This document shows positions 1 through 64,000 of a DNA stretch of 64,000 bases, piece after piece (within the stretch, counting starts at the first letter, position 1; the number at the start of each line of letters is the position of its first letter). The position numbers were made by a program, and so were the translations under genes. The notes under the pieces were generated by a model. It saw only the letters and a program-made list of their open reading frames with translations, did not search any database and was not told the DNA's origin. The DNA comes from Escherichia coli. Its GTDB lineage: Bacteria; Pseudomonadota; Gammaproteobacteria; Enterobacterales; Enterobacteriaceae. The stretch lies in assembly GCF_016903815.1 (NCBI RefSeq), contig NZ_CP069973.1. One strand, written 5' to 3'.

Positions 1-10484: not shown

Positions 10485-10920
10485 GTGACAGCCGTATTGT
10501 GGCCCTCATCGGGCCACTTTTCGCCATCAGCCTTTTCTTTAAAGACATATTATCTTTGTATCATTTCTGATAGTTAACATTACAAGATATAAGTAATGGA
10601 CGCACTCCCAATTAGTCTATTTAAATCGCCACGAGTTTAACTGACAACCCATGATCAATTATGAATTGCAACTATTTCTGTAGTCACTTTTGTGGGGACA
10701 GTCCACAAAACTGCCAACTTCCGCTTCTTGCTCTTAGCGGACATTAGCATAGGCTATTTACCATAACGCCTCATTACGCGCACCGCCCAGACTGACTCAG
10801 CGCGTTTCTGGCATATCCCCGGTAAAACAAGTAACAAACCACCCGAAAATGAACACCAGAAACGCGACTTAAGAATCTACCCTATGAATGGATATGCACT
10901 CAACCGAATCGATCTTGGTT

Positions 10921-12234
10921 TCAATCTTTTTTATCGGGATCAGGCTTCTTTTTAGGTAACTTCGGGGGCTTAACTTGCTGATGACTTTGCGTTCGGCGCG
11001 TAAGCCAGGGATGGTCAGCTTTAGGTTTAACATAGTATTTTGAGCGTAAATCAATACGGGCATTATCCACTCGTTCATGGACACTCTTTTCATCATCCAG
11101 TGGTATAGGCTCCGGGCCATCAACATACTTTTCCCAGCCCAGCGCTTTCCCGTCATACAGAACGTTAATTTCACCGTCAAAGTTCTCGCATACAGTAACA
11201 ACCGAATGCCTAAGTCGATATCCCCGGCCCTCACTGCGTACCTGAAACGCACTGCTTTTGTACTGGAAAGTGAGATTTTTAGACAGAACGCGCTTCGCCT
11301 GTAGGCTGAAGATATAACCCAGTTCCTCTTCAGAATGGTGCACATCAAGATGAGCATTATCAGTAGTACGAGGCGACGTAGCGAACCGGTTGTTATAGGC
11401 TTCAATAAAGGTCGGCAACCATGCATTTGCTGTTTCAATATCACTGATATTCTGAAGCCGCATTTCTTTGACCAGCCTGTCCTGTAGTGTCTGATTGGCG
11501 CGCTCTACCCGCCCTTTTGCCTGCGGGCTGTTGGCATGGATTGGCTCGATGCCCAGTGTCTTTATCGCACGAGTGAACTGGGTCAGCTCACCTTCCCGCT
11601 CTGGGTTATTTACCCTGAATATACTGTGTCTATCAGAGTAGAGAGCGAGCGGTACGCCATGATCATTAAGGTAACCCCGGAGGGTTTCCATGTAAGCCCG
11701 GGTTGTTTCAGCAGGCACAAAACGCAACGCCATCAACGCACTGGTGGCATCATCAATGAAAACGATCAGTGTACATCTGGGGCCTCGATTTTCAAACCAG
11801 TCATGAGGTGAGCCATCAATCTGGATCAGTTCACCGTAAGATGGTCGTCGCATGCGGCGTTGATATATACGGGCAATTTTACGACGGCGTTCACGCCATA
11901 ACCCCTCTTCTATCATCCACTTTCTGAGAGTTTCAACGGATAAAGATAAACCGTGTATCTCGCGCAATTTTTCGCACGCAAACGTAGGTCCAAAATCAGC
12001 GTAACGGCCTTTGAGGAGTGAAATTACTGTTGCTCTGAATTCAGTAGAAAAGGAATTATTAGGACGCTTTCCACGTCGGTGGGAAACCAGACCAGAAGGC
12101 CCTTCATTTCTATACCGTTGCACCAGACGTTTAACCTGCCGAATAGAAATGCCAATGCGTGCCGCAGCTTGTTCCTGAATAATCTGAAGTCGGTGGAGTT
12201 CCTTATGACTCATCGTAACAGTCTCTTTGATCAT
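10921..12234 (-). CDS. DDE transposase with N-terminal HTH and rve-type integrase core (IS481/ISNCY-like, family unresolved)
   Basis: 437-aa ORF; the rve/RNase-H-type core is inferred from the overall layout of the protein (segments such as IQIDGSPHDW, LIVFIDDATS, ALYSDRHSIF) and was not verified by a profile search; alternative start at 12213 (MSHKEL). Confidence 0.8.
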   Translation of the reverse strand: MIKETVTMSHKELHRLQIIQEQAAARIGISIRQVKRLVQRYRNEGPSGLVSHRRGKRPNNSFSTEFRATVISLLKGRYADFGPTFACEKLREIHGLSLSVETLRKWMIEEGLWRERRRKIARIYQRRMRRPSYGELIQIDGSPHDWFENRGPRCTLIVFIDDATSALMALRFVPAETTRAYMETLRGYLNDHGVPLALYSDRHSIFRVNNPEREGELTQFTRAIKTLGIEPIHANSPQAKGRVERANQTLQDRLVKEMRLQNISDIETANAWLPTFIEAYNNRFATSPRTTDNAHLDVHHSEEELGYIFSLQAKRVLSKNLTFQYKSSAFQVRSEGRGYRLRHSVVTVCENFDGEINVLYDGKALGWEKYVDGPEPIPLDDEKSVHERVDNARIDLRSKYYVKPKADHPWLTRRTQSHQQVKPPKLPKKKPDPDKKD

Positions 12235-12451
12235 GAAAAATCCCCCAGAGAATTGTCTGGGGACATTTTAGAATGGTTCAAAGGGGACATTACAGCTTGG
12301 TGTTAACAATAGCCTGCTTCTCCGTGCCTTTCGGCACGTAAGAGGCTAACCTACATGTGTCTAGCATGAAATTGGCCTCAGATTAATGTTAAGCGTCTTG
12401 CAGGACGCGTAATGTTAACTGGGGCTTTTCTCTATCTGCCTTTGGTGTTCG

Positions 12452-12481
12452 TGCCCGAGGCAGATAGCCTCAAGCACCCGC
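12452..12481 (+). repeat. Direct repeat copy A flanking the kwaAB-like cassette
   Basis: TGCCCGAGGCAGATAGCCTCAAGCACCCGC; 14-nt core CCTCAAGCACCCGC identical to copy B at 14487-14500; preceded by inverted repeat CTATCTGCC/GGCAGATAG. Confidence 0.6.
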
Positions 12482-12717
12482 CGTGATTCTACAAAAACAT
12501 TACCCACCTTTCCAGCAATTCACAACAACTCCATGCAAATAGTAAGTAGAATAATAAGTTATTAGTATTAGCAATTTACTTAGTTTCTAATTTGTGCCAA
12601 TGATTTTCATTTTTGCATGAAAAATACCTTAACATTTTATATTTACTTACTATTTGTAAGCCCCATCAGTTCTTTCTGATGGCGGCTGGTATTTCAGTTC
12701 CAGATATAGTATATGCT

Positions 12718-13746
12718 TTACGCCTTAATAGGGTTAATCACATTTCCGCTATCCGTACCATAGTATTTTTTTGTAGTCATGCCTTGTTTATAATAATCAT
12801 TTAACAGTTTGAGAAAGTTTCTTCCTTGCCTCTCATCTTCTATGACTAATTTACCATGCTCATTGGTCTTAAACTCTTCGTTCTGAAACATTTTTAGCAC
12901 ATCATTCATAGCTTGAACATCATTCTTTTCCAGAACCGTATGGTTACCTTTCTCAGCGATATGAGTGAGAATTTTTCTCAGTGATGGCTTATGAAGAATA
13001 GCTTGTTCAATAACATCTAAACCTTCAATAAGATCAAGTTCTTTAATTGTATTTAATGTTTTTTGTGCAGCTTCTGTAAACTCAACCTCCAAGCCTACAA
13101 TAGCCTCAAAACTTTTCTTATGAAATACATAAAATTGATCTTTTATATAAATACAATCGATTTTGTCATCAAAATTGACTGCGCTGCCATCAAATGATCT
13201 TAACTCTTTATCTGTTTTATCAAACAAAGCGAATACGCGCTGAGTCATATTTTGTGGTTCATTTGTTGTGACTTTCCCCCTGCTGATTTTTCGGAAAGAA
13301 TAAGTGACGTCAGCCCCCTTTTGGACTTTAATACAATAGGCCCACAAATCATTCTGAACCTCAGCAAGAGAGGTAAGTACAACTGGTTTATCATTCTTTA
13401 TATCGTTATTAATAACTTTTGAAAACGATATCGCGTTATTCATAGCATAGGCATAAATTTTATTATCAATATCATCATCAATAACAGTATGCTTTTTCAT
13501 CACAATATCATCTTTCGAAGCATGAGAAATAATCTGGTTTGATAAAGTATACTTAAAAAATTTAGCAATATCTGGAGCGATTGGAGCTTTAATGATTTTA
13601 AAATCGAATTTATCAACAACTCTTGCGGTTCTACTCATACCCGCTTTAAGATGTCTAGTAATGAAATACAACGATATTTTCGCCGCATCATCATCCTTAA
13701 GTTGCTCAGCATACTCTAATAATTCTTCAAGCTTTAACATTTTCAT
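12718..13746 (-). CDS. Soluble 342-aa protein, candidate Kiwa KwaB-like (DUF4868-like) defense component
   Basis: Second gene of an AT-rich two-gene operon, 4-nt overlap with the upstream membrane-protein gene; family assignment by architecture only. Confidence 0.55.
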   Translation of the reverse strand: MKMLKLEELLEYAEQLKDDDAAKISLYFITRHLKAGMSRTARVVDKFDFKIIKAPIAPDIAKFFKYTLSNQIISHASKDDIVMKKHTVIDDDIDNKIYAYAMNNAISFSKVINNDIKNDKPVVLTSLAEVQNDLWAYCIKVQKGADVTYSFRKISRGKVTTNEPQNMTQRVFALFDKTDKELRSFDGSAVNFDDKIDCIYIKDQFYVFHKKSFEAIVGLEVEFTEAAQKTLNTIKELDLIEGLDVIEQAILHKPSLRKILTHIAEKGNHTVLEKNDVQAMNDVLKMFQNEEFKTNEHGKLVIEDERQGRNFLKLLNDYYKQGMTTKKYYGTDSGNVINPIKA

Positions 13747-14357
13747 TCCTTATGGGATTCAGCATAAAAAAGTTTTGGGCCCACGTCCTCAACATCAAGA
13801 AGATCATCTTCCTCCAAATACTTTGATTTAGTCAAAACCATACCAGTGCGTTTTTTGTCGCTTTCTAAATCCAAATATGTAACTTGATATAAAGTATAAT
13901 TAATACTTATTGTAGGATTTATAAGTATCATGCTTGAATTAATATATATTAAAGCCGTTACCGTTAACAATATTGCTATAGGTATAACATTAGTTAAAGT
14001 GGATAGATCCTGAAATACAAACGGAATTATATATGTAAAAAGATAGCTTATTGATTCATTGTTTTTATTTTCAATATCTATAACTCTTACAGTTCTACCA
14101 CTAGTGGCGCATCGACGTTTTATATTTTTTAAAAAAATTGTTAATCCTACAATACCAAATAATGATAATACACCAATGACACTGACCGCGCCAAAGTATT
14201 TAAAGAAAATAGTTAATGATTCAACACTTATACCTTTCCAATTTAAATAGCTTCTATAAGTATACAATTGCACAAAACACATGATAAAGAATAGGGGAAG
14301 GTATGACACTATAAATAGCGAAACTCTAGCACCTAAATGTAGTTTATTTACTCTCAT
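13743..14357 (-). CDS. Four-helix integral membrane protein, candidate Kiwa KwaA-like
   Basis: 204 aa with four hydrophobic segments (about residues 12-32, 55-76, 103-115, 125-140) and an acidic C-terminal tail; -10-like TAAAAT about 30 nt upstream. Confidence 0.55.
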   Translation of the reverse strand: MRVNKLHLGARVSLFIVSYLPLFFIMCFVQLYTYRSYLNWKGISVESLTIFFKYFGAVSVIGVLSLFGIVGLTIFLKNIKRRCATSGRTVRVIDIENKNNESISYLFTYIIPFVFQDLSTLTNVIPIAILLTVTALIYINSSMILINPTISINYTLYQVTYLDLESDKKRTGMVLTKSKYLEEDDLLDVEDVGPKLFYAESHKE

Positions 14358-14470
14358 AACTACCCCACAGCCTACACGTCTAGTATTTTATGTTATTTCG
14401 AATAATTATGCATCAGATTACCATCCTACAATTGTGCATAAAACGAGCATTTTGCTGATTTTTCTGCGGA

Positions 14471-14500
14471 TGCCTGAGACAGACAACCTCAAGCACCCGC
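14471..14500 (+). repeat. Direct repeat copy B flanking the kwaAB-like cassette
   Basis: TGCCTGAGACAGACAACCTCAAGCACCCGC, about 80 percent identical to copy A over 30 bp, same orientation. Confidence 0.6.
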
Positions 14501-14565
14501 AGCAATTTTACTTAACTCCCGCTACCTCGCCAATATGAAATCAATAAGAAAGGTGCTCCATAAAA

Positions 14566-15252
14566 TCACTCCTTCTCTTCTTTATCGTAGTGGAGTTGAC
14601 CAATTTTGATAAGAGGGCGTCCCTGAGATTTGCGGTGTAGATTGGTATCGCGCAGAGAATACACACAGCCACAATATTCCTGCTGATAGAATTTTTCGCG
14701 CTTGCTGATTTCAATCATGCGGGACGAGCCGCCCTGCTTGCGCCAGTTATAATCCCAGTACACCATGCCCGGATAATGCGCGACGGCTCGCCGCCCACAG
14801 TCGTTAACCTGCTGCATATTTTTCCAGCGTGAAATGCCCAGTGAACTGCTGATCACACTGAAACCATTTTCAGCAGCGTACAGCGCTGTCCGCTCAAAAC
14901 GCATGTCAAAACACATGGTACAACGGATCCCCCTCTCGGGCTCCCATTCCATTCCTTTGGCACGTTCAAACCAGTTGTCTGTGTCGTAATCAGCATCAAT
15001 AAATGGCACGCCGTGTTGTTCAGCAAAGCGAATATTCTCATCCTTACGAATTAAATACTCTTTCTGAGGATGAATGTTCGGGTTGTAGAAAAAGATGGTA
15101 TAGTCGATTCTCGAGGCCTGAAGTGCCTCCATCACTTCACCGGAACATGGAGCACAGCAAGAGTGCAGTAGTAGTTTGTTTGCCCCGTTTGGGAGCTCCA
15201 ATTTAGGCCGTTTGAAATCAGCAATAGTCATAAATATTTTTATTGGGGTCAT
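14566..15252 (-). CDS. QueH-like (DUF208) epoxyqueuosine-reductase homolog
   Basis: N-terminal [11 protein letters not shown] motif plus further conserved Cys (CTMC, CGC); alternative start at 15231. Confidence 0.65.
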
Positions 15253-15433
15253 AAAAATAGCACAGAGTGTGGCATCAGAGCAGGGCTATCGGGAATAGAT
15301 GTCTAAATCTGGTAATATCTGCTTTTGACGCATAGCAGACAACCACGCTAGCTCAATCCTGTGCCGTGAAAATGTCAATTCACATCTGAACTAATGCTCT
15401 TTAATCTAGTTACGTCTATAAATAACGAAAATT

Positions 15434-15832
15434 TCACTGATAAAATGCCAGTATGCGCTGCATAACTTCGCTCTTCCGGCACTCACAGCAAATTATGTTT
15501 TGGTGCCTGTCATAACGACGTATTTCTCCGTCAGGTAATGACCAGATAAGGTCCGGATCAACCACAGATGTTTTCTTCACCTTTGCCCTCGAGAGTTTTT
15601 TGCGGGCGTTTTGCCAGTCCTTACGAGCCTGTTCAGACGGGAATAACCCGTAGCCAGAGTTATATACATCACCACTGGCAACCAGCTCTCTGGCGAGAAC
15701 GCTCATCAGATATCTTGTCGCACCTGTCTTGGCTTCCAGTTGCCGTAACGTCTCGCGCCCACTCCGGCGTACTAGCTCAACAACCTGCCCCTTGATTTTT
15801 TCCCGCTCTTCTTGTGTAAAAACTTTTGCCAC
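15434..15832 (-). CDS. Hypothetical prophage early protein (132 aa)
   Basis: ORF downstream of the replication gene on the same strand; CCxC motif near the C-terminus. Confidence 0.45.
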   Translation of the reverse strand: MAKVFTQEEREKIKGQVVELVRRSGRETLRQLEAKTGATRYLMSVLARELVASGDVYNSGYGLFPSEQARKDWQNARKKLSRAKVKKTSVVDPDLIWSLPDGEIRRYDRHQNIICCECRKSEVMQRILAFYQ

Positions 15833-15872
15833 AAGTCCCCCTTAAAATTACCTCATGACCTGAAATCAAAAC

Positions 15873-16892
15873 TTATCCTCTGAAACCAGGCGGAATTTCT
15901 GTATCCGGTTCAGAAATATGATTAACACAACGCTGTACAGGTGAACGCCCCAGGCGGATGACCAGTTCGTCCCATTTTTCGCGGAGCTTTGACGGGCTCA
16001 TGATGTTTTTTACCCAGAATGGATCCCGCTGTACCCGACCAAACATTTCACAAATTTGTCTGTGACTTCTGCCATCCAGCATCCGCATTGTGCGCACATC
16101 ATTGGCCCAGACAGTCCAGTTAGGCTCTTTTGGTCGCATGATCTCGCCATCATCACTGGCGGCCTGTTCGTAGAGACCCACGATCCGCCCCCATATCCAC
16201 TGCGCACACGCCAGATCCTCCTGGCTACCCCACTGGCGTTTTTTCGCACTAAACACAACTGCGCCAGGGTGCCGGATTAAAAAATCCTGTTCAGCCGTCT
16301 GCGGGTCCGGTTGCGAAGCTTCCGGACGAAAAGTGTTTTTATTCTCTGTAGTAATCTCTGTTGTATTCTCTGTAGGATCATCGGGCCATTTTGACCCGAT
16401 GACATTGGGTCGTTTTGAACCAATGGAGCGTTTCATTTTGACCTCTTCCATCGTGTCATTTTGACCTGATGGAGCGGCGCATTTTGAACCGATGGATTCG
16501 CTCAATTTGCCATCATCTAAAAGCTCGCTCCCATAGTTAATCGTGTAGAAATTGGTCATATCGCGCTTTGATTTATTGAGCTTTTCACAACGCAAAAGCC
16601 CCAGCGTTTTCAGACTTGCAAACGCGCGCTTTAACGTTGACTCTGACCAGAATGGGAACTGTTCCAGCCATTGTTCCGTTGTGTTGTAAATCCAGCGAAC
16701 ACCATCACATTCCATGCCGGAATTGGTATCTCTCAACCAGTAATGCAACTGCTGCAACACAATGGCTTCATTTAAGCCAATCTTCATCGCAAGCTGTGTG
16801 TTTATAACCAGTGGGCGTTCAGCAAAAAGAAGGCTCATAATTCCATCCAGCTTTTTGTTGGTATTGCTGTCGATACGCAAGCTTGAAAGCAA
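15873..16892 (-). CDS. Phage replication initiator (lambda O-like)
   Basis: 339-aa ORF with HTH-like N-terminal domain; central IGSK repeats encoded by DNA iterons; start codon uncertain. Confidence 0.65.
   Translation of the reverse strand: MLSSLRIDSNTNKKLDGIMSLLFAERPLVINTQLAMKIGLNEAIVLQQLHYWLRDTNSGMECDGVRWIYNTTEQWLEQFPFWSESTLKRAFASLKTLGLLRCEKLNKSKRDMTNFYTINYGSELLDDGKLSESIGSKCAAPSGQNDTMEEVKMKRSIGSKRPNVIGSKWPDDPTENTTEITTENKNTFRPEASQPDPQTAEQDFLIRHPGAVVFSAKKRQWGSQEDLACAQWIWGRIVGLYEQAASDDGEIMRPKEPNWTVWANDVRTMRMLDGRSHRQICEMFGRVQRDPFWVKNIMSPSKLREKWDELVIRLGRSPVQRCVNHISEPDTEIPPGFRG
16330..16520. repeat. Candidate phage origin: five to six iterons (consensus about CATTTTGACCYGATGG) plus adjacent ATTCTCTGTAG repeats, inside the O-like gene
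   Basis: Tandem near-repeats at roughly 20-24-bp spacing between 16385 and 16520, AT-rich repeats at 16340-16378. Confidence 0.6.
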
Positions 16893-17340
16893 TTGCTTTT
16901 TCTATAAGTTCGTCAGTTTCACGATCCACTACGGCAGGATCAGCAAAAAGCAGTCCGGACTCCACCACATCGCCATATTCTTTGTTTAACCCGGCGATCA
17001 TGCACGTGATGCTTTTTCCGTCAGTAATTTCACGATACAACCTGAAATCACTAATCCGGATAGCCTCCATAATCGCAGGCACTAGCGCCGTGAACTTTTC
17101 ACGCTTATCCCTGGTGTCGATAGCCTTCCAGCGTTCGAATATCTTCACTCGATTAACGCCAAGCGCTCGCTGATCAACCGCGCCACCTTCATCTGTGACA
17201 CGCTGAACATCGATGTTCGGGCGCTCTTTCAAAGCCCAGAATGCTTCAGTGATTAATATCGTCGCCTGCTCCTGTGTCATTCCTGGTCGACATATCCAGG
17301 CATCCAGAGCCTCACGAGCCTGTTCAGGAGTGATTTTCAT
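16819..17340 (-). CDS. Hypothetical early protein in the cII position (173 aa)
   Basis: ORF between the cro-like dicC and the O-like gene; function not recognisable. Confidence 0.45.
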   Translation of the reverse strand: MKITPEQAREALDAWICRPGMTQEQATILITEAFWALKERPNIDVQRVTDEGGAVDQRALGVNRVKIFERWKAIDTRDKREKFTALVPAIMEAIRISDFRLYREITDGKSITCMIAGLNKEYGDVVESGLLFADPAVVDRETDELIEKAIAFKLAYRQQYQQKAGWNYEPSFC

Positions 17341-17554
17341 TGTTCAACCGCCCCGCCCGCTTCGTCTTACGATATTCATCATAAACTTTGGGATCATACT
17401 GAAGCTCCCCGCCAGATGCCTCCTGTAGACGCATCGCGCGACCTTCAGGAACCAGTATCCCCCAAGCAGCAACACTTGCCAGCCTCACTCCTGCGGCATT
17501 GGCAAGCTTTGTTTTGCTGCCAAAAAAAGTAATTGCGTCAACTTTAAGCATCAA
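17324..17554 (-). CDS. dicC: Cro-like repressor DicC
   Basis: 76-aa ORF divergent from dicA; sequence recalled as DicC. Confidence 0.75.
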   Translation of the reverse strand: MMLKVDAITFFGSKTKLANAAGVRLASVAAWGILVPEGRAMRLQEASGGELQYDPKVYDEYRKTKRAGRLNNENHS

Positions 17555-17631
17555 AGCCCCCTCTTGTTAGACTTTTCTAACATTATTGTGCGCGGGATAC
17601 CTAAGTCAAGAAAAATTAGAATTACCTAACT

Positions 17632-18039
17632 ATGGATACAAGAACCCTGGGCCAGCGAGTTCTGGCGCGACGAAAAGAATTACGCTTAACACAACGAGAA
17701 GCCGCGCGCCTCGCTGGAGTTGCTCACGTCACAATTTCACAATGGGAAAGAGACGAAACCCAGCCAGTCGGAAAACGATTGTTTGCTTTAGCGGATGCTC
17801 TGAAGTGCTCACCTACATGGCTAATGTTTGGTGACGAAGACAAGGCACCAGTGCCTGCACAAGAACTTCATGTGGAAACAGAGCTAACTCCCAACCACAA
17901 AGAATTGATCGAATTATTCGATGCTCTTCCATCTTCCGAGCAGGAAGCCTTGCTGTCTGAAATGCGCGCAAGAGTAGAAAACTTCAACAAACTCTTCGAA
18001 GAAATGCTTAAAGCGCGTAAAAATAAATCAATAAAATAA
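17632..18039 (+). CDS. dicA: HTH-XRE repressor DicA
   Basis: 135 aa MDTRTLGQRVLARRKELRLTQREAARLAGVAHVTISQWERDETQP…. Confidence 0.9.
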   Translation: MDTRTLGQRVLARRKELRLTQREAARLAGVAHVTISQWERDETQPVGKRLFALADALKCSPTWLMFGDEDKAPVPAQELHVETELTPNHKELIELFDALPSSEQEALLSEMRARVENFNKLFEEMLKARKNKSIK

Positions 18040-18207
18040 CATTCTTTTCAAGTGATTAGTTGCGTCCACCCTTTTTGTTAGATCAATCTAACAAAAAACA
18101 CTTGCCTCTCATGTTAGGTTATTCTAAATTATTTTCCATCAAGACACCGCACGGTGTTCTCAGCAAACAGTTCCGCTACCCCGGCGTTAAGGGGAAATGA
18201 GGTCAGC

Positions 18208-18363
18208 ATGGATACTATCGATCTTGGCAACAACGAATCTCTGGTGTACGGCGTGTTTCCAAACCAGGACGGCACGTTCACCGCAATGACGTATACCAAA
18301 AGCAAAACGTTTAAAACCGAAAATGGTGCCCGTCGCTGGCTGGAAAGAAACTCAGGTGAGTGA
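18208..18363 (+). CDS. ydfA: YdfA-like small protein (51 aa)
   Basis: MDTIDLGNNESLVYGVFPNQDGTFTAMTYTKSKTFKTENGARRWLERNSGE within ORF 18154..18363. Confidence 0.75.
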   Translation: MDTIDLGNNESLVYGVFPNQDGTFTAMTYTKSKTFKTENGARRWLERNSGE

Positions 18364-18364
18364 T

Positions 18365-18940
18365 ATGGATTTCGACACAATCATGGAAAAGGCTTACGAA
18401 GAATACTTCGAAGGCCTTGCCGAAGGCGAAGAAGCTCTCAGCTTCAGTGAGTTTAAACAGGCACTCAGAATAAGAATGTGCTCTCACAATGACGCGGAGC
18501 ACAAATATGAGAAGCAAAATCAGACCGCAGAAAATTTTGTTCTGGAACCCGGAGAAACGCTTTTCAAAATTCCCGTTACGTGCCCCATTTGCGGTTTTAC
18601 ATCAGAAGAACTTGACGACTCCTGTAACAATCAGGAAACAACCAAGTATGTCGAAGATGATACCGAGTGCGCACGAAGAACGATTATATCCACGAGTCCA
18701 AACTCCAGGACCAATAAATCTCACTTTGAGAGGGTGATTAATCCACTCCCCCAAACCAATAAAAAAGATGCCGGAGGACAAAAAACCCAATGGAACAACG
18801 GGATATCTGTCAAAAAAAGACGTTCCATTAAAGACAAACAACGCAGCGCCAACAACTGTAAGCGCTTTATACCAGTAATCAATTTTCATGTTCTTAAGCG
18901 GATTTATTGGTGGTTGCGACATTGCTTAATGAATCCTTAA
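18365..18940 (+). CDS. YdfB/YdfC-region protein, continuous 191-aa ORF with CPICG motif
   Basis: ATG 2 nt after the ydfA stop; start of ORF 18323..18940 trimmed to MDFDTIMEKAYEEYFEG…. Confidence 0.45.
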   Translation: MDFDTIMEKAYEEYFEGLAEGEEALSFSEFKQALRIRMCSHNDAEHKYEKQNQTAENFVLEPGETLFKIPVTCPICGFTSEELDDSCNNQETTKYVEDDTECARRTIISTSPNSRTNKSHFERVINPLPQTNKKDAGGQKTQWNNGISVKKRRSIKDKQRSANNCKRFIPVINFHVLKRIYWWLRHCLMNP

Positions 18941-19199
18941 AACTGTGGTGATTTTAAGGATACCACCTCGCCTGACGTGGTTAAAAGCAGGCACACAACA
19001 CGAAAGCGCACGGCGAAGTTCGTCTCACTGTACGGTGTCGTTAAATTTAATTCGACCGTGCGCTTCCGGTTGTGGCAACCCGCGAAATGGCGCGGCGGTA
19101 AGTATGGCGGGGTTATTCCTTCCCCGTTGAGGACACCGAGTTGTCAGGTTGACCATACGCTTAAGTGACAACCCCGCTGCAACGCCCTCTGTTATCAAT

Positions 19200-19257
19200 T
19201 TTCTGGTGACGTTTGGCGGTATCAGTTTTACTCCGTGACTGCTCTGCCGCCGTTTTT
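19200..19257 (+). ncRNA. dicF: DicF small regulatory RNA
   Basis: TTTCTGGTGACGTTTGGCGGTATCAGTTTTACTCCGTGACTGCTCTGCCGCC followed by a T-tract, matching recalled DicF. Confidence 0.85.
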
Positions 19258-19426
19258 AAAGTGAATTTTGTGATGCGGTGAATGCGGCTAAGCGCACGCG
19301 GAACAGTTAAAACCAAAAACAGTGTTATGGGTGGATTCTCTGTATCCGGCGTTAATTGTTAACTGGTTAACGTCACCTGGAGGCACCAGGCACTGCATCA
19401 CAAAATTCATTGTTGAGGACGCGATA

Positions 19427-19615
19427 ATGAAAACGTTATTACCAAACGTTAATACGTCTGAAGGTTGTTTTGAAATTGGTGTCACTATCAGTAACCCTGT
19501 ATTTACTGAAGATGCCATTAACAAGAGAAAACAAGAACGGGAGCTATTAAATAAAATATGCATTGTTTCAATGCTGGCTCGTTTACGTCTGATGCCAAAA
19601 GGATGTGCACAATGA
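19427..19615 (+). CDS. dicB: Cell-division inhibitor DicB
   Basis: 62 aa MKTLLPNVNTSEGCFEIGVTISNPVFTEDAINKRKQERELLNKICIVSMLARLRLMPKGCAQ. Confidence 0.9.
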   Translation: MKTLLPNVNTSEGCFEIGVTISNPVFTEDAINKRKQERELLNKICIVSMLARLRLMPKGCAQ

Positions 19616-19803
19616 ATTCAGCATTTGCGCTTGTTCTGACAGTTTTTCTTGTTTCCGGAGAGCCAGTTGATATTGCAGTCAGTGTTCACAGGACAATGCA
19701 GGAGTGTATGACTGCAGCAACCGAACAGAAAATTCCCGGTAACTGTTACCCGGTCGATAAAGTTATTCACCAGTATAATATCGAAATCCCGGCAGGTCTT
19801 TAA
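19612..19803 (+). CDS. ydfD: YdfD small lysis-associated protein
   Basis: 63 aa MNSAFALVLTVFLVSGEPVDIAVSVHRTMQECM…; ATGA overlap with dicB. Confidence 0.8.
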   Translation: MNSAFALVLTVFLVSGEPVDIAVSVHRTMQECMTAATEQKIPGNCYPVDKVIHQYNIEIPAGL

Positions 19804-19896
19804 AACAGTTCCGTAATAAATATCCGGTTTCATTCTTATATGCCAGCAATGGCAGGGATTTGTTCATCCTTAAATCTGTCATGAGGTTAAAACAAA

Positions 19897-22368
19897 ATGA
19901 GTAAAGTCTTTATTTGCGCCGCTATTCCTGACGAACTGGCAACAAGGGAAGAAGGCGCTGTGGCTGTAGCCACAGCCATTGAAGCTGGCGACGAACGCCG
20001 TGCTCGAGCAAAATTTCACTGGCAATTCCTGGAACATTATCCGGCTGCTCAGGACTGCGTTTATAAATTTATTGTCTGCGAGGATAAACCTGGCATACCC
20101 CGCCCTGCCCTCGATTCATGGGATGCTGAATATATGCAGGAAAACCGCTGGGATGAGGAGTCTGCTTCTTTTGTCCCGGTTGAGACTGAATCCGATCCGA
20201 TGAACGTCACTTTTGACAAGCTGGCCCCTGAAGTACAGAACGCTGTCATGGTTAAGTTCGACACATGTGAAAACATCACCGTTGATATGGTTATTAGCGC
20301 ACAGGAATTGTTGCAGGAAGACATGGCAACATTCGACGGACATATCGTTGAAGCGTTGATGAAAATGCCAGAAGTTAACGCCATGTATCCGGAGCTTAAG
20401 TTGCACGCCATTGGGTGGGTTAAGCATAAATGTATTCCTGGTGCTAAATGGCCCGAAATTCAGGCAGAGATGCGCATCTGGAAAAAACGTCGCGAAGGTG
20501 AACGCAAGGAAACCGGAAAATACACGTCTGTTGTTGATCTCGCCCGCGCCAGAGCCAATCAACAGTACACTGAAAATTCAACAGGAAAAATCAGCCCGGT
20601 CATTGCTGCCATTCATCGCGAATACAAGCAGACATGGAAAACACTGGATGACGAACTGGCCTACGCTCTCTGGCCTGGTGATGTGGATGCCGGAAACATT
20701 GACGGCAGCATCCATCGCTGGGCAAAAAATGAAGTTATCGATAACGACCGCGAAGACTGGAAGCGTATCTCGGCATCAATGCGCAAACAGCCTGATGCCC
20801 TTCGCTACGACCGCCAAACTATTTTTGGCCTTGTCCGTGAACGTCCGATCGACATTCACAAAGATCCCGTAGCACTGAACAAATATATCTGCGAATACCT
20901 GACGACAAAGGGCGTGTTTGAGAATGAAGAAACAGACCTGGGCACTGTTGATGTTCTCCAGTCATCAGAAACACAAACTGATGCAGTGGAAACTGAGGTA
21001 TCTGATATCCCAAAAAATGAAACCGCGCCGGAAGCTGAACCATCTGTAGAGCGTGAGGGGCCGTTCTATTTCCTCTTCGCAGATAAGGACGGAGAAAAAT
21101 ACGGTCGCGCAAACAAACTTTCTGGTCTGGATAAGGCACTGGCTGCTGGCGCCACTGAAATCACAAAAGAAGAATATTTTGCCCGAAAAAATGGCACATA
21201 CACGGGCTTACCGCAAAATGTAGATACCGCTGAAGATTCAGAACAACCAGAGCCGATGAAAGTTACCGCTGACGAAGTAAACAACATTATGCAGGCAGCC
21301 AATATCATCCAGCCTGACGCCGATAAGTTGCTTGCTGCATCACGTGGTGAATTTGTTGAAGGGATTAGTGACCCGAATGATCCGAAATGGGTTAAGGGGA
21401 TCCAGACCCGCGATTCTGTGAACCAGAACCAGCATGAATCGGAACGGAACTACCAAAAAGCGGAACAAAACAGCCCAAATGCGTTACAAAACGAGCCAGA
21501 AACGAAACAGCCTGAATCAGTGGCGCAACAGGAAGTGGAAAAAGTCTGCACCGCCTGCGGTCAGACCGGCGGCGGCAACTGCCCTGATTGTGGCGCGGTA
21601 ATGGGCGACGCAACATACCAGGAAACATTCGATGAAGAGTATCAGGTTGAAGTTCAGGAAGATGATCCGGAGAAAATGGAAGGCGCTGAACATCCACACA
21701 AGGAGAACACTGGCGGCAATCAGCATCACGATAGCGATAATGAAACTGGCGAGACGGCAGATCACTCAATTAAGGTGAACGGTCATCACGAAATCACATC
21801 CACCAGCAGGACGTGTGACCATCTAATGATCGACCTTGAAACCATGGGAAAAAATCCTGATGCCCCGATCATCTCAATAGGTGCAATATTTTTCGATCCG
21901 CAAACCGGAGATATGGGACCGGAATTTAGTAAGACTATCGATCTGGAAACTGCTGGCGGAGTCATTGATCGGGACACCATTAAATGGTGGCTTAAGCAAT
22001 CACGCGAAGCGCAATCTGCCATTATGACCGATGAAATCCCGTTAGATGATGCACTGTTACAATTGCGGGAATTTATCGACGAAAACTCCGGTGAATTTTT
22101 TGTTCAGGTCTGGGGAAATGGAGCCAACTTCGACAACACGATTTTGCGCCGTTCATACGAACGGCAGGGGATCCCCTGCCCGTGGCGTTACTACAACGAT
22201 CGCGATGTACGCACAATCGTTGAGCTGGGGAAAGCCATAGACTTCGATGCCAGAACGGCTATTCAATTCGAAGGTGAGCGCCATAATGCACTTGATGACG
22301 CCCGTTACCAGGCAAAATACGTTTCAGTTATCTGGCAAAAACTGATCCCGAGTCAGGCTGATTCTTAA
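19897..22368 (+). CDS. ydfE: Large prophage protein (YdfE-like), 823 aa, with C-terminal DnaQ-like DEDDh 3'-5' exonuclease domain
   Basis: Exo motifs I (MIDLETMG), II ([12 protein letters not shown]) and III ([13 protein letters not shown]) in the last about 180 aa; acidic low-complexity linker; CxxC…CxxC around residues 550-560. Confidence 0.7.
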
Positions 22369-22440
22369 TGTTCAACTGTCGCCGGTTGTGACTGGTATTC
22401 TGCAACCGGCGCTCGTCTAATGTAAGAGATAAAGAAATCG

Positions 22441-22692
22441 ATGAGCGAAGTAATCATGATTGTCTCTCCCGGCAAATGGGTATCCGAAGAGCAGTTAATT
22501 GCGCTGAAAGGAATAAAAAAAGGTACGTTAAAAAAGGCCCGGGAAAAATCGTTTATGGAAGGAAGGGAATATAAGCATGTCGCTCATGACGGTATGCCAT
22601 GGGATAACAGTCCATGCTTTTACAACCTGGAAGAAATTGATCGCTGGATTGAGCGCCAGGCATCAGCAAGACCAAGACGTCATCTTACTTGA
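22441..22692 (+). CDS. Excisionase-like small DNA-binding protein
   Basis: 83-aa basic ORF directly upstream of the integrase region; family unverified. Confidence 0.45.
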   Translation: MSEVIMIVSPGKWVSEEQLIALKGIKKGTLKKAREKSFMEGREYKHVAHDGMPWDNSPCFYNLEEIDRWIERQASARPRRHLT

Positions 22693-22762
22693 CTAAAAGC
22701 CACACTAACGTAACCGGCTCATTTAAACCGTCTGGTCTGTTTCCTCCGGCTCTACAAAAATA

Positions 22763-23440
22763 ATGTCCATCATTTTTAATGGACACTATCGTATGAAACA
22801 CCGGACCTGGATCACTGAAGCTTTACGTCTTCACTTTGAAGAACATTTACCCCGGGTTGTGGCCGGGCGTCGCCTGGGTGTACCAAAATCAACAGTTTGT
22901 AGTATGTTCGTGCGCTTTCGGAGAGCTGGCCTTTCGTGGCCTTTGCCCGCAGGCATGTCGGAGCAGGAACTTGATGCCTGCCTTTACGGACAATTTTCCA
23001 CGGTACCAGTCGTACGTCCTGAAAGCACCGTTATATCCGAAGCCCCCGTGGTAAAAAAACGTCCCCGGCGGCCCAACTTCCCTTATGAGTTTAAAATCGC
23101 CTTAGTGGAGCAGTCACTGCAGCCCGGAGCCTGTGTGGCGCAGATCGCCCGGGAAAACGGAATCAACGATAACCTGCTCTTCAACTGGCGCCATCAATAC
23201 CGGAAAGGTGGCCTGCTGCCTTCCGGAAAAAATATGCCGGCACTGCTTCCCGTGACGTTAACGCCGGAGCCGGATAATAAAATCCCGGCCCCCGCACAGG
23301 AACCAGAGCAGATAAATACACCGTCCGACAGTCTGTGTTGTGAGCTGGTTCTGCCGGCCGGAACTCTCAGGCTTAAAGGTAAACTGACGCCGGCGTTATT
23401 ACAGACACTTATCCGCGAAATAAAAGGGAGCAGCCACTGA
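22763..23440 (+). CDS. tnpA: IS66-family accessory protein (orf1/TnpA, HTH)
   Basis: ORF with IS66 orf1-like segment (…FKIALVEQSLQPGACVAQIARENGINDNLLFNWRHQYRKG…); start uncertain (22763 or 22793). Confidence 0.65.
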   Translation: MSIIFNGHYRMKHRTWITEALRLHFEEHLPRVVAGRRLGVPKSTVCSMFVRFRRAGLSWPLPAGMSEQELDACLYGQFSTVPVVRPESTVISEAPVVKKRPRRPNFPYEFKIALVEQSLQPGACVAQIARENGINDNLLFNWRHQYRKGGLLPSGKNMPALLPVTLTPEPDNKIPAPAQEPEQINTPSDSLCCELVLPAGTLRLKGKLTPALLQTLIREIKGSSH

Positions 23441-23787
23441 TGATATCTCTCCCTGCAGGTTCGCGTATCTGGCTGGTTGCAGGTATCACCGATATGCGAA
23501 ATGGCTTTAACGGCCTGGCATCAAAAGTTCAGAACGTCCTGAAGGATGACCCGTTCTCCGGACACCTGTTCATCTTCCGCGGACGCCGGGGTGACCAGAT
23601 AAAAGTGTTGTGGGCTGACAGTGACGGACTGTGCCTCTTCACCAAACGCCTGGAGCGGGGCCGCTTCGTCTGGCCAGTCACCCGTGACGGCAAGGTGCAC
23701 CTTACTCCGGCTCAGTTATCCATGCTTCTTGAAGGTATCAACTGGAAGCACCCGAAACGAACGGAACGCGCTGGAATCCGCATATAA
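23440..23787 (+). CDS. tnpB: IS66-family TnpB (orf2)
   Basis: 115 aa MISLPAGSRIWLVAGITDMRNGFNGLA…; ATGA overlap with orf1. Confidence 0.85.
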   Translation: MISLPAGSRIWLVAGITDMRNGFNGLASKVQNVLKDDPFSGHLFIFRGRRGDQIKVLWADSDGLCLFTKRLERGRFVWPVTRDGKVHLTPAQLSMLLEGINWKHPKRTERAGIRI

Positions 23788-23806
23788 CCCGTTGTAAAGT
23801 GAGGAT

Positions 23807-25378
23807 ATGGACACCTCACTTGCTCATGAGAACGCCCGCCTGCGGGCACTGTTGCAGACGCAACAGGACACCATCCGCCAGATGGCTGAATACAACCGCC
23901 TGCTCTCACAGCGGGTGGCGGCTTATGCTTCCGAAATCAACCGGCTGAAGGCGCTGGTTGCGAAACTGCAACGTATGCAGTTCGGTAAAAGCTCAGAAAA
24001 ACTTCGTGCAAAAACCGAACGGCAGATACAGGAAGCACAGGAGCGAATCAGCGCACTTCAGGAAGAAATGGCGGAAACGCTGGGTGAGCAATATGACCCG
24101 GTACTGCCATCCGCCCTGCGCCAGTCTTCAGCCCGTAAACCGTTACCGGCCTCACTTCCCCGTGAAACCCGGGTTATCCGGCCGGAAGAGGAATGCTGTC
24201 CTGCCTGTGGTGGTGAACTCAGTTCTCTGGGATGTGATGTGTCAGAGCAACTGGAGCTTATCAGCAGCGCCTTTAAGGTTATCGAAACACAACGTCCGAA
24301 ACAGGCCTGTTGCCGGTGCGACCATATCGTGCAGGCACCAGTACCTTCAAAACCCATTGCACGCAGTTATGCCGGAGCGGGGCTTCTGGCCCATGTTGTC
24401 ACCGGGAAATATGCAGACCATCTGCCGTTATACCGCCAGTCAGAAATATACCGTCGTCAGGGAGTGGAGCTGAGCCGTGCCACACTGGGGCGCTGGACAG
24501 GTGCTGTTGCTGAACTGCTGGAGCCGCTGTATGACGTCCTGCGCCAGTATGTGCTGATGCCCGGTAAAGTCCATGCTGATGATATCCCCGTCCCGGTCCA
24601 GGAGCCGGGCAGCGGTAAAACCCGGACAGCCCGGCTGTGGGTCTACGTCCGTGATGACCGTAACGCCGGTTCACAGATGCCCCCGGCGGTCTGGTTCGCG
24701 TACAGTCCGGACCGGAAAGGTATCCATCCACAAAATCACCTGGCCGGTTACAGCGGTGTGCTTCAGGCCGATGCTTACGGTGGTTACCGGGCGTTATACG
24801 AATCCGGCAGAATAACGGAAGCCGCGTGTATGGCTCATGCCCGGAGAAAAATCCACGATGTGCATGCAAGAGCGCCCACCTACATCACCACGGAAGCCCT
24901 GCAGCGTATCGGTGAACTGTATGCCATCGAGGCAGAGGTCCGGGGCTGTTCAGCAGAACAGCGTCTGGCGGCAAGAAAAGCCAGAGCCGCGCCACTGATG
25001 CAGTCACTGTATGACTGGATACAGCAACAGATGAAAACACTGTCGCGTCACTCAGATACGGCAAAAGCGTTCGCATACCTGCTGAAACAGTGGGATGCAC
25101 TGAACGTGTACTGCAGTAATGGCTGGGTGGAAATCGACAACAACATCGCAGAGAACGCCTTACGGGGAGTGGCCGTAGGCCGGAAAAACTGGATGTTCGC
25201 GGGTTCCAACAGCGGTGGTGAACATGCGGCGGTGTTGTACTCGCTGATCGGCACATGCCGTCTGAACAATGTGGAGCCAGAAAAGTGGCTGCGTTACGTC
25301 ATTGAACATATCCAGGACTGGCCGGCAAACCGGGTACGCGATCTGTTGCCCTGGAAAGTTGATCTGAGCTCTCAGTAA
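23807..25378 (+). CDS. tnpC: IS66-family transposase TnpC (DDE)
   Basis: 523 aa with coiled-coil N-terminus, CxxC zinc motifs (CPACGG…CCRCDH) and DDE core. Confidence 0.9.
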
Positions 25379-25433
25379 ATATCAATACGGTTCTGACGAG
25401 TCGCTTACACACTAACTAATGAGAGAAGTTGAA

Positions 25434-26714
25434 ATGAAATATCCGACAGGCGTGGAAAACCATGGAGGGAAATTACGTATCTGGTTTGTTTATAAAGGCG
25501 TAAGAGTCAGGGAAAACCTGGGGGTTCCTGACACAGCAAAAAACAGGCGCGTTGCAGGTGAGCTACGCGCCTCTGTTTGTTACGCAATAAAAACTGGTGT
25601 TTTCGACTATGCAAAACAGTTTCCCTCCTCACGCAATCTGGAAAAATTTGGTGAGACCCGACAAGATTTAACCATAAAAGAACTGGCTGAAAAATTTCTG
25701 GCACTGAAAGAAACTGAAGTCGCAAAAACATCACTCAACACATACCGTGCCGTCATCAAAAATATCCTGAGCATAATCGGTGAAAAAAATCTTGCCTCAT
25801 CGATTAATAAAGAAAAATTACTGGAGGTTCGTAAAGAGCTACTGACTGGATACCAGATCCCCAAAAGTAACTATATTGTTACACAACCAGGGAGATCGGC
25901 TGTAACTGTAAATAATTACATGACAAATCTTAACGCCGTGTTCCAGTTTGGTGTTGATAACGGTTACCTGGTAGATAACCCGTTTAAGGGGATCTCGCCA
26001 TTAAAGGAATCAAGAACCATTCCGGATCCTCTTTCGCGGGAGGAATTCATCCGTCTTATCGATGCGTGCAGAAATCAGCAAGCCAAAAATTTATGGTGTG
26101 TTTCTGTTTATACTGGCGTTCGCCCTGGTGAGCTGTGTGCACTTGGATGGGAGGACATAGATCTGAAAAATGGAACAATGATGATCAGGAGAAATTTAGC
26201 AAAAGACCGTTTCACGGTACCAAAAACACAGGCGGGAACCAATCGGGTCATTCATCTTATTAAGCCAGCAATCGACGCTCTCCGGAGTCAGATGACATTA
26301 ACGAGACTGAGCAAAGAGCATATCATTGATGTTCACCTCAGAGAGTATGGCAGAACAGAAAAACATAAATGCACCTTTGTTTTTCAACCTGAAGTGTCAG
26401 CGAGAGTAAAAAATTATGGTGACCATTTTACCGTTGACTCAATAAGGCAGATGTGGGACGCAGCGATAAAACGTGCCGGACTCCGCCATCGAAAATCATA
26501 TCAGTCGAGACATACTTATGCCTGCTGGTCGCTGACAGCTGGTGCTAACCCGGCATTTATAGCAAACCAGATGGGCCATGCAGATGCGCAAATGGTATTT
26601 CAGGTATACGGAAAATGGATGTCTGAAAACAATAATGCACAGGTAGCTTTGTTAAATACACAGTTAAGCGAGTTTGCCCCAACCATGCCCCATAACGAAG
26701 CAATGAAAAATTAA
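25434..26714 (+). CDS. intQ: Phage tyrosine integrase
   Basis: Start taken at MKYPTGVENHGGKLRIWF… (ORF 25419..26714); C-terminal catalytic region with R…HxxR…Y (HTYACW…VYGKW). Confidence 0.85.
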   Translation: MKYPTGVENHGGKLRIWFVYKGVRVRENLGVPDTAKNRRVAGELRASVCYAIKTGVFDYAKQFPSSRNLEKFGETRQDLTIKELAEKFLALKETEVAKTSLNTYRAVIKNILSIIGEKNLASSINKEKLLEVRKELLTGYQIPKSNYIVTQPGRSAVTVNNYMTNLNAVFQFGVDNGYLVDNPFKGISPLKESRTIPDPLSREEFIRLIDACRNQQAKNLWCVSVYTGVRPGELCALGWEDIDLKNGTMMIRRNLAKDRFTVPKTQAGTNRVIHLIKPAIDALRSQMTLTRLSKEHIIDVHLREYGRTEKHKCTFVFQPEVSARVKNYGDHFTVDSIRQMWDAAIKRAGLRHRKSYQSRHTYACWSLTAGANPAFIANQMGHADAQMVFQVYGKWMSENNNAQVALLNTQLSEFAPTMPHNEAMKN

Positions 26715-26901
26715 TTTAATATTTATCAAATAGTTGACACGTATGACTCTTGAAATCCATAAATTCAAGCGCAGTGCCCAGCCATCCCGATACTGCTGCT
26801 TTCACCAAATCCTTAGTGCTTCTTTCGTGTTTTTCTATTGTCATAATGGTTATCTCTAAAAAAGAGGTAAGATGCGTACTACTTACTCGCCGTTATTGGT
26901 A

Positions 26902-27921
26902 TTATTCAGAAAAAGTGAGTAAGACTTTGCAGCAATGTTTTTGATCCTGTTCAAATAAACTAATGGCATCAGCAACATGCTGGAAATCAAACGTATGGGT
27001 AATTAATTTTTCTGGTTTAATTAACCCTTTACTTAACCAGTCGATAACGACCGGGAATTTATTTGCATTTAAGCGTGAAGAGAAAATAGAGAGTTCTTTT
27101 CCGGTAATTCCTTGCTGAATCACTTCAGACGGTTCACTGGAGAAGCCCATCAATACAATACGTGCCGCTGGAGAAGCCAGAGTTACGGCCTCTTTCAGGA
27201 TAGAAGGATGACAAGCCGCATCGATAATTAATGTCGGCTTTATGCCTTTTTCAGCGAAAATCTCGCCAAGCGGTGTCTGGCTGTTATTAATCGCCCAGTC
27301 AGCCCCGCTCTCTTTCGCTTTTTCCAGTCGTTCATCAATGCGATCGGCAACAATCACATTTTTAACGTTATAGACGCCTTTTAATACCTGAACGATCGTC
27401 AGGCCGATTGGACCGGCACCGTAAACCAGAACGGTATCATTTTCAGTCGGTTGACCATGACCGGTTACGTTCGCCGCAATGGTAAAAGGTTCGATCATCA
27501 CCGCATATTGATCGGCCACTGCTTCAGGAATTTTCCACGCATTTTTTGCCGGAACCACGGCATATTCACTGAAACCACCGTCAGCGTGCACACCTAATAC
27601 AGCCAGTGTTGTACAAACGTTCGGCTTACCTATAGAGCACGGATAGCAATGCCCACAGCTGACCACCGGATCGACAGCAACGCGTTCACCGACTCTGGCG
27701 CTTTCCACGCCTTCACCCACTGCATCAATGACGCCAAAAAATTCATGTCCAATGACGCGCGGATATTTCGCAAAAGGATTATGCCCACGATAAATATGGC
27801 TATCTGAACCACAAATTCCGGCAAGTTTCACTTTTACTCGTACTTCACCCGCTGACGGGGTAGGTATTTCGCGTTCGATAATTGCCAGTTGATTCGGTTT
27901 TTCAATTAAAATGCTTTTCAT
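26902..27921 (-). CDS. rspB: Zn-dependent alcohol dehydrogenase family protein RspB
   Basis: 339 aa from MKSILIEKPNQ…; GHE and Cys-rich structural-Zn motifs. Confidence 0.9.
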   Translation of the reverse strand: MKSILIEKPNQLAIIEREIPTPSAGEVRVKVKLAGICGSDSHIYRGHNPFAKYPRVIGHEFFGVIDAVGEGVESARVGERVAVDPVVSCGHCYPCSIGKPNVCTTLAVLGVHADGGFSEYAVVPAKNAWKIPEAVADQYAVMIEPFTIAANVTGHGQPTENDTVLVYGAGPIGLTIVQVLKGVYNVKNVIVADRIDERLEKAKESGADWAINNSQTPLGEIFAEKGIKPTLIIDAACHPSILKEAVTLASPAARIVLMGFSSEPSEVIQQGITGKELSIFSSRLNANKFPVVIDWLSKGLIKPEKLITHTFDFQHVADAISLFEQDQKHCCKVLLTFSE

Positions 27922-27932
27922 TATCTTACTCC

Positions 27933-29147
27933 TTACCAGTTCCACAGCGTGCCATCTTCCAGACGTGCGACTGGCAGATAAGCAGGTTCATAGGGATATT
28001 TCGCCGCCAGCTTTTCATCGAATTCGATGCCAAGACCCGGTTTGTCTCCCGGATGCATATAGCCGTTATCGAAAGTCCAGTTGTGCGGGAAGACTTCGAG
28101 CATTTGTTCGGAATAACCCATGTATTCCTGGACACCGAAATTGGGGACCCACAGATCAAAGTGCAGCGCCGCAGCCATGCAGACTGGTGACAAATCGGAA
28201 GGACCGTGTGAGCCAGTACGTACCTGATACAGCGAAGCAAAATCGGCAATCCGGCGCATACCGGTAATGCCACCCGCGTGGGTCAGCGTAGTGCGGATAT
28301 AATCGATAAGTTGCTCTTCAATCAGTTGCTTGCAGTCCCAGATGCTGTTGAAGACTTCACCCACCGCGATGGGTGTGACGGTATGTTGGCGAATGAGACG
28401 GAAGCATTCCTGGTTTTCCGCAGGCGTCGGGTCTTCCATCCAGAACATGCGATAATCTTCAATGCTTTTACCAAAGCGCGCCGCTTCAATAGGCGTTAAG
28501 CGATGGTGCATGTCATGCAGCAAATGTTCATTAAAACCAAACTTGTTACGTACCGCGTCAAACAATTTCGGCATGAAATCGAGGTATTTCTCCGTCGACC
28601 ACAGCTGCTCTTCCGGCCACTGTCCTTTGGTTGCGGGTTCATAAGCCAGACCTTTGCCTTTCGACATGCCGTAGGTGGTTTTCATACCAGGGATTCCGCA
28701 CTGCACGCGGATGGCTTTGAATCCCAGCTCCTGATGACGGGCATAATCATCCAGAGCTTCATCAATACTGTGACCGGTGGTATGGCAATAAACCATCACC
28801 CCTTCACGAGACGCGCCGCCGAGTAACTGGTAAAGCGGCATGTTGGCAGCTTTGGCTTTAATATCCCACAGCGCCATATCAACCGCTGAAATGGCCGACA
28901 TCGTAACCGGACCGCGACGCCAGTAAGCACCTTTATAGAAAAACTGCCAGATATCTTCGATACGGTGCGCATCGCGACCAATAAGCTGCGGACAAAGGTG
29001 ATCCTGCAAATAAGAGGCCACGGAAAGCTCACGTCCATTGAGGGTGGCATCCCCAAGGCCCGTAATACCGTCCTCAGTGGTGATTTTTAATGTGACGAAA
29101 TTACGCCCCGGACAGGTAACAAAAACTTCAGCCTTTACGATCTTCAT
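27933..29147 (-). CDS. rspA: Enolase-superfamily dehydratase RspA
   Basis: 404 aa from [17 protein letters not shown]…. Confidence 0.9.
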
Positions 29148-29352
29148 GTTCGATTCCTTGCATCGCTTGTCGTGATGCATGAAATCTACGCAACTGAGCT
29201 ACTACCATACAAGTATAAAGATCAAAAAAAGCCGGAGTGATCACAAAAAAAGGCGTATATTTGCGCCGTGAATGGTTGACAAAAGATGAAATAGAATATC
29301 TTTTGTCAGCTGACACTTACTTGTATCTTATTGATAAAATGGATTTATGTCC

Positions 29353-29679
29353 TTACGCGCGCCCCCAGCCCGCAACAATGATCAACATGCCGCAAAGCGC
29401 AATCAACGCCCCCGTCCAGTCATAAAGACTCAGTTTCACGCCATCCACAACACGCAGCCAAATCAACGCCGTGCAGACATAAACGCCACCATAAGCCGCG
29501 TAAACACGCCCACTCGCCGCAGGATGCAACGTTAACAACCAGACAAACAGTGCCAGAGAAATCCCCGCCGGAAGCAACAGCCAGATACTGGCGTTTCGTT
29601 TTAACCACAACCAGGGCAGAAAGCATCCAATAATTTCACACAGCGCAGTAGCAAAAAATAGTAACGTTGTTTTAATCAT
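29353..29679 (-). CDS. ynfA: UPF0060 membrane protein YnfA
   Basis: 108 aa from [23 protein letters not shown]…. Confidence 0.85.
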
Positions 29680-29813
29680 CTTTGTCACTTATTGACATCA
29701 TGTATAGTTATAGGACGACATAATATCATCAATATAAACATCCTCCTGGTACGTTTTGCGTTCGCAGTGGATGGTGTAGAATCACCTTTAATCATTCATA
29801 CAGGGAATGAGTT

Positions 29814-30155
29814 ATGAAAATTACTCTCAGCAAACGAATTGGCCTGCTCGCTTTTCTGCTGCCTTGCGCAATGGCATTGAGCACAACTGTTCATGCCGAA
29901 ACTAACAAACTGGTGATTGAGTCTGGCGACAGTGCACAAAGCCGCCAGCACGCCGCTATGGAAAAAGAGCAATGGAATGACACGCGCAATCTGCGTCAGA
30001 AAGTGAATAAACGCACTGAAAAAGAGTGGGATAAAGCCGACGCCGCTTTTGATAACCGCGATAAATGTGAGCAAAGCGCCAACATCAATGCCTACTGGGA
30101 GCCAAATACTTTGCGCTGCCTGGACCGTCGAACTGGCCGCGTTATTACCCCCTAA
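29814..30155 (+). CDS. ynfB: Secreted protein YnfB
   Basis: 113 aa with signal peptide [28 protein letters not shown]. Confidence 0.85.
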
Positions 30156-30189
30156 CCTGTTATTGATTTAAGGAATGTAAGGACACGTT

Positions 30190-30750
30190 ATGCCAAGCGC
30201 CCACAGTGTTAAGCTACGCCCGCTGGAGCGTGAAGATTTACGCTATGTACATCAACTCGACAATAACGCCAGTGTGATGCGTTACTGGTTTGAGGAACCC
30301 TACGAAGCCTTTGTTGAACTCTCTGATCTGTACGATAAGCATATTCACGATCAGAGCGAACGGCGCTTTGTGGTGGAATGTGACGGCGAAAAAGCCGGTC
30401 TGGTGGAGCTGGTGGAAATTAACCATGTTCATCGCCGCGCAGAATTTCAGATAATTATCTCCCCGGAATATCAGGGGAAAGGTCTGGCAACGCGTGCCGC
30501 AAAATTAGCAATGGACTATGGCTTCACCGTTCTTAATCTCTATAAGCTGTATCTGATCGTCGATAAAGAGAATGAAAAAGCGATTCACATTTACCGCAAG
30601 CTTGGCTTTACGGTTGAAGGTGAATTGATGCATGAGTTCTTTATTAATGGTCAATATCGGAATGCCATTCGCATGTGCATATTCCAGCATCAGTATCTGG
30701 CAGAGCACAAAACACCGGGTCAGACTCTCCTGAAGCCGACCGCACAATAG
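30190..30750 (+). CDS. speG: Spermidine N1-acetyltransferase SpeG
   Basis: 186 aa GNAT-family sequence recalled as SpeG. Confidence 0.9.
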
Positions 30751-30752
30751 CA

Positions 30753-31463
30753 TTAATAATAATCGATAGTATTTTTGATGGTGTAAACCCGTTCGACGGC
30801 GGGTTTTACTCCTTCATCAACAATGATTAGCTGACAGTCCACCGGATTGGCGTGACTGTCATATTCACAGCTCTGTTTTACATTACCAACTCGTTGATTA
30901 TTCAGTAAAGTAACCGCTGTGTAATCTAATTTTTTGATCGGATCCGTTGATGGCGTAGCGCTAACAGATAATGTTTTGTCGTTACTTTTCGTGGTTTTAC
31001 CCAGCGGATAACCCTGATCATCATAGCGATATTCCATCTGCATCTGTTTGCTGCTGGCTTTAATCACAAAGCCATTATCATCGGTTTCCCAACTCACCCC
31101 TGCAGAAGGTAATTCTGCTAGCTGGCATTTTCCCTGCAAACGAACTCTTTTCTCCAGTGTCTGGGCATCACGGTAATAATTGGCGTCCAGTACCAGGGCA
31201 ACCACGGTATTATTTTCCAGATCCAGTAATTCGAGTGAATCAAAACAGCCTTCTTCCGACAAAGTCCCCGAAACACGTTTCGTCACTTCACCTTGCTCAT
31301 CCATTAATGTCTGAGTGAAATCTTTTACCGGACCACGCAGCGGATCAAAATCGAATTCATTAGAGAAACTGGCCATCTCAGGGGTAAATGAAAGTGTTAC
31401 CTCTGTGCGGTCACATCCTGTGAGGAATATCGCGAGTAAGCATGGCAGTAATTTGTATTTCAC
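30753..31463 (-). CDS. ynfC: Lipoprotein YnfC (GTG start)
   Basis: 236 aa from VKYKLLPCLLAIFLTGC (lipobox LTGC) within ORF 30753..31499. Confidence 0.8.
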   Translation of the reverse strand: MKYKLLPCLLAIFLTGCDRTEVTLSFTPEMASFSNEFDFDPLRGPVKDFTQTLMDEQGEVTKRVSGTLSEEGCFDSLELLDLENNTVVALVLDANYYRDAQTLEKRVRLQGKCQLAELPSAGVSWETDDNGFVIKASSKQMQMEYRYDDQGYPLGKTTKSNDKTLSVSATPSTDPIKKLDYTAVTLLNNQRVGNVKQSCEYDSHANPVDCQLIIVDEGVKPAVERVYTIKNTIDYY

Positions 31464-31567
31464 AACAGTCACCAGAGAGTAGAGATGATTCTCAATCATA
31501 GTAGCAAATACAGTACTTTACACGTTAAATGCTATGCTTAAAGAAGTTATCTTCGCGTAAGGAGCTT

Positions 31568-31876
31568 ATGATGAAACTCTCAACCTGCTGTGCCGCGCTT
31601 CTGCTCGCCCTCGCCTCACCCGCGGTACTCGCCGCGCCGGGATCCTGTGAGCGCATACAGAGCGATATATCACAGCGCATTATCAATAATGGCGTACCCG
31701 AAAGCAGCTTCACGTTAAGTATTGTACCCAATGACCAGGTTGATCAGCCTGATTCCCAGGTCGTCGGGCATTGCGCTAATGATACGCATAAAATTCTCTA
31801 CACCCGCACCACCAGCGGTAACGTCTCTGCTCCCGCGCAGTCTACCCAGGATGGCGCGCCTGCCGAACCGCAGTAA
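31568..31876 (+). CDS. ynfD: Secreted protein YnfD (DUF1161)
   Basis: 101 aa from MKLSTCCAALLLALASPAVLA…. Confidence 0.85.
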   Translation: MMKLSTCCAALLLALASPAVLAAPGSCERIQSDISQRIINNGVPESSFTLSIVPNDQVDQPDSQVVGHCANDTHKILYTRTTSGNVSAPAQSTQDGAPAEPQ

Positions 31877-32074
31877 TACATTATCGACTGCACGCCGGAT
31901 ACGACACATCCGGCGATTTGAACATACAACATAATCCCACCTTATTACTCATACCCTTCTATTGATATGGATTAATAATTCTTAACCCAAAATAGGTAGA
32001 CTCCCTCTATTGTTAGCGCGCTAAATATTCAATATATAAACTTTTATATAACGATAAAGAACAGGGAGTGAGTT

Positions 32075-34501
32075 ATGTCCAAAAATGAACAAATGGTGGG
32101 CATCAGCCGCAGAACACTCGTTAAATCTACCGCGATAGGTTCTCTGGCGCTGGCTGCAGGCGGTTTTTCTTTACCGTTCACCCTGCGCAGTGCAGCGGCA
32201 GCGGTACAACAGGCCAGCGAGAAAGTGGTCTGGGGTGCCTGTTCCGTCAACTGTGGTAGCCGCTGTGCACTTCGTCTGCATGTTAAAGATAATGAAGTGA
32301 CCTGGGTGGAAACTGACAACACCGGCAACGACGAGTATGGCAATCATCAAGTACGTGCCTGTTTGCGCGGTCGCTCCATCCGTCGGCGTATTAATCATCC
32401 CGATCGCTTGAATTACCCAATGAAACGCGTGGGCAAACGCGGCGAAGGCAAATTCGAACGGATTAGCTGGGATGAAGCCCTGGATACTATCGCCAGTAGC
32501 CTGAAAAAAACCGTCGAACAATATGGCAATGAGGCTGTATATATTCAGTACTCTTCGGGGATTGTTGGCGGCAATATGACCCGCTCTTCACCATCAGCCT
32601 CGGCGGTCAAACGCCTGATGAACTGCTACGGCGGTTCACTCAACCAGTATGGCTCCTACAGCACCGCGCAAATTTCCTGTGCCATGCCCTACACCTACGG
32701 CAGTAATGATGGCAACAGCACCACGGATATTGAAAACAGCAAGCTGGTCGTGATGTTTGGTAACAACCCGGCAGAAACCCGCATGAGCGGCGGTGGCATC
32801 ACTTATCTTCTTGAAAAAGCGCGCGAGAAATCGAACGCAAAAATGATTGTTATCGATCCGCGATATACCGATACGGCTGCTGGTCGTGAAGACGAATGGC
32901 TACCTATTCGCCCGGGCACCGATGCCGCGCTGGTTGCGGGTATTGCCTGGGTATTGATTAACGAAAATCTCGTTGATCAACCTTTTCTCGATAAATACTG
33001 CGTCGGCTATGACGAAAAAACCTTACCCGCAGATGCACCAAAAAATGGTCACTATAAAGCCTATATTCTTGGTGAAGGAGACGACAAAACAGCGAAAACG
33101 CCGCAGTGGGCTTCGCAAATTACCGGTATCCCGGTGGACCGTATCATCAAACTGGCGCGTGAAATTGGCACAGCAAAACCCGCTTATATCTGCCAGGGCT
33201 GGGGACCGCAACGCCAGGCAAACGGCGAGCTGACTGCACGCGCTATTGCGATGTTGCCTATTCTGACGGGCAATGTCGGCATCAGCGGCGGAAATAGTGG
33301 CGCGCGTGAATCGACCTATACCATTACCATAGAACGCCTGCCGGTGCTTGATAATCCGGTCAAAACGTCAATCTCCTGCTTCAGCTGGACAGATGCTATC
33401 GATCATGGCCCGCAAATGACGGCAATCCGCGACGGCGTCCGCGGCAAAGATAAACTGGATGTGCCCATTAAGTTCATCTGGAACTACGCGGGAAATACCC
33501 TCGTTAATCAGCATTCTGACATCAACAAAACGCATGAAATTCTGCAGGACGAATCGAAATGCGAAATGATTGTGGTCATCGAAAACTTTATGACCTCATC
33601 GGCAAAATATGCCGACATTCTGCTGCCAGACCTGATGACCGTTGAGCAGGAAGATATTATTCCTAACGACTACGCCGGTAACATGGGATATCTCATTTTC
33701 CTCCAGCCAGTCACCAGCGAAAAATTCGAACGCAAACCGATTTACTGGATCCTGAGTGAGGTCGCGAAACGTCTTGGACCTGACGTCTATCAAAAGTTCA
33801 CAGAAGGTCGCACGCAGGAACAATGGTTACAACATCTGTACGCCAAAATGCTTGCCAAAGATCCGGCGTTACCGTCTTACGACGAACTGAAAAAAATGGG
33901 TATCTATAAGCGTAAAGATCCCAATGGTCATTTTGTCGCCTACAAAGCATTTCGTGACGACCCCGAGGCAAATCCACTTAAAACGCCTTCCGGTAAGATT
34001 GAAATTTATTCCAGCAAGCTGGCGGAAATTGCCCGTACCTGGGAACTGGAAAAAGATGAAGTGATAAGCCCACTGCCAGTTTATGCCTCAACCTTTGAAG
34101 GCTGGGACTCCCCTGAACGTAGAACCTTCCCACTGCAACTGTTTGGTTTCCATTACAAATCCCGTACCCACTCGACCTACGGCAATATTGATGTCCTGAA
34201 GGCAGCCTGCCGTCAGGAGGTGTGGATCAACCCTATAGATGCACAGAAACGTGGGATTGCCAACGGCGATATGGTGCGGGTGTTTAACCATCGTGGCGAA
34301 GTTCGGCTACCAGCCAAAGTGACACCACGCATTCTCCCTGGGGTTAGCGCTATGGGCCAGGGAGCCTGGCACGAGGCCAATATGTCTGGCGATAAAATCG
34401 ACCATGGCGGCTGTGTGAATACGCTAACCACTCTGCGCCCTTCACCACTGGCGAAGGGAAACCCGCAGCACACTAATCTGGTCGAGATCGAAAAAATATA
34501 A
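32075..34501 (+). CDS. ynfE: Molybdopterin oxidoreductase catalytic subunit YnfE (DmsA paralog, Tat signal)
   Basis: 808 aa; twin-arginine motif SRRTLVK; Cys cluster CSVNCGSRC. Confidence 0.9.
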   Translation: MSKNEQMVGISRRTLVKSTAIGSLALAAGGFSLPFTLRSAAAAVQQASEKVVWGACSVNCGSRCALRLHVKDNEVTWVETDNTGNDEYGNHQVRACLRGRSIRRRINHPDRLNYPMKRVGKRGEGKFERISWDEALDTIASSLKKTVEQYGNEAVYIQYSSGIVGGNMTRSSPSASAVKRLMNCYGGSLNQYGSYSTAQISCAMPYTYGSNDGNSTTDIENSKLVVMFGNNPAETRMSGGGITYLLEKAREKSNAKMIVIDPRYTDTAAGREDEWLPIRPGTDAALVAGIAWVLINENLVDQPFLDKYCVGYDEKTLPADAPKNGHYKAYILGEGDDKTAKTPQWASQITGIPVDRIIKLAREIGTAKPAYICQGWGPQRQANGELTARAIAMLPILTGNVGISGGNSGARESTYTITIERLPVLDNPVKTSISCFSWTDAIDHGPQMTAIRDGVRGKDKLDVPIKFIWNYAGNTLVNQHSDINKTHEILQDESKCEMIVVIENFMTSSAKYADILLPDLMTVEQEDIIPNDYAGNMGYLIFLQPVTSEKFERKPIYWILSEVAKRLGPDVYQKFTEGRTQEQWLQHLYAKMLAKDPALPSYDELKKMGIYKRKDPNGHFVAYKAFRDDPEANPLKTPSGKIEIYSSKLAEIARTWELEKDEVISPLPVYASTFEGWDSPERRTFPLQLFGFHYKSRTHSTYGNIDVLKAACRQEVWINPIDAQKRGIANGDMVRVFNHRGEVRLPAKVTPRILPGVSAMGQGAWHEANMSGDKIDHGGCVNTLTTLRPSPLAKGNPQHTNLVEIEKI

Positions 34502-34561
34502 CCCACTACAACCATAAATTCTGGCATGACATTTTGTTTGAAAAGCAATAAGTGAGTAATG

Positions 34562-36985
34562 ATGAAAATCCATACCACAGAGGCGCTCATGAAGGCTGAA
34601 ATCAGCCGTAGAAGTCTGATGAAAACCTCCGCACTTGGCAGTCTTGCGCTGGCAAGCAGTGCTTTCACTCTGCCATTTTCCCAAATGGTCCGAGCGGCAG
34701 AGGCACCGGTAGAAGAGAAAGCGGTCTGGAGTTCCTGCACCGTTAACTGCGGGAGCCGCTGTCTGTTACGTTTGCATGTGAAAGATGACACCGTGTACTG
34801 GGTGGAGTCTGATACGACAGGTGACGACGTCTACGGTAATCATCAGGTTCGGGCATGTTTACGCGGGCGCTCTATCCGCCGACGGATGAATCATCCTGAC
34901 AGGTTGAAATATCCCATGAAGCGCGTCGGCAAGCGCGGTGAAGGTAAATTTGAACGGATAAGTTGGGATGAAGCCCTGGATACCATCAGTGATAATCTTC
35001 GGCGGATCCTTAAAGATTACGGCAATGAGGCTGTACATGTCCTGTACGGAACAGGCGTAGATGGCGGAAACATCACCAACTCAAACGTCCCGTACCGTCT
35101 GATGAACTCTTGCGGTGGTTTTCTCAGTCGCTATGGTAGCTACAGTACCGCACAGATCAGTGCCGCGATGAATTATATGTTCGGTGCCAATGATGGCAAC
35201 AGCCCGGATGATATCGCCAATACGAAACTGGTCGTTATGTTCGGAAATAACCCGGCAGAAACGCGGATGAGCGGCGGTGGTGTCACTTACTACGTCGAGC
35301 AAGCCCGCGAACGTTCAAACGCACGCATGATCGTCATCGATCCACGTTATAACGACACTGCTGCCGGGCGTGAAGATGAATGGCTGCCCATTCGCCCTGG
35401 CACCGATGGCGCACTGGCCTGTGCGATTGCCTGGGTACTGATTACTGAAAACATGGTCGATCAGCCATTTCTCGACAAATATTGTGTTGGTTACGATGAA
35501 AAAACGCTGCCCGCCAACGCACCACGTAACGCGCATTATAAAGCCTATATTCTGGGCGAAGGGCCTGACGGCATAGCTAAAACGCCGGAATGGGCAGCAA
35601 AAATCACCAGCATACCGGCAGAAAAAATTATCCAGTTGGCACGAGAGATCGGTTCAGCAAAACCTGCTTATATTTGTCAGGGTTGGGGGCCACAACGACA
35701 CTCCAACGGCGAACAAACGTCCCGCGCTATTGCCATGCTTTCCGTTCTCACCGGTAACGTCGGCATAAACGGCGGCAACTCAGGTGTACGCGAAGGTAGC
35801 TGGGATCTGGGGGTAGAATGGTTCCCGATGCTTGAGAATCCTGTTAAAACGCAGATTTCCGTCTTTACATGGACAGATGCCATCGACCACGGTACGGAAA
35901 TGACCGCGACCCGTGATGGTGTTCGTGGAAAAGAAAAACTGGATGTCCCCATCAAGTTTTTATGGTGCTACGCCAGTAACACATTGATCAATCAACATGG
36001 CGACATCAATCACACCCATGAGGTGCTTCAGGATGACAGCAAGTGCGAGATGATTGTTGGCATTGACCACTTCATGACTGCCTCGGCTAAGTATTGCGAT
36101 ATCCTGTTGCCCGACCTGATGCCAACAGAGCAAGAAGACCTTATCTCTCACGAATCTGCCGGGAATATGGGCTATGTGATCCTCGCCCAACCCGCAACCT
36201 CAGCAAAATTTGAACGCAAACCCATCTACTGGATGCTGAGCGAAGTCGCCAAACGCTTAGGACCAGACGTTTATCAAACCTTTACTGAAGGCCGCAGTCA
36301 GCACGAATGGATCAAATATCTCCATGCGAAAACGAAGGAACGTAACCCTGAGATGCCCGACTACGAGGAGATGAAAACGACCGGGATCTTTAAGAAAAAA
36401 TGCCCGGAAGAACACTACGTCGCTTTCCGCGCATTCCGTGAAGATCCACAGGCAAACCCGTTGAAAACACCTTCGGGGAAAATCGAAATTTATTCTGAAC
36501 GACTGGCGAAGATTGCAGATACCTGGGAATTGAAAAAAGATGAAATTATTCATCCCCTTCCTGCGTATACCCCAGGTTTTGATGGCTGGGACGATCCCCT
36601 GCGGAAAACCTATCCACTGCAGCTAACGGGCTTCCACTACAAAGCGCGTACCCACTCCAGCTACGGCAATATTGATGTGTTACAGCAGGCCTGCCCACAA
36701 GAGGTGTGGATCAACCCCATTGATGCTCAGGCACGCGGTATCCGTCATGGCGATACCGTGCGGGTATTTAACAATAATGGAGAAATGCTGATTGCCGCAA
36801 AAGTGACTCCGCGTATTCTGCCTGGCGTTACCGCCATCGGGCAAGGTGCGTGGCTTAAAGCGGATATGTTTGGTGACCGGGTCGATCACGGCGGCAGTAT
36901 CAATATTCTGACCTCTCACCGCCCTTCACCGCTGGCAAAGGGAAACCCGTCGCACAGCAATCTTGTCCAGATCGAAAAGGTTTAA
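34562..36985 (+). CDS. ynfF: Molybdopterin oxidoreductase catalytic subunit YnfF (DmsA paralog, Tat signal)
   Basis: 807 aa, tandem paralog of ynfE; Tat motif SRRSLMK. Confidence 0.9.
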   Translation: MKIHTTEALMKAEISRRSLMKTSALGSLALASSAFTLPFSQMVRAAEAPVEEKAVWSSCTVNCGSRCLLRLHVKDDTVYWVESDTTGDDVYGNHQVRACLRGRSIRRRMNHPDRLKYPMKRVGKRGEGKFERISWDEALDTISDNLRRILKDYGNEAVHVLYGTGVDGGNITNSNVPYRLMNSCGGFLSRYGSYSTAQISAAMNYMFGANDGNSPDDIANTKLVVMFGNNPAETRMSGGGVTYYVEQARERSNARMIVIDPRYNDTAAGREDEWLPIRPGTDGALACAIAWVLITENMVDQPFLDKYCVGYDEKTLPANAPRNAHYKAYILGEGPDGIAKTPEWAAKITSIPAEKIIQLAREIGSAKPAYICQGWGPQRHSNGEQTSRAIAMLSVLTGNVGINGGNSGVREGSWDLGVEWFPMLENPVKTQISVFTWTDAIDHGTEMTATRDGVRGKEKLDVPIKFLWCYASNTLINQHGDINHTHEVLQDDSKCEMIVGIDHFMTASAKYCDILLPDLMPTEQEDLISHESAGNMGYVILAQPATSAKFERKPIYWMLSEVAKRLGPDVYQTFTEGRSQHEWIKYLHAKTKERNPEMPDYEEMKTTGIFKKKCPEEHYVAFRAFREDPQANPLKTPSGKIEIYSERLAKIADTWELKKDEIIHPLPAYTPGFDGWDDPLRKTYPLQLTGFHYKARTHSSYGNIDVLQQACPQEVWINPIDAQARGIRHGDTVRVFNNNGEMLIAAKVTPRILPGVTAIGQGAWLKADMFGDRVDHGGSINILTSHRPSPLAKGNPSHSNLVQIEKV

Positions 36986-36995
36986 GGAGTAGCCC

Positions 36996-37613
36996 ATGAC
37001 CACACAATATGGATTTTTTATCGATTCCAGCCGCTGTACTGGCTGTAAAACCTGCGAACTGGCGTGCAAAGATTTTAAAGATCTTGGCCCGGAAGTCAGT
37101 TTCCGCCGTATTTATGAATATGCTGGCGGCGACTGGCAGGAAGATAATGGCGTCTGGCACCAGAACGTGTTCGCTTATTATCTCTCCATCTCCTGTAACC
37201 ATTGCGATGACCCCGCATGTACAAAAGTCTGCCCCAGCGGCGCAATGCATAAGCGTGAAGATGGCTTTGTGGTGGTTGATGAAGATGTTTGTATCGGCTG
37301 CCGCTACTGCCACATGGCTTGTCCGTACGGCGCGCCACAGTACAATGCTGAAAAAGGGCACATGACGAAGTGCGATGGTTGTTATTCGCGCGTCGCCGAG
37401 GGGAAACAACCCATATGTGTCGAATCCTGCCCGCTGCGTGCACTTGAGTTCGGTCCAATTGATGAGCTGCGCCAGAAGCACGGCACTCTGGCTGCCGTCG
37501 CGCCACTGCCGCGCGCGCATTTCACAAAACCCAATATCGTTATCAAACCTAACGCCAACAGCCGCCCGACCGGCGATACCACTGGTTATCTGGCTAATCC
37601 GGAGGAAGTGTAA
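36996..37613 (+). CDS. ynfG: 4Fe-4S ferredoxin subunit YnfG (DmsB paralog)
   Basis: 205 aa with four Cys clusters. Confidence 0.9.
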   Translation: MTTQYGFFIDSSRCTGCKTCELACKDFKDLGPEVSFRRIYEYAGGDWQEDNGVWHQNVFAYYLSISCNHCDDPACTKVCPSGAMHKREDGFVVVDEDVCIGCRYCHMACPYGAPQYNAEKGHMTKCDGCYSRVAEGKQPICVESCPLRALEFGPIDELRQKHGTLAAVAPLPRAHFTKPNIVIKPNANSRPTGDTTGYLANPEEV

Positions 37614-37614
37614 A

Positions 37615-38469
37615 ATGGGAAATGGATGGCATGAATGGCCACTGGTTATCTTTACCGTATTGGGTCAATGCGTAGTAGGCGCGCTGATTGTTAGCGGAAT
37701 TGGCTGGTTCGCCGCCAATAATGACGCAGACCGTCAGCGTATTGTCCGTGGCATGTTTTTCCTCTGGCTGTTGATGGGCATCGGGTTTATTGCCTCTGTC
37801 ATGCACCTGGGATCGCCACTGCGAGCGTTTAACTCGCTGAATCGAATCGGTGCTTCTGGTCTGAGTAACGAAATTGCTGCCGGTTCAATATTTTTTGCCG
37901 TTGGCGGATTATGGTGGCTGGTGGCAGTCATCGGTAAAATGCCGCAAGCGTTGGGGAAACTCTGGTTACTTGTCAGCATGGCGCTCGGCGTCATTTTCGT
38001 CTGGATGATGACCTGCGTGTATCAAATCGACACAGTGCCAACCTGGCATAACGGTTACACTACGCTGGCTTTCTTCCTGACAGTATTATTGAGCGGTCCA
38101 ATACTTGCTGCTGCAATTCTGCGGGCAGCCCGCGTTACATTTAATACCACACCATTTGCCATCATTAGCGTTCTGGCGCTGATCGCTTGTGCCGGGGTGA
38201 TTGTGCTGCAAGGTTTGTCTCTGGCGTCTATTCACTCATCCGTACAACAAGCCAGCGCACTGGTACCAGATTACGCCTCCTTACAGGTCTGGCGTGTGGT
38301 ATTGTTATGCACAGGTCTAGGATGCTGGCTTTGTCCGCTCATTCGTCGCCGTGAACCTCACGTTGCCGGACTTGTTCTGGGGCTAATCCTCATACTTGAC
38401 GGTGAGATGATCGGGCGTGTGCTCTTTTATGGCCTGCACATGACGGTAGGAATGGCTATTGCAGGTTAA
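37615..38469 (+). CDS. ynfH: Membrane anchor subunit YnfH (DmsC paralog)
   Basis: 284 aa from MGNGWHEWPLVIFTVLGQ…; ATG 1 nt after the ynfG stop; the longer ORF 37375.. is an out-of-frame extension. Confidence 0.9.
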   Translation: MGNGWHEWPLVIFTVLGQCVVGALIVSGIGWFAANNDADRQRIVRGMFFLWLLMGIGFIASVMHLGSPLRAFNSLNRIGASGLSNEIAAGSIFFAVGGLWWLVAVIGKMPQALGKLWLLVSMALGVIFVWMMTCVYQIDTVPTWHNGYTTLAFFLTVLLSGPILAAAILRAARVTFNTTPFAIISVLALIACAGVIVLQGLSLASIHSSVQQASALVPDYASLQVWRVVLLCTGLGCWLCPLIRRREPHVAGLVLGLILILDGEMIGRVLFYGLHMTVGMAIAG

Positions 38470-38511
38470 CAAATTGGTGCGGGGCAACCCGCACATTTCA
38501 GGATGTTAGGA

Positions 38512-39126
38512 ATGACCCATTTTTCACAGCAAGATAATTTTTCTGTCACGGCGCGCGTGTTGGGCGCGCTGTTTTATTACGCTCCAGAGAGTGCGGAAGC
38601 CGCACCTCTGGTTGCGGTACTCACCCGTGACGGCTGGGAAACTCAGTGGCCTCTACCAGAAGCGTCATTAGCGCCGCTGGTGACGGCTTTTCAGGCACAG
38701 AGTGAAGAGACTCGCGCCCAGGCCTGGCAGCGTTTGTTTGTCGGCCCGTGGGCACTGCCGTCTCCGCCGTGGGGATCGGTCTGGCTGGATCGCGAATCTG
38801 TGCTGTTTGGCGATTCAACATTGGCACTTCGTCAGTGGATGCGCGAGAAAGGCATTCAGTTTGAAATGAAGCAAAACGAACCGGAAGATCATTTTGGTTC
38901 ACTGCTCTTGATGGCTGCGTGGTTGGCGGAGAATGGTCGCCAGACAGAATGCGAAGAATTGCTGGCATGGCACCTTTTTCCGTGGTCAACACGTTTTCTT
39001 GACGTTTTTATCGAAAAAGCAGAACACCCTTTCTACCGTGCACTGGGTGAACTGGCTCGCTTAACGCTGGCGCAATGGCAATCACAACTGTTAATTCCTG
39101 TCGCGGTTAAACCACTCTTTCGATAG
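38512..39126 (+). CDS. dmsD: Tat proofreading chaperone DmsD
   Basis: 204 aa from MTHFSQQDNFSVTARVLGALFYY…. Confidence 0.9.
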   Translation: MTHFSQQDNFSVTARVLGALFYYAPESAEAAPLVAVLTRDGWETQWPLPEASLAPLVTAFQAQSEETRAQAWQRLFVGPWALPSPPWGSVWLDRESVLFGDSTLALRQWMREKGIQFEMKQNEPEDHFGSLLLMAAWLAENGRQTECEELLAWHLFPWSTRFLDVFIEKAEHPFYRALGELARLTLAQWQSQLLIPVAVKPLFR

Positions 39127-39320
39127 GATCACCTTATTATTGCCGGATGGTGACGATTACGCGCAATTCGGCAATAATAGGTTACAGTGTCACGTTTTTT
39201 TATCTCTTAAAGCACGCACTGCTTTTGCGGCTGGCCTCTTTTGCCGCAAAATAGTCGCCCGTGTTTCATTGCCCATTTCTGCTCATGCATCATCTACACA
39301 TCTATCCGGATCTGCGCACT

Positions 39321-40577
39321 ATGTTCCGCCGTCTGCTTATCGCAACAGTCGTCGGTATTCTCGCGGCCTTTGCCGTTGCCGGGTTTCGTCATACGATGCT
39401 GCTACTGGAGTGGTTGTTCCTCAATAATGACTCGGGCAGTCTGGTCAATGCAGCGACAAATCTTTCCCCGTGGCGACGGCTGCTAACTCCGGCGCTCGGC
39501 GGACTGGCGGCGGGTTTGTTGCTGATGGGCTGGCAGAAATTTACCCAGCAACGCCCTCATGCGCCGACCGATTACATGGAAGCGTTGCAAACCGATGGGC
39601 AGTTTGATTACGCAGCAAGCCTGGTTAAATCGCTTGCCTCTCTGCTGGTAGTAACCAGCGGCAGTGCAATTGGTCGCGAAGGTGCGATGATTCTTTTAGC
39701 TGCCCTTGCCGCCTCCTGTTTTGCCCAACGTTTTACGCCACGCCAGGAGTGGAAATTATGGATCGCCTGTGGAGCTGCGGCGGGAATGGCTGCGGCCTAT
39801 CGCGCCCCGCTTGCTGGCAGTTTATTTATAGCCGAAGTGCTGTTTGGCACTATGATGTTGGCCTCTCTCGGCCCGGTGATTATTTCCGCCGTCGTGGCGT
39901 TGCTGGTTAGCAATCTGATTAATCATAGCGACGCGTTACTCTACAGCGTACAACTCTCAGTGACGATTCAGGCTCGTGACTATGCGCTGATTATCAGTAC
40001 AGGTGTGCTGGCAGGTCTGTGCGGACCACTGTTGTTAACGTTAATGAACGCCTGTCATCGTGGATTTGTAAGTCTCAAACTTGCGCCGCCCTGGCAACTG
40101 GCACTGGGCGGGTTGATCGTGGGTCTGCTTTCCCTGTTCACACCTGCAGTGTGGGGCAACGGCTATAGCACCGTACAATCCTTTTTAACCGCCCCGCCAC
40201 TGTTAATGATCATTGCCGGGATCTTCCTCTGTAAACTGTTTGCCGTGCTGGCGAGTAGTGGTTCTGGCGCGCCCGGTGGTGTCTTTACACCGACGCTATT
40301 TATCGGTCTTGCCATTGGCATGTTGTATGGTCGTAGCCTGGGATTATGGTTCCCTGATGGCGAAGAAATTACGCTTTTACTCGGATTGACCGGGATGGCG
40401 ACACTGTTGGCGGCAACCACGCACGCGCCGATTATGTCGACGTTGATGATATGTGAAATGACCGGGGAGTATCAGCTACTCCCCGGTTTATTGATTGCCT
40501 GCGTAATTGCGTCGGTAATTTCGCGGACGTTACACCGTGACTCTATCTACCGCCAGCACACTGCGAAGCATAGCTAA
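39321..40577 (+). CDS. clcB: Voltage-gated ClC-type chloride channel ClcB
   Basis: 418 aa from [17 protein letters not shown]…. Confidence 0.85.
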
Positions 40578-41225
40578 GCGGATGTATTGCCCCAGTTCAC
40601 GCTGTTCGGCGCGCGGCAGATAAGGCAGTTCACCAATGAGCGGTGCCGGAAGTTTTTTACCGAGCACATCAATGATTTCCGCATAATGCGCCAGTCCTGG
40701 ATTGATTCGGTTAGCCACCCAGCCAATGAGCGGTAGCCCGTCGTTGGCGATCGCCTGAGCTGTTAGCAGTGCATGGTTAATGCAACCTTCCTGAATACCG
40801 ACAACCATCAACACCGGCAGTTGTTCCTGCACCACCCATTCAGAGAGCGGACGCAAATCATTCATCAGACTGCGCCAGCCGCCAGTCCCTTCTACCACCA
40901 CATGATCGACTTTATCGGTCAGGTTTGCCAGGCCGTTTGAAATGAGGGTGTAATTGATTGGGCAACTGTGCGCCACGCTACTTTCTTCTTCGCTTAACGC
41001 GATAGGATTAACTGCTTCATAAGGCAGTTCGATGGTTGAAACACTCTGCAACACCAGGGCATCTTTATTACGCAGCCCTTCGGGTGTCTCTTTGCTCCCC
41101 TTCGCTACGGGTTTATATCCCGCAACCGTTTTTCCCTGGGAGGCTAACGCTTGTAGCAATGCGCGGGAAACCACCGTTTTCCCTACAGAAGTGTCTGTAC
41201 CGGTAATAAAGAAACGCTTCAGCAT
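40530..41225 (-). CDS. ynfK: Dethiobiotin synthetase paralog YnfK (BioD2)
   Basis: 231 aa from [28 protein letters not shown]… (P-loop). Confidence 0.85.
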
Positions 41226-41349
41226 CACTAACTCCACCGTTATGCTTCACAAATATAAACCAGGAAAATAATTAACCTTGAAAGTCTAAGTTATGCTTTC
41301 CTGGCCCAAATTGAGATAGCGCAAATTTTGGTAGAACAGTTAAAAAATG

Positions 41350-42570
41350 TTAACCCTGCAACAGACGAATCAACAAAGAACCGTTATACATCGCGTCTTT
41401 TACCAGCGCAGCGCCTGCCATCGTGCCCTGGTTAGAAAACTGAGTACTCTCAACGCTAATGTGGTGACTATACGCAGGAAGGGCCTGCTGACGGATGCTA
41501 TCTGAGATGACTGGGAAGAGGATATCTGCCGCTTTACTTAACGGTGAGCCAATCAGTATTTTTTGCGGGTTAAATAAATTCACCATGATGGCAAGAATGC
41601 GACCGACATGCGCGCCTACCCCGGTAATGATGTCTTTTGCCAGTAGATCGCCGCGCAATGCCGCCTGACACAATGAGTCCACGGTTAACGGTTGTCCATG
41701 TAACATCGAGCTCATGGATTGATTGAGACGCAGCTGTGCCAGCTCAAGAATACTGTCCACACTGGCGATAGTTTCGAGGCAACCGTGATTCCCGCAATAA
41801 CAGCGTTTCCCATACGGGTCGACCTGTGTGTGGCCTATTTCCACGAGGCTACTGCTGCCTGCGTGTAGCAGATGACCATCGGTAATGACGCCCGCCCCCA
41901 CGTTGTGATCGATAACCACCTGAATCACATCGCGCGCCCCGCGTGAGGCACCAAACAAGGCCTCTGCCATCGTCCATGCGCTGATATCATGCTGGATATA
42001 AACCGGTACGCCGGTATGCTGCTCCAGCGCCTCGCCGAGCGGCATTTCTTTTACATCCTCGTAGAACGGCATGCGATGTACAATGCCATTTTCCGTATCA
42101 ATAATTCCCGGCAAGGTTATGGCAATCGAAGTTAGACGCTCAAGTTTTTTCTGGTGGCGGATAAAAAACTGATCGATATGGGAAATGATACGATCCAGCA
42201 ATGGTGAGTCATCTTTTAACGCCAGTTCCTGCGCCTCCTCCACCACCAGTTTGCTGCTCAGATCGCGCAGAGCAAGGAAAATCTCCCCGCGACTAATGCG
42301 CAGAGAAAGATAGTGCCAGGCTTCAGTTTCAACCACCAGCCCCACCGCCGGACGGCCACGGTTCCCCGCTTCTTTGATTTCCAGCTCTTGTACCAGGTGT
42401 GCTTCGAGCATCTCACGGACAATTTTGGTGATACTGGCAGGAGCCAGTTGCGCCAGACGGGAAAGATCGATACGCGAGACTGGACCAAGCTGATCAATCA
42501 GGCGATAAACCGCGCCCGCGTTGGTCTGCTTTATTTGATCAATGTGCCCAGGCTGGTTTTCAGCAACCAC
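41350..42570 (-). CDS. mlc: ROK-family transcriptional regulator Mlc (DgsA)
   Basis: 406 aa with N-terminal HTH and ROK sugar-kinase-like domain. Confidence 0.9.
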   Translation of the reverse strand: MVAENQPGHIDQIKQTNAGAVYRLIDQLGPVSRIDLSRLAQLAPASITKIVREMLEAHLVQELEIKEAGNRGRPAVGLVVETEAWHYLSLRISRGEIFLALRDLSSKLVVEEAQELALKDDSPLLDRIISHIDQFFIRHQKKLERLTSIAITLPGIIDTENGIVHRMPFYEDVKEMPLGEALEQHTGVPVYIQHDISAWTMAEALFGASRGARDVIQVVIDHNVGAGVITDGHLLHAGSSSLVEIGHTQVDPYGKRCYCGNHGCLETIASVDSILELAQLRLNQSMSSMLHGQPLTVDSLCQAALRGDLLAKDIITGVGAHVGRILAIMVNLFNPQKILIGSPLSKAADILFPVISDSIRQQALPAYSHHISVESTQFSNQGTMAGAALVKDAMYNGSLLIRLLQG

Positions 42571-42704
42571 CGCATACTCCCTATATTTTCGCGCTCCGAA
42601 ATAATCTGTAGGCTATGGTGAAGCACTTCAATACGTGTCGTCAAATTTTTACTTAGGCATGTGATTAACAGCACATTTTTCGGGCTTTTTCGCTGAAATT
42701 TCCC

Positions 42705-43598
42705 TCACCTGAGAGCATTCAGCAGATGAATACGAAAGTTACGCGCAGCCGGACTTTGTTCATGATGTTTCGGCCAGACCAACCACATTTCAGAAACCGC
42801 ATCCTCTTCAGCAATCGGCACCCAGCGCATTTCGTTGAGCTGAACACGTTTAAATGACGCAGGCAAAATTGAAACACCCAGACCGGCGGAAACCAGACCG
42901 ATGATGGTCATTGCCTCACCCACCTCCTGAGTGATGACGGGCGTCAAATGGTAACGTCGCATCAGCCCGAGAATATCGTCATACAGCCCTGTCCCGACGT
43001 GCGGATCAAAAAAGACAAAGGGTTCTTTCGCCAGTTCAGCCAGCGTTACACTCGGGTTATTTGCCAGGGGATGATCGTGCGGGATCATCGCCATAAGCGG
43101 TTCATGGACGATGACTGCGTGTTCAAGCGTCTCCGGTAACGCTGTGTTACGCAGCAATCCCATATCCAGCGTTCCTTCAATGAGCGGAGCGATTTGCTCG
43201 CGAGTGTTCATTTCGCGGGTTTGTAAATGGACATCGGGATAATCACGGCGAAACAGCGATAACGTATCGGACACCGCCCGAATAAAAGGAGCGGACGAAG
43301 TAAAACCAATGCGCAACTCCCCCGCTTCACCCTGATGCAGTCTTTCAGCGCGAGCGGCAGCGTCATCCACCATAGACAGGATTTGCCGACTATCTGCAAG
43401 AAACTGTTTTCCTGCTGCCGTCAGCAATACACTGCGATTAGTTCGTGCCAGCAGTCGGGCACCGATTTGTTGCTCCAGCGCCTGAATCTGCTGACTTAGC
43501 GGCGGTTGCGAAATATTCAGGCGGGCAGCGGCGCGCCCGAAATGCAGCTCTTCAGCAACAGCAACAAAGTAACGCAGATGACGAAGTTCAATATTCAT
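42705..43598 (-). CDS. ynfL: LysR-type transcriptional regulator YnfL
   Basis: 297 aa MNIELRHLRYFVAVAEELHFGRAAARLNISQPPLSQQIQ… (LysR HTH). Confidence 0.9.
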   Translation of the reverse strand: MNIELRHLRYFVAVAEELHFGRAAARLNISQPPLSQQIQALEQQIGARLLARTNRSVLLTAAGKQFLADSRQILSMVDDAAARAERLHQGEAGELRIGFTSSAPFIRAVSDTLSLFRRDYPDVHLQTREMNTREQIAPLIEGTLDMGLLRNTALPETLEHAVIVHEPLMAMIPHDHPLANNPSVTLAELAKEPFVFFDPHVGTGLYDDILGLMRRYHLTPVITQEVGEAMTIIGLVSAGLGVSILPASFKRVQLNEMRWVPIAEEDAVSEMWLVWPKHHEQSPAARNFRIHLLNALR

Positions 43599-43704
43599 AT
43601 TTAAAACATCTTATTTGAGATTATTAATATATTAGACAGAACAATTCGATTTTCCTACCCTATGTATAAGCCTGATCCACAGGCATATTTAGCAAGGATT
43701 TCAA

Positions 43705-44958
43705 GTGAGCCGTACTACAACTGTTGATGGCGCTCCGGCAAGCGACACTGACAAGCAAAGCATTTCTCAGCCAAATCAATTTATTAAACGCGGTACGCCG
43801 CAATTTATGCGCGTCACCCTGGCGCTGTTCTCTGCCGGACTGGCAACCTTCGCACTTCTCTATTGTGTGCAACCTATCCTTCCGGTGCTTTCGCAGGAGT
43901 TTGGCTTAACGCCCGCGAACAGTAGTATTTCACTGTCCATTTCTACGGCGATGTTGGCTATCGGTTTGCTGTTTACTGGCCCGTTATCTGATGCCATTGG
44001 TCGCAAACCAGTGATGGTAACGGCGCTACTGTTGGCCTCCATTTGCACATTACTTTCAACAATGATGACCAGCTGGCACGGCATTTTGATTATGCGCGCC
44101 TTGATTGGGCTTTCGTTAAGTGGCGTGGCAGCTGTTGGCATGACTTATCTTAGCGAGGAAATCCACCCCAGTTTCGTGGCCTTTTCGATGGGGTTGTATA
44201 TCAGCGGCAACTCAATTGGCGGCATGAGCGGACGCTTAATTAGTGGTGTCTTCACGGACTTTTTCAACTGGCGAATTGCTCTGGCGGCAATCGGTTGTTT
44301 CGCGCTGGCCTCGGCGTTGATGTTCTGGAAAATCCTCCCGGAATCACGCCATTTTCGCCCAACTTCCCTGCGACCAAAGACGTTATTTATCAACTTTCGT
44401 CTGCACTGGCGTGACCGGGGATTACCGTTATTGTTCGCAGAAGGCTTTTTGCTGATGGGGTCGTTCGTCACGCTGTTTAATTACATCGGCTATCGGTTGA
44501 TGCTCTCCCCCTGGCATGTCAGTCAGGCCGTGGTTGGCTTATTATCGCTGGCTTATTTGACCGGTACATGGAGCTCACCCAAAGCCGGAACCATGACCAC
44601 CCGCTATGGGCGCGGTCCGGTGATGTTGTTTTCGACGGGGGTTATGCTGTTTGGTTTATTGATGACCTTATTCAGCTCGCTGTGGCTGATCTTTGCCGGA
44701 ATGTTACTCTTCTCAGCCGGATTCTTCGCAGCCCACTCAGTAGCCAGCAGCTGGATCGGCCCCCGCGCAAAACGCGCTAAAGGCCAGGCCTCCTCGCTGT
44801 ATCTGTTCAGTTACTATCTGGGGTCGAGTATTGCCGGGACGCTGGGTGGTGTTTTCTGGCATAACTATGGCTGGAACGGCGTCGGCGCATTTATTGCTCT
44901 GATGCTGGTCATTGCTCTGCTGGTCGGGACGCGTTTGCATCGTCGTCTGCACGCCTGA
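43705..44958 (+). CDS. ynfM: MFS transporter YnfM
   Basis: 417 aa, about 12 predicted TM helices; divergent from ynfL. Confidence 0.85.
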   Translation: MSRTTTVDGAPASDTDKQSISQPNQFIKRGTPQFMRVTLALFSAGLATFALLYCVQPILPVLSQEFGLTPANSSISLSISTAMLAIGLLFTGPLSDAIGRKPVMVTALLLASICTLLSTMMTSWHGILIMRALIGLSLSGVAAVGMTYLSEEIHPSFVAFSMGLYISGNSIGGMSGRLISGVFTDFFNWRIALAAIGCFALASALMFWKILPESRHFRPTSLRPKTLFINFRLHWRDRGLPLLFAEGFLLMGSFVTLFNYIGYRLMLSPWHVSQAVVGLLSLAYLTGTWSSPKAGTMTTRYGRGPVMLFSTGVMLFGLLMTLFSSLWLIFAGMLLFSAGFFAAHSVASSWIGPRAKRAKGQASSLYLFSYYLGSSIAGTLGGVFWHNYGWNGVGAFIALMLVIALLVGTRLHRRLHA

Positions 44959-45381
44959 AAAATAAGTCCGGACTGCGGTAAATACCCATCCGGACTTATT
45001 GCCTGCTCAAACCAACGTTAATAGCCATCCTAAAATAGACGAAGCGCCAGCCAATTCCCGCAGCGCATCTAGTGTCATCAGGATTATAAGTACCCAAATA
45101 AACGGATTCATTTTGCTGTGTGTCATTTATTACTGATGCGCAGTTATTCTACCGCTTTGTAAGTAGTAAAATAGTTAACCCGATCAAGACTACTATTATT
45201 GGTAGCTAAATTTCCCTTAAGTCACAATACGTTATTATCAACGCTGTAATTTATTCAGCGTTTGTACATATCGTTACACGCTGAAACCAACCACTCACGG
45301 AAGTCTGCCATTCCCAGGGATATAGTTATTTCAACGGCCCCGCAGTGGGGTTAAATGAAAAAACAAATTGAGGGTATGACA

Positions 45382-45690
45382 ATGAAAAAAGTATTAGCTC
45401 TGGTTGTTGCCGCTGCTATGGGTCTGTCTTCTGCCGCCTTTGCTGCAGAGACTGCGACCACACCTGCTCCGACTGCGACGACCACCAAAGCAGCGCCTGC
45501 GAAAACCACACATCATAAAAAACAGCATAAAGCAGCACCTGCCCAGAAAGCGCAGGCGGCTAAAAAGCATCATAAAAATGCCAAAGCTGAACAGAAAGCT
45601 CCTGAACAAAAAGCGCAGGCAGCGAAGAAACACGCCAAGAAACACAGCCATCAGCAACCGGCAAAACCTGCTGCACAACCCGCAGCGTAA
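45382..45690 (+). CDS. asr: Acid shock protein Asr
   Basis: 102 aa from [21 protein letters not shown], then Ala/Lys/His-rich repeats. Confidence 0.85.
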
Positions 45691-45782
45691 GTTATCAATA
45701 GTAATGCTGGCGCGCCCCCTCGCGCCTGAAAATTACGGTGCTAAGCGGATAACGTTTAGCACCGCCTTTAGCGGAGGGTAGT

Positions 45783-45866
45783 ATGGTGGGCCGTTATCGC
45801 TTTGAGTTCATTCTTATCATCCTTATTTTATGCGCACTGATTGCCGCCCGTTTTTATCTTTCCTGA
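45783..45866 (+). CDS. ydgU: Small membrane protein YdgU (27 aa)
   Basis: Hand translation MVGRYRFEFILIILILCALIAARFYLS; below the ORF-track cutoff. Confidence 0.55.
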   Translation: MVGRYRFEFILIILILCALIAARFYLS

Positions 45867-45965
45867 TCGTAGTTATCTGATTTTACTCCCACTTTCATCC
45901 CGTCCCGTCTATAGTATTTATGAGGGTTTGCTTTTAATAATCATAATTACCCACCAGAGTGTGAT

Positions 45966-46787
45966 ATGCGTACAACCATTGCTGTAGTGTTGGGTGCAAT
46001 TAGTTTGACGTCTGCTTTTGTGTTTGCAGATAAACCAGACGTTGCCAAATCGGCAAACGATGAGGTCAGCACCCTGTTTTTTGGTCATGATGATCGTGTG
46101 CCAGTGAATGACACGACCCAATCACCGTGGGATGCGGTTGGCCAACTGGAAACGGCCAGCGGCAATTTATGTACGGCGACGCTGATTGCACCCAATCTGG
46201 CATTAACGGCAGGACACTGTTTATTGACGCCGCCAAAGGGTAAAGCCGATAAAGCGGTAGCGCTGCGTTTCGTGTCAAATAAAGGTCTTTGGCGCTATGA
46301 GATCCACGACATAGAAGGCCGCGTTGATCCGACACTGGGAAAGCGGTTAAAAGCAGATGGGGATGGTTGGATTGTTCCTCCCGCAGCTGCGCCGTGGGAC
46401 TTCGGTTTGATTGTGCTACGTAATCCGCCTTCTGGCATTACACCATTGCCGTTATTTGAGGGAGATAAAGCCGCGCTTACCGCCGCATTAAAAGCGGCAG
46501 GTCGTAAAGTGACTCAGGCGGGATACCCTGAAGATCATCTCGATACGTTGTACAGTCATCAAAACTGTGAAGTGACTGGCTGGGCGCAAACGTCGGTGAT
46601 GTCGCATCAGTGCGATACCTTGCCGGGTGACAGCGGTTCGCCTCTGATGTTGCATACCGATGACGGCTGGCAATTAATTGGGGTGCAAAGTTCGGCTCCT
46701 GCCGCGAAAGATCGCTGGCGCGCCGATAACCGGGCCATTTCTGTTACCGGTTTTCGCGACAGGCTGGATCAACTGTCGCAAAAATAA
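45966..46787 (+). CDS. ydgD: Trypsin-like serine protease YdgD
   Basis: 273 aa with signal peptide and His/Ser motifs (TAGHC, GDSGSP). Confidence 0.9.
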
Positions 46788-46825
46788 TGTTCAAACGCTG
46801 CCCGACAGCGCGGGCAGCGTGTTCA

Positions 46826-47155
46826 TCAGGCAAGTTTCACCATGATCATTCCAGCCAACAGCAAGACCAGGCCAATCCAGCCTTTACGATTTAACCGTTG
46901 ACCAAACAAGATCCAACCTGCGGCTAACGTGGCGGCAATACCAAACCCGCCCCACAATGCATAAGCGACAGACAAGTCGATCCCTTTAACGGCCTGAGAA
47001 AGCGCACTAAAGGCAGCCAGCACCGCCGCCAGGGAGAGCAAGCCAAATATTTTGCGACGAAAGCCGTCAGAAAATTTCAAAAAGACGTTAGCAACGATTT
47101 CCAGCACGATTGCCAATGCCAGCCAAGCGGCGTGAACCCATTCAAACTGCGCCAT
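46826..47155 (-). CDS. mdtI: SMR-family spermidine exporter subunit MdtI
   Basis: 109 aa, four TM helices. Confidence 0.9.
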
Positions 47156-47507
47156 GGTTCACCTCCAGTTCAGGTTTACGCGCTTTACGGGTACCTGATT
47201 TGATCAATACAATCCCGGCCACCAGGGTGGTTAACCCGGCAATTTTCATCAGCGATAAACTTTCGTCGAATAACAAAACACTAAACAAGGTAATAAATAA
47301 AATACCGATACCTTCCCACAGCGCATAAGCCACGCCTAAGGCGATCTTTTTAACGGCGAAAGAGAGAAATATATACGACAGAGAAATCATCACCAGCATT
47401 AAAATAAAGCCGCCATTTCCCTCACTGACGCTCGCCCATTTCATAGACAGCGTACCGGTAATTTCTGTAGCAATAGCCAGACCTAATAAAATCCAATAAA
47501 TATACAT
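47142..47507 (-). CDS. mdtJ: SMR-family spermidine exporter subunit MdtJ
   Basis: 121 aa; overlaps mdtI by 14 nt. Confidence 0.9.
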
Positions 47508-47918
47508 TGTCCTTCTCCTGCAAGAGAATTATTTTAATTTTCGCTTAATTCAGCGAAACCAAAGTAAAGTGGTCAAGCCCCGCGCATAGCGTAAGCTTAA
47601 GCAGAAGAAAGGACTAAAGCGCGTTGCGCCAGTGCTGCTCACCTACGAGCAAGATAGTGGATGAGGTACGAAGATGGGTAAATGTAGAAAATAACGTCCT
47701 GAACAAATTGTCCATAATATTACAATTATCCGCAGTGTTGCTTCTCGTCATCGCGGATGATAATTGTCCTCGGTAGTTGAACACGCCTGATTTGTATCAT
47801 AGCTTAAGAATTAACTCAAAATATTTTCACTTCTTTACCTGAGCGGTTTGATTTTCGTTATGATGACGGAGCGAAAAAGACATTATTATTAGCAAAGGAA
47901 GAAAAAACGGGGACAAGC

Positions 47919-48953
47919 ATGGCAAAGCCGATCATCACGCTCAATGGCCTAAAAATCGTCATTATGTTGGGAATGCTGGTCATTATTCTCTGCGGTATCC
48001 GTTTTGCCGCCGAGATCATCGTGCCGTTTATTCTCGCATTATTTATTGCTGTTATTCTTAACCCGCTGGTGCAACACATGGTCCGCTGGCGAGTGCCGCG
48101 TGTACTGGCGGTGTCGATTTTGATGACCATCATCGTGATGGCGATGGTGTTGCTGTTAGCTTATCTGGGTTCCGCGCTCAACGAGTTGACGCGGACGTTA
48201 CCGCAATATCGCAACTCTATTATGACGCCGCTGCAAGCGATTGAACCGTTGTTGCAACGCGTAGGGATTGATGTCTCAGTTGACCAACTGGCGCATTACA
48301 TTGATCCGAACGCGGCGATGACGTTGCTCACCAACTTATTGACGCAGTTATCTAATGCCATGTCATCAATATTTTTATTGCTGCTGACGGTGCTGTTTAT
48401 GCTGCTCGAAGTGCCACAATTGCCCGGAAAATTTCAGCAAATGATGGCGCGTCCGGTTGAAGGGATGGCGGCGATTCAGCGTGCGATTGACAGTGTGTCT
48501 CATTATCTGGTGCTGAAAACAGCCATCAGCATCATCACCGGCCTGGTCGCCTGGGCGATGCTCGCCGCACTCGATGTTCGCTTCGCTTTTGTCTGGGGAT
48601 TGCTGGCCTTTGCGCTTAATTACATCCCTAATATTGGTTCAGTTCTCGCGGCAATTCCCCCTATCGCTCAGGTACTGGTATTTAATGGCTTCTACGACGC
48701 GTTGCTGGTGCTGGCGGGATATCTGCTGATTAATCTGGTCTTCGGCAATATTCTGGAGCCGCGCATCATGGGGCGTGGGCTGGGGCTTTCCACATTGGTG
48801 GTATTTCTGTCGTTGATTTTTTGGGGATGGTTGTTAGGACCGGTGGGTATGCTGCTTTCCGTGCCGTTGACAATTATTGTCAAAATTGCGCTTGAACAAA
48901 CAGCGGGAGGTCAAAGCATCGCCGTTCTGTTAAGCGATCTCAATAAAGAGTGA
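47919..48953 (+). CDS. tqsA: AI-2 transport protein TqsA (YdgG)
   Basis: 344 aa polytopic membrane protein. Confidence 0.9.
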
Positions 48954-48974
48954 CGGCCTCCGCAGAGGCCGTCA
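48951..48974. terminator. Bidirectional hairpin terminator between tqsA and pntB
   Basis: Palindrome TGACGGCCTC-CGCA-GAGGCCGTCA spanning the convergent gene ends. Confidence 0.5.
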
Positions 48975-48977
48975 GGG

Positions 48978-50369
<1,392 letters not shown>

Positions 50370-50376
50370 TTACCCC

Positions 50377-51972
<1,596 letters not shown>

Positions 51973-52432
51973 TCATGTACGAGCTAAATGTTACTCCGTT
52001 AAAATAAATTAGTAACAAACGCCCTATAACGTACTGAAAATTATGCCTGTGATCTAGCGCCAAAAATCAGTATTTCGGCGTGAACTCGCAAAATATTAAC
52101 GATTCAGCCGTGATAGTGGGATAAACACCTTAGAACGCCGGATAAAGACTGATAATTGTCTTCGACGGTCAGGTAAAACGAGACATCGCCCCGGTACGAA
52201 TCACTACTTAACATTAAATTAACTTATACAATTCAGTTGCTTCAGTAGTATTGATGCTGATACGGCTGTTTTTTAAGCATAGACGGTCATTTGAGCAGGA
52301 TTAAAATTGGCTTAAGGAATGTGATATGAAAAATGACGCAGACAGTTACACCGTTTAAATGCAATAATCAGCCACGTTTCTCGTTAATAACAATACCAGT
52401 ACCTGGTTTGCGCAAGGCGAAGGATTATTTTT

Positions 52433-53377
52433 ATGAAGCTTAAGAACACCCTCCTGGCGTCGGCACTGCTTTCTGCTACGGCATTCTCCGTTAACGCAGC
52501 AACAGAACTGACACCGGAGCAAGCGGCAGCGGTTAAACCTTTTGACCGTGTAGTGGTTACCGGTCGTTTTAATGCTATTGGCGAAGCGGTGAAAGCCGTT
52601 TCTCGTCGCGCAGATAAAGAAGGTGCCGCCTCTTTTTATGTTGTCGACACTTCTGATTTTGGTAACAGCGGTAACTGGCGTGTGGTCGCTGACCTCTATA
52701 AAGCCGATGCTGAAAAAGCAGAAGAAACAAGTAATCGCGTAATTAACGGTGTTGTCGAACTGCCGAAAGATCAGGCTGTTCTGATTGAACCGTTTGACAC
52801 GGTCACCGTCCAGGGCTTTTATCGTAGCCAGCCAGAAGTCAATGATGCCATCACCAAAGCAGCAAAAGCGAAAGGTGCCTACTCTTTCTACATTGTTCGT
52901 CAAATCGATGCCAACCAGGGCGGCAACCAGCGTATTACTGCATTCATCTATAAAAAAGATGCTAAGAAACGTATCGTCCAGAGCCCGGATGTGATCCCGG
53001 CAGATTCCGAAGCAGGACGTGCAGCTCTGGCTGCCGGTGGCGAAGCTGCGAAGAAAGTTGAGATCCCGGGTGTTGCGACTACCGCATCACCAAGTTCTGA
53101 AGTCGGTCGCTTCTTTGAAACCCAGTCATCAAAAGGCGGGCGTTACACCGTCACGCTCCCGGATGGCACTAAAGTCGAAGAACTGAACAAAGCGACCGCA
53201 GCGATGATGGTCCCGTTCGACAGCATCAAATTCTCTGGCAACTACGGCAACATGACCGAAGTCTCCTATCAGGTTGCGAAACGTGCCGCGAAGAAAGGTG
53301 CTAAGTATTACCACATCACCCGCCAGTGGCAGGAACGTGGTAATAACCTGACCGTCAGCGCAGATCTGTATAAATAA
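52433..53377 (+). CDS. ydgH: DUF1471 periplasmic protein YdgH
   Basis: 314 aa with signal peptide and three internal repeats; hairpin plus T-tract terminator about 20 nt downstream. Confidence 0.9.
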   Translation: MKLKNTLLASALLSATAFSVNAATELTPEQAAAVKPFDRVVVTGRFNAIGEAVKAVSRRADKEGAASFYVVDTSDFGNSGNWRVVADLYKADAEKAEETSNRVINGVVELPKDQAVLIEPFDTVTVQGFYRSQPEVNDAITKAAKAKGAYSFYIVRQIDANQGGNQRITAFIYKKDAKKRIVQSPDVIPADSEAGRAALAAGGEAAKKVEIPGVATTASPSSEVGRFFETQSSKGGRYTVTLPDGTKVEELNKATAAMMVPFDSIKFSGNYGNMTEVSYQVAKRAAKKGAKYYHITRQWQERGNNLTVSADLYK

Positions 53378-53562
53378 CTATTCAGTTACTCCTATAAGGC
53401 GGCTTGATGCCGCCTTTCGCATTTTTAGTCACAAGTTTCCCCGCGACCATTGCATGCAGACACATCTCTTCGTAAAATCCGGCGCTTCAGTGGCAAACTC
53501 CATTTTTATGCGTTTTGCCCTAATATTTATTCTTCTTATCACGTTTTAATCACTGGATATCG

Positions 53563-54945
53563 ATGGAAAAGAAACTGGGACTGAGCGCACTCACCGCGCT
53601 GGTATTAAGCTCAATGCTGGGCGCGGGTGTTTTCAGTCTGCCGCAAAATATGGCGGCAGTTGCCAGCCCGGCAGCACTGCTCATCGGCTGGGGTATTACT
53701 GGTGCTGGTATTTTATTACTGGCCTTTGCCATGCTGATCCTCACGCGCATTCGTCCCGAACTTGACGGCGGTATCTTTACCTATGCCCGCGAAGGGTTTG
53801 GCGAGCTAATCGGCTTTTGTTCCGCATGGGGATACTGGCTGTGCGCGGTCATCGCCAACGTCTCCTATCTGGTGATCGTTTTTTCCGCGTTAAGCTTTTT
53901 TACGGACACGCCGGAATTGCGCCTGTTTGGCGATGGTAATACCTGGCAATCGATAGTCGGTGCATCGGCTTTATTGTGGATTGTTCACTTTTTGATCCTG
54001 CGCGGGGTGCAAACCGCTGCCAGCATTAACCTGGTGGCGACACTGGCAAAATTGTTGCCGCTGGGTCTGTTTGTTGTGCTGGCGATGATGATGTTCAAAC
54101 TGGATACCTTCAAGCTCGACTTCACCGGACTTGCACTTGGCGTACCCGTTTGGGAACAGGTGAAAAACACCATGCTGATCACCCTGTGGGTTTTCATTGG
54201 TGTGGAAGGTGCCGTGGTTGTTTCTGCGCGTGCGCGTAATAAACGTGATGTTGGCAAAGCGACACTGCTGGCGGTTCTCTCCGCTCTGGGCGTTTACTTG
54301 CTGGTAACGCTGCTTTCGCTGGGTGTGGTGGCACGTCCTGAACTGGCTGAAATTCGTAACCCGTCAATGGCCGGTCTGATGGTGGAAATGATGGGACCAT
54401 GGGGCGAAATCATCATCGCAGCCGGTTTGATCGTTTCCGTTTGCGGCGCGTACTTAAGCTGGACCATCATGGCAGCAGAAGTTCCGTTCCTTGCAGCCAC
54501 CCATAAAGCATTCCCGCGCATTTTTGCGCGCCAGAACGCACAAGCTGCGCCATCCGCCTCACTGTGGTTGACCAACATCTGCGTGCAAATTTGTCTGGTA
54601 CTCATCTGGCTGACCGGTTCCGATTACAACACGTTGCTGACCATCGCCTCAGAAATGATTCTGGTGCCCTATTTCCTGGTCGGCGCGTTCTTGCTGAAAA
54701 TCGCAACCCGTCCACTGCATAAGGCGGTAGGTGTCGGTGCCTGCATTTATGGCTTATGGTTACTGTACGCCTCTGGTCCAATGCACTTGCTGTTATCCGT
54801 TGTTCTGTATGCGCCGGGGCTGCTGGTTTTCCTGTACGCGCGTAAAACGCATACCCATGATAATGTACTGAATCGTCAGGAAATGGTGCTGATTGGCATG
54901 CTGTTAATTGCCTCAGTTCCGGCGACCTGGATGCTGGTGGGATAA
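53563..54945 (+). CDS. ydgI: Arginine:ornithine antiporter-like APC transporter YdgI
   Basis: 460 aa polytopic membrane protein. Confidence 0.9.
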   Translation: MEKKLGLSALTALVLSSMLGAGVFSLPQNMAAVASPAALLIGWGITGAGILLLAFAMLILTRIRPELDGGIFTYAREGFGELIGFCSAWGYWLCAVIANVSYLVIVFSALSFFTDTPELRLFGDGNTWQSIVGASALLWIVHFLILRGVQTAASINLVATLAKLLPLGLFVVLAMMMFKLDTFKLDFTGLALGVPVWEQVKNTMLITLWVFIGVEGAVVVSARARNKRDVGKATLLAVLSALGVYLLVTLLSLGVVARPELAEIRNPSMAGLMVEMMGPWGEIIIAAGLIVSVCGAYLSWTIMAAEVPFLAATHKAFPRIFARQNAQAAPSASLWLTNICVQICLVLIWLTGSDYNTLLTIASEMILVPYFLVGAFLLKIATRPLHKAVGVGACIYGLWLLYASGPMHLLLSVVLYAPGLLVFLYARKTHTHDNVLNRQEMVLIGMLLIASVPATWMLVG

Positions 54946-54981
54946 CGTTCATCCCATCGTTGGATAGCAAAGGAGATCACG

Positions 54982-55704
54982 ATGGGTAAAACCCAGCCCT
55001 TGCCAATATTAATTACTGGCGGAGGTCGCCGCATCGGCCTCGCCCTCGCATGGCATTTCATTAATCAAAAGCAACCGGTGATTGTCAGCTATCGGACGCA
55101 CTATCCCGCCATTGATGGACTGATTAAAGCAGGTGCGCAGTGTATTCAGGCTGATTTTTCGACCAACGACGGTGTGATGGCGTTTGCCGATGAAGTACTA
55201 AAAAGCACCCATGGTCTGCGTGCTATTTTGCATAACGCCAGCGCGTGGATGGCGGAAAAACCGGGAGCGCCACTGACCGACGTACTGGCTTGCATGATGC
55301 AGATCCACGTTAATACCCCATACCTGCTCAACCATGCACTGGAAAGATTACTGCGTGGGCACGGACACGCCGCCAGCGATATCATTCACTTTACCGATTA
55401 TGTGGTGGAGCGCGGTAGCGACAAACATATTGCCTATGCTGCAAGCAAAGCGGCACTGGATAATATGACTCGCTCGTTTGCCCGCAAGCTGGCACCGGAA
55501 GTGAAAGTGAATTCTATTGCGCCATCGCTGATCCTGTTTAATGAACATGATGATGCCGAATATCGACAACAGGCGCTGAATAAATCACTGATGAAAACCG
55601 CGCCTGGCGAGAAAGAAGTGATCGACCTGGTCGATTACTTACTTACCAGCTGCTTTGTCACCGGACGCAGTTTCCCTCTTGATGGCGGTCGTCATCTGCG
55701 TTAA
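54982..55704 (+). CDS. folM: Dihydromonapterin reductase FolM (SDR family)
   Basis: 240 aa with Rossmann motif ITGGGRRIG. Confidence 0.9.
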   Translation: MGKTQPLPILITGGGRRIGLALAWHFINQKQPVIVSYRTHYPAIDGLIKAGAQCIQADFSTNDGVMAFADEVLKSTHGLRAILHNASAWMAEKPGAPLTDVLACMMQIHVNTPYLLNHALERLLRGHGHAASDIIHFTDYVVERGSDKHIAYAASKAALDNMTRSFARKLAPEVKVNSIAPSLILFNEHDDAEYRQQALNKSLMKTAPGEKEVIDLVDYLLTSCFVTGRSFPLDGGRHLR

Positions 55705-56036
55705 TGCAGCTTTATCCAGCATATAATCAACACCCATGCGCTTATCCCCCAACACGCAACAGAACCAACAAAAGCGGCGGGCAAGCGCATCATTCCGGTG
55801 AAATACCACAGCGACGCCAGGTAAACAAAATAGGGAATAATCGACCACATACTAAAAATGATGGTTGCGCGTAAGGCTTCAATGCCGCGTTCGCTGGCAA
55901 CAATATAATGCGCGATAAGCGCAAAGGTCGGGAAAAGTGGTATCAGCCCGGCGATATAATAATTTTTCGTTTTTGCTAAAACACCAATCAACAGCACTAC
56001 CAGCGCACCGAGCGCGGCTTTGATTACCAGCCCCAT
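55701..56036 (-). CDS. ydgC: GlpM-family membrane protein YdgC
   Basis: 111 aa; convergent 4-nt overlap with folM. Confidence 0.85.
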   Translation of the reverse strand: MGLVIKAALGALVVLLIGVLAKTKNYYIAGLIPLFPTFALIAHYIVASERGIEALRATIIFSMWSIIPYFVYLASLWYFTGMMRLPAAFVGSVACWGISAWVLIICWIKLH

Positions 56037-56164
56037 CTTTTTACCTTAACACTTCCATAACAAGTCATCAGTAGAATACCTGATGAAACCTTGTTTAGAA
56101 ACGATTGATAGTAAGTAAAAACAGTGCGGTGTATTGTGACGTTTTTATATCTACCGTGAATGTT

Positions 56165-64000: not shown

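Follow-up and report, generated by a model that had tools for sequence, protein, structure and literature searches.

Among described mobile elements, the closest relatives of the locus considered here belong to the proposed IS1202 family, or IS1202 group of ISNCY, whose transposases are similar to TnsB and whose members have an extra internal transposase site near each end (PMC10132070). ISEsa1 is given as an element of 1609 bp with terminal inverted repeats (TIRs) matched at 15 of 22 positions, no target-site duplication (TSD) and no target found, and it was grouped with ISCARN112 as "no TSD", apart from the ISTde1 subgroup (PMC10132070). The ISTde1 subgroup has 15-17-bp direct repeats and TGT ends, both of which are shared with the transposon described below, but no target specificity or plasmid copies are reported for it (Siguier et al. 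preprint). Members of the ISAba32/ISAjo2 subgroup resemble the present transposon in their single-protein, orientation-specific insertion at a fixed distance and in their repeated and tandem insertions into one site. They differ in that they insert 5 bp from the XerC arm of dif or pdif with duplications of 5-6 bp, whereas the present transposon enters hok and ldr initiation regions with duplications of 15-16 bp, and a cer site is carried internally rather than targeted.

Elements outside the family share other features with it. Transporter ISs such as ISKpn21 carry cargo between the transposase gene and the right inverted repeat, and Tn3-family transposons carry toxin-antitoxin modules. As in such cargo transposons, an addiction module is an integral part of the present element (relBE here, a ParE-type pair in a lineage at 80% identity). 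The ISKpn21-type and Tn3-family elements have another transposase family and another target, however, and here the toxin-antitoxin module lies at the extreme right end, where insertion itself brings another toxin gene, this one of type I, under the relBE operon. Tn7 is alike in its TGT/ACA ends, in the several transposase sites at each end and in insertion that is specific for site and orientation and displaced by a fixed distance from a recognised sequence. Unlike Tn7, the present element has no TnsA, TnsC or TnsD, makes duplications of 15-16 bp rather than 5 bp and, given its tandem copies, gives no sign of target immunity.

The locus lies in the window, that is, the whole stretch of 64,000 nucleotides of Escherichia coli DNA that was analysed (contig NZ_CP069973.1). 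A preliminary description had reported an unclassified, single-ORF transposase element beside a defense cassette. Positions 9035-12308 of the window very probably form a transposon with cargo, inserted at the start codon of hok in a pattern of toxin-start targeting. The transposon is 3274 bp long, its sense strand is the minus strand, and its order is left inverted repeat (IRL), hairpin and 5' UTR, transposase gene (tnp), cer-type Xer site, flxA, ydfV, relB, relE and right inverted repeat (IRR) (Table 1). With ISEsa1 it shares the named transposase, the HTH and DDE architecture and a matching 5' UTR. Against the published 1609 bp, 15/22 inverted repeats and lack of a duplication or target preference (PMC10132070) stand 3.3-12.8 kb, 19/26 inverted repeats, 15-16-bp duplications, toxin start codons as targets and cargo. 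When set against the published length and TIR values, rather than the ISfinder sequence, these boundaries suggest that the published ends of ISEsa1 are mis-set. No description of the transposon or its target was found in the openly readable literature.

Table 1. Features of the transposon and of the split hok/sok locus around it, in window coordinates
Feature	Position	Strand	Basis or remark
Candidate hok promoter, TGGAAA-17-TAGAAT	12486..12514	minus	promoter scan
Complete hok/sok leader (5' half of target)	12309..12479	minus	Rfam RF01794 sok
Target-site duplication, left copy, GGAGAAGCAGGCTAT	12309..12323	minus	hok Shine-Dalgarno to AT of ATG
IRL, TGTTAACACCAAGCTGTAATGTCCCC	12283..12308	minus	TGT tip at 12308; homology with intact hok ends exactly here
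Subterminal 19-nt direct repeat of inner IRL	12259..12277	minus	repeat family D4
Hairpin UCCCCAGA/UCUGGGGG plus AUUUUUC, directly 5' of AUG	12235..12263	minus	fold and terminator scan
Transposase gene (tnp)	10921..12234	minus	ORF list, 437 aa
cer-type Xer multimer-resolution site	10756..10940	minus	ColE1 cer alignment; overlaps 3' end of tnp
Palindromic motif GCTAATGTCCGC...GCGGAAGTT	10716..10748	minus	edge between conserved tnp-cer module and variable cargo
flxA (cargo)	10152..10484	+	Pfam FlxA, PGAP; inside the unit bounded by inverted repeats in the window and L078
ydfV (cargo)	9644..9949	+	truncated in other cargo variants
relB	9380-9619	minus	type II toxin-antitoxin pair with relE
relE	9093-9380	minus	type II toxin-antitoxin pair with relB
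IRR	9035..9085	minus	terminal 26 nt 9035-9060 plus subterminal site
Target-site duplication, right copy, GGAGAAGCAGGCTAT	9020..9034	minus	flush with IRR tip
hokD ORF (3' half of hok/sok target)	8866..9021	minus	ORF list, PGAP; now downstream of relBE

Ends, target duplication and the empty site

The IRL (TGTTAAC... from 12308) and the IRR (...GTTGACA at 9035) are matched at 19 of 26 positions and give the unit TGT...ACA ends. The terminal part of the IRR, 9035-9060, is GGTGACACTTCTGCTTTGCGTTGACA-3' when read along the sense strand, or TGTCAACGCAAAGCAGAAGTGTCACC along the plus strand. Its tip is a perfect TTGACA, and positions 9067-9085 hold a subterminal site, CATGACATCTCTGTTTCGC. The IRR is the sole match to the IRL with seven or fewer mismatches in the 64 kb, 20 shuffles having given one hit, and it shares homology with the right end, also made up of two sites, of the simple IS relatives. 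At the other end, a subterminal repeat, ACCATTCTAAAATGTCCCC (12259-12277), corresponds to the inner IRL, ACCAAGCTGTAATGTCCCC (12283-12301), and is probably a second transposase-binding site. The features of IS1202-family ends, namely TGT...ACA, imperfect 24-26-bp TIRs and internal sites, are found at 9035-12308 and not at the 1.6-kb boundaries. The preliminary description was therefore right that no terminal inverted repeats can be defined within 10500-12420, but wrong for the element as a whole, given that the partner of the IRL lies 1.4 kb outside that span. It had also recorded an inverted match with a GTTAAC core, which exists (AGTTAACATTAC, 10572-10583 and 12409-12420) and is the only product of an inverted-repeat search of 10480-12720, with about 0.15 such 12-mers expected by chance on the author's estimate. 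This pair was rejected as the element ends and attributed to chance, with one arm inside the cargo and its partner inside the hok/sok leader.

Both tips are directly adjoined by the 15-bp direct repeats. The Shine-Dalgarno sequence and the ATG of hokD come from the right copy together with G9019, and the element entered the hok start codon between its T and its G. The duplication is 15 bp in the window and in the copies L078 and L079, and 16 bp in L019, L022, L028 and L100-L102, lengths that fit the values for subgroups of the family (5-6, 15-17 or 27-28 bp).

On the IRL side, the Rfam sok model matches 12308-12479 with 105.6 bits (GA 59) over model positions 1-157 of 157, ending at the hok AUG, which is the junction. 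Besides the region for the sok antisense RNA, the leader has a mok-like ORF (12290-12367) that is truncated and reaches into the IRL, and the leader aligns with intact hok loci as far as the start codon. The candidate hok promoter is part of the target locus, lies just upstream of the 5' end of the sok match and reads toward the IRL and tnp. In the window the leader and hokD are not contiguous, the 3274-bp transposon lying between them. When the sequence is reconstructed without the transposon, forty complete E. coli genomes match it as a single uninterrupted stretch, with 100% coverage and identity of up to 99.6%, and have the order rem-hokD-leader-KwaB with leader and hokD contiguous. These empty sites hold a single copy of GGAGAAGCAGGCTAT and differ from the window by exactly 9035-12308 plus one repeat; alignment with genomes lacking the insertion, proposed earlier as a check, thus defines the ends and the 15-bp duplication. 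Insertion at the hok start codon duplicated GGAGAAGCAGGCTAT and split the locus, leaving the leader, with the hok promoter, sok and truncated mok, at the IRL, and hokD, with its own Shine-Dalgarno sequence and ATG, at the IRR. With the hokD ORF abutting the IRR, the gene order is relB-relE-hokD.

E. coli K-12 is identical to window 6747-11105 and then has a 5955-bp deletion. The relB-relE-hokD operon, flxA, ydfV and the pseudogene ydfW of K-12 are the right arm of the transposon, ydfW of both PGAP and K-12 being the last 49 codons of tnp (10921-11070). The K-12 hokD is without a mok/sok leader because the insertion separated the leader, which was later deleted.

The proposed link to the defense cassette is not supported. 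KwaB and KwaA are confirmed as neighbors of the locus, but the transposon is present on many plasmids without Kiwa, and the 40 genomes have Kiwa beside an intact hok/sok. The adjacency is coincidental.

Other copies, target choice and rival boundaries

Copies with the same backbone and varied cargo occupy the same hok position in the same orientation, with at least eight distinct leader alleles at the IRL. The duplications are allele-specific, such that the duplication of each copy matches its own hok allele. An intact 3301-bp copy (L078, NZ_CP096189.1) has the duplication GGAGAAGAAGGCCAT, and a 12,843-bp copy (L079, NZ_AP018757.1), which carries ncrABCY and chrBA for nickel and chromium resistance and lies between psiA and hok, has GGAGAAGTCAGCTAT. 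The 16-bp duplications of L019, L022 and L028 accompany other cargo. In L084, a tandem insertion, the IRL of another copy stands in place of the hok ORF, and some duplications span an IS481-like end that replaces the hok ORF. Because targeting works with the hok ORF replaced in either way, the recognition determinant must be on the leader side. A candidate for it, TAGCC...TGCC...GCA.AAGG, is situated about 40 bp upstream and is common to the hok and ldr targets. The choice of site and orientation at hok is evident as a pattern in these flanks, and from it we infer a targeting mechanism. The identical IRL tip adjoins flanks that are not hok in four copies (L011, L036, L057 and L074); either the specificity, though strong, falls short of absolute, or rearrangement has affected these four. 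The mismatched flanks of L037 are best explained by recombination between copies. A "type 3" right flank, TGTGAGTTCAAC..., was discarded as a case of another IS inserted into the element. An exact-pattern scan of the genome contigs returned four loci.

A search for a circle junction, with the IRR abutting the IRL, found tandem insertions with a 15-bp duplication between them and no circles. Therefore, a junction promoter composed of TTGACA at the IRR tip and TAATGT 16 nt inside the IRL is a matter of speculation.

Relatives with transposases of 80% (L085) and 87% (L091) amino acid identity occupy the same hok position. A Salmonella relative at 76% (L088) is a simple IS of 1.46 kb at the ATG of an ldr toxin, with a 15-bp duplication, and environmental relatives at 61-62% are simple ISs with 16-bp duplications at unrelated sites. 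The duplications of L096-L102 are 15-16 bp, with L098 and L099 providing one junction each, paired with that of L097. From L088 and the environmental relatives, therefore, the clade makes 15-16-bp duplications, and the comparison of these sequences indicates that the enterobacterial branch acquired specificity for type I toxin start sites as well as cargo.

The mobile unit might instead be a stand-alone IS of 1.6 kb, equivalent to ISEsa1, at about 10713-12294, with relBE, flxA and hokD as unrelated prophage genes. The published length, TIRs and absence of a duplication or target suit this reading, as do the many plasmid matches that share just window 10716-12379 and the palindromic motif at 10716-10748, which resembles an inverted repeat. 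The IRL tip, however, is at 12308 and not 12294, and the 14 nt in question, TGTTAACACCAAGC, are absent from intact hok loci and move with the element into the non-hok flanks. Duplications are absent from the 1.6-kb boundaries in every copy, whereas the 15-16-bp duplications match at the distal IRR in all complete copies, and the sequence missing from the empty site is that of the larger unit. Moreover, one right flank, flxA or ncrY, occurs with many left flanks, which is impossible for a transposing 1.6-kb IS. A stand-alone IS is therefore very improbable. A right end at 10713-10727, drawn from aligned plasmid and metagenome copies, was rejected, the blurred edge and weakly similar flanks being those of a cargo junction, and the sequence just past 10727 found no substantiation as a TSD-like repeat or hok remnant. 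Cargo diverges in different copies from the palindromic motif onward, and the 1609-bp and 15/22 values in PMC10132070 suggest that this motif is what ISfinder takes as the right end of "ISEsa1".

Slightly less probable still is the joining of a tnp-cer-flxA-ydfV-relBE block to hokD by Xer/att-like or homologous recombination, with the 15-bp repeats as the cores. A cer-type Xer site does lie inside the block, and related IS1202-family elements associate with Xer sites, but the distance from the cer core to the boundaries is about 1.7 kb on one side and 1.5 kb on the other. The TGT...ACA two-site ends are homologous to those of simple ISs with 15-16-bp duplications at unrelated sites. Furthermore, the repeats differ among sites and always equal the local hok allele on both sides, which identifies them as a target duplication and not as a core borne by the element. 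Transposition of the unit at 9035-12308 is the preferred reading.

Transposase, cargo and the hairpin upstream of tnp

The 437-aa ORF with HTH and rve-core domains is present as first described, and it is the DDE transposase gene of a mobile element. The N-terminus matches HTH_28/29/32, followed by rve_3 (Pfam). The NCBIfam equivalog NF033594, transpos_ISNCY_2, matches with E = 7e-137 and 456 bits (cutoff 250) over profile positions 7-365 of 368. [quoted passage not shown] The HTH and DDE signature is found in tnp, with D140, D161-D162, D201, E244 and Q251, although the first HTH is shortened. PGAP names identical genes "IS1202-like element ISEsa1 family transposase" (WP_004196353.1). This family assignment replaces the label "unclassified", and "single-ORF" likewise has to be given up for a moved unit that holds tnp, flxA, ydfV, relB, relE and the cer site. 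In short, what looked like an orphan ORF encodes the transposase of a unit transposon in the IS1202 family.

The coding DNA of tnp is identical to that of the WP_004196353.1 copy except for the loss of nine residues, and the 5' UTR and tnp-proximal sequences also match. The loss is a 27-bp in-frame deletion between 12172 and 12173 that removes SINRHITQE, helix 1 of the first HTH, and because of it the window copy is probably non-autonomous. Its ends are intact, and mobilisation in trans could occur. The same deletion in L024 was set aside as an independent recurrence, L024 being a mosaic with a window-type 5' end.

The long non-coding flanks of tnp, described as about 440 and 480 bp, measure 436 and 483 bp. 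The right flank consists of the IRL and the complete hok/sok leader, and the left of the cer-type site and cargo. The cer core is GGTGCGCGTAA-TGAGGCG-TTATGGTAAAT (10756-10784). The accessory region upstream of it aligns with ColE1 cer and includes an ARG-box-like sequence, GTGCATATCCATTCATAGGG (10880-10899). The XerD arm and its counterpart in ColE1 cer are identical, and the central region is 7 bp by the present parsing against 8 bp in cer. The region has matches of 80-90% to more than 1500 small or mobilizable plasmids. A cer-type site consists of an XerC arm, a central region, an XerD arm and some 180 bp of accessory DNA that includes an ArgR box, and all of these have counterparts here. 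At the other end of the cargo, relBE adjoins the IRR in all complete copies examined gene by gene.

The 7-bp stem and T-tract noted earlier upstream of the tnp ATG are also confirmed, as a hairpin at 12242-12263 with arms CCCCAGA at 12243-12249 and TCTGGGG at 12256-12262. The coding strand reads UCCCCAGA-caauuc-UCUGGGGG, then AUUUUUC AUG. The end of the subterminal repeat forms the 5' arm, the Shine-Dalgarno sequence (GGGGGA) lies within the 3' arm, and the U-run is able to pair with AAAAU of the repeat; the fold has an MFE of -14.7 kcal/mol (z = -2.1). An equivalent hairpin is found in seven lineages of 61-100% amino acid identity, with Shine-Dalgarno pairing kept in all seven, a conservation that among close lineages is confounded by the overlapping putative transposase-binding sites. 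RNAalifold of the seven 5' UTRs gives a weak consensus (-1.35 kcal/mol), the register of the helix being different from one lineage to another. In L082, a relative at 80%, the 5' end is degenerate and carries no information on the hairpin.

A promoter scan found no sigma-70-like promoter in the IRL, and the transposon appears always to land downstream of the hok promoter and co-oriented with it. On read-through transcripts, the hairpin would keep transposase translation low, and such an effect through pairing of the Shine-Dalgarno sequence is most likely its role. The preliminary description had suggested either a block to read-through or occlusion of the RBS; a limit on transposase expression is plausible, and the terminator option is the weaker. 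As an intrinsic terminator, the hairpin and U-tract would stop transcription entering from the hok promoter before the start of tnp. The constant position behind that promoter would suit such a role, the terminator scan flags the hairpin (8 pairs, 5 G-C, tail AUUUUUC), and L091, of the 87% lineage, has UAUUUUUC after its stem. The U-run is missing, however, after the equivalent hairpin in three of the seven lineages (L088, L100 and L096). In the window it amounts to five U residues with the AUG immediately after, and it is part of an extended stem rather than a free tail, given that the MFE fold pairs it with the upstream AAAAU. Such motifs are also not rare locally: a stretch of 2.3 kb has four terminator-like sites, where shuffles give 1.8 +/- 1.5, and the hairpin alone is of modest significance. 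Termination is thus unlikely, and recurrence in seven lineages favours RBS occlusion or an operator over it.

The same inverted symmetry could, instead or as well, be a transposase operator on the DNA, which it suits no less than an RNA hairpin. A third, inverted copy of the transposase motif over the Shine-Dalgarno sequence and start codon would then allow autorepression, a proposal that deserves somewhat more credit than termination but is still doubtful. The 3' arm of L091, GGGGATATTTT, agrees at 10 of 11 positions with the reverse complement of the motif GGGGACATTT, GGATATTTC is present in L094 and L085, and GGGGGATTTTT (8/11) in the window; extra internal transposase sites near the ends are, as noted, a family trait (PMC10132070). 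Against an operator, the match in L088 is poor (6/11), and the inner stem bases vary without loss of pairing, being AGA/UCU in the window, G/C in L091 and UG/CG in L088. Such variation is predicted by an RNA helix and not by a sequence-specific half-site.

Consequences for the IS1202 family and its hosts

The transposon provides a concrete origin for textbook features of E. coli K-12, namely relB-relE-hokD, flxA, ydfV and ydfW. The catalogued ISEsa1, with no duplication and no target, would be redefined as the transposase module of cargo transposons with 15-16-bp duplications. The type I toxin start would become the second target of single-protein, site- and orientation-specific insertion in the IS1202 family, the first being the Xer sites of the ISAba32 group. 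The transposon is also a vehicle by which plasmid hok/sok loci can gain nickel and chromium resistance, along with relBE and cer as stability functions. A single-protein transposase with a defined target could serve targeted insertion.

A wider proposal, advanced tentatively and rather unlikely to hold in full, is that this IS1202 branch recognises the leader and initiation region of type I toxins (hok, ldr) and exploits it in two ways. Transposase expression would ride the toxin promoter and the antisense-controlled leader transcript, damped by the hairpin that sequesters the Shine-Dalgarno sequence, and its control would be by Sok or, in IncF leading regions, by transient switch-on when a plasmid enters a new cell. 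The insertion would also rewire Hok under the relBE operon, so that relBE, hok and cer together make up a self-stabilising plasmid cassette.

Ends and extent of the mobile unit

The transposase gene (tnp) near the Kiwa cassette is part of a 3274-bp mobile unit inserted at the start codon of hok. The Rfam sok model matches the leader at full length, and its terminal AUG, the hok start codon, coincides with the left junction. At intact hok loci, GGAGAAGCAGGCTAT is followed by GAAGCAG, and in the window by TGTTAACACCAAGCTGTAATGTCCCC. Because the window departs from intact loci at this point, the left end of the element is the TGT at 12308 rather than at 12294; the same TGT tip borders non-hok DNA in four other loci.

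Comparison of copies near 10713-10727 revealed no clean right boundary, and the sequence beyond varies among copies. A single right flank, flxA or ncrY, goes with hok leaders of many different alleles at the left end; therefore, the element is not a transposing IS of 1.6 kb. The sole match to the left inverted repeat (IRL) with seven or fewer mismatches in all 64 kb lies inverted between relE and hokD. This right repeat (IRR) is identical to IRL at 19/26 positions, or 21/28 when extended, and a shuffled-sequence control gave one hit in 20 trials. Directly after IRR comes GGAGAAGCAGGCTAT, 15 nt that also stand before IRL. Given that IRR and the matching repeat bound the distal side, the unit runs from 9035 to 12308, in the order IRL, tnp, cer, flxA, ydfV, relB, relE, IRR. 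The preliminary description, confined to 10500-12420, had proposed a single-ORF element without definable terminal inverted repeats; the partner of IRL lies outside that span, and neither proposal holds. The inverted match with a GTTAAC core reported there does exist, as a 12-nt AGTTAACATTAC pair that is the only long one in the span, and is regarded as chance rather than as the element's ends.

The suggested alignment with genomes that lack the insertion confirms these ends and the 15-bp duplication. A reconstructed sequence that lacks the 3274 bp and one of the two repeats aligns without a break to 40 complete E. coli genomes at 100% coverage, with a best identity of 99.6% (3 SNPs in 732 bp). 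The gene order in these genomes is rem, hokD, intact leader, KwaB.

The tip of IRR is a perfect -35 hexamer, TTGACA, and TAATGT lies 16 nt from the tip of IRL. In copy-out-paste-in ISs, a sigma-70 promoter is formed where the ends abut. A likeness is proposed for this element, in that a circular intermediate would bring the two ends together into such a promoter if the spacer were 0-2 bp. This stays speculative because 15 bp separate the adjacent ends found in natural copies.

Coordinates of features in and around the element
Feature	Position	Strand	Remarks
Mobile unit	9035-12308		3274 bp
IRL	12283-12308		
TAATGT motif	12287-12292		
IRR	9035-9060		right end of Salmonella relative is homologous to 9035-9085
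TTGACA	9035-9040		
tnp	10921-12234	-	437 aa
In-frame deletion in tnp	between 12172 and 12173		27 bp
Xer core of cer	10756-10784		accessory sequence to ~10940
Palindromic motif	10716-10748		
sok model match	12308-12479	-	105.6 bits (GA 59)
mok-like ORF	12290-12367	-	25 codons
Kiwa (KwaA/KwaB)	12718-14357	-	
Stretch near-identical to MG1655	6747-11105		99.95%; resumes at 17061
Stretch missing from MG1655	11106-17060		5955 bp
Rfam matches: two cspA thermoregulator leaders, STnc490, DicF	1463-1848, 4645-4768, 5070-5462, 19201-19252		

Insertion sites, cargo and relatives

At other insertions, the duplication copies each locus's own allele. An Enterobacter IncF plasmid (L078) carries a 3301-bp copy flanked by GGAGAAGAAGGCCAT, and a Phytobacter IncF plasmid (L079) carries one of 12,843 bp, between psiA and hok, flanked by GGAGAAGTCAGCTAT. 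Copies of 3304, 4237 and 4600 bp on metagenome contigs (L019, L022 and L028) have 16-bp duplications. The cargo of L079 runs tnp-cer, ncrABCY, chrBA, other genes, relBE; that of L028 includes a CDF transporter, and that of L022 other genes. IRL is bordered by eight or more distinct alleles of the hok leader, always in the same orientation.

In L084 (NZ_CP085771.1, locus 3258-17530), a 12.8-kb copy lies directly upstream of a second element of a different lineage, head to tail, with one 15-bp repeat between them. This indicates that one hok leader was targeted repeatedly, and the tandem copies show no sign of target immunity. Elsewhere, the duplicated 16 nt take in the end of an IS481-like element, which stands in place of the hok ORF. 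The tandem and the duplications that span this end place the determinants of target recognition on the side of the leader. In several copies (L003, L006, L016 and others), other ISs lie within or beside the element, namely ISKpn8, ISKpn38, IS1, ISSen4-like and IS481-like elements. The flanks of another copy (L037) do not match, as recombination between two copies would give.

The long non-coding flanks of tnp are real, with gaps of 436 bp and 483 bp, and prove to be occupied: the right one is half of a hok/sok locus, its leader, and the left one is the cer site, a ColE1-type Xer multimer-resolution site. Its core reads GGTGCGCGTAA-TGAGGCG-TTATGGTAAAT, and the adjoining sequence, as far as about 10940, can be aligned with the accessory sequence of ColE1 cer and contains an element resembling an ARG box. 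A cer-like site is also present in sister lineages with 80-81% amino acid identity (L082, L085-L087, L094-L095). In L094, which carries MFS and NUDIX cargo, the core is nearly identical to that of ColE1 (GGTGCGTACAA-TTAGAGCG-TTATGGTAAAT); L085 and L082 carry a ParE/RelE-type toxin-antitoxin pair on the opposite strand. Cargo starts to vary among copies at the palindromic motif, where we infer that ISfinder places the right end of ISEsa1: TGTAATGTCCGC... at the motif against TGTAATGTCCCC... would give exactly 15/22, and 1609 bp, as calculated from the figures of PMC10132070.

The 87% (L091) and 80% (L085-87) lineages differ in their IRL sequences and share the same hok position. The 80% lineage has a ParE-type toxin-antitoxin in place of relBE, and the L085 element sits behind psiB-psiA. 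A 76% relative on a Salmonella enterica chromosome (L088; CP019410.1, locus 7900-9500) is a simple IS, about 1.46 kb long, whose two-site right end is homologous to that of the window. The last bases of its flanking 15-bp duplication, CAAGGCGGCTATATG, belong to the start codon of an Ldr type I toxin, beside bcsG. A loose candidate motif, TAGCC...TGCC...GCA.AAGG, occurs in both hok and ldr targets some 40 bp upstream of where the elements insert. Relatives from environmental bacteria, at 61-62%, are simple ISs with 16-bp duplications at unrelated sites. Because hok, ldr and environmental copies all give 15-16 bp, this is the duplication length of the clade. ISEsa1 has been described without a duplication or a target (PMC10132070); repeats of 15-17 bp, without target preference, have been assigned to another subgroup (Siguier et al. 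preprint). Judging from the loci compared, it is the enterobacterial branch that targets type I toxin start sites and carries cargo.

The transposase gene and its upstream hairpin

The transposase had been called unclassified, but the gene family is already known: tnp scores 456 bits against the NCBIfam ISNCY_2 equivalog (cutoff 250), and PGAP names an ISNCY family / IS1202-like ISEsa1 family transposase pseudogene. A second PGAP feature, ydfW, is in frame with tnp and covers its final 49 codons. The uninterrupted ORF encodes N-terminal HTH domains and an rve_3 core with a complete catalytic signature (D140, DD161-162, D201, E244, Q251). The protein of plasmid copies has 446 aa (WP_004196353.1), and their coding DNA is identical to that of the window save for a 27-bp in-frame deletion in the latter. 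The deletion removes SINRHITQE and is bracketed by 11-nt imperfect direct repeats, ATTATTCAGGA and ATTACTCAGGA. HTH_28 matches the intact protein at profile positions 1-52 (46.8 bits) and the window protein only at 16-52 (32.4 bits); therefore, the first HTH lacks its helix 1. Copies at the Qin site are polymorphic for the deletion, with both 3274-bp and 3301-bp versions. It also occurs in L024, a mosaic copy from a different setting, and may have recurred independently or spread by recombination.

The hairpin and U-tract noted just upstream of the start codon are present, as UCCCCAGA-caauuc-UCUGGGGG followed by AUUUUUC AUG on the coding strand. The hairpin has a folding energy of -14.7 kcal/mol (z about -2.1). 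Its 5' arm is the end of a subterminal repeat that is putatively bound by the transposase (AAAATGTCCCC), its 3' arm is the Shine-Dalgarno sequence (GGGGGA), and AAAAU can pair with the U-run. When the 5' UTRs of seven lineages (61-100% amino acid identity) are folded singly, UCCCC pairs with a G-rich Shine-Dalgarno sequence in each, with z-scores of -1.5 to -4.9 and varying loops and inner pairs; in RNAalifold, the consensus fold is weak, as the register of the helix differs among lineages. Between two lineages with 8.4% overall divergence, no difference occurs in the first 113 nt; as this stretch is mostly inverted repeat, it does not independently support the hairpin. A promoter scan gave a candidate hok promoter on the same strand, about 250 nt upstream, and no sigma-70-like promoter within IRL. 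In our reading, the hairpin would mainly limit translation of read-through transcripts. Its symmetry may instead, or in addition, serve as a DNA operator, a less likely reading. Termination, for which the scan flags the hairpin, is the least supported of the options and improbable, as the U-tract is missing in three of the seven lineages.

The Qin-type prophage and K-12

The element lies in a Qin-type prophage of E. coli, with the genes cspB/F, ydfT/U, rem, hokD, relBE, ydfV, flxA, KwaB/KwaA, queH, dicC/dicA and DicF in order; four Rfam matches fit this type. The Kiwa genes, KwaB (342 aa; Pfam KwaB, 60.7 bits) and KwaA (204 aa; NCBIfam KwaA, 81 bits, under the model cutoff), adjoin the hok leader and lie outside the transposon; they are the defense cassette that the preliminary description placed beside the transposase element. 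The association is incidental, in that the hok/sok target just adjoins Kiwa here. In a related prophage (L009), an alpha/beta hydrolase gene occupies the Kiwa position, a replacement that suggests a variable hotspot beside hok. The mok-like ORF begins in the hok leader and reaches its TAA stop inside IRL; PGAP names its plasmid equivalent "DUF5431 family protein".

MG1655 has lost IRL, most of tnp including its N-terminal part, the hok/sok leader, Kiwa, queH, DUF977 and replication-like genes. It retains the right arm, with ydfW, cer, flxA, ydfV, relBE, IRR, the duplication and hokD, and K-12 ydfW is a 3' remnant of tnp. In K-12, hokD stands third in the relBE operon and has no leader; the leader is absent because it lies in the stretch missing from MG1655.

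The searchable literature, a scope outside which subscription journals, ISfinder and TnCentral fall, holds no description of the transposon or its target. The true extent of the element, its duplication length and its insertion specifically at type I toxin start sites appear to be new, as does its role in creating relB-relE-hokD.

Follow-up and report, generated by a model that had tools for sequence, protein, structure and literature searches.

Why should a two-gene Kiwa operon in an E. coli prophage lie between two copies of the same 30-bp sequence? The question arises in the window, by which we mean the whole 64,000-nt stretch of DNA analyzed here, a Qin-like cryptic lambdoid prophage of E. 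coli. A first-pass annotation had noticed the repeat around a kwaAB-like cassette and read it as the signature of site-specific or homology-guided recombination, or as the conserved borders of a hotspot.

The repeat pair and the Kiwa operon

The coordinates, orientation, and core that the annotation gave for the repeat were confirmed. Copy 1 (TGCCCGAGGCAGATAGCCTCAAGCACCCGC, 12452-12481) and copy 2 (TGCCTGAGACAGACAACCTCAAGCACCCGC, 14471-14500) have the same orientation and a start-to-start spacing of 2,019 bp; they agree at 26 of 30 positions and share an identical 14-nt core, CCTCAAGCACCCGC (12468-12481 and 14487-14500). Without gaps, the similarity reaches 41 nt at 80% (12452-12492 and 14471-14511), an extension that takes in the −10 box. 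The copies bracket kwaA and kwaB, copy 2 lying 113 nt upstream of the kwaA start and copy 1 236 nt downstream of the kwaB stop. The 64-kb window holds no third copy of the core with up to two mismatches allowed, which agrees with the annotation's statement that it found no other. Its uniqueness is confined to the window, however, and does not hold genome-wide: every hok locus has this motif as its 5′ end, and DNA of the hok leader matches 4,329 of 5,426 E. coli genomes, at a median of two places per genome.

Could the two 30-mers simply be alike by chance? A 14-mer alone is not rare, and with two mismatches allowed, two matches turned up in 4 of 100 shuffles. For the full length, however, the expected number of same-strand pairs with at least 26 of 30 matches in 64 kb is 0.0044, and each of five shuffled windows contained none. 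This expectation, together with the homology of both copies to the hok RNA family, refutes chance similarity, to which we assign a practically negligible probability.

The operon itself comprises the following features:

13743-14357, minus strand: kwaA, 204 aa (PADLOC KwaA PDLC00212, 1.3e-101; KwaA family protein in RefSeq)
12718-13746, minus strand: kwaB, 342 aa, DUF4868 (PADLOC KwaB PDLC00223, 5.1e-158)
14358-14470, minus strand: kwaA 5′ UTR, of which ~14358-14430 shows weak homology to sequence upstream of kwaA in the Kiwa relatives L013 and L014
12660-12686, minus strand: GC-rich hairpin 30 nt past the kwaB stop, a possible weak terminator predicted from its sequence

Kiwa is recognized by adjacent genes for a KwaA membrane protein and a KwaB protein with DUF4868, and both are present here as the sole ORFs between the repeats. 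Matches to the NCBIfam equivalog models score under the curated cut-offs (81 vs 100 and 58 vs 200 bits), and therefore this Kiwa is a divergent subtype. The hairpin behind kwaB was not called by the terminator scan because it lacks a T-run. Apart from its terminal hairpin, the kwaA 5′ UTR has unremarkable structure (z −1.9), and its portion at ~14431-14470 matched nothing beyond the cassette itself. With Kiwa relatives from other taxa, at 74-80% DNA identity, the shared sequence is confined to the coding region, and no hok-like flanks or repeat were found at the relatives L013, L014, and L139-L141 in IMG/VR and 100,044 species genomes. The repeat is thus not intrinsic to Kiwa.

The repeat as the 5′ end of hok mRNA

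What is repeated is the start of hok mRNA, its first 30 nt on the minus strand, with the −10 box just upstream; hok/sok type I toxin-antitoxin systems conserve this stretch as a 5′ hairpin. The tac element and metastable 5′ hairpin of this mRNA have been described (PMC9841398). The locus is hokD, which lies on the minus strand and is preceded by replication genes and a QueH-like gene:

14566-15252, minus strand: QueH-like gene, the conserved upstream neighbor of the hok promoter in Qin-type prophages (RefSeq annotation)
14501-14533, minus strand: resident hok promoter PA, TTGGCG-17-TAAAAT, predicted by promoter scan; now reads into copy 2 and kwaAB
14471-14500, minus strand: repeat copy 2, an orphan hok mRNA 5′ end (+1 to +30) that comes from a different hok allele and immediately precedes the kwaA 5′ UTR
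12482-12514, minus strand: second, diverged hok-type promoter PB, TGGAAA-17-TAGAAT, predicted by promoter scan; came with the insert and now stands before the resident hok leader
12452-12481, minus strand: repeat copy 1, hok mRNA ~+1 to +30 (tac and its immediate complement, the 5′ hairpin), heading a complete hok leader (Rfam RF01794)
12308-12479, minus strand: hok 5′ leader with antisense sok region (Rfam RF01794, 105.6 bits vs gathering score 59)
9035-12308: independent transposon-like insertion of 3,274 bp with relBE, ydfV, flxA, and an IS1202-family transposase gene
8866-9021, minus strand: hokD coding sequence, cut off from its leader by this second, independent insertion (ORF list, RefSeq annotation)

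At copy 1, the full RF01794 covariance model matches over positions 1-157, with model position 1 at 12479; copy 1 corresponds to model positions 1-28 and is the bona fide 5′ end of a full hok leader. Around copy 2 (14358-14500), the full leader model finds nothing, and there is no Rfam match even at E ≤ 10. Copy 2 nevertheless differs by a single nucleotide from the hokC and pPHDD1 hok leaders, and the 5′ ends of hokC, of phage hok loci, and of a hok on a Photobacterium plasmid can be aligned with both copies. Copy 2 has the consensus and hairpin of the family, with a promoter at the usual distance, but unlike a hok/sok locus it stops at ~+31, lacks the ucb element, mok start, Sok target, and hok, and heads the kwaAB operon instead. 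It is a fragment of a hok family member, not a locus. Only scattered matches occur past +31, and we therefore claim no homology there.

Both copies have the 5′-terminal hairpin of hok/sok, with tac paired to its adjacent complement. Copy 1 folds into an 11-bp hairpin (−20.9 kcal/mol, z −5.6); copy 2 keeps the hairpin, with −13.3 kcal/mol alone and 14 bp in context. All four differences between the copies are transitions, three in the stem (C-G to U-G, G-C to G-U, and U-G to U-A) and the fourth in the loop, so that pairing is kept. The repeat serves hok loci as a functional RNA and promoter element, and its conservation across the family therefore requires no role in recombination.

Predicted sigma-70-like promoters lie equally far upstream of both copies. 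PA has the same sequence as the hok promoter of NCTC9022, where the locus is uninterrupted. PB aligns with other hok promoters around its −10 box, and among E. coli genomes it was found only in the 155 that carry Kiwa (blastn, word size 11). The native kwaA −10 box of the Kiwa relatives, TAGAAT, here reads TAGACG, and the promoter upstream is that of the resident hok.

The 3,274-bp element is flanked by a perfect 15-bp duplication (9020-9034 and 12309-12323). It is absent from Kiwa-bearing loci L004 and L009-L012, and hokD is contiguous with its leader in NCTC9022 and at L009 and L012. Three defense or addiction modules (hok/sok, Kiwa, and relBE) are thus nested in one locus of the widespread Qin prophage.

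Empty sites and the extent of the insert

The first-pass annotation had proposed looking in related prophages for an empty site with a single repeat copy, and such sites are common. The Qin prophage of NCTC9022 has one, contiguous and 99.8% identical; others are present in 797 E. coli genomes (query coverage at least 80%) and in phage HannyBb. Each consists of the sequence upstream of copy 2, followed directly by copy 1 and what lies downstream of copy 1; the insertion breakpoint falls inside the 14-nt core, and alignments to sequences without Kiwa end exactly at the edge of the repeat, 14470. The segment that is missing from them is:

12482-14500: inserted segment, 2,019 bp, AT-rich (12468-14486 is an equally valid register within the shared core)

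Its limits follow from the empty-site alignment, the composition profile, and its occurrence in 155 genomes, always entire and once in each, at 99.6% identity or more. The flanks are 99.4-99.8% identical to the empty site. The G+C content is 25-39% in the insert, falling to about 30%, against 46-51% in the flanks. There is also a second background, in which the same insert sits in a phage context like that of vB_EcoS-640R1; homology there begins at −18 of the hok promoter, and vB_EcoS-640R1 itself represents the empty site.

Differing cargo between the same repeats, which the annotation had anticipated in other strains, did not materialize: the site was seen in two states only, empty or with this Kiwa cassette. 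The QueH-side flank is present in 1,048 genomes, of which about 96, with <80% coverage of the empty-site probe, were classed as neither empty nor Kiwa-occupied; the 155 and 797 genomes of the two states yielded no other cargo. Among 120 hok loci in IMG/VR, the only orphan leader is the Kiwa one.

Origin of the insert

Based on these data, we consider it probable that the 2-kb Kiwa cassette is a prophage moron, gained via homology-guided recombination between diverged hok 5′ regions; the repeat is the duplicated hok 5′ end. Its acquisition would be ordinary prophage gene insertion and not the work of a dedicated recombination site. The insert comprises 16 nt of foreign hok leader, the ~110-nt 5′ UTR, kwaA, kwaB, the hairpin, and the second, diverged hok-type promoter. 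It would have entered by recombination between two diverged hok promoter and leader sequences, either through a single crossover of a circular molecule or through unequal exchange between phages, plausibly aided by phage recombinases of the Red or RecET type, which tolerate short homologies. Later spread may have occurred as part of the hok module through ordinary lambdoid mosaic recombination. Because the insertion lies inside the hok 5′ region, the resident hok promoter and a 30-nt hok-type hairpin leader read into kwaAB, a replacement promoter precedes the resident hok leader, and the locus now has two hok 5′ ends in direct orientation. We predict that kwaAB mRNA would owe its expression and stability to the hok promoter and 5′ hairpin; precise loss of the cassette could occur through the two repeats.

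Our donor search covered the circularized junction and both insert ends in plasmids and phages (blastn), where nothing matched beyond the ~42-50 nt that all hok loci have in common. The predicted junction of PB with a copy-2-type leader had no matches in viral and metagenome contigs, and the copy-2 leader with its unique tail had five metagenome matches, all in the two known backgrounds. The absent donor, together with a PB that has no homologue outside the cassette, counts against the proposed origin, as does the core: 14 identical nucleotides in a diverged stretch of 30-41 nt are short for RecA-dependent recombination.

Other explanations were weighed as well. An unlikely one is that the prophage or a donor once had two adjacent hok/sok loci, and that Kiwa replaced the body of the upstream one while sparing its promoter and first 30 nt. 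Copy 2 and PB do resemble genuine, diverged hok sequences, and tandem leaders exist, as at L095, where two complete leaders lie 163 nt apart. All 797 near-empty sites and the phage relatives, however, have one hok locus here; PB and the copy-2 leader occur in no tandem-hok relative; and the two ends of the insert fit one continuous promoter-leader exactly, as simple insertion predicts. It is very unlikely that the 14-nt core is instead a crossover site, with Kiwa as a mobile cassette of the integron or att type, or that the repeats border a cargo-swapping defense hotspot. Direct repeats with an identical core around a discrete unit, one copy of which remains at the empty site, are what either would look like; no recombinase gene, however, is found in or beside the cassette, only one cargo has been seen at the site, and the circular-junction sequence is missing from the public viral and metagenome contigs searched. 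The core, moreover, is conserved in every hok locus as the mRNA 5′ end, and Kiwa relatives elsewhere do without it. Of the recombination signature proposed in the first-pass annotation, the homology-guided part is thus upheld by the breakpoint in the core and the single-copy empty site, but the dedicated site-specific part is not, since the core is a conserved hok RNA and promoter element that Kiwa relatives lack. Its suggestion of hotspot borders is likewise not supported, with one cargo only seen across the 155 genomes with the insert, the 1,048 with the QueH-side flank, and the 120 IMG/VR hok loci. A tRNA or att-like element was also considered and set aside, as the window contains no tRNA.

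Transposition offers one more source of direct repeats. At a distance of 250 bp there is an IS1202-family transposase gene, the element of which is flanked by a 15-bp duplication, and duplications of 16-28 bp are reported for the family (PMC10132070), all of which would suit a long target-site duplication made by a transposase acting in trans, such as this neighboring enzyme. We nevertheless regard this explanation as highly improbable. The copies differ at 4 of 30 positions, yet the flanks are nearly identical to the empty site; the variant copy matches other hok alleles, and the diverged similarity runs on into the −10 box; the insert has no transposase, no terminal inverted repeats (ends 12/32; best register 11/24), and no TGT...ACA ends; and Kiwa-bearing loci exist without the IS1202-family element. 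A target-site duplication was rejected on the unequal copies, the match of the variant to other hok alleles, and the lack of inverted repeats and of a transposase in the insert. Copy 2 is instead foreign hok sequence, because its four differences from the resident copy keep the hairpin and resemble other hok alleles.

Acquisition as a moron by recombination between hok 5′ regions can also be compared with known systems. Morons, as described by Hendrix and Juhala, are extra gene units that separate elements found side by side in related phages, often having their own promoter or terminator and a different base composition. The Kiwa unit separates sequences that are adjacent in NCTC9022, HannyBb, and vB_EcoS-640R1, and its composition is distinct (25-39% vs 46-51% G+C). 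Like lambdoid morons, it is discrete, AT-rich, absent from otherwise collinear relatives, of benefit to the host through defense, and located in the late-early (nin) region. It differs from them in sitting inside a promoter and leader rather than between genes; it borrows the resident promoter and brings a replacement for the interrupted gene, which leaves the 30-41-bp direct repeat. Chromosomal hok loci are reportedly disrupted by insertions. Integration of relBE in hokD has been noted (Ramisetty & Santhosh 2016, as cited in PMC6379469). Here the hok regulatory region has again received foreign DNA, with the relBE transposon in the same locus; in this case, however, the DNA is a defense operon without a transposase, which would have entered by homology and not transposition, and hok probably keeps a promoter. 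P2/P4-like elements are said to hold defense hotspots with conserved borders. They share with this locus an anti-phage system in a prophage where relatives are empty, but their cargo diversity was not found here, and the borders are a duplicated RNA and promoter element instead of conserved core genes.

It is also conceivable, if quite unlikely in our estimate, that the hok promoter and 5′ hairpin of lambdoid prophages serve again and again as a landing pad, with a platform for expression already in place. Foreign operons would be captured there by Red or RecET through short homologies and would receive a constitutive promoter, a stabilizing 5′ stem-loop, and direct repeats that allow reversible gain and loss. 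Should this be the case, the toxin-antitoxin locus, with its nested relBE transposon, would be a small, growing defense island.

Insertion into hok gives the repeat an ordinary explanation, so that a false lead to a new recombination system falls away, and it fixes the entry of one Kiwa operon into E. coli prophages at base resolution. It also predicts a hok promoter and a hok hairpin leader for the transcript of this Kiwa, which matters when such a system is cloned “with native promoter.” The locus provides a natural test case for short-homology gene capture at a structured RNA and promoter element. As a side observation, the rearrangement at L095, joined exactly at hok +1, hints at recurrence.

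The repeat copies and the hok leader

The two 30-bp copies lie in the same orientation at 12452-12481 (copy 1) and 14471-14500 (copy 2), agree at 26 of 30 positions, and share the 14-nt core CCTCAAGCACCCGC identically at 12468-12481 and 14487-14500. The first-pass annotation had described this pair as the only one in the window, and zero extra core copies were indeed found in the 64 kb with up to two mismatches allowed. Ungapped similarity reaches 41 nt at 80%, and an equally good pair is expected by chance 0.0044 times per 64 kb (0 in each of five shuffles). During this significance test, direct repeats were also seen at 32433-34470, spaced 2,484 and 2,496 bp apart, with long runs at 26/30 identity or better. 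The interval between the copies is AT-rich (25-39% G+C vs 46-51% outside) and carries the Kiwa genes kwaA and kwaB, both on the minus strand.

Features at the repeat and cassette
12308-12479, minus: full hok/sok leader (Rfam RF01794, 105.6 bits vs a gathering score of 59)
12514-12486, minus: sigma-70-like promoter PB, TGGAAA-17-TAGAAT, upstream of copy 1 (promoter scan)
12718-13746, minus: kwaB (PADLOC E-value 5.1e-158)
13743-14357, minus: kwaA (PADLOC E-value 1.3e-101)
14533-14505, minus: sigma-70-like promoter PA, TTGGCG-17-TAAAAT, upstream of copy 2 (promoter scan)

Copy 1 is the first ~30 nt of hok mRNA, because the RF01794 model starts on the reverse complement of the core (GGGUGCUUGAGG at model position 1). 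Aligning copies 1 and 2 with hokC, the hok of Photobacterium plasmid pPHDD1, and a phage hok showed that the 30-mer is the conserved 5' end family-wide; copy 2 differs by one base from hokC and by one from pPHDD1 hok. Promoters at equal distance precede both copies, and the similarity therefore runs 11 nt past the 30-mer into the -10 box. Folding predicts 5'-terminal hairpins of -20.9 kcal/mol for copy 1 and -13.3 kcal/mol for copy 2, the latter forming in context a 14-bp stem that includes the extreme 5' end. The four differences between the copies are all transitions, one in the loop and three in the stem, where they preserve pairing (C-G to U-G, G-C to G-U, and U-G to U-A). In nascent hok mRNA, the tac sequence pairs with the region just downstream to form a metastable hairpin (PMC9841398), and the repeat element corresponds to tac and this hairpin. 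Past about +31, copy 2 had no resemblance to hok leaders in the alignment and gave no Rfam match. It is thus an orphan promoter and 5' hairpin, with a UTR of ~110 nt between it and kwaA. The identity of the repeat as a hok 5' end is secure, as is the insertion itself.

Single-copy sites and the junction

The first-pass annotation had also predicted an empty site with one repeat copy, and such sites exist. A probe fusing the hok leader (12309-12481) to the stretch immediately right of copy 2 (14501-14800) is contiguous in E. coli NCTC9022 at 99.8%, at least 80% of it is covered in 797 of 5,426 complete genomes, and phage HannyBb likewise has the single-copy arrangement. Over 12 kb, NCTC9022 and the window are collinear apart from three insertions in the window, and the BLAST segments overlap by exactly 30 nt, the repeat. 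In alignment, the empty site consists of the copy-2 upstream flank up to GCGGGTGCTTGAGG, then copy-1 sequence and the remaining leader; this places the junction within the 14-nt core and means that the 16 variable bases in copy 2 arrived with the insert. The flank on the side of the QueH-like gene is present in 1,048 genomes, and in the Kiwa-less ones the alignment ends at 14470, at the repeat's outer edge. In many otherwise empty sites, matched by the probe in two pieces, an additional ~375 bp containing two small ORFs separates the hok promoter from the QueH-like gene (3230-3614 in HannyBb), so the intergenic stretch ahead of the hok promoter is polymorphic as well.

Origin of the Kiwa insert

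The ends of the insert are a circular permutation of a single hok promoter-leader: joining 14500 to 12482 yields PB, +1, the copy-2 leader, and kwaAB. A circular molecule recombining at the core through a single crossover would yield the observed ends, as would unequal exchange between a pair of phages whose hok 5' regions have diverged. No donor was found, and the ancestor may instead have had tandem hok loci, with Kiwa taking the place of the upstream hok body. The mechanism is therefore inferred, and we lean toward homology-guided recombination at the 5' region of hok. The predicted donor junction was absent from viral and metagenome collections, and plasmid, phage, and E. coli searches found no PB homologue outside the cassette.

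A transposase of the IS1202 family (NF033594, 456 bits) is encoded 250 bp away, and this family makes 16-28 bp duplications (PMC10132070), which would make the repeat a target-site duplication. This explanation fails and was rejected: the copies differ at 4 of 30 positions though the flanks are 99.4-99.8% identical to the empty site, the variant copy resembles other hok alleles, the insert ends lack inverted repeats (12/32), and the IS element is absent from some Kiwa-bearing loci.

The proposal that the repeats border a cassette exchanged by recombination thus stands in part, for the one-copy empty site and homology-guided exchange, and not for a dedicated recombination site or hotspot. The latter is unsupported, given that among at least 120 IMG/VR loci with the hok 5' 28-mer the sole orphan leader in the matches listed is the Kiwa one, that the four positions at which the repeat varies are ordinary hok-allele polymorphisms, freely combined with several promoter variants, that Kiwa relatives from Yersinia, Symbiopectobacterium, a Martelella assembly, and two viral contigs (74-80% DNA identity) have the coding region alone in common and lack hok-like flanks, and that the ORF list and RefSeq annotation hold no recombinase gene in or beside the insert.

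Among the IMG/VR matches listed, one locus (L095, 4529-4863, minus) contains a tandem pair of complete, mutually diverged hok leaders (Rfam 101 and 107 bits). The first leader breaks off immediately ahead of the mok start, where it is fused to the second near hok +1; this is a second rearrangement with its junction at the hok mRNA 5' end. Upstream of two of the Kiwa relatives is a LexA-box-like sequence instead. In viral contigs L013 and L014 (75-77% KwaB identity), the palindrome CTGTATAAA(A/C)AAACAG at 3215-3235 of each, ~120 nt upstream of kwaA, hints at SOS control there; C4 antisense and isrK RNAs lie downstream in L013.

Spread, expression and prophage setting

The insert interior (12482-14470) was found in 155 genomes, always complete, one per genome, and at least 99.6% identical; even a word-11 search of E. 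coli found no piece of it at any other place. The same cassette is also on IMG/VR and metagenome contigs. Three loci (L011, L015, and L143) hold it within a different phage background, whose homology to the window starts at 14518 (-18 of the hok promoter) and whose single-copy empty counterpart is phage vB_EcoS-640R1. Thus, the mobile unit is the hok module containing Kiwa, exchanged via flanking homology, and no case of the cassette hopping alone between repeats was found among the loci compared. Kiwa operons often co-localize with mobile elements, prophages included (PMC11785009), and our literature search found no paper connecting Kiwa and hok. The Kiwa insertion is a new example of a lambdoid moron, with one unusual feature: its point of entry was within the hok promoter-leader, which was duplicated as a result. 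In L011, kwaA is seemingly split into two overlapping ORFs (3389-4004; 122 and 92 aa), which may reflect a frameshift or sequencing error.

In E. coli, 5'-terminal stem-loops are known to shield mRNAs from 5'-end-dependent decay. Judging from sequence, the kwaAB transcript appears to be headed by the resident hok promoter together with a stable hairpin at its 5' end, and the downstream hok leader appears to retain a promoter-like sequence, PB. The -10 hexamer upstream of kwaA is TAGAAT in relatives and TAGACG in the window, so kwaAB expression may depend on the hok promoter.

The region is annotated as the Qin cryptic lambdoid prophage in RefSeq genomes identical to the window.

Gene order, minus strand
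First part: dicC, YdaT/cII-like gene, O, DUF977 gene, QueH-like gene
Middle, after the QueH-like gene: kwaA, kwaB
After kwaB: ISNCY transposase, flxA, ydfV, relBE, hokD, rem, ydfU, ydfT (Q)

Four to five iteron-like repeats with a 23-nt period (CATCGNNNCATTTTGAMCYGATG) at 16379-16517, within the O replication gene, are the expected lambdoid origin. Rfam matches at 1463-1848, 5070-5462, and 19201-19252 are two cspA-type thermoregulator leaders (cspB/cspF region) and DicF, all of which Qin is expected to carry. Relative to NCTC9022, the window has an IS200C insertion at 4074-4778, with an Rfam STnc490 match inside it (4645-4768).

In the window, hokD is separated from its own leader by a relBE transposon.

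Transposon features
9035-12308: 3,274-bp transposon-like element between the hokD coding sequence and leader, with TGT...ACA ends and imperfect TIRs (22/32)
10921-12234: IS1202-family (ISNCY) transposase, 437 aa, within the element

The element is flanked by a perfect 15-bp duplication, ATAGCCTGCTTCTCC (span 9020-12323). With flxA, ydfV, and relBE as passenger genes, it resembles a "transporter IS" and would account for how relBE and hokD are arranged in K-12; relBE integration into hokD has already been noted (PMC6379469). It is absent from NCTC9022 and several IMG/VR loci. In five loci (L004 and L009-L012), the Kiwa cassette adjoins an uninterrupted hok gene, and the Kiwa and relBE insertions are therefore independent events.

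Follow-up and report, generated by a model that had tools for sequence, protein, structure and literature searches.

A two-gene operon in an AT-rich prophage region

The window analysed here, a 64,000 nt stretch of an Escherichia coli chromosome, carries two intact, co-oriented ORFs on the minus strand, with kwaA directly 5′ of kwaB (Table 1). The original prediction, made from the DNA letters alone, had described minus-strand ORFs of 204 and 342 aa, and both are present in the ORF list, at 13743..14357 and 12718..13746. Neither frame is plausibly a product of chance, because about 8 % of random codons are stops at approximately 31 % GC; simple arithmetic puts the probability of an open frame at about 1e-7 for 204 codons and 1e-12 for 340 codons.

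Table 1. Features of the Kiwa cassette and its immediate flanks (window coordinates)
Feature	Coordinates	Strand	Description
kwaA	13743..14357	-	ORF; 204 aa
kwaB	12718..13740	-	340 aa from the second ATG; the 342 aa alternative starts at 13746 and overlaps kwaA by ATGA
AT-rich cassette	12493..14469		~1.98 kb; kwaA-kwaB plus short flanks; without counterpart in the related EC958 prophage
Direct repeat, right copy	14471..14511		Imperfect, 41 bp; from junction alignment; contains a -10-like hexamer
Direct repeat, left copy	12452..12492		Imperfect, 41 bp; continuous with the hok-leader/sok remnant
hok-leader/sok region	12308..12479	-	Flanking, outside Kiwa; Rfam RF01794, 105.6 bits, full model
Candidate operon promoter	14505..14533	-	Sigma-70-like, TTGGCG-17-TAAAAT; consensus match; 148 nt 5′ of the kwaA ATG

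The two genes had been proposed to overlap by 4 nt. Although the ATGA is indeed there in the sequence, it is probably not the real junction, and a kwaB start two codons later, leaving a 2 nt gap after the kwaA stop, is better supported. An AAGGA Shine–Dalgarno sequence lies 6 nt 5′ of the ATG at 13740, RefSeq/PGAP annotation starts the gene at this codon, the PADLOC KwaB profile match opens at residue 3 of the 342 aa ORF, KwaB homologues are nearly all 337–342 aa long (mostly 338–340 aa), and the same 2 nt gap separates the genes in E. coli and Klebsiella relatives.

The GC profile bears out the expectation of an AT-rich operon between richer flanks: kwaA has 29.6 % GC and kwaB 32.9 %, whereas the two flanks reach 45.9 and 47.6 % and the window as a whole averages 48.0 %. 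The gene context is also as first described, between the replication genes and Q and close to an insertion sequence and relBE-hokD. Upstream lie replication genes (O and DUF977) and queH, and downstream lie an ISNCY transposase gene, flxA, relBE, hokD and Q. A PADLOC search of six neighbouring ORFs identified no additional defence genes.

Assignment of both proteins to the Kiwa families

The pair had been put forward as a candidate Kiwa system, composed of the membrane protein KwaA and the DUF4868 protein KwaB, and profile searches with PADLOC, Pfam and NCBIfam all agree with that assignment. The 204 aa protein matches the PADLOC KwaA model PDLC00212 end to end (E=1.3e-101; residues 1–203 on profile positions 2–204 of 205), and its partner matches the KwaB model PDLC00223 over profile positions 1–338 of 339 (E=5.1e-158); weaker matches extend to 11 further Kiwa sub-models for KwaA and seven for KwaB. 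Pfam PF16162 (KwaB/DUF4868) covers residues 132–319 of KwaB (i-E=2.4e-16). The top NCBIfam matches are NF041622 (KwaA; 81.1 bits) for the 204 aa protein and NF041623 (KwaB; 57.6 bits) for the second. PF28043 (KwaA) is assigned to all 120 listed homologues of the 204 aa protein, a link that runs through their precomputed annotation, as the direct Pfam profile search did not return this family. A marginal NCBIfam match to the retron HNH family TIGR02646 (E=0.019) was dismissed as chance.

RefSeq names the proteins ‘KwaA family protein’ (WP_001265627.1) and ‘Kiwa anti-phage protein KwaB-like domain-containing protein’ (WP_251301666.1), and the operon in the window is the same element as the one encoding these two records, with no difference between them. 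Because these exact proteins already carry the Kiwa label, the fallback offered in the original prediction, of an undescribed two-gene membrane system, does not apply. In most RefSeq records KwaA is still called a ‘hypothetical protein’.

Predicted structures point the same way. Kyte–Doolittle hydropathy of KwaA shows three strong hydrophobic segments and a weaker TM3, and the AlphaFold2 model (pLDDT 80.7) has four long helices (residues 8–33, 45–86, 99–114 and 121–140) and β-strands at 88–97, 155–163, 169–176, 186–193 and 196–201. The loop between TM2 and TM3 contains seven K/R residues, which fits a positive-inside topology, and the C-terminal 44 residues include 12 acidic and seven basic residues; the four hydrophobic helices and acidic tail noticed at the outset are thereby recovered. 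KwaA is modelled as a four-TM integral membrane protein whose cytoplasmic β-domain is formed by the TM2–TM3 loop and the C-terminus. In a Foldseek search of the PDB, this monomer model matched 9mrx_A (E=2.3e-11, TM scores 0.76/0.80, r.m.s.d. 3.5 over 213 columns), and significant matches were confined to solved KwaA, with none to other folds.

KwaB lacks any hydrophobic segment, in keeping with the soluble protein anticipated, and its model (pLDDT 80.2) combines an N-terminal α/β (Rossmann-like) domain with a C-terminal DUF4868 domain. Full-length Foldseek matches were obtained to 9mrx_D, 9nyu_A and 9mtn (E=2e-13 to 2e-11, TM scores 0.57–0.65), those to 9mrx_D and 9nyu_A having E of about 2–5e-13 and TM scores of 0.60/0.64, with about 345 aligned columns at E=2.4e-13. 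Only solved KwaB was significant in this search, the next PDB match having E=0.25, and a PDB sequence search with both proteins likewise returned ‘Kiwa protein KwaA/KwaB’ entries only. By sequence profile and predicted fold, the two proteins are KwaA and KwaB family members, and the AT-rich pair constitutes an operon of the Kiwa anti-phage defence system, which has already been described.

A cargo cassette between queH and hok/sok

Placement of the pair in a prophage moron hotspot was borne out by comparison with a related prophage of strain EC958, which is annotated DUF977-QueH-hokD, without Kiwa, and provides an empty site. In blastn and Smith–Waterman alignments, positions 5905–7269 of the EC958 locus (L006) align to window positions 14470–15835 at 94 % identity, and positions 5762–5946 align to 12309–12492 at 89 %, revealing a discrete insertion between the prophage queH and the hok/sok leader, a short way downstream of the apparent hok promoter. 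The two 41 bp repeat copies that bound the cassette are identical at 32 of 41 bases, and by local alignment both match a single-copy EC958 segment (L006 5905–5946). The homologous hok-leader/sok element of EC958 abuts hokD, whereas in the window another insertion, of ~3.3 kb and comprising relBE-ydfV-flxA-ydfW-ISNCY, separates it from the hokD ORF (8866..9021). The Kiwa operon is a horizontally acquired cargo cassette of ~2 kb in a Qin-like lambdoid E. coli prophage.

A tentative extension of these observations, which we consider unlikely as a whole, is that the cassette was captured within a type I toxin–antitoxin locus, about 28 nt past the presumed hok transcription start, that its far end bears a second, diverged copy of the leader's first ~41 nt, and that it would therefore be transcribed from the hok promoter. 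The hok/sok loci of lambdoid prophages might then be recombination sites at which defence cassettes are swapped, Kiwa expression might be tied to hok-type regulation, and this lineage, at 16–22 % identity to the characterized proteins, may have its own trigger or phage range.

Promoter signals and the question of expression

The candidate promoter matches the sigma-70 consensus at nine of 12 positions. Its EC958 homologue (TTGGCG-17-TAGAAT, L006 5968..5940) lies directly 5′ of the Rfam sok/hok-leader match, and no other promoter-like site precedes the hok leader in that prophage. Promoter-like matches show no enrichment in the AT-rich region, where 13 were counted and 10.1 were expected; the one retained was therefore that with a counterpart in the empty locus. 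A terminator scan found no intrinsic terminator after kwaB. The operon would be expressed in this strain, probably from the captured hok-type promoter.

In E. coli, H-NS typically silences DNA with a GC content of 30 %. A competing reading, to which we attach a low but real probability, is that the pair is a true Kiwa homologue that is silent or ineffective in this strain, either repressed by a protein such as H-NS or weakly read from the hok-type promoter, and carried as a passenger of a decaying prophage. The 30–33 % GC of the cassette fits such a reading, as do the absence of a strong promoter match within the cassette in our scan and the degraded state of the prophage, with its IS insertions, split hok/sok and an IS66 element between xis and int. 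However, 155 genomes carry both ORFs intact and with at least 99 % identity, the pair has been kept under purifying selection across genera, and all five Kiwa operons assayed on native promoters were anti-phage (PMC11785009).

Distribution and selective constraint

The 155 genomes just mentioned are drawn from 5,426 complete E. coli genomes (~3 %), and they carry this exact Kiwa variant in a Qin-like prophage. One sequence, NZ_CP103762.1, carries 100 % identical DNA over 2.1 kb in the same prophage context, adjoining rspAB. Beyond these near-identical copies, kwaA is also found directly 5′ of kwaB in Vibrio cholerae, Pseudoalteromonas, Klebsiella and other E. coli. The KwaB proteins encoded in V. 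cholerae lambdoid prophages (L002–L004), a Klebsiella defence island (L011) and an hlyE-adjacent island of E. coli (L008–L010) are 76–83 % identical to that of the window, and these cassettes share with it gene order, gene sizes, low GC and residence in mobile or defence islands. Their insertion sites differ, and none has the queH-hok/sok placement, so that this placement is ruled out as a general trait of the lineage. Relatives occur in lambdoid prophages, beside Shedu SduA_C, and next to MazEF together with DarTG.

Across genera the two genes are conserved and under purifying selection, with pN/pS of 0.16–0.38; pN/pS is given in place of dN/dS because synonymous sites are saturated. No match to the operon emerged from a megablast search of 50,697 phage records, but the PHROG families phrog_7312 and phrog_11123 show that phage genomes do contain homologues.

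Our analysis gives this AT-rich island of the prophage a function. It also shows that gene order and size allowed a defence system to be called correctly from sequence alone. What is new is modest, namely the distance of this variant from the solved Kiwa proteins and a base-level picture of an insertion between queH and the hok/sok leader. This exact variant should be counted in the defence repertoire of its carriers when phage susceptibility is predicted, for example in phage therapy.

Proposed mode of action

Taken as a whole, the evidence makes it very probable that the AT-rich cargo of this Qin-like prophage is a Kiwa operon acting by the published Kiwa mechanism (PMC11785009). By analogy with the O55:H7 and ECOR systems, this divergent lineage would assemble and act as they do, and would block phages likewise. 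KwaA, a four-helix inner-membrane protein, would form tetramers whose cytoplasmic β-domains dock KwaB dimers, building a membrane supercomplex of the kind known for the O55:H7 proteins only (PMC11785009). Disturbance of the membrane by phage attachment or DNA ejection, or by conjugation, would render the complex active at the site of entry, where KwaB may bind the incoming DNA through DUF4868 without cutting it. Phage replication would stall, and late transcription would therefore stall as well, leaving a surviving cell rather than one lost to abortive infection. KwaB could be inhibited by proteins that mimic DNA, lambda Gam being one example. Anti-phage and anti-conjugation phenotypes that depend on both genes have been demonstrated for other Kiwa operons (PMC11785009).

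Partial HMMER alignments allowed some published functional residues to be mapped, N134, R142, R21, P100 and KwaA Y181/F183 not being among them. In KwaB, the counterpart of D169 is an invariant D, and K187 and R233 also align with K and R; these three positions are D191, K209 and R255 in the 340 aa numbering. R167 (DNA contact) and Y157 (KwaA contact) are not conserved. In KwaA, an invariant G stands at the position of G78 and a nearly invariant R at that of K75, and the LKNI motif closing TM2 is common to the O55:H7 and window proteins.

Loss of the R167 and Y157 equivalents, together with the 16–22 % identity to the characterized system, the variant-specific phage ranges of Kiwa and the hourglass, channel-like shape of the KwaA tetramer (PMC11785009), would suit a Kiwa fold put to a different mechanism, with a trigger or effector action other than DNA binding at the entry site, such as a channel or membrane effect of KwaA or another ligand at the N-terminal domain of KwaB. 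We judge this improbable, as the full-length fold is kept in both proteins, conservation extends to several positions at the DNA contacts and the interface, and systems from different phylogenetic clusters have all been found to defend (PMC11785009). That the pair is no defence system at all, and instead a membrane-toxin, holin-like or addiction module tied to the hok/sok locus, is scarcely credible: the operon does lie inside a type I toxin–antitoxin locus, but the marginal matches to Pfam LrgA (E=0.11 over 42 residues) and, for KwaB, to a PHROG holin (E=0.034) are not significant and sit at chance level beside Kiwa matches of 1e-101 and 1e-158. This reading is effectively refuted by the PADLOC and fold matches. 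Relatives of the gene pair lie at quite different sites that lack hok/sok, and published Kiwa does not kill its host (PMC11785009).

Comparison with characterized Kiwa systems

The first report of Kiwa is credited in PMC11785009 to Doron et al. 2018, and the structurally characterized representative is that of E. coli O55:H7 RM12579 (KwaA P0DW45 and KwaB P0DW46; PDB 9mrg, 9mrr, 9mrx, 9mtn and 9nyu). This system and the window operon share the order kwaA-kwaB, a four-TM KwaA with a cytoplasmic β-domain, a KwaB that joins an α/β domain to DUF4868, and carriage on mobile elements. Identity in structural alignment is only 16 % for KwaB and 22 % for KwaA, and the window proteins are slightly longer than their O55:H7 counterparts (204 versus 195 aa for KwaA, 340 versus 315 aa for KwaB). 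Unlike O55:H7 Kiwa, they match the PADLOC sub-models PDLC00212 and PDLC00223 far better than the other Kiwa sub-models. Both NCBIfam scores fall below the equivalog cut-offs, which are 100 bits for NF041622 (KwaA) and 200 bits for NF041623 (KwaB), so that by NCBI thresholds the proteins are family members and not equivalogs of the O55:H7-type proteins, in agreement with their cautious RefSeq names. The window operon represents a Kiwa lineage distant from the O55:H7 system of known structure.

A full-text literature search for WP_001265627 returned no match, and the texts of PMC11785009 and of a synergy preprint give the tested operons as strain names only. As ECOR49 KwaA is 71.6 % similar to O55:H7 KwaA (PMC11785009), ECOR49 is not of the window operon's lineage. 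The Kiwa operons of E. coli ECOR8, ECOR12, ECOR49 and D9 and of Ralstonia mannitolilytica SN82F48, cloned under their native promoters, were all anti-phage (five of five), and conjugation was lowered by four of them (PMC11785009). Systems from different phylogenetic clusters were all defensive, each variant having its own phage specificity (PMC11785009). The window operon is of the same system type as these five, and similar behaviour is to be expected of it.

Identity of the two genes

The two AT-rich minus-strand genes almost certainly encode the Kiwa components KwaA and KwaB. KwaA matched PADLOC profile PDLC00212 (E=1.3e-101, residues 1-203 on profile positions 2-204 of 205) and KwaB matched PDLC00223 (E=5.1e-158, profile positions 1-338 of 339), with weaker matches to 11 further KwaA and seven further KwaB sub-models. 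Pfam KwaB/DUF4868 (PF16162) was found in KwaB (2.4e-16), and these searches bear out for both proteins the original prediction of a Kiwa-like system. The best NCBIfam matches were the KwaA and KwaB equivalog models, at scores below their curated cut-offs (81.1 vs 100 bits for KwaA; 57.6 vs 200 bits for KwaB). In a PDB sequence search, ‘Kiwa protein KwaA’ and ‘Kiwa protein KwaB’ were the only matches, with E values of about 1e-6 when single sequences were searched and 1e-7 to 1e-8 with family profiles. RefSeq names KwaB ‘Kiwa anti-phage protein KwaB-like domain-containing protein’; KwaA is ‘KwaA family protein’ in the newer annotations and otherwise ‘hypothetical protein’. The operon is a known system and its finding ordinary; a dedicated PADLOC sub-model is matched end to end and a RefSeq name has already been given.

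Structures predicted from alignments of 45 homologues for each protein (pLDDT 80.2 for KwaB, 80.7 for KwaA) matched the solved Kiwa chains. The significant PDB matches of the KwaB model were KwaB chains only (9mrx_D, 9nyu, 9mtn; E=2e-13 to 2e-11, TM 0.57-0.65, 16% identity), the next match having E=0.25. The KwaA model likewise matched only KwaA chains (9mrx_A: E=2.3e-11, TM 0.76/0.80, rmsd 3.5 Å, 22% identity); it contains four long helices, with strands formed by the TM2-TM3 loop and the C-terminus.

Both reading frames are intact, at the lengths originally described (Table). Of the four hydrophobic helices claimed for KwaA, three are strong in the sequence and the fourth segment is weaker; a K/R-rich loop joins segments two and three. 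The acidic tail originally noted was recovered as a net acidic C-terminal region, and the absence of any hydrophobic segment from the 342-aa KwaB agrees with its description as soluble. The ATGA overlap between the two ORFs is present in the sequence, but as a gene junction it is disfavoured: kwaB more likely starts at the second ATG, at 13740, on four grounds. This ATG is preceded, at a distance of 6 nt, by an AAGGA ribosome-binding site; it is the start used in RefSeq; the PADLOC KwaB match begins with the third residue of the longer ORF; and homologues are 337-342 aa long, mainly 338-340, the resulting 2-nt gap between kwaA and kwaB being present in relatives too. The genes are tightly coupled whichever start is used.

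Coordinates of features in the window and, where stated, in L006, the locus from EC958, which has a related prophage lacking Kiwa
Feature	Position	Strand	Description
kwaA ORF	13743..14357	-	intact, 204 aa
kwaB ORF, long form	12718..13746	-	intact, 342 aa
Imperfect 41-bp direct repeats	12452..12492 and 14471..14511		32/41 identical; bracket the kwaAB cassette
Promoter-like site	14533..14505		TTGGCG-17-TAAAAT; homologue of EC958 site; upstream of kwaA
sok/hok leader	12308..12479	-	full-length Rfam match; immediately downstream of kwaB
hokD ORF	8866..9021	-	~3.3 kb from its hok leader; contiguous in EC958
Apparent second insertion	9036..12308		relBE, ydfV, flxA, ydfW, ISNCY; parts hok leader from hokD ORF
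EC958 match	14470-15835		L006 5905-7269, 94%
EC958 match	12309-12492		L006 5762-5946, 89%
EC958 match	8771-9035		L006 5514-5777, 98%
queH	14566..15252	-	directly upstream of Kiwa cassette
ISNCY-family transposase ORF	10921..12234	-	437 aa, open; adjoins hok-leader remnant
205-aa ORF	18323..18940	+	between ydfA and DicF
106-aa hydrophobic ORF	18602..18922	-	overlaps 205-aa ORF on opposite strand
IS66-family element	~22763..25378	+	tnpA, tnpB, ISCro1 transposase
Rfam elements in prophage	1463..1848, 4645..4768, 5070..5462	-
Rfam element in prophage	19201..19252	+

The host prophage and the hok/sok locus

The operon is carried by a Qin-like lambdoid prophage adjoining rspAB, with the gene order int-xis-exo-dicB-DicF-dicA/dicC-ydaT-O-DUF977-queH-kwaA-kwaB, followed by ISNCY-ydfW-flxA-ydfV-relBE-hokD-rem-ydfU-Q-lysis; the ORF map and RefSeq annotation confirm the neighbourhood originally described. 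Related prophages of EC958 and DLI.5a have the order DUF977-queH-hokD-...-DUF968-RusA-Q and lack Kiwa. Alignment blocks with EC958 place the bounds of the kwaAB cassette at 12493..14469, about 1.98 kb. Both bracketing repeats match one and the same 5′ hok-leader segment, which is single-copy in the empty-site prophage; the divergence of the repeats suggests that two different hok loci recombined, rather than that a target site was duplicated.

In EC958, the hok-leader/sok element (Rfam RF01794, L006 5758..5933), of which the repeat segment is the start, abuts the hokD ORF. Because leader and hokD are contiguous there, the relBE-ydfV-flxA-ydfW-ISNCY block of the window appears to have been inserted between hok leader and coding region. 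hokD/relF has been described as a hok copy outside sok control. The window's hok-leader element carries no annotation in the RefSeq record. The sole promoter-like site at the EC958 locus (TTGGCG-17-TAGAAT, L006 5968..5940) lies just upstream of hok-leader/sok. Its homologue in the window (Table) lies upstream of kwaA; judged by consensus match and homology, kwaAB may be read from it as the former hok promoter.

Other elements were also observed in the prophage. QueH, an epoxyqueuosine reductase (ORF of 228 aa; 221 aa in RefSeq), had no match in PADLOC, and what it would do for a phage is not evident; a query of queH, the DUF977 gene and 28 nt of O (14566..15900) was at least 80% covered in 922 of 5,426 complete E. 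coli genomes. RefSeq calls the corresponding ISNCY transposase gene an incomplete pseudogene with its C-terminus missing. Between ydfA and DicF, where RefSeq has only a ydfB fragment, the 205-aa ORF matched phrog_35040, of unknown function, end to end (E=7e-150) and the 106-aa ORF had no family match; neither matched anything in PADLOC or NCBIfam. The IS66-family element separates the excisionase gene from the integrase gene and has probably left the prophage unable to excise. The Rfam elements, typical Qin cargo, are DicF, the sRNA STnc490 and two thermoregulator leaders of cspA type, in the cspI and cspB regions.

Distribution and selection

Copies of the operon with at least 99% identity occur, always on the chromosome, in 155 of the 5,426 complete E. 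coli genomes. Its family extends through Enterobacterales, Vibrio, Aeromonas, Shewanella, Photobacterium and Pseudoalteromonas; precomputed PF16162 was present on 87 of 88 KwaB clusters, and PF28043 on all 120 of the 161 KwaA clusters that were among the matches listed. The kwaA-kwaB order was constant in all contexts examined (V. cholerae, Pseudoalteromonas, E. coli, Klebsiella). In V. cholerae the pair lies in lambdoid prophages between lysis genes and Rha/KilA-N, in Pseudoalteromonas it adjoins phage tail genes, and in another E. coli it occupies an island by hlyE with large integrases. One V. cholerae prophage has a Shedu SduA_C gene (locus L002, 7964..8590) adjoining the orthologous cassette, and a Klebsiella island (locus L011, 4108..4698, 7333..9622) combines orthologous Kiwa with MazEF, DarT/DarG-like genes and a UvrD-like helicase.

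The AT-richness originally noted was upheld: GC is 28-34% over 12400-14400 vs ~45-50% either side (kwaA 29.6%, kwaB 32.9%; flanks 45.9% and 47.6%; entire window 48.0%). The lineage itself is GC-poor (29-36%), whatever the host. Against Vibrio and Pseudoalteromonas orthologues, low pN (0.12-0.30) with saturated pS (0.71-0.87) indicates purifying selection on both genes.

Mechanism and relation to known Kiwa systems

KwaA tetramers and KwaB dimers build a fence-like supercomplex in the membrane, and defence, which is not abortive, needs kwaA, kwaB and the TM helices of KwaA (PMC11785009). KwaB gathers in foci where phages attach; through DUF4868 it binds both ssDNA and dsDNA but does not cleave them, and the phage shows less DNA replication and late transcription (PMC11785009). 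Lambda Gam binds and inhibits KwaB, and RecBCD competes for Gam (PMC11785009). All five operons assayed, from different clusters, protected against phages, each with distinct specificity; conjugation, too, was reduced by four of them (PMC11785009).

Family and fold make it very probable that the window operon would be active by this published mechanism; we are less confident of its expression in situ. Published residues mapped through HMMER alignments give partial support: KwaB D169, K187 and R233 correspond to an invariant D, a K and an R, and KwaA K75 and G78 to a nearly invariant R and an invariant G. The LKNI motif that closes TM2 of the published KwaA is present here as well, while KwaB R167 and Y157 had no conserved equivalents in these alignments.

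The remaining interest of the operon lies in its divergence and in its insertion into a hok/sok locus. Whereas the solved Kiwa structures derive from the proteins of E. coli O55:H7, those described here belong to a distant lineage of the same system.

Follow-up and report, generated by a model that had tools for sequence, protein, structure and literature searches.

An intact QueH gene in lambdoid prophages of Escherichia coli: a predicted cobalamin-independent enzyme to complete queuosine

A gene carried by a lambdoid prophage of Escherichia coli is confirmed by its sequence features as a genuine, intact QueH, and we consider it likely that the product is a functional enzyme, captured by a phage, which would provide a B12-independent route from epoxyqueuosine (oQ) to queuosine (Q) in the lysogen or the infected cell. 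The gene lies in the window, by which we mean the whole stretch of 64,000 nucleotides that was analysed (contig NZ_CP069973.1 of RefSeq assembly GCF_016903815.1). Its protein is typical of a characterised family, and RefSeq already gives it the right name. The role proposed here, that of a B12-independent oQ reductase in about 20% of E. coli, extends known biology: a large minority of the species, including the laboratory B lineage REL606, has a prophage-delivered enzyme predicted to perform the last step of queuosine synthesis without B12. In the literature that we searched for prophage- or phage-borne QueH in E. coli, we found no paper on this gene. Table 1 lists the features of the locus.

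Table 1. QueH and its neighbours in the window, with the basis of each assignment
Feature	Position in window	Strand	Basis
KwaB (DUF4868) of Kiwa; RefSeq 'Kiwa anti-phage protein KwaB-like'	12718..13746	-	PADLOC, E 5e-158
KwaA, membrane protein of the Kiwa anti-phage system, cargo downstream of QueH	13743..14357	-	PADLOC, E 1e-101
About 96 bp after the QueH stop, common to other QueH prophages	14470..14565	-	blastn of flanks
QueH CDS, 221 aa from the probable start	14566..15231	-	ORF, PGAP start and name, Pfam PF02677, PDB 7lc5, invariant columns, dN/dS
Intergenic DUF977-QueH, 181 bp	15253..15433	-	Consensus scan: no sense-strand promoter or terminator
DUF977 ('Ren-like') gene, last of the replication module	15434..15832	-	Annotations of five independent prophages

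The original prediction placed the gene at 14566-15252 and described an open reading frame with a cysteine motif of 10 residues near its N-terminus. Both are present in the translation of the window: in the ORF list, an intact minus-strand ORF runs from 15252 to 14566, stop codon included, and encodes 228 aa, with the motif at residues 28-37. The ORF itself thus exists as described, but its start probably lies elsewhere. The in-frame ATG at 15252 opens the longer, 228-aa ORF; in RefSeq/PGAP the identical gene begins with the second ATG, at window position 15231, which gives 221 aa, and the chromosomal QueH homologues start at the equivalent position. Therefore the shorter CDS in Table 1 is the more likely one, and we take it as the probable QueH CDS. 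The name 'epoxyqueuosine reductase QueH' was given in RefSeq on every match row that we read (about 60-65 rows from E. coli genomes). On the other hand, PHROGs assigns the protein only to phrog_3217, which is labelled 'unknown function', and its identity is therefore missed by phage annotation pipelines. For example, the record of phage HannyBb labels QueH as 'hypothetical protein'. A search of NCBIfam release 20, which may contain no QueH model, returned no family at E <= 0.01 for the protein (14569-15252), and PADLOC returned no match for it.

A profile search bore out the predicted membership of the QueH family (PF02677 / IPR003828, formerly DUF208). The Pfam QueH model PF02677 matched the protein over its full length (E 4e-65, 219.6 bits, model positions 1-174 of 175), and phmmer found the Thermotoga maritima QueH in PDB (7lc5_A, E 2.8e-22, query 27-203 against chain 4-178). 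The family alignment consisted of 39 sequences, namely the window protein, Thermotoga QueH, 3 close homologues and 34 cluster representatives at 35-70% identity. All 15 of its invariant columns are kept in the window protein (C32, C33, N59, E65, R69, E106, R110, C111, C114, K144, Q191, C194, G195, C196 and S199), together with the near-invariant C36, which is conserved at 90% or more in the same alignment. The conserved family cysteines had been predicted as well, and none of these Cys ligands is lost. The set is complete, with all 7 positions kept, in the form of CCxxC near the N-terminus, CxxC in the middle of the protein and CGC near the C-terminus. The Thermotoga QueH structure of Li et al. 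from 2021 reportedly binds a [4Fe-4S] cluster and an adjacent iron; the window protein keeps the residues that are candidate ligands for such a cluster and iron.

Thermotoga QueH has Asp13 at the position of Cys36, and this substitution was considered as the mark of a divergent subfamily. The idea was rejected, since most of the family has Cys at this position, namely 223 of the 227 relatives carrying the H-x-C-C motif. CCxxC is the family norm and Cys36 is therefore not a deviation. In PDB entry 9dco the residue at Thermotoga position 13 is Asn, which suggests that the depositors probed this residue.

The gene is widespread in the species. Together with its flanks it matched 1094 of the 5426 complete E. 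coli genomes, and the CDS alone matched 1046, in 984 of which at least 80% of the gene was covered. In these genomes QueH is nearly always a single copy, and the copies are nearly all chromosomal. REL606 (E. coli B) has an intact QueH at 94.5% nucleotide identity in a Qin-like prophage (1620376-1621041 of its record), and the other carriers include an O157:H7 strain and an O25b:H4-ST131 strain. Among viruses, the isolated temperate phage HannyBb carries QueH at 94.7% amino-acid identity, and a relative was found in 186 viral contigs of IMG/VR, the best 80 of the 186 being 99-100% identical. The description of QueH as non-canonical cargo was thus an overstatement: about 20% of complete E. coli genomes have the gene, and it is annotated as QueH in all the rows that were read. 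That QueG is the regular enzyme of E. coli proved correct: queG is found in 5425 of the 5426 complete genomes, and REL606 has both queG and queH. As a core-genome queG is already there, QueH would be an accessory second enzyme for this pathway step.

A distant QueH fragment was also noticed on plasmids, with 62 weak matches in E. coli at 67-74% nucleotide identity, including O55:H7 and O103 plasmids. On the O55:H7 plasmid pDEC5B-4 (L004 6125-6280) it is a 51-aa ORF annotated as QueH, which lies amid IS debris and the genes of the T3SS effectors espT and nleG. A second, plasmid-borne QueH in E. coli was rejected, as the one copy inspected is this 51-aa remnant.

E. coli has no de novo synthesis of cobalamin. 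The final queuosine step through QueG has been shown to be cobalamin-dependent (PMC4646009, citing Frey 1988), and QueH is a non-orthologous, cobalamin- or cobamide-independent alternative to QueG in this last step (PMC6461909, PMC5372724). In the mechanism that we propose, the Fe-S centre of QueH would reduce oQ34 to Q34, at the wobble position of tRNA-Asp, -Asn, -His and -Tyr, without cobalamin. Because QueG needs a cofactor that the cell does not make de novo, the prophage would thereby supply a B12-independent route to Q-tRNA, and queuosine completion in the lysogen or the infected cell would be freed from imported corrinoids. A lambdoid lineage would have captured a chromosomal queH, which now stands downstream of the replication module, after DUF977, in several lambdoid backbones, where it is probably part of the early-rightward transcription unit. 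The best reading of the protein is that it may modify host tRNA. We infer its activity on E. coli tRNA, the timing of its expression and a fitness benefit when B12 is scarce.

Selection on the gene was evaluated from five phage and prophage alleles: those of the window, phage HannyBb, REL606, the Rac-like prophage of strain M114 and an O157:H7 prophage. It was found that dS ranges over 0.03-0.45 and dN over 0.002-0.025, giving dN/dS of 0.05-0.09 between alleles separated by a dS of 0.1-0.45. The prophage QueH alleles are under strong purifying selection. These values bear directly on the view that QueH is a neutral passenger or a decaying remnant without current function. Such a view is encouraged by the duplication of the queG function in nearly every genome, by the defective state of many of the host prophages and by the remnant on the inspected O55:H7 plasmid, but it does not agree with the low dN/dS, with every conserved residue being intact, with the coverage of at least 80% of the gene in most of the CDS-positive genomes, or with the retention of QueH across several lambdoid backbones (Qin-like, Rac-like and the O157 prophage). 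We therefore regard the passenger view as very unlikely.

At one position the window allele differs from the other alleles examined, with Arg41 (QASRIDY; about 15110-15112, codon 41 of the 228-aa ORF) in place of Gly (QASGIDY). Position 41 is Gly in most of the family and is not invariant, as Lys, Asn and Asp also occur. The Arg41 allele is common to at least 25 genomes at 100% identity.

The nearest relatives outside E. coli are named QueH and come from Erwinia, Providencia, Proteus, Photorhabdus, Pantoea, Gibbsiella, Dickeya and others. The chromosomal proteins of Providencia, Photorhabdus and Pantoea are 78-83% identical to prophage QueH, and that of Erwinia up to 85%; the chromosomal gammaproteobacterial proteins also have the same length and the same tails. 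Three of these loci were inspected. The Providencia gene lies between tmcA and an ABC transporter, near purC, the Photorhabdus gene adjoins benE, and the Pantoea gene is flanked by a regulator and a P-type ATPase. Each of the three stands alone in an ordinary chromosomal context with no phage genes nearby, whereas the prophage gene follows the replication module of lambdoid prophages and its GC3, 0.53, is E. coli-like. Between prophage and chromosomal QueH dN is 0.13-0.17, compared to 0.14-0.19 among the chromosomal genes themselves. The prophage gene is thus no further from the chromosomal genes than these are from each other. On the simplest reading, a phage lineage would have captured an enterobacterial-type chromosomal queH long ago.

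The setting of the gene agrees with its description as prophage-encoded. Over the 1021 bases compared around QueH, the window matches E. coli strain 7/2 with 100% identity, and in that strain the gene is part of a lambdoid prophage with integrase, repressor, replication and lysis genes together with lambda-like head and tail genes. This QueH prophage is Qin-like and adjoins rspAB/ynfA. The gene order starts with integrase, excisionase, exonuclease and dicB, followed by a cI-like repressor on the plus strand. Next, on the minus strand, come the Cro-like and YdaT/cII-like genes, the O-like replication genes and the DUF977 gene, and then QueH, KwaA and KwaB. An ISNCY element, flxA, relBE, hokD, rem, DUF968 and the antiterminator follow after Kiwa, and the lysis genes and the lambda-like head and tail genes form the end. 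From the annotations of five independent prophages, the DUF977 gene is the constant upstream neighbour of QueH, across differing replication and immunity modules.

In the window the prophage part covers 1-26714 and contains several IS elements and a relBE/hokD/flxA block resembling that of K-12 Qin. The IS elements are an IS1 at the start of the window, IS200C, a truncated ISNCY (about 11191-12234) and, flanked by xis and int, an IS66 unit. The window prophage may be defective, though lambda-like head and tail genes are kept. No tRNA genes were found within the window.

The gene content of the prophage also bears on the suggestion that QueH relates to 7-deazaguanine nucleic-acid chemistry, more specifically to the modification of phage DNA. 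Queuosine-pathway genes are known on phages for DNA modification (PMC6884629, PMC10516641). However, such a modification requires a DpdA/TGT-like transglycosylase and the preQ0 synthesis genes (FolE, QueD, QueE, QueC), and none of them is annotated in the complete prophage, of about 53 kb, at the strain 7/2 locus. QueH, moreover, acts after QueA, on the epoxy-cyclopentanediol ring, and to our knowledge this group is not part of known DNA modifications. The suggested link was therefore not borne out, and we give a role in phage DNA modification next to no credence.

For the expression of QueH, a simple consensus scan found no sense-strand promoter in the upstream gap and no terminator on either side of the gene, although a weak promoter belonging to QueH could escape so crude a scan. 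After the QueH stop there is a single consensus-level promoter-like site, from 14533 to 14505, but it is no better than chance. Upstream of the QueH start codons, only 28-49 bp are common to the Rac-like M114 prophage, and 124 bp are common to REL606 and HannyBb. The most economical inference is that QueH would be transcribed within the early-rightward operon.

Early-right expression on induction or infection could also mean that QueH serves the phage in lytic growth, where higher Q would improve the translation of phage mRNA, with no benefit to the lysogen. QueH shares its strand and position with the delayed-early genes (cro, cII-like, O-like and DUF977), neither a promoter nor a terminator was detected in between, and a 2026 preprint (doi 10.64898/2026.03.05.709803) describes altered queG expression and Q levels upon phage infection in Shewanella, which points in the same direction. 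Nevertheless, there is no NAT-codon bias by which the phage genes would profit, the NAT/(NAT+NAC) values being 0.566 for late and 0.566 for early prophage genes compared to 0.551 for host genes. Also, QueH is kept under purifying selection in IS-ridden Qin-like prophages, and that of REL606 has truncated neighbour genes; such retention fits host-level selection. A purely lytic role is thus unlikely in our view. Prophage QueH might also be a true lysogenic-conversion factor, expressed in lysogens and making queuosine completion cobalamin-independent there. We hold this only tentatively and with more doubt than confidence: the scan around the gene revealed neither a sigma-70-like promoter nor a terminator, which leaves expression uncertain in the repressed lysogen and weakens the conversion idea.

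It remains to consider the genes downstream of QueH. The original prediction placed QueH next to a defence cassette, and KwaA and KwaB indeed follow directly downstream on the same strand. By blastn, homology to the O157:H7 Z1626 prophage stops 96 bp past the QueH stop, near 14470, and the same 94 bp from the 3' flank of QueH recur further downstream in REL606 and HannyBb. The QueH prophages become homologous again at a conserved ORF ('MAHxTKxHNSD...', about 90 aa), which precedes the DUF968 gene. The slot between these borders, at about 12718-14470 in the window, was surveyed in 73 loci, consisting of 72 IMG/VR loci and the window. It is empty in 35 loci. In 12 it holds a Dcm-type methyltransferase and an NgoMIV-like restriction enzyme, in 7 Kiwa, in another 7 a different nin region and in 5 RmrT/RmrA, in two variants; the other 7 loci have contents found once each (among them a Doc toxin, a ParD-family antitoxin with an unassigned partner and a putative lipoprotein, and IS elements). 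Related prophages outside the census have other neighbours again, with hokD following QueH in REL606, a TehB-family gene in the slot of the Rac-like M114 prophage, and no Kiwa beside QueH in O157 Z1626. The Kiwa genes are AT-rich, with a GC3 of 0.26 compared to 0.53 for QueH and 0.47-0.59 for the rest of the prophage, and their NAT/(NAT+NAC) is 0.86. A recent foreign origin of Kiwa therefore fits.

This distribution largely refutes a tie between QueH and the defence cassette, whether as a Kiwa accessory, as an anti-defence factor or as protection against tRNA-targeting nucleases. QueH does adjoin KwaA and KwaB on the same strand, and defence or toxin-antitoxin genes recur in the neighbouring slot. 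But Kiwa occupies fewer than a tenth of the loci surveyed while nearly half of the slots are empty and others have varied cargo, hokD takes its place in REL606, the GC3 values of Kiwa and QueH lie far apart, QueH has no PADLOC match, and its closest homologues are lone chromosomal genes of a housekeeping type. As the same QueH adjoins quite different cargo, or none, in other prophages, a functional tie is not supported, and we regard it as extremely improbable. Judged from the shared flanks, QueH forms the conserved left edge of a cargo hotspot and is neither exchangeable cargo nor a Kiwa component. It therewith offers a handy conserved anchor for a lambdoid cargo slot that swaps Kiwa, restriction-modification, RmrTA and toxin-antitoxin genes, although no new kind of system is involved.

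We return to the tentative reading of QueH as a lysogenic-conversion factor. If it is true, about 20% of E. coli (E. coli B, O157:H7, ST131-type) would differ from K-12 in oQ/Q when B12 is scarce, with knock-on effects for NAU/NAC decoding and possibly for biofilm, virulence and phage-host interplay. The Qin prophage of K-12 presumably lacks the QueH region. Since QueH is in REL606 and presumably not in K-12 Qin, the B and K-12 lineages may differ in the B12 dependence of queuosine completion. Also, the work done in K-12 on oQ/Q, queG mutants and cobalamin may not transfer to the QueH strains, because these have a predicted second enzyme.

Compared with the characterised enzyme, T. maritima QueH (7lc5), the prophage protein is only 33% identical, but the six shared Cys and the remaining invariant residues occur in both. 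A leader of about 20 residues at the N-terminus and a basic tail of about 25 residues at the C-terminus are found in prophage QueH and its gammaproteobacterial homologues and not in the Thermotoga protein. The same chemistry, from oQ-tRNA to Q-tRNA without cobalamin, is expected for prophage QueH. When compared with the moron genes and defence hotspots of lambdoid phages, QueH is likewise an accessory metabolic gene on temperate phages, and it lies beside a slot where defence and toxin-antitoxin genes are exchanged; it may differ from moron genes, as the simple consensus scan detected no promoter or terminator of its own. The E. coli enzyme QueG performs the same pathway step as QueH (PMC5372724), and both occur in the same genomes. 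QueG is unrelated to QueH in sequence and is cobalamin-dependent (PMC4646009), and it is a core gene, whereas QueH is an accessory gene in about 20% of genomes. The pairing of QueG and a B12-independent QueH would resemble other pairs of B12-dependent and B12-independent enzymes.

Follow-up and report, generated by a model that had tools for sequence, protein, structure and literature searches.

Our results show that the two open reading frames under study lie on the minus strand of the 64-kb stretch of DNA that was analysed (64,000 nucleotides; hereafter the window), in the early-right operon of a defective lambdoid prophage (Qin type) of Escherichia coli. The gene order is that of lambda (cro-cII-O-P-ren), but nothing fills the P slot: the stop codon of the O-like gene lies only 41 nt from the start of the next gene, which encodes a DUF977 protein. 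The locus contains the following features.

17632..18039, plus strand: prophage repressor (DicA/CI-like, HTH_3), divergent from the early-right operon (Pfam HTH_3, E 1.5e-14; RefSeq CDS)
17582..17609, minus strand: putative PR-like sigma-70 promoter, TTGACT-16-AATAAT, in the repressor/cro intergenic region (consensus scan, 10/12 matches)
17324..17551, minus strand: Cro/DicC-like regulator (Pfam P22_Cro, E 5e-12; phrog_409; RefSeq CDS)
16819..17340, minus strand: YdaT-family protein, 173 aa (PF06254, 23.9 bits; phrog_163, E 2.6e-40; AlphaFold2/Foldseek)
15873..16838, minus strand: O-like replication initiator, 321 aa (phrog_391 "replication initiation O-like", E 3.5e-92; lambda O alignment)
16378..16517, unstranded: putative origin, iterons inside the O-like gene (repeat families D1 and D2; sequence inspected)
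16335..16377, unstranded: A/T-richer stretch with TACAGAGAATA direct repeats (repeats D5 and D9; sequence inspected)
15876..15935, minus strand: DnaT-type C-terminal tail QRCVNHISEPDTEIPPGFRG, the last 20 codons of the O-like gene (14/20 identical to DnaT 160-179)
15434..15832, minus strand: DUF977/Ren-like winged-helix protein, 132 aa, called LygF in phage records (PF06163, E 8e-29; phrog_142, E 4.4e-44)

The coordinates of the two ORFs that flank the O-like gene were checked. The 173-aa ORF starts with ATG and the 132-aa ORF with GTG, and RefSeq coding sequences identical to both are present in a 100% identical E. coli chromosome. Judged by sequence, both are genuine genes and chance ORFs are excluded, because each significantly matches a family HMM, and conserved homologues number in the hundreds for both. 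A protein search for homologues of the two gave mostly E. coli copies that are more than 90% identical; the diversity of DUF977 was taken from a search of 50% clusters. The O-like gene between them starts at an ATG. A TTG at 16892 was also considered as its start, and is an over-extension of the mechanical ORF. The promoter, a consensus match only, may act as PR, a role read from its position. The prophage of the window is cryptic: IS elements interrupt it and structural genes are missing, and its module may never fire. The reading frames of O, YdaT and DUF977 are intact.

The original prediction had left both flanking ORFs unassigned, and had described them as sitting in the cII and P positions without resembling either cII or a helicase loader. 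The lack of resemblance was confirmed: Phage_CII (PF05269) has no match in the 173-aa protein (lambda CII, as a control, scores E 1e-48), and neither of the loader families (lambda P, PF06992; DnaC/IstB, PF01695) has a Pfam match in either flanking ORF. The rest of the description has to be revised. Clear family homology was found for the 173-aa protein, which is a member of the YdaT family by Pfam, PHROG 163, a subfamily profile and its predicted fold. The 132-aa protein is a DUF977 protein and a homologue of lambda Ren (PF06163, phrog_142, hhalign), and both this homology and synteny with loader-bearing modules place its gene in the ren position rather than that of P. RefSeq had already given the names YdaT and DUF977 to the two ORFs, and the assignments as such are ordinary.

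The product of the 173-aa ORF is a helix-turn-helix regulator of the YdaT family. Its match to PF06254 (YdaT_toxin) is above the cut-off (23.9 against 21 bits, E 5.6e-5), and it falls into phrog_163, a "CII-like activator" family. A profile of its own subfamily (A7) matches only 8bt1 (E 5.7e-4) and 3c4r (E 3e-3) in the PDB. An earlier profile (A6), which reached E 1e-43 against 8bt1, contained near-identical YdaT sequences, was dropped as circular and was replaced by A7. The AlphaFold2 model, whose input alignment included YdaT sequences, has a mean pLDDT of 75, with values above 90 over most of residues 21-100. It shows an all-alpha POU-like helix-turn-helix domain (alpha1-alpha5) with helices at residues 5-16, 23-35, 57-73, 77-97 and 99-106 (pLDDT of about 90). 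The alpha2-alpha3 loop is long, with 21 residues (36-56) in a family range of 9-23. In a Foldseek search of the PDB the best four matches of the model are YdaT chains (probability 1.0), and the next match has E >1. R70 and W71 are invariant in the alignments and aligned with the IF-RW of 8bt1 and 3c4r; R70 is the arginine of recognition helix alpha3 (Arg60 in CP-933P YdaT). In the YdaT family a long C-terminal helix builds the tetramer on which DNA binding depends; in the 173-aa protein two C-terminal helices (111-127 and 135-163) are predicted at a pLDDT of only about 50-58.

Experiments have established YdaT as the functional counterpart of CII in Rac and CP-933P-type phages (PMC9986795). 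By analogy with CP-933P, the protein would bind an inverted repeat near the cro/ydaT junction and switch on leftward transcription of the repressor from a PRE-like promoter. Since the CP-933P operator (TTGATTN6AATCAA, up to 3 mismatches) is not enriched, with 40 matches against 46 expected by chance, the DNA specificity of the 173-aa protein probably differs from that of CP-933P YdaT. One CP-933P-type match with three mismatches lies at the cro/ydaT overlap (17330-17347), and no convincing short inverted repeats were found near the junction. PADLOC gave no defence-system match for either YdaT or DUF977, and NCBIfam yielded only the weak DnaT tail match of the O-like protein.

On the evidence of its sequence, the middle gene is an origin-binding initiator that carries a putative origin in its own coding sequence. 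The protein consists of a winged-helix N-terminal domain, a linker encoded by iterons, a lambda-O-type C-terminal domain (residues 147-294 align with lambda O 135-270 at 34% identity, E 3e-27) and a DnaT-type tail. Phage_rep_O (PF04492) has no Pfam match in it, whereas the lambda O control scores 5.7e-36. Five clear iterons and one degenerate copy follow each other with a 23-bp period at 16378-16517, with the core GGTCAAAATG inside the palindrome CATCGG..CCGATG. Their place within the gene is that of the lambda ori in O. The A/T-richer stretch at 16335-16377 lies directly downstream in the direction of the gene, and by analogy with the lambda ori it may be the unwinding element.

The 132-aa protein can be assigned as a winged-helix homologue of lambda Ren. 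PF06163 matches it along its whole length (residues 1-132, 100.8 bits against a cut-off of 22.1), and phrog_142 also contains lambda Ren itself (E 1.6e-41). A direct comparison of DUF977 with lambda Ren by hhalign gives a probability of 94.3% (E 9.6e-8, 73 columns). AlphaFold2 predicts a winged helix at residues 7-64 (helices 7-24, 29-36 and 40-53 and a beta hairpin at 57-64, pLDDT of about 90) and a C-terminal helix at 116-131, and Foldseek matches of the model in the PDB are generic winged helices only (MarR, GntR and ArsR types, E of about 0.02). The C-terminal motif ECRxSxxMxR[VI]LxFY is invariant in the DUF977 alignments A2 and A3. Lambda replication requires only O and P from the phage. 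DUF977 would be a non-essential, Ren-like accessory DNA-binding protein with no part in loading.

How, then, could a module of this kind obtain a helicase? The original prediction had also stated that a DnaC- or P-like gene is missing, and this was borne out across the 64-kb window: when lambda P, E. coli DnaC, Rac YdaV and a P-like protein of 220 aa were used as tblastn queries, there was no match at E<=0.01, and adding DnaB did not change the result. The same module, at 96% identity, is carried by the complete 45-kb phage HannyBb, in whose genome tblastn found neither DnaB nor DnaC, YdaV or P. Phages Tritos and PhiR42_1 have the same loader-less layout. Where the same O alleles occur in sister prophages, a DnaC paralogue of the YdaV type begins 7 nt after them. 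The module thus fits the O-only class, with an O homologue present and a helicase or loader gene absent (window and HannyBb). O-only modules make up 34 of 314 lambdoid phages in a 2025 survey, which called them not understood (PMC12315714).

We think that the tail of the initiator may hold the answer. The O-like protein ends in QRCVNHISEPDTEIPPGFRG, which shares 14 of 20 residues (70%) with E. coli DnaT 160-179, including the DnaT pattern VNxxSEPDxxIPPGFRG-COOH. Rac YdaU carries the tail as well, with 13 of 19 residues identical to that of the O-like protein. Host dnaT lies directly upstream of dnaC, and a full-length alignment of Rac YdaV with host DnaC shows 50% identity. The NCBIfam model for DnaT (NF002770) scores the O-like protein at 16.3 bits (cut-off 201), with positions 160-179 as the only part matched, and the DnaT DNA-binding domain (PF17948) has no Pfam match; a reading of the O-like protein as DnaT is ruled out by these two results.

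The distribution of such tails follows the type of loader. In four surveys of more than 350 loci, which include related prophages so that the counts are not those of independent events, initiators upstream of DnaC-like loaders carried a tail of the IPxGFxG class in 101 of 103 cases, and all 83 initiators upstream of P-like loaders had an LDxxDW tail (pooled surveys). Among loci picked for their loader, the initiator in front of a DnaC-like gene ended in IP[PDA]GF[RT]G or PPGFN in 68 of 69 cases; among those picked for DUF977, 33 of 34 initiators in front of a DnaC-like gene had the DnaC-class tail. The set selected by P had the tail LDLTNTDWIYGV[DE]L throughout (74/74). All nine initiators upstream of the 220-aa P-like protein ended in FEALDC[PT]DW[RC]DD, and a representative of these has the DnaT DNA-binding domain (Pfam). 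Combining a globular C-terminal domain of lambda-O or DnaT type with either tail gives four possibilities, all of which exist, and the loader type tracks the tail, not the domain. Because tail and loader vary together, the loader is the likely partner of the tail.

Phage ORFs that end in IPPGFRG-stop (117) are replication initiators. They fall into 18 sequence clusters and, among the cluster representatives inspected, into at least six architectures. A DnaC-like gene follows within 0-7 nt in 68 of the 110 evaluable cases from IMG/VR, no loader in 42 and a P-like gene in none; the loader-less initiators come from 10 of the 18 clusters, and three clusters contain both states. Initiators without a loader carry the IPxGFxG tail, and an independent case is LLS, a cultured loader-less phage, whose O ends in ...KIPEGFRG. 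Among the matches listed with record titles (the first 80 loci), proteins with the exact tail are almost all from Enterobacterales, the order with the domesticated dnaC, where a 179-aa DnaT is directly followed by DnaC (PMC5109545). In a pattern scan of genomes about half of the 120 matches were chance (short ORFs, no homology, unrelated phyla; about 100 were expected by chance), and only in-frame homologous matches were used.

In the papers searched, PPGFRG and IPPGFR are not mentioned, and we found no report of binding between the tail and DnaC. The DnaT papers examined state no function for residues 154-179 beyond a truncation effect: without them DnaT binds ssDNA with lower affinity and cooperativity (DnaT 84-153 compared with 84-179; PMC4132743). 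This effect speaks against tail-docking, as the tail may serve oligomerisation instead. So does the position of the tail codons, 0-7 nt from the loader gene, where tail and loader could travel together by linkage at a mosaic breakpoint.

The best explanation for the YdaT/O-like/Ren-like genes without a loader, and one towards which we cautiously lean, is that the origin-bound O protein recruits the host's DnaB-DnaC through its tail. The initiator would bind its own iterons, its last 17-20 or so residues (...SEPDTEIPPGFRG-COOH) would dock the host DnaB6-DnaC6 complex, and host DnaC would take over the role that a phage-encoded YdaV-type paralogue of DnaC has in sister prophages. [quoted passage not shown] The first part is favoured, narrowed to the DnaT-type tail; the second is not.

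One could also argue that the tail recruits a different host factor, for instance a restart-primosome protein (PriA or PriB) or a pocket that binds the SSB tip. Replication would then have a PriA-dependent start, and host DnaC would join only afterwards. We take the tail, with its acidic residues followed by I-P-x-G-F, to be loosely similar to the C-terminal tip of SSB. DnaT is, moreover, part of the preprimosome, where it docks on PriA and PriB (PMC13377028), and the lack of any function assigned to DnaT 154-179 in the literature we found leaves room for such a role. We consider it unlikely, for the following reasons. First, PriA, PriB, SSB and DnaB are the same across these E. coli-type hosts, yet the tail class switches with the type of loader. 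Second, cryo-EM places the PriA contact in the globular C-terminal domain of DnaT and the PriB contact in its acidic linker.

The tail could also serve self-association or cooperative ssDNA binding, while the helicase is brought in by another surface, for example by contact of the lambda-O-type C-terminal domain with DnaB or DnaC. The weaker and less cooperative ssDNA binding of truncated DnaT would agree with this. Self-association, however, leaves unexplained why tail class and loader match across unrelated globular domains, and the winO-type initiator has only the tail in common with DnaT, not the ssDNA-binding domain. Hence, we regard it as quite improbable.

It is very unlikely that the loader-less state is the product of decay, in which a ydaV-type loader and its DUF1627 neighbour were deleted and the module no longer replicates. 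The prophage of the window is indeed cryptic and IS-interrupted, the same O alleles occur with and without YdaV, and the constant 41-nt spacer resembles the precise loss or gain of a cassette. But complete genomes of phages, including some that were obtained as phage isolates, have the identical loader-less module (HannyBb, Tritos, PhiR42_1, mEp460_ev081, LLS). Loader-less phages also account for the 34 of 314 lambdoid phages already mentioned (PMC12315714), tail-bearing initiators without a loader are spread over more than half of the IMG/VR clusters, and the O, YdaT and DUF977 frames are intact.

Finally, DUF977 is a most implausible candidate for the missing recruitment factor and functional analogue of P: modules of this type invariably have it 41 nt after the O gene that lacks a loader, and lambda Ren has been called "likely involved in DNA replication" and gives two-hybrid signals with Rex proteins (bioRxiv 10.1101/2021.04.19.439022), but DUF977 is equally present downstream of complete modules with a DnaC-like or P-like loader of their own, it is missing from several other loader-less tailed lineages and from LLS, which have DUF1064, RuvC-like or methyltransferase genes beside the initiator, its predicted fold is a generic winged helix lacking ATPase or P-like features, and it matches neither the P nor the DnaC families in Pfam.

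Recruitment of host DnaB-DnaC by the tail would have consequences beyond this locus. The IPxGF[RT]G tail may be a portable docking motif for DnaC-family loaders, common to DnaT and at least six unrelated architectures of phage initiators, with LDxxDW playing the same role for the P family; this generalization is tentative, and we place it somewhat short of probable. If it is true, O-only lambdoid phages replicate by capturing the host's DnaB-DnaC with the tail, and the dnaT-dnaC pair is a domesticated phage initiator-loader pair. The tail of DnaT, rather than its N-terminal domain, would then bring DnaB-DnaC to the restart primosome. About one lambdoid phage in nine has an O gene only, and the link between tail and loader bears on how these phages replicate. 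How the PriA-PriB-DnaT preprimosome recruits DnaB-DnaC was called unknown in a 2026 structural paper, so that a single hypothesis about tail and loader bears on both O-only replication and preprimosome recruitment. Annotators could also predict the loader type of an initiator from its last dozen residues.

[quoted passage not shown] Unlike in lambda, the P gene is absent, the N-terminal DNA-binding domain is other than Phage_rep_O, and the protein ends in IPPGFRG instead of LDLTNTDWIYGVDL.

The 173-aa protein is like YdaT of CP-933P and Rac (8bt1, 3c4r; PMC9986795) in that its gene comes directly after a cro-like gene and before the replication genes, and in its helix-turn-helix with a long alpha2-alpha3 loop, the recognition arginine and a predicted C-terminal helical region after the domain. 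Its identity to the K-12 and CP-933P types is only about 21-33%, and at 173 aa, compared with 140-141 aa, it has an extra helical segment.

Like lambda Ren (phrog_142), DUF977 comes last in the replication module, and the two share the N-terminal winged helix and the C-terminal motif N-x-[IV]-x-x-E-C-R-x-S-x-x-M-x-R-[VI]-L-A-x-Y. DUF977 is longer (132-141 aa compared with 96 aa), owing to an extra helix and a disordered linker, and lambda Ren itself falls short of the Pfam DUF977 model. Ren protects the phage from Rex exclusion; rex genes are absent here.

With the Rac ydaU-ydaV and host dnaT-dnaC pairs the O-like protein has the C-terminal tail in common. It differs from the former in that ydaV is absent from the window, and from DnaT in having neither its N-terminal domain nor PF17948. 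The O-only module of phage LLS (PMC12315714) likewise combines an O homologue, ending in IPEGFRG, with the absence of a helicase or loader gene. The O of LLS, however, is of the HTH_36 plus Phg_2220_C architecture, a methyltransferase gene comes after it in the place that DUF977 has here, and the cII-type gene of LLS is a different one.

Our results point to the C-terminal tail of the O-like protein as the best candidate for helicase recruitment in this prophage. The two ORFs that flank the O-like gene are ordinary and had been named before. All three genes belong to the early-right operon:

16819-17340, minus strand: 173-aa gene, "toxin YdaT family protein" in RefSeq
15873-16838, minus strand: O-like gene, 321 aa (the mechanical ORF over-extends it to a TTG at 16892)
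15434-15832, minus strand: 132-aa gene, "DUF977 family protein" in RefSeq

The original prediction had left both flanking ORFs unassigned. The 173-aa protein belongs to the YdaT family according to Pfam (YdaT_toxin, 23.9 bits against a threshold of 21), PHROG (phrog_163, "CII-like transcriptional activator", E = 2.6e-40), a subfamily profile and Foldseek. Searching with the single sequence finds PDB entries 3c4r and 8bt1 weakly (E about 0.05), and a profile from the 173-aa subfamily alone matches only 8bt1 and 3c4r in the PDB (E = 5.7e-4 and 3e-3). The 1e-43 score of a richer profile was set aside as circular, since YdaT sequences were among its members. The AlphaFold2 model has helices at residues 5-16 and 23-35, a 21-residue loop, helices at 57-73, 77-97 and 99-106 (pLDDT about 90), and further C-terminal helices of lower confidence. 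It agrees with YdaT as published (PMC9986795), which has a POU-like helix-turn-helix domain whose alpha2-alpha3 loop is unusually long (9-23 residues), a single conserved alpha3 arginine and a long tetramerisation helix. R70 is invariant in the alignment. The best four Foldseek matches in the PDB are YdaT chains (probability 1.0), and the next has E >1. Because the YdaT family is a CII analogue with experimental support (PMC9986795), the ORF at the cII position can no longer be called unassigned. In sequence the protein is indeed unlike cII, as had been noted: the Pfam search gave no similarity to lambda CII, a lack that the YdaT paper describes for the family in general (PMC9986795). A three-mismatch match to the CP-933P YdaT operator (TTGATTN6AATCAA) lies at 17330-17347, exactly where the cro-like and ydaT-like genes overlap; the window has 40 matches, with 46 expected by chance.

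The 132-aa protein, too, has a family. DUF977 covers its full length (Pfam, E = 8e-29), and it matches phrog_142, "Ren-like exclusion protein" (E = 4.4e-44), as does lambda Ren (E = 1.6e-41). A profile of diverse DUF977 proteins finds Ren with 94% probability (E = 1e-7), in an alignment that takes in the winged helix and a C-terminal ECRxSxxMxRVLA-Y motif. By this homology the gene is the counterpart of ren. The structure model has a confident winged helix (7-64), another helix, a disordered linker and a C-terminal helix; a structure search returned only generic MarR, GntR and ArsR-type domains. The protein is shorter than the usual 140-141 aa of DUF977 because its last eight or nine codons form a mosaic junction (15434-15460), where the final residues vary among alleles. 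Likeness to phages HannyBb and PhiR42_1 stops at about 15427. HannyBb carries a second stretch resembling lambda Ren 29-79 (37447-37584, 41% identity, E = 7e-7), just 3' of its Q-like antiterminator gene and apart from its DUF977 gene.

The module sits in a Qin-type lambdoid prophage that spans positions 1 to about 26,700, bordered at one end by IS1, gnsB and cspI, and at the other by int and then host rspB. E. coli chromosomes such as NZ_CP023820.1 match the window at 100% identity. Further features are:

1-629: IS1
4177-4635: IS200C
11191-12234: ISNCY remnant
12718-13740, minus strand: KwaB (PADLOC E = 5e-158)
13743-14357, minus strand: KwaA (PADLOC E = 1e-101)
14566-15231, minus strand: QueH (epoxyqueuosine reductase), cargo directly 3' of the DUF977 gene
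19897-22368, plus strand: intact RecE-like exonuclease, 823 aa, early-left operon
22763-25378: IS66-family ISCro1, inserted between xis and int

With four IS elements or remnants and no structural genes in the annotation of an identical chromosome, the prophage is cryptic. KwaA and KwaB make up a complete Kiwa anti-phage system in the cargo 3' of DUF977, next to the ISNCY transposase remnant. Other prophages (L090, L194, L349) likewise have QueH after DUF977, and the RecE-like gene adjoins xis and int in HannyBb and PhiR42_1 as well.

That no DnaC- or P-like gene is present was borne out: as tblastn queries, lambda P, the P-like protein, DnaC, YdaV and DnaB all found no match in the 64-kb window. 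The four genes recur as a module, with 95-96% identity, in the complete genomes of HannyBb, PhiR42_1 and mEp460_ev081, and Tritos has the same layout with another O N-domain. The whole 45-kb HannyBb genome gave no tblastn match to DnaB, DnaC or P. Judging from its occurrence in complete genomes, the module works in phages. The missing loader bears on a recognised open question, how O-only lambdoid phages replicate: according to a 2025 survey of 314 enterobacterial lambdoid phages (PMC12315714), 34 carry an O homologue alone, and replication in these "is not yet understood".

DUF977 as a loader substitute can be rejected, as it follows loader-bearing modules and is absent from several other loader-less lineages and from phage LLS. 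In 80 prophage loci chosen solely for the presence of DUF977, it came after every kind of replication module:

Replication modules preceding DUF977
YdaU, YdaV (DnaC-like) and DUF1627
lambda-type O, YdaV and DUF1627
other initiators, a 220-aa Phage_lambda_P protein (Pfam, E = 1.3e-15) and DUF1627
O gene alone, with a constant 41-nt spacer

DUF1627 (about 250-275 aa, two winged helices) is a full-length relative of K-12 YdaW and usually separates the DnaC-like or P-like loader from DUF977 (L006-L085, L088-L207; e.g., L094, L008). From most loader-less modules of this type it is absent along with the loader, leaving 41 nt from the O stop to the DUF977 start; a few loci retain it without a loader (L028, L056, L133, L155, L164). 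Two E. coli-type modules of O only, DUF977 and QueH (L348, L349) come from an actinobacterial 'Collinsella sp.' metagenome bin, probably owing to misbinning and not to a true host association.

Within the O-like gene lie five clear iterons and a sixth, degenerate copy with a 23-bp period (core GGTCAAAATG, inside a CATCGG...CCGATG palindrome), followed, still inside the gene, by an A/T-richer repeat stretch; their relative position is that of lambda ori in O. Residues 147-294 of the protein align with lambda O 135-270 (34% identity, E = 3e-27), the part of lambda O to which interaction with P is classically ascribed. The final 20 residues, QRCVNHISEPDTEIPPGFRG, have no relationship to the tail of lambda O; they share 70% identity with the E. 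coli DnaT C-terminus and 68% with that of Rac YdaU.

A degenerate DNA pattern for IPPGFRG-stop yielded 117 in-frame ORF ends in IMG/VR, nearly all resembling initiator reference proteins. They form 18 clusters, with at least six architectures among the representatives inspected, including DUF1376-type with a DnaT-like C-terminus, DnaT domain (PF17948), HTH_36 with Phg_2220_C, and a winged-helix N-domain joined to a lambda-O-type C-domain. A DnaC-like gene follows within 0-7 nt in 68 of 110 evaluable cases, no loader follows in 42, and P follows in none; three clusters include both loader-bearing and loader-less states. Starting instead from a divergent DnaC-like protein, IP[PDA]GF[RT]G or PPGFN ends 68 of the 69 upstream initiators, lambda-O-type proteins of 298 aa among them. 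In the DUF977-selected set, 33 of the 34 initiators that precede a DnaC-like gene bear the same tail class. Initiators selected by P end in LDLTNTDWIYGV[DE]L (74/74), and those upstream of 220-aa P-like loaders in FEALDC[PT]DW[RC]DD (9/9), a representative of the latter having the DnaT DNA-binding domain (Pfam). Both globular C-domain types thus pair with both tail types, and it is with the tail that the loader varies. The simplest partner of the tail would be the loader itself, because host DnaB, PriA and SSB are constant across these phages.

One could also argue that the association arose from linkage at a mosaic breakpoint, since the codons of the tail lie directly next to the loader gene; the surveyed loci are, moreover, phylogenetically related. 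As an independent check, the O protein of LLS, a cultured loader-less phage (PMC12315714) not picked by its tail, ends in KIPEGFRG. A further scan covered 100,044 species genomes. Among the matches listed, the real ones were prophage initiators or 179-aa DnaT with DnaC at -3 to +3 nt, almost all in Enterobacterales bar a few metagenome bins; the others were short, non-homologous chance matches. In Enterobacterales, dnaC was domesticated from phage (PMC5109545). One 179-aa DnaT homologue, 72% identical to that of E. coli (L396), has no recognisable DnaC-like ORF directly 3', unlike every other chromosomal DnaT locus with enough downstream sequence; this could be a frameshift or assembly problem.

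Of the original proposal that the O-like C-terminal domain or a flanking ORF recruits the helicase, the first part survives, narrowed to the tail, and the second does not. DnaT residues 154-179 add to ssDNA-binding cooperativity (PMC4132743). In a 2026 paper on the structure of the preprimosome, the N-terminal domain of DnaT is the proposed recruiter of DnaB-DnaC, and the mechanism is called unknown; the motif string does not occur in the literature searched. We infer that origin-bound O would capture host DnaB-DnaC through its DnaT-type tail, with host DnaC standing in for the YdaV-type paralogue encoded by sister prophages. Host DnaC and Rac YdaV are 50% identical, and host dnaT lies directly 5' of dnaC. 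Since the 132-aa protein is homologous to Ren, the gene order equals that of lambda, cro-cII-O-P-ren, but with the P slot empty.

What the first reader, a model, noticed from the sequence alone, without database searches (positions are those of the whole stretch)
16330..16520. Iteron array and AT-rich repeats inside the replication gene: candidate phage origin
Five to six near-repeats of about CATTTTGACCYGATGG at 20-24-bp spacing, plus ATTCTCTGTAG repeats, lie within the O-like coding sequence; the iterons encode a repeated IGSK peptide motif. This mirrors lambda ori inside O and suggests a potentially functional origin, unlike the replication-deleted Qin of K-12.
Basis: seen in the sequence. 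Interest (0 to 1): 0.45.

Follow-up and report, generated by a model that had tools for sequence, protein, structure and literature searches.

The report
Lambda-type replication origin in Qin prophage
The repeats are real and are very probably the replication origin of a Qin/mEp460-type lambdoid prophage, sitting inside its own initiator gene as in phage lambda; this is an ordinary kind of element, but this gene is unnamed in RefSeq and has no phage helicase-loader gene beside it.

Summary
Observation confirmed. Window 16379-16517 holds six 23-bp repeats (spacing 23,23,23,23,24). Three are full dyads and three keep mainly the left half (minus-strand consensus CATCrGgTCAAAATGrCcCGATG). Next to them, 16340-16375 holds three 12-bp ACAGAGAWTACW repeats. 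All lie in a 321-aa O-like initiator gene (15873-16838, minus strand).

Interpretation supported by sequence evidence.
- The array sits where lambda's ori sits in O.
- The repeats are read in all three frames, so they are not peptide repeats.
- Synonymous sites are frozen: 4/46 third positions vary in the iterons against 131/276 elsewhere, p=2e-7.
- The 12-mer block is the least stable 36 bp of the gene, as lambda's AT-rich region is in O.
- Eight homologues, from Klebsiella, Erwinia, Pantoea, Providencia and Pseudomonas phages to Staphylococcus phage 96, keep the same layout. Iteron sequence changes along with the N-domain.
- An isolated phage (HannyBb) carries the same module at 97% as its only annotated replication gene.
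- K-12 Qin lacks the region.

Differences from lambda: an unrelated N-domain with no Pfam hit, no P gene, and a C-terminal tail copying the last ~20 residues of host DnaT.

It is a new member of a known kind. Function is untested.

The parts
16379..16517 (-). Array of six 23-bp iterons, the putative initiator-binding sites. I 16517-16495, II 16494-16472, III 16471-16449, IV 16448-16426, V 16425-16403, VI 16401-16379.
   Evidence: Repeat finders. Pattern statistics. Register and reading frames. Synonymous-site constraint. Conserved in eight homologues.
16330..16375 (-). Three tandem 12-mers (ACAGAGAATACA / ACAGAGATTACT / ACAGAGAATAAA, 16375-16340) plus an A-run. This is the candidate DNA-unwinding element and corresponds to lambda's AT-rich tract.
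   Evidence: The least stable 36-bp window of the gene is window 16371-16336, at -39.8 kcal/mol against a mean of -49.4 (sd 3.3). Thr is always ACA/ACT and Glu always GAG inside the block. Third positions are 86-100% identical across genera. Copy number varies among alleles.
15873..16838 (-). Gene for the 321-aa O-like replication initiator, which contains the origin.
   Evidence: ORF. RefSeq CDS WP_000054487 'hypothetical protein'. PHROG 391 'replication initiation O-like', E 3e-92. No Pfam hit.
16518..16838 (-). Codes for the N-terminal domain (aa 1-107), the predicted winged-helix DNA-binding domain.
   Evidence: AF2 secondary structure H-H-E-E-H-H-E-E over residues 14-100, block-mean pLDDT about 43-76. 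Weak Foldseek hits to RepA_N and DnaD N-domains. PHROG 6493 over residues 2-168. Homologues in many phages.
15951..16304 (-). Codes for the helical C-terminal domain (aa 179-296), homologous to the C-terminal part of lambda O.
   Evidence: BLASTP against lambda O: 34% identity over residues 147-294 against lambda 135-270, E 3e-27. AF2 helices 179-296.
15876..15938 (-). Codes for the C-terminal tail VQRCVNHISEPDTEIPPGFRG, which copies the last 21 residues of host DnaT.
   Evidence: NCBIfam DnaT model positions 160-179. PDB DnaT chains 2ru8, 6aep, 9zbt. The same tail is on 49 phage-collection records; 46 lie in or at the end of phage genes, most of them annotated as replication proteins, and 3 are apparently host dnaT.
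17582..17609 (-). pR-like sigma-70 promoter (TTGACT-16-AATAAT) that would drive dicC, the ydaT-like gene and the O-like gene, and so send transcription through the origin.
   Evidence: Consensus scan only. Its position matches the dicA/dicC divergent region.
16819..17554 (-). Upstream genes of the operon: DicC/Cro-like (17324-17554) and YdaT / CII-like (16819-17340).
15434..15832 (-). DUF977 / Ren-like gene immediately after the O-like gene. This is the place where lambda has P followed by ren.
17632..18039 (+). DicA-like repressor gene, expected to keep the operon and the origin silent in the lysogen.
   Evidence: Repression is inferred, not tested.

Best explanation
Window 16330-16517 is the replication origin of a Qin/mEp460-type lambdoid prophage, embedded in the linker-coding middle of its own initiator gene.

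Proposed mechanism:
1. When DicA repression is lifted, the pR-like promoter transcribes dicC, the ydaT-like gene and the O-like gene.
2. The initiator's N-terminal winged-helix domain binds the six 23-bp iterons, as dimers on the dyad-symmetric ones. This forms an O-some-like wrapped complex.
3. The strain opens the adjoining block of three ACAGAGAWTAC 12-mers, which is the least stable stretch of the gene.
4. Host DnaB is loaded there. No phage P, DnaC or DnaB gene is present, so recruitment must go through the initiator's C-terminal domain and/or its DnaT-like tail acting on host proteins.

What is shown and what is inferred:
- Shown: repeat anatomy, positional homology to ori-lambda, DNA-level selection, conservation, change of iteron type along with the N-domain, and presence of the module as the sole annotated replication gene of an isolated phage.
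- Inferred: binding, unwinding, and the helicase-loading route.
For: 1. Anatomy: six in-phase 23-bp units with dyad symmetry, then three 12-mers. The clustering is far beyond chance.
2. Same place as lambda: BLASTP aligns residues 147 onward (last iteron plus 12-mers) with lambda O residues 135 onward (iteron 4 plus AT-rich tract). Both iteron types share the core TCAAAAYGA flanked by inverted arms.
3. Not a peptide repeat: the 23-bp period puts the units in frames 0,2,1,0,2,2.
4. DNA-level constraint within E. coli: among 50 alleles, third codon positions vary at 4/46 sites in the iterons against 131/276 elsewhere (Fisher p=2e-7). First and second positions vary more than elsewhere, 21/93 against 59/551.
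5. DNA-level constraint between genera: third-position identity is 38-53% in the N-domain, 61-85% in the iterons and 86-100% in the 12-mers.
6. Melting: the 12-mer block is the least stable 36 bp of the gene in 4 of 5 family members. The same measure picks out lambda's known AT-rich tract in O.
7. Conservation: eight homologues down to about 46% N-domain identity keep iterons plus the ACAGAGA motif at the same site, despite different C-domains and hosts.
8. Two iteron types: GGTCA..TGACC (GGACA in Staphylococcus phage 96) and GGGCA..TGCCC. They separate exactly with residues 67 (S/R vs D) and 73 (F vs L) in predicted helix 66-78, and with residue 83 in the wing.
9. The ori-encoded residues 101-178 are predicted disordered, between two folded domains.
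10. Phage HannyBb has the gene at 97.3% identity, with 2 changes in the iterons and identical 12-mers. It has no other annotated replication gene. Phage mEp460, with a closely related module, completes lytic and lysogenic cycles (PMC9836094).
11. The defining features of ori-lambda are taken from PMC5043065 and PMC7466680.
Against: - No experiment: neither binding nor autonomous replication has been shown for this module.
- The unwinding block is only about 65% A+T, which looks less extreme than lambda's tract.
- The N-domain has no detectable sequence similarity to lambda O and no Pfam family. The structural model is weak (mean pLDDT 55) and no fold match reaches E<0.1.
- No helicase loader is encoded nearby, so the loading step has no identified route.
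- The link between iteron type and N-domain residues rests on nine sequences in two clades and is confounded by phylogeny.
- The promoter is a consensus match only, and the scan found fewer such sites than shuffles do.
Confidence: 0.85

Rival explanations
1. The array is an origin by descent, but in this cryptic prophage it is kept because it acts as a decoy or exclusion element. The chromosomal iterons, with or without resident initiator, would titrate or misdirect the initiator of incoming phages of the same replication type.
For: The prophage is defective (IS1, IS200, ISNCY and IS66 insertions). It still keeps an intact gene and array, next to a Kiwa defence system. The array is in 1892 of 5426 complete E. 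coli genomes, up to 4 copies per genome. Ectopic lambda ori copies are reported to inhibit cognate phages (abstracts of PMC4488673 and PMC3349717, seen).
Against: The same sequence constraints are seen in isolated phages and across genera, where an origin function is enough to explain them. Nothing specific to exclusion was found. This reading does not contradict the array being an origin.
Confidence: 0.1
2. The repeats are operator-like sites for a regulator that is not an initiator. They could serve autoregulation or attenuation of the O-like operon, or bind DicA, DicC, the YdaT-like protein or a host factor, with no role in replication.
For: Dyad-symmetric sites are typical of dimeric regulators. 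Several phage records annotate homologues of the protein as 'transcriptional regulator'.
Against: Six phased sites followed by a conserved, easily melted block inside an initiator gene, at the position of ori-lambda, match an origin and not an operator. The iteron consensus does not occur in the dicA-dicC control region or anywhere else in the window. DnaA boxes are not enriched (7 found against about 5.4 expected) and there is no IHF site.
Confidence: 0.04
3. The repeats are a by-product of a repetitive, low-complexity protein linker kept uniform by slippage, with no function at the DNA level.
For: The region encodes a disordered linker. The 12-mer copy number varies by slippage: L018 has +24 bp and L083 has -12 bp. 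The TExTTExTTE residues are invariant in the protein alignment.
Against: A 23-bp period is not a multiple of 3, so the iterons are translated in three frames into unrelated peptides. Third positions are more conserved than first and second positions. Each unit has dyad symmetry. Codon choice inside the 12-mers is fixed as ACA/ACT and GAG in five genera, whereas the rest of the gene uses all synonymous codons.
Confidence: 0.02

Closest known systems
ori-lambda inside gene O of phage lambda (O-some origin)
   Same: The origin lies in the middle of the initiator gene, at the boundary between the DNA-binding and C-terminal domains. Tandem dyad-symmetric iterons have an A-tract core (TCAAAAYGA in both). 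A purine-rich, easily melted block follows on the downstream side. The operon order is cro, cII-like, O and then ren-like, downstream of a pR-like promoter. The C-terminal domain is 34% identical to that of lambda O.
   Different: There are six 23-bp iterons instead of four 18-bp ones. The N-domain is unrelated in sequence. The unwinding block is made of three ordered 12-mers and is about 65% A+T. There is no P gene. A DnaT-like tail is added to the C-terminus.
Origins of Stx phages 933W and P27 (six iterons; PMC7466680)
   Same: There are six iterons inside the O gene. In those phages only four are bound strongly, yet all six matter. Here three units are full dyads and three are half-conserved.
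   Different: Stx O and P are close relatives of lambda O and P. The window protein shares only the C-domain, and there is no P.
RepA_N-family plasmid initiators (pSK41 and pTZ2162 RepA; PDB 4pql, 5kbj) and DnaD-type N-domains
   Same: These are the best, though weak, fold matches for the N-domain. PHROG families labelled 'DnaD-like' match residues 2-168. From my own knowledge, RepA_N replicons also carry their iterons inside the rep gene, in the variable middle part.
   Different: There is no significant sequence or fold score: E>0.1 on a model of mean pLDDT 55. The C-terminal domains differ. These are plasmids of Gram-positive bacteria.
DUE repeats of iteron plasmids and oriC (13-mers of RK2, F and oriC)
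   Same: An ordered set of short direct repeats inside the unwinding region lies next to the initiator sites. From my own knowledge, TrfA and RepE bind one strand of such repeats. This is the model for the 12-mers.
   Different: The sequence is unrelated and lies inside a coding region. Single-strand binding has not been tested here.
DnaT C-terminal motif on O-like proteins (DopC, PMC5509034) and on phage initiators annotated 'primosomal protein I'
   Same: An O-like initiator ends in the DnaT C-terminal motif. Salmonella phage SPN1S carries the whole DnaT C-terminal domain at 63% identity.
   Different: DopC was reported to have no iterons and to be domesticated. The window gene has iterons, and only the last ~21 residues resemble DnaT.

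Membership tests
Lambdoid origin of the ori-lambda type | The origin lies inside the initiator gene, between the DNA-binding and C-terminal domains. | tested here: met
   The iterons occupy gene nt 322-460 and the 12-mers nt 463-501. BLASTP aligns this region with the ori-encoding part of lambda O. The encoded residues 101-178 are predicted disordered.
Lambdoid origin of the ori-lambda type | Four or more tandem iterons with internal dyad symmetry, about two helical turns apart. | tested here: met
   Six units at 23-24 bp. Three are full dyads. Far beyond chance.
Lambdoid origin of the ori-lambda type | An adjacent A+T-rich, easily unwound tract on the downstream side of the iterons. | tested here: met
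   This is the least stable 36-bp window of the gene, about 2.9 sd below the mean. The same measure finds lambda's tract. A+T is only about 65%.
Lambdoid origin of the ori-lambda type | The initiator binds the iterons and opens the AT-rich tract on supercoiled DNA. | not testable with these tools
   Needs EMSA or footprinting and KMnO4 or P1 probing. Indirect support: iteron type changes together with N-domain residues 67, 73 and 83.
Lambdoid origin of the ori-lambda type | Transcription from pR passes through or near the origin. | tested here: inconclusive
   One promoter-like site lies at 17609-17582, upstream of dicC on the gene strand. It is a consensus match only.
Lambdoid origin of the ori-lambda type | A partner gene P (or a phage DnaC or DnaB) next to O delivers the host helicase. 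| tested here: not met
   The next gene is DUF977 / Ren-like. No such gene is annotated anywhere in the phage HannyBb genome.
Lambda O protein family (sequence membership) | Full-length homology to lambda O, including the N-terminal iteron-binding domain. | tested here: not met
   Only residues 147-294 align (34% identity, E 3e-27). The N-domain gives no alignment. There is no Pfam family at all. PHROG 391 'replication initiation O-like' matches full length, E 3e-92.
DnaT (primosomal protein I) | A full-length match to the DnaT equivalog model above its cut-off. | tested here: not met
   NCBIfam NF002770 scores 16.3 bits against a cut-off of 201, and only model positions 160-179 match. The label 'Primosomal protein I' in phage records is therefore a tail-only artefact.
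RepA_N / DnaD-like winged-helix initiators | An N-terminal winged-helix fold of that family. | tested here: inconclusive
   Secondary structure fits a winged helix. The top Foldseek hits are 4pql, 5kbj and 2v79, but E is 0.1-0.5 on a low-confidence model.

The most novel reading that the evidence does not exclude
This may be a distinct, widespread, P-independent type of origin. An initiator-only module would recruit the host helicase machinery through a DnaT-mimicking C-terminal tail that docks on whatever DnaT's own tail binds (DnaB-DnaC, or PriA/PriB). Its conserved ACAGAGAWTAC 12-mers would be sequence-specific single-strand sites for the initiator in the unwinding element. The 12-mers travel with the N-domain family in phages of six Gram-negative genera, and a single ACAGAGA copy sits at the same place in Staphylococcus phage 96.
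Probability: 0.3. Interest if true: 0.6.

Novelty: new member of a known kind. Interest (0 to 1): 0.35.

Why it matters
- Annotation: about a third of complete E. coli genomes (1892 of 5426) carry this array inside a gene that RefSeq nearly always calls 'hypothetical protein'. Recognising it as an initiator with a built-in origin gives a name to a very common gene. It also marks these Qin-like prophages as potentially able to replicate in place, next to the chromosome terminus (tus lies in the same window).
- Mechanism: the module offers a compact lambda-like replicon without P. That makes it possible to ask how a lambda-type initiator hands over host DnaB without a phage loader, and what the conserved extreme C-terminus of DnaT binds.
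- Practical use: the 2-kb segment could serve as a small replicon, or as a typing marker for replication-type incompatibility among lambdoid phages.

Tried and rejected
- Pfam scan of the initiator gave nothing. The NCBIfam scan matched only the DnaT tail.
- The sequence search of the PDB found only the DnaT tail and a spurious YteR match.
- The AF2 model was weak (mean pLDDT 55). The Foldseek search of the PDB had no hit with E<0.1, so the fold assignment is only suggestive.
- DnaA boxes are not enriched (7 against about 5.4 expected per 2.5 kb) and there is no IHF consensus near the array. A DnaA- or IHF-assisted model is therefore not supported.
- I looked for the role of DnaT's extreme C-terminus in reviews and in the 2026 preprimosome structure paper. 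The accessible text does not say what the tail contacts. The FEBS J 2014 paper on DnaT is not held.
- I tested the idea that the tail replaces a phage loader. It fails as a rule. Tail-bearing initiators occur with a DnaC-like neighbour (Gifsy-2, POCJ13, Rac-type YdaU-YdaV) and also alone (SPN1S and the window type).
- I tested whether the 12-mers go with the tail. They do not. Gifsy-2 O has the tail and lambda-like iterons but no ACAGAGA repeats. The 12-mers follow the N-domain family instead.
- Literature searches for this origin type (Qin, mEp460, iterons, Staphylococcus phages) found no description of it.

Full report
**1. What is in the sequence**

The region lies in a minus-strand ORF, window 15873-16838. 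RefSeq annotates it as a 321-aa 'hypothetical protein'.

Read on the gene strand, it contains six 23-bp units:
- I GATGATGGCAAATTGAGCGAATC
- II CATCGGTTCAAAATGCGCCGCTC
- III CATCAGGTCAAAATGACACGATG
- IV GAAGAGGTCAAAATGAAACGCTC
- V CATTGGTTCAAAACGACCCAATG
- VI CATCGGGTCAAAATGGCCCGATG

They span window 16517-16379 with spacing 23, 23, 23, 23, 24. Units III, V and VI are dyads of two 10-bp arms around AAA. Units I, II and IV keep mainly the left half.

Five bases further on come three 12-mers, ACAGAGAATACA, ACAGAGATTACT and ACAGAGAATAAA (window 16375-16340), followed by an A-run.

The iteron 15-mer with up to 3 mismatches gives 8 hits in 64 kb. Four of them are in phase within 108 bp. Shuffles give 2.58 hits on average and never 8. 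A cluster like this has a chance of about 1e-9.

**2. Context**

The window is almost identical to E. coli strain 7/2: 1 mismatch over window 9400-64000. The first 9.7 kb does not align base for base in a direct, ungapped comparison.

It covers the Qin prophage at its usual site beside rspB:
- To the left: lysis genes, ydfT/ydfU, hokD, relBE, ydfV, flxA, ydfW and a truncated ISNCY.
- In the middle: a Kiwa system (KwaA/KwaB), QueH, a DUF977 gene, the O-like gene, a YdaT-family (CII-like) gene, dicC, then divergently dicA, ydfA/B, dicB and ydfD.
- To the right: an exonuclease, xis, IS66 and int.

K-12 Qin matches only from window 17061 rightwards. The truncated ydaT-like gene ydfX abuts ydfW, so the O-like gene and its array are deleted there.

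**3. The protein**

- PHROG 391 'replication initiation O-like' matches full length (E 3e-92). Pfam gives nothing.
- Residues 147-294 are 34% identical to lambda O residues 135-270. The N-terminal 110 residues have no similarity to lambda O.
- The N-terminal region does have homologues in 139 phage records, from Klebsiella and Erwinia to Pseudomonas, Vibrio, Bacillus, Listeria and Staphylococcus.
- An AF2 model (mean pLDDT 55) gives a winged-helix pattern for residues 14-100, a disordered stretch at 101-178 and a helical C-domain at 179-296.
- The best Foldseek matches are the N-domains of RepA_N initiators (4pql, 5kbj) and DnaD (2v79). All have E>0.1, so this is only a hint.
- The disordered stretch is exactly the part encoded by the iterons and 12-mers.

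**4. Homology of position with ori-lambda**

[quoted passage not shown] BLASTP puts the window's last iteron and 12-mers (VIGSKWPDDPTENTTEITTENK) opposite lambda's iteron 4 and AT-rich tract (LGDCYPSKQGDTKDTITKEKRK).

The two iteron types share the design of inverted arms around TCAAAAYGA: lambda has CCCTCAAAACGAGGG and the window has GGGTCAAAATGACCC. The gene order is the same as in lambda (cro, cII-like, O, then ren-like), except that P is missing.

**5. Selection acts on the DNA, not on the peptide**

- The 23-bp period places the six units in frames 0, 2, 1, 0, 2, 2, giving unrelated peptides.
- Among 50 distinct alleles from IMG/VR, third positions vary at 4 of 46 sites in the iterons against 131 of 276 in the rest of the gene (p=2e-7). 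First and second positions vary more than elsewhere.
- The common variants fall on positions that are already degenerate within the array, for example CCCGATG to CCTGATG, which matches CATCAGG in unit III.
- Against mEp460_4F5, Klebsiella Kp4882-3 and Providencia PSTCR8lys, third-position identity is 53, 47 and 38% in the N-domain, 85, 83 and 61% in the iterons, and 100, 100 and 86% in the 12-mers.
- Inside the 12-mers, Thr is always ACA or ACT and Glu is always GAG in five genera. The rest of each gene uses all synonymous codons.

**6. Unwinding element**

With nearest-neighbour energies, the least stable 36-bp window of the whole gene starts at gene nt 468 (window 16371-16336). Its energy is -39.8 kcal/mol against a mean of -49.4 with sd 3.3.

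The 12-mer block is likewise the minimum in mEp460_4F5, Klebsiella Kp4882-3 and Erwinia PEp14. In lambda O, the minimum falls on the known AT-rich tract. In the AT-rich Providencia gene the block ranks fourth.

The number of 12-mers varies among alleles: +24 bp in L018 and -12 bp in L083.

**7. Comparative test**

Eight diverged homologues were read: mEp460_4F5, Klebsiella Kp4882-3 and SopranoGao, Erwinia PEp14, Pantoea AH07, Providencia PSTCR8lys, Pseudomonas AF and Staphylococcus phage 96.

- All have iterons at 22-24-bp spacing at the same point in the gene. Seven have three to six; Pseudomonas AF has one clear unit and one degenerate one.
- All are followed by the ACAGAGA motif. The seven Gram-negative phages have two to four ordered TACAGAGAWTAC copies; phage 96 has a single ACAGAGA copy.
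- Their C-terminal domains differ: lambda-O-like, a DnaD-like or 'conserved phage C-terminus' type, and others. Their downstream genes also differ (methylases, regulators, a primase-helicase in AF).
- Natural recombinants join the Klebsiella-type N-domain to the E. coli-type C-domain at the origin (P0014 and P0025).
- The iterons fall into two types. GGTCA-AAW-TGACC occurs in E. coli, Klebsiella Kp4882-3, Providencia and, as GGACA, Staphylococcus 96. GGGCA-AWT-TGCCC occurs in Erwinia, Pantoea, SopranoGao and Pseudomonas AF.
- Five alignment columns separate the two types completely. Three lie in the predicted recognition helix or wing: residue 67 (S/R against D), 73 (F against L) and 83. This fits the N-domain reading the iterons. 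The sample is small and consists of two clades.
- The 12-mers follow the N-domain family and not the tail. Gifsy-2 O has the tail and lambda-like iterons but no ACAGAGA repeats.

**8. Is the module functional?**

Phage HannyBb, an isolated 45-kb phage, carries the gene at 97.3% nucleotide identity. It has two changes in the iterons and identical 12-mers. The O-like gene is its only annotated replication gene. mEp460_ev081 and PhiR42_1 carry the module at about 96%. mEp460 is reported to complete both life cycles (PMC9836094).

The prophage copy in the window has an intact gene and array, so nothing in the sequence rules out firing once DicA repression is lifted. A promoter-like site (TTGACT-16-AATAAT) lies upstream of dicC.

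**9. Helicase loading is the open step**

There is no P, DnaC or DnaB gene nearby. The protein ends in VNHISEPDTEIPPGFRG, which matches DnaT's last residues, VNTVSEPDSQIPPGFRG.

A tblastn search with DnaT's last 21 residues finds 49 records in the phage collection. All are from Escherichia, Salmonella, Klebsiella, Shigella or Pantoea. Three are apparently host dnaT, in Salmonella chromosome contigs held in that collection. In the other 46 the match lies in or at the end of a phage gene, most of them annotated as a replication protein.

Some of these initiators have a DnaC-like neighbour (Gifsy-2, POCJ13, Rac-type YdaU-YdaV). Others stand alone (SPN1S and the window type). SPN1S carries the whole DnaT C-terminal domain at 63% identity. 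A DnaT C-terminal motif on an O-like protein was noted before for DopC (PMC5509034).

In E. coli, dnaT sits directly upstream of dnaC. DnaT is thought to recruit DnaB-DnaC, by an unknown mechanism (PMC13377028). I therefore propose, as inference only, that the tail docks the initiator onto the host DnaB-DnaC or PriA/PriB machinery.

**10. Verdict**

The finding is right. This is a lambda-type origin (iterons plus unwinding block) inside an initiator gene. It belongs to a widespread replication-module family that is unnamed in RefSeq and has no Pfam match. It is a new member of a known kind, not a new kind.

The unusual points are the initiator-only arrangement, the DnaT-like tail and the strongly conserved 12-mers. 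These deserve experiments but are not established here.

Noticed in passing
window 15876-15938 (-); also L097, L099, L096, L098: The initiator ends with a copy of the last ~20 residues of host DnaT (…SEPDxxIPPGFRG). A tblastn search finds the tail in 49 records of the phage collection, all from enterobacterial hosts. Three are apparently host dnaT; the rest lie in or at the end of phage genes, mostly annotated as replication proteins. Some have a DnaC-like neighbour and some do not. SPN1S has the whole DnaT C-domain at 63% identity. This explains the misleading 'Primosomal protein I' labels. The partner of the tail is unknown.
   Followed up: partly
window 16340-16375; L084-L087, L092-L095: The 12-mer TACAGAGAWTAC is conserved, including its synonymous positions, in E. 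coli, Klebsiella, Erwinia, Pantoea, Providencia and Pseudomonas phages. A single ACAGAGA copy sits at the same place in Staphylococcus phage 96. It follows the N-domain family and not the C-domain, the tail or the host. Copy number varies from 2 to 5 among alleles.
   Followed up: partly
L093 1814-1889 (Staphylococcus phage 96 ORF015): The iterons of a Staphylococcus aureus phage (CATCGGGACAAAATGGCCCGAC) are nearly the same as E. coli iteron VI (CATCGGGTCAAAATGGCCCGATG). The N-domains are about 46% identical. An initiator and its site are conserved across phyla.
   Followed up: partly
window 12718-14357 (-): A complete Kiwa anti-phage system sits inside the prophage, two genes from the replication module: KwaA (204 aa, E 1e-101) and KwaB (342 aa, E 5e-158). 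RefSeq calls KwaA 'hypothetical protein'.
   Followed up: yes
window 14566-15252 (-): A QueH (epoxyqueuosine reductase) gene lies between Kiwa and the DUF977 gene. This is an unusual cargo for this position in a lambdoid early operon.
   Followed up: no
window 15873-16838 (-) in 1892 E. coli genomes: This very common initiator gene is labelled 'hypothetical protein' in nearly all RefSeq genomes and has no Pfam family. It occurs in 35% of complete E. coli genomes, up to 4 copies per genome, and has 4263 homologues in the protein collection. Only a few records call it 'phage replication protein O'.
   Followed up: yes
proteins P0002-P0004, P0044, P0045; window 16819-16838: The YdaT-like and O-like genes overlap by 20 nt. 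Some database entries are 448-aa YdaT-O fusions carrying PF06254, probably from frameshifts or mis-called starts.
   Followed up: no
proteins P0014, P0025: Natural mosaics join a Klebsiella-type N-domain to the E. coli-type C-domain, with the junction in the origin region. The origin seems to act as a recombination joint between initiator modules.
   Followed up: no
window about 58266-59195 (tus) relative to 16330-16517: The candidate origin lies about 42 kb from the tus gene, in the chromosome terminus region. If it fired in place, forks would start inside the termination zone.
   Followed up: no
window 1-9689: A direct, ungapped comparison of the left end of the window with strain 7/2 gives 486 mismatches in 9.7 kb, while the rest of the window is identical. 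An indel shifting the register could explain this as well as real divergence. This part contains IS1 and IS200.
   Followed up: no

Follow-up and report, generated by a model that had tools for sequence, protein, structure and literature searches.

Which gene stands between ydfA and DicF in the prophage region examined here? In the Qin prophage of Escherichia coli K-12, ydfA is followed by the small genes ydfB and ydfC and then by dicF and dicB. The window analyzed here, a stretch of 64,000 nucleotides of E. coli DNA, shares this operon framework, but a single uninterrupted frame of 191 codons occupies the place of the two small genes. An earlier note on this DNA had offered two answers, either that ydfB and ydfC of K-12 are fragments of an ancestral gene or that this strain carries a fusion. 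What that note had said of the frame itself proved accurate: the frame is continuous from its ATG to its stop, it lies directly after ydfA with 1 nt between the ydfA stop and the ATG, it precedes DicF and dicB, and it encodes a CPICG motif (Table 1). The C-terminal region is indeed basic, with a pI of 9.7 for the final 112 residues, but the note had missed the source of this property, which is the complement of a membrane-protein gene. Read from an upstream ATG at 18323, the plus frame comprises 205 codons.

In the window, a dicA-type repressor and ydfA are followed by DicF and then dicB, which is the order of the dicBF operon in Qin-like prophages. The surrounding genes (15873 to 17554, 19897 to 22368, and the DicA-like region) are prophage genes; among the neighbors are those for a replication O-like protein, a YdaT-family protein, a Cro/DicC-like protein, a DicA-like repressor (17632 to 18039), and an 823-aa YdfE-type exonuclease. 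No N-like antiterminator was found between the repressor and the early-left genes of the window. The same DNA is present in 795 of 5,426 complete E. coli genomes (about 15%). E. coli strain 7/2 has a 100%-identical stretch, in which PGAP annotates a 34-codon pseudogene ("ydfB, incomplete, missing C-terminus") and nothing further up to dicB. Elsewhere in RefSeq, the whole 191-aa ORF is recorded as a hypothetical protein (WP_000344958.1), and other genomes have the ydfB pseudogene.

Table 1. Features of the cassette locus and its neighbors, in window coordinates.
Feature	Position	Strand	Evidence or remark
ydfA, 51 aa	18208..18363	+	DUF1391, Pfam PF07151, E = 1.7e-28; WP_000379575.1 in identical genome
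191-codon ORF	18365..18940	+	ATG 18365, stop 18938-18940, uninterrupted; full-length phrog_35040 match
YdfB-derived N-terminus, 34 codons	18365..18466	+	tblastn 100% identity to YdfB residues 1-34; phrog_2061
Left mosaic joint	18464..18475		K-12 identity stops, 12 nt before internal ATG 18476
Cassette plus-gene N-terminal region	18476..18601	+	Conserved motif, synonymous third-position turnover
Motif LEPGETLFKIPVTCPICGFT	18542..18601	+	Includes CPICG (18581..18595); conserved at 51-61% membrane-protein identity
Gene for 106-aa three-helix membrane protein (MSQPPINPLKNMKIDYWYK...GLGEWINHP...)	18602..18922	-	Homologues, codon-position pattern, AF2
Plus-ORF tail	18602..18937	+	Codon-aligned complement of membrane gene plus 5 codons; hydrophilic, basic, predicted disordered
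Hairpin	18931..18964		Spans plus stop (18938-18940) and membrane-gene SD AAGGA (18934-18938)
Conserved block, candidate promoter region	18958..18993	-	100% conserved, window vs L006-L008, upstream of membrane gene
DicF sRNA	19201..19252	+	Rfam RF00039, 72.5 bits, E = 4.5e-15; gathering score 48
dicB, 62 aa	19427..19615	+	WP_000854559.1 in identical genome

We compared the window with a K-12 derivative by nucleotide alignment. The two are identical across ydfA and the first 33 to 34 codons of ydfB, to about 18463, and they cannot be aligned from about 18464 to about 18995. Weak homology reappears near 18995 and becomes full at about 19035, before DicF is reached; ydfA, the first 34 ydfB codons, DicF, dicB, and ydfD are near-identical to those of K-12 Qin. 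An SD-like GGTGAG belongs to the YdfB-derived start, which is coupled to ydfA, and phrog_2061 covers residues 1 to 34 of the 191-aa product. A whole YdfB (42 aa in K-12, with the C terminus ...FKQALSSSAKSNG) is not encoded, as divergence is complete after FKQAL, and the window ORF reached no NCBIfam model. For K-12 YdfC (72 aa, MQKREPVIIAPDYTDDELYEW...), we found no match in the window, the best tblastn E value being 3.3. The alignment, which the earlier note had suggested as a check, disclosed no frameshift or stop difference. Because it breaks off without either of these and because YdfC is absent, the difference between the window and K-12 is, as judged by alignment, a mosaic replacement, in which an unrelated cassette of ~530 bp with a minus-strand gene takes the place of the 3' part of ydfB and the whole of ydfC.

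The idea that the 191-aa ORF is ancestral and that K-12 ydfB and ydfC are pieces of it, split by a frameshift or stop, draws on the 34 N-terminal codons that are identical to those of K-12 ydfB. However, alignability ends at codon 34 and YdfC is unmatched in the window; therefore, the K-12 genes are not fragments of this ORF. The cassette also exists apart from the YdfB part, with its own start (loci L007, L014, L009, and L012), and in L007 and L008 it lies upstream of an intact ydfC, where the plus frame reads in frame into ydfC to give 271 aa. The K-12 alignment has already refuted common descent from one long gene, which we regard as extremely improbable. On the kinship of the two K-12 genes with this frame, by which the earlier note had set its reading to stand or fall, the answer is divided: ydfC is unrelated, and ydfB shares 34 identical codons. 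The proposal of a fusion in this strain survives in altered form. Since the joint is in frame and 12 nt upstream of the ATG at 18476, translation from the ydfB ATG yields a 191-aa fusion, but its parts are the 5' end of ydfB and the plus-strand ORF of the unrelated cassette rather than ydfB and ydfC.

The minus-strand gene of the cassette encodes a protein with homologues in phage mEp390 (39% identity) and in Burkholderia phage Bcep176 (gp33). A large protein collection held relatives of 100 to 110 aa with 34 to 58% identity in Yersinia, Herminiimonas, Reinekea, and metagenomes, and by profile search the family amounts to 522 clusters. Across 18 lineages, pairwise differences at codon positions 1, 2, and 3 of the minus frame were 0.42, 0.28, and 0.64, and within a close clade they were 0.09, 0.05, and 0.26. 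This codon-position pattern shows that the minus frame is under purifying selection. The 106-aa product is a conserved inner-membrane protein, whose AF2 model (pLDDT 90.6) has three transmembrane helices and a beta-hairpin. We found no match for the protein among the families of Pfam, NCBIfam, PADLOC, and PHROGs, fold searches with it were uninformative, and our literature search found no paper on the gene pair or on the membrane-protein family.

The cassette also contains a plus-strand gene, whose own start in the window is probably the ATG at 18476, with a weak SD. An SD-like sequence and a start codon lie 32 to 42 codons upstream of the overlap, and the canonical plus product has about 150 aa. 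The roughly 40 plus codons just before the overlap are shown by comparison among lineages to be under purifying selection in the plus frame: differences at codon positions 1, 2, and 3 of this N-terminal region were 0.37, 0.29, and 0.53 in class A and 0.47, 0.36, and 0.66 in class B. Class A has the motif IPxxCPxCGF, which reads IEPGEIVFRIPTVCPVCGFS in L007, FVGEDICFIPTECPICGFV in L009, and INEEIFSIPIECPICGFR in the Yersinia locus L012, and the differences in it among class A lineages are synonymous, at third positions of the plus frame. Class B, which includes mEp390 gp39, Pantoea, and many IMG/VR phages, has FFERLE..PGSV......VTLxGW in the same place. Protein searches with the plus ORF returned near-identical copies only. 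A zinc ribbon or rubredoxin-like knuckle was considered and rejected: a single CPxCG is conserved and not two Cys pairs, the Cys residues farther along are variable (C>R in L006 and L008), class B has VTLxGW instead, and the best Pfam match, RUBY_RBDX (E = 0.13 to 0.005), was under its cutoff. When both products and class B were searched against Pfam, PHROGs, NCBIfam, and PADLOC, the only hits were phrog_35040, phrog_2061, and the subthreshold rubredoxin-like ones.

Codons 80 to 186 of the ORF are the codon-aligned complement of the minus gene, with 18920 a codon start in the plus frame. We gathered 80 IMG/VR loci via the membrane protein only, so that there was no ascertainment on the plus frame; together with the other loci analyzed, they represent about 17 lineages with 52 distinct coding sequences. 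The complement frame was free of stops over all ~106 codons in 14 of 17 phage lineages, and the open plus frames terminated 5 to 19 codons past the ATG of the membrane gene. From the codon usage of flanking genes, 2.6 to 6 stops are expected per lineage, with P(0) = 0.001 to 0.06; as a background, 9% of 106-codon windows in 72 neighboring phage genes had no complement stops. When the open lineages were pooled, the Leu codons (n = 194) were CTT 73, TTG 45, CTC 43, CTG 32, TTA 1, and CTA 0, and TCA made up 0 of 68 Ser codons. The lone TTA sits in a misassigned N-terminal extension of L003, and the A-ending codons GGA, CCA, GCA, and ACA were used normally. At 19 of 19 conserved Leu/Ser columns, we observed synonymous turnover but never TTA, CTA, or TCA.

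Closed frames were also present in the sample. The closed phage lineages had 8 stops (L066), 9 stops (L087), and 3 stops (Bcep176), and the chromosomal homologues in Herminiimonas, Reinekea, and two MAG/metagenome contigs had 5, 6, 14, and 17. Further AT-rich or mid-GC genomes had 1 to 12 stops; GC-rich genomes are uninformative for stop purging, since TTA, CTA, and TCA are rare there. In most of the AT-rich or mid-GC chromosomal homologues (3 to 17 stops), as in the three closed phage lineages, TTA, CTA, and TCA occurred at ordinary frequencies. The complement of lambda sieB has 9 stops. In a Nitrosomonadales MAG (L108, chromosomal, mid-GC at 0.46), the complement frame was free of stops and stayed open for 154 codons, and neither the class A nor the class B motif was present; this may reflect chance or another class.

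The amino acid sequence that the plus frame encodes within the overlap behaves differently from the frame's openness. At saturating divergence, plus-frame identity in the overlap was 23.2%, compared with 23.3 ± 0.6% under a null of fixed membrane proteins with random synonymous codons (z = -0.1), and the plus-frame BLOSUM z-score was 0.33; no amino-acid-level constraint on the tail was detected within the overlap. In the AF2 model of the plus product (pLDDT 54), the tail was mostly below 50, and the sole confident element was a C-terminal helix of residues 137 to 152. Given this lack of constraint and the predicted disorder, any protein function of the tail is at most putative. We considered the conservation of the 5 to 19 codons past the membrane ATG (HFFRR...) as a protein signal and rejected it, as it is explained by the complementary SD and an A-rich spacer. 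The comparison across lineages shows an overlap that selection keeps open while the plus sequence drifts as a passive shadow, and our confidence in this anatomy and in the stop purging is high. The plus tail is dispensable at least sometimes, because in L066 the plus ORF stops 2 codons into the overlap. The close variants L041, L047, and L059 have a plus-frame stop and an intact membrane gene.

Variants within the overlap were seen at window positions 18670, 18675, and 18764 (L047/L059 and L041). Two of the changes, A85S (GCA>TCA) and F53L (TTT>TTA), each stop the plus frame, and S83* kills the membrane gene in 3 loci, the same count as for A85S. Such variants look like low-frequency decay of either partner. 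The overlap also contains A6-A7 runs between 18745 and 18815. Frameshifted database variants of the plus ORF (P0064, P0067, P0076, and P0078) shift near the A runs in a way that would break both genes; these may be sequencing errors or decay.

At all phage loci, the cassette adjoins repressor/cro genes; its plus ORF is oriented like the early operon and its membrane gene in the opposite direction. The leader is followed directly by the plus ORF in class A, including in L006 to L008 and L014, where this ORF uses a ydfA-type RBS; in class B, the plus ORF comes next after cro. By position only, the membrane gene of the window and of 10+ loci is a SieB-like moron. The sieB gene of lambda, P22, and Rac-type prophages is likewise a membrane-protein gene that lies antisense in the early-left operon beside the immunity region, and in lambda it is antisense to N and ral. 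However, the two genes have no sequence relationship: neither the 106-aa protein nor a class B homologue matched the Pfam SieB model (PF14163) at E ≤ 1, and PADLOC gave no hit either. Stops abound in the complement frames of sieB, whereas the complement of the cassette gene is a maintained ORF. The antisense sas RNA controls sieB in P22 (PMC12197685), and we count sieB, together with the sas RNA and Esc, among the nearest known systems.

Several other arrangements were observed at related loci. A sibling prophage in E. coli GN02050 (L101) has an antisense sieB (1749 to 2219) in the exact slot after ydfB. There, kil follows instead of dicF/dicB, the distance from ydfB to kil is 1,169 nt, and the three complement frames are closed. 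In L006 to L008 (P0066, P0069, and P0070), ParE/PaaA2 or HigB/HTH toxin-antitoxin pairs lie between the repressor and the cassette, and the plus ORF of the cassette takes over the leader and RBS of ydfA (GTTAAGGGGAAATGAGGTCAGCATG). In L067, an IMG/VR phage, a CsrA-like 61-aa ORF (2127 to 2312) lies beside the cassette in the early-left operon.

The hairpin that spans the SD of the membrane gene is a 10-bp perfect inverted repeat (in the window, dG = -10.1 and z = -3.8). The same hairpin architecture folds in 7 class A lineages, which share the outer stem TATCC/GGATA and differ in the inner stem by compensating changes. A TGnTATCnT within the adjacent conserved block could be an extended -10 element or the anti-SD arm of the hairpin; a strict sigma-70 scan gave no promoter match for the membrane gene. 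When considered as a type I toxin-antitoxin system, the locus has the SD of the membrane gene in a conserved hairpin and a complementary strand that is the early-operon transcript, and the product has 106 aa and three transmembrane helices. To our knowledge, a protein of this size with three transmembrane helices is larger than the known type I toxins.

Taken as a whole, the best explanation, which we consider likely, is that a mobile two-gene cassette (~18464 to 18995) has entered a Qin/Rac-like prophage, that its overlap has been purged of stops, and that its genes have lytic and lysogenic roles. The cassette stands in place of ydfC and of the rest of ydfB, and recombination has joined ydfB codons 1 to 34 in frame with it to give the 191-aa ORF. 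The prophage most likely expresses the membrane gene as a moron of the exclusion or defense type, because this gene is opposed to the early operon, lies by the immunity region, and sits in the sieB slot. With its ribosome-binding site held in the conserved hairpin, its translation would be restrained. The plus gene would be made only when the early operon fires, as an early lytic product, and plus-strand transcription and translation across the cassette would then silence the membrane gene, as the sas RNA does sieB in P22. Selection would preserve the full-length plus product, with its putative N-terminal hairpin/Cys-knuckle, a long sequence-independent hydrophilic tail, and the C-terminal helix. 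We have modest confidence in this assignment of function. Several results weigh against the explanation: the sigma-70 scan without a match, the unconstrained and disordered tail, the plus-frame stops in L041, L047, and L059, the early end of the plus ORF in L066, the lack of a match to defense or exclusion families (PADLOC, Pfam SieB), the uninformative fold searches, and the open complement frame of the chromosomal L108.

One step beyond this, the nested antisense pair might constitute a toggle between lysogeny and lytic growth, in which a prophage membrane protein and an early-lytic protein are made from exactly complementary codons. We propose this tentatively, as a possibility that deserves weight but falls short of an even chance. 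As a toggle, the pair would be subject to selection that keeps the lytic frame translatable and is indifferent to its sequence. The selected trait would be either the traffic of ribosomes and RNA polymerase over the membrane gene or a disordered tail whose sequence does not matter.

Selection for openness and not for sequence would also be expected if the open frame served solely to let ribosomes shield the early transcript across the antisense gene, the tail protein being irrelevant. The plus ORF always points the same way as the early operon, and in mEp390 17 nt separate its end from cII. However, the sibling prophage with sieB in the slot has 6 to 12 stops in all three plus frames and leaves its 1,169 nt before kil untranslated. 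About 490 nt of untranslated RNA follow the window ORF anyway (230 to 480 nt in L009 to L014), and the plus RNA is neither C-rich nor G-poor, with a C/G ratio of about 1. We therefore regard ribosome cover that would avert Rho-dependent termination upstream of dicF/dicB or cII-O-P as an unlikely reason for the open frame.

It would be harder still to ascribe the open frame to an accident of codon usage, with only the membrane gene real and the plus frame past about codon 80 open by chance. The codon-aligned complement is the frame most often open by chance, and a tail that lacks amino acid constraint, that is disordered, and that in some variants carries stops is what an accident would leave. 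But an accident should not recur in 14 of 17 lineages at saturated synonymous sites against a 9% background, nor should it specifically remove the three stop-making codons while other A-ending codons are used. Most chromosomal homologues of similar GC have 3 to 12 stops, and the plus frame just upstream is demonstrably coding, with its own SD and start. Thus, we consider chance openness improbable. The converse, that the minus-strand ORF is an artefact and the 191-aa plus ORF the sole gene, as in the record of phage HannyBb and some RefSeq records, has in its favor that gene callers prefer the longer plus ORF and that this ORF is a PHROG (phrog_35040), but it is scarcely conceivable: the most variable site in the overlap is position 3 of the minus frame, minus-strand homologues occur on chromosomes where the plus frame is full of stops (these two observations already refute it), and AF2 models the minus product confidently as a membrane protein.

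Whether bacteria and phages possess long antisense overlapping genes is disputed, because the evidence comes mostly from single genomes. For the cassette pair, there is independent comparative evidence from about 15 diverged lineages, and the chromosomal homologues and the three closed-frame phage lineages serve as natural negative controls. Synonymous Leu/Ser changes in the membrane gene truncate the plus product and leave the membrane protein untouched. On this comparative evidence, the cassette is an under-annotated, conserved antisense gene pair of a rare and contested kind. If the toggle proposal is true, the cassette would rank with the clearest examples, on comparative grounds, of a long antisense overlap that bacterial viruses have maintained.

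Among systems studied by experiment, the one nearest to the cassette is the olg1/gene 10 pair of Pseudomonas phage Fc02, in which a small gene by the repressor is expressed in lysogens and is overlapped in antisense by the second early lytic gene; both products exclude superinfecting phages (PMC9936078). The position of the latter gene, second after a cro/ner analogue, matches the order in class B cassettes, where cro is followed by the plus ORF. Fc02 is one of the B3-like transposable phages, another phage group, and homology with the cassette is not expected. Unlike our comparison, the Fc02 report presents no evidence from related genomes that stops have been purged. In Pseudomonas aeruginosa and EHEC, "shadow ORFs" have been described, in which a long ORF lies antisense within a coding gene and shows evidence of selection (PMC8850804, PMC9927249). 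These embedded ORFs are young and taxonomically restricted, whereas the cassette pair is conserved at 39 to 50% membrane-protein identity. The cassette differs from them also in that the longer ORF is the passive partner, under selection for openness only.

Current annotation misses one partner of the pair or places it on the wrong strand. RefSeq has a ydfB pseudogene or only the 191-aa ORF, and the records of mEp390 and HannyBb annotate the plus ORF alone. A membrane family of 522 clusters that is unnamed in Pfam, NCBIfam, PHROGs, and PADLOC occupies a known exclusion-gene slot in about 15% of complete E. coli genomes. In mEp390 (L003, NC_019721), gp39 (2956 to 3411), on the cro strand, carries the GenBank note "similar to gp33 of Bcep176." Bcep176 gp33 is actually homologous to the protein encoded opposite gp39 (L003, plus strand, 2992 to 3315), and the similarity note properly belongs to the unannotated membrane gene.
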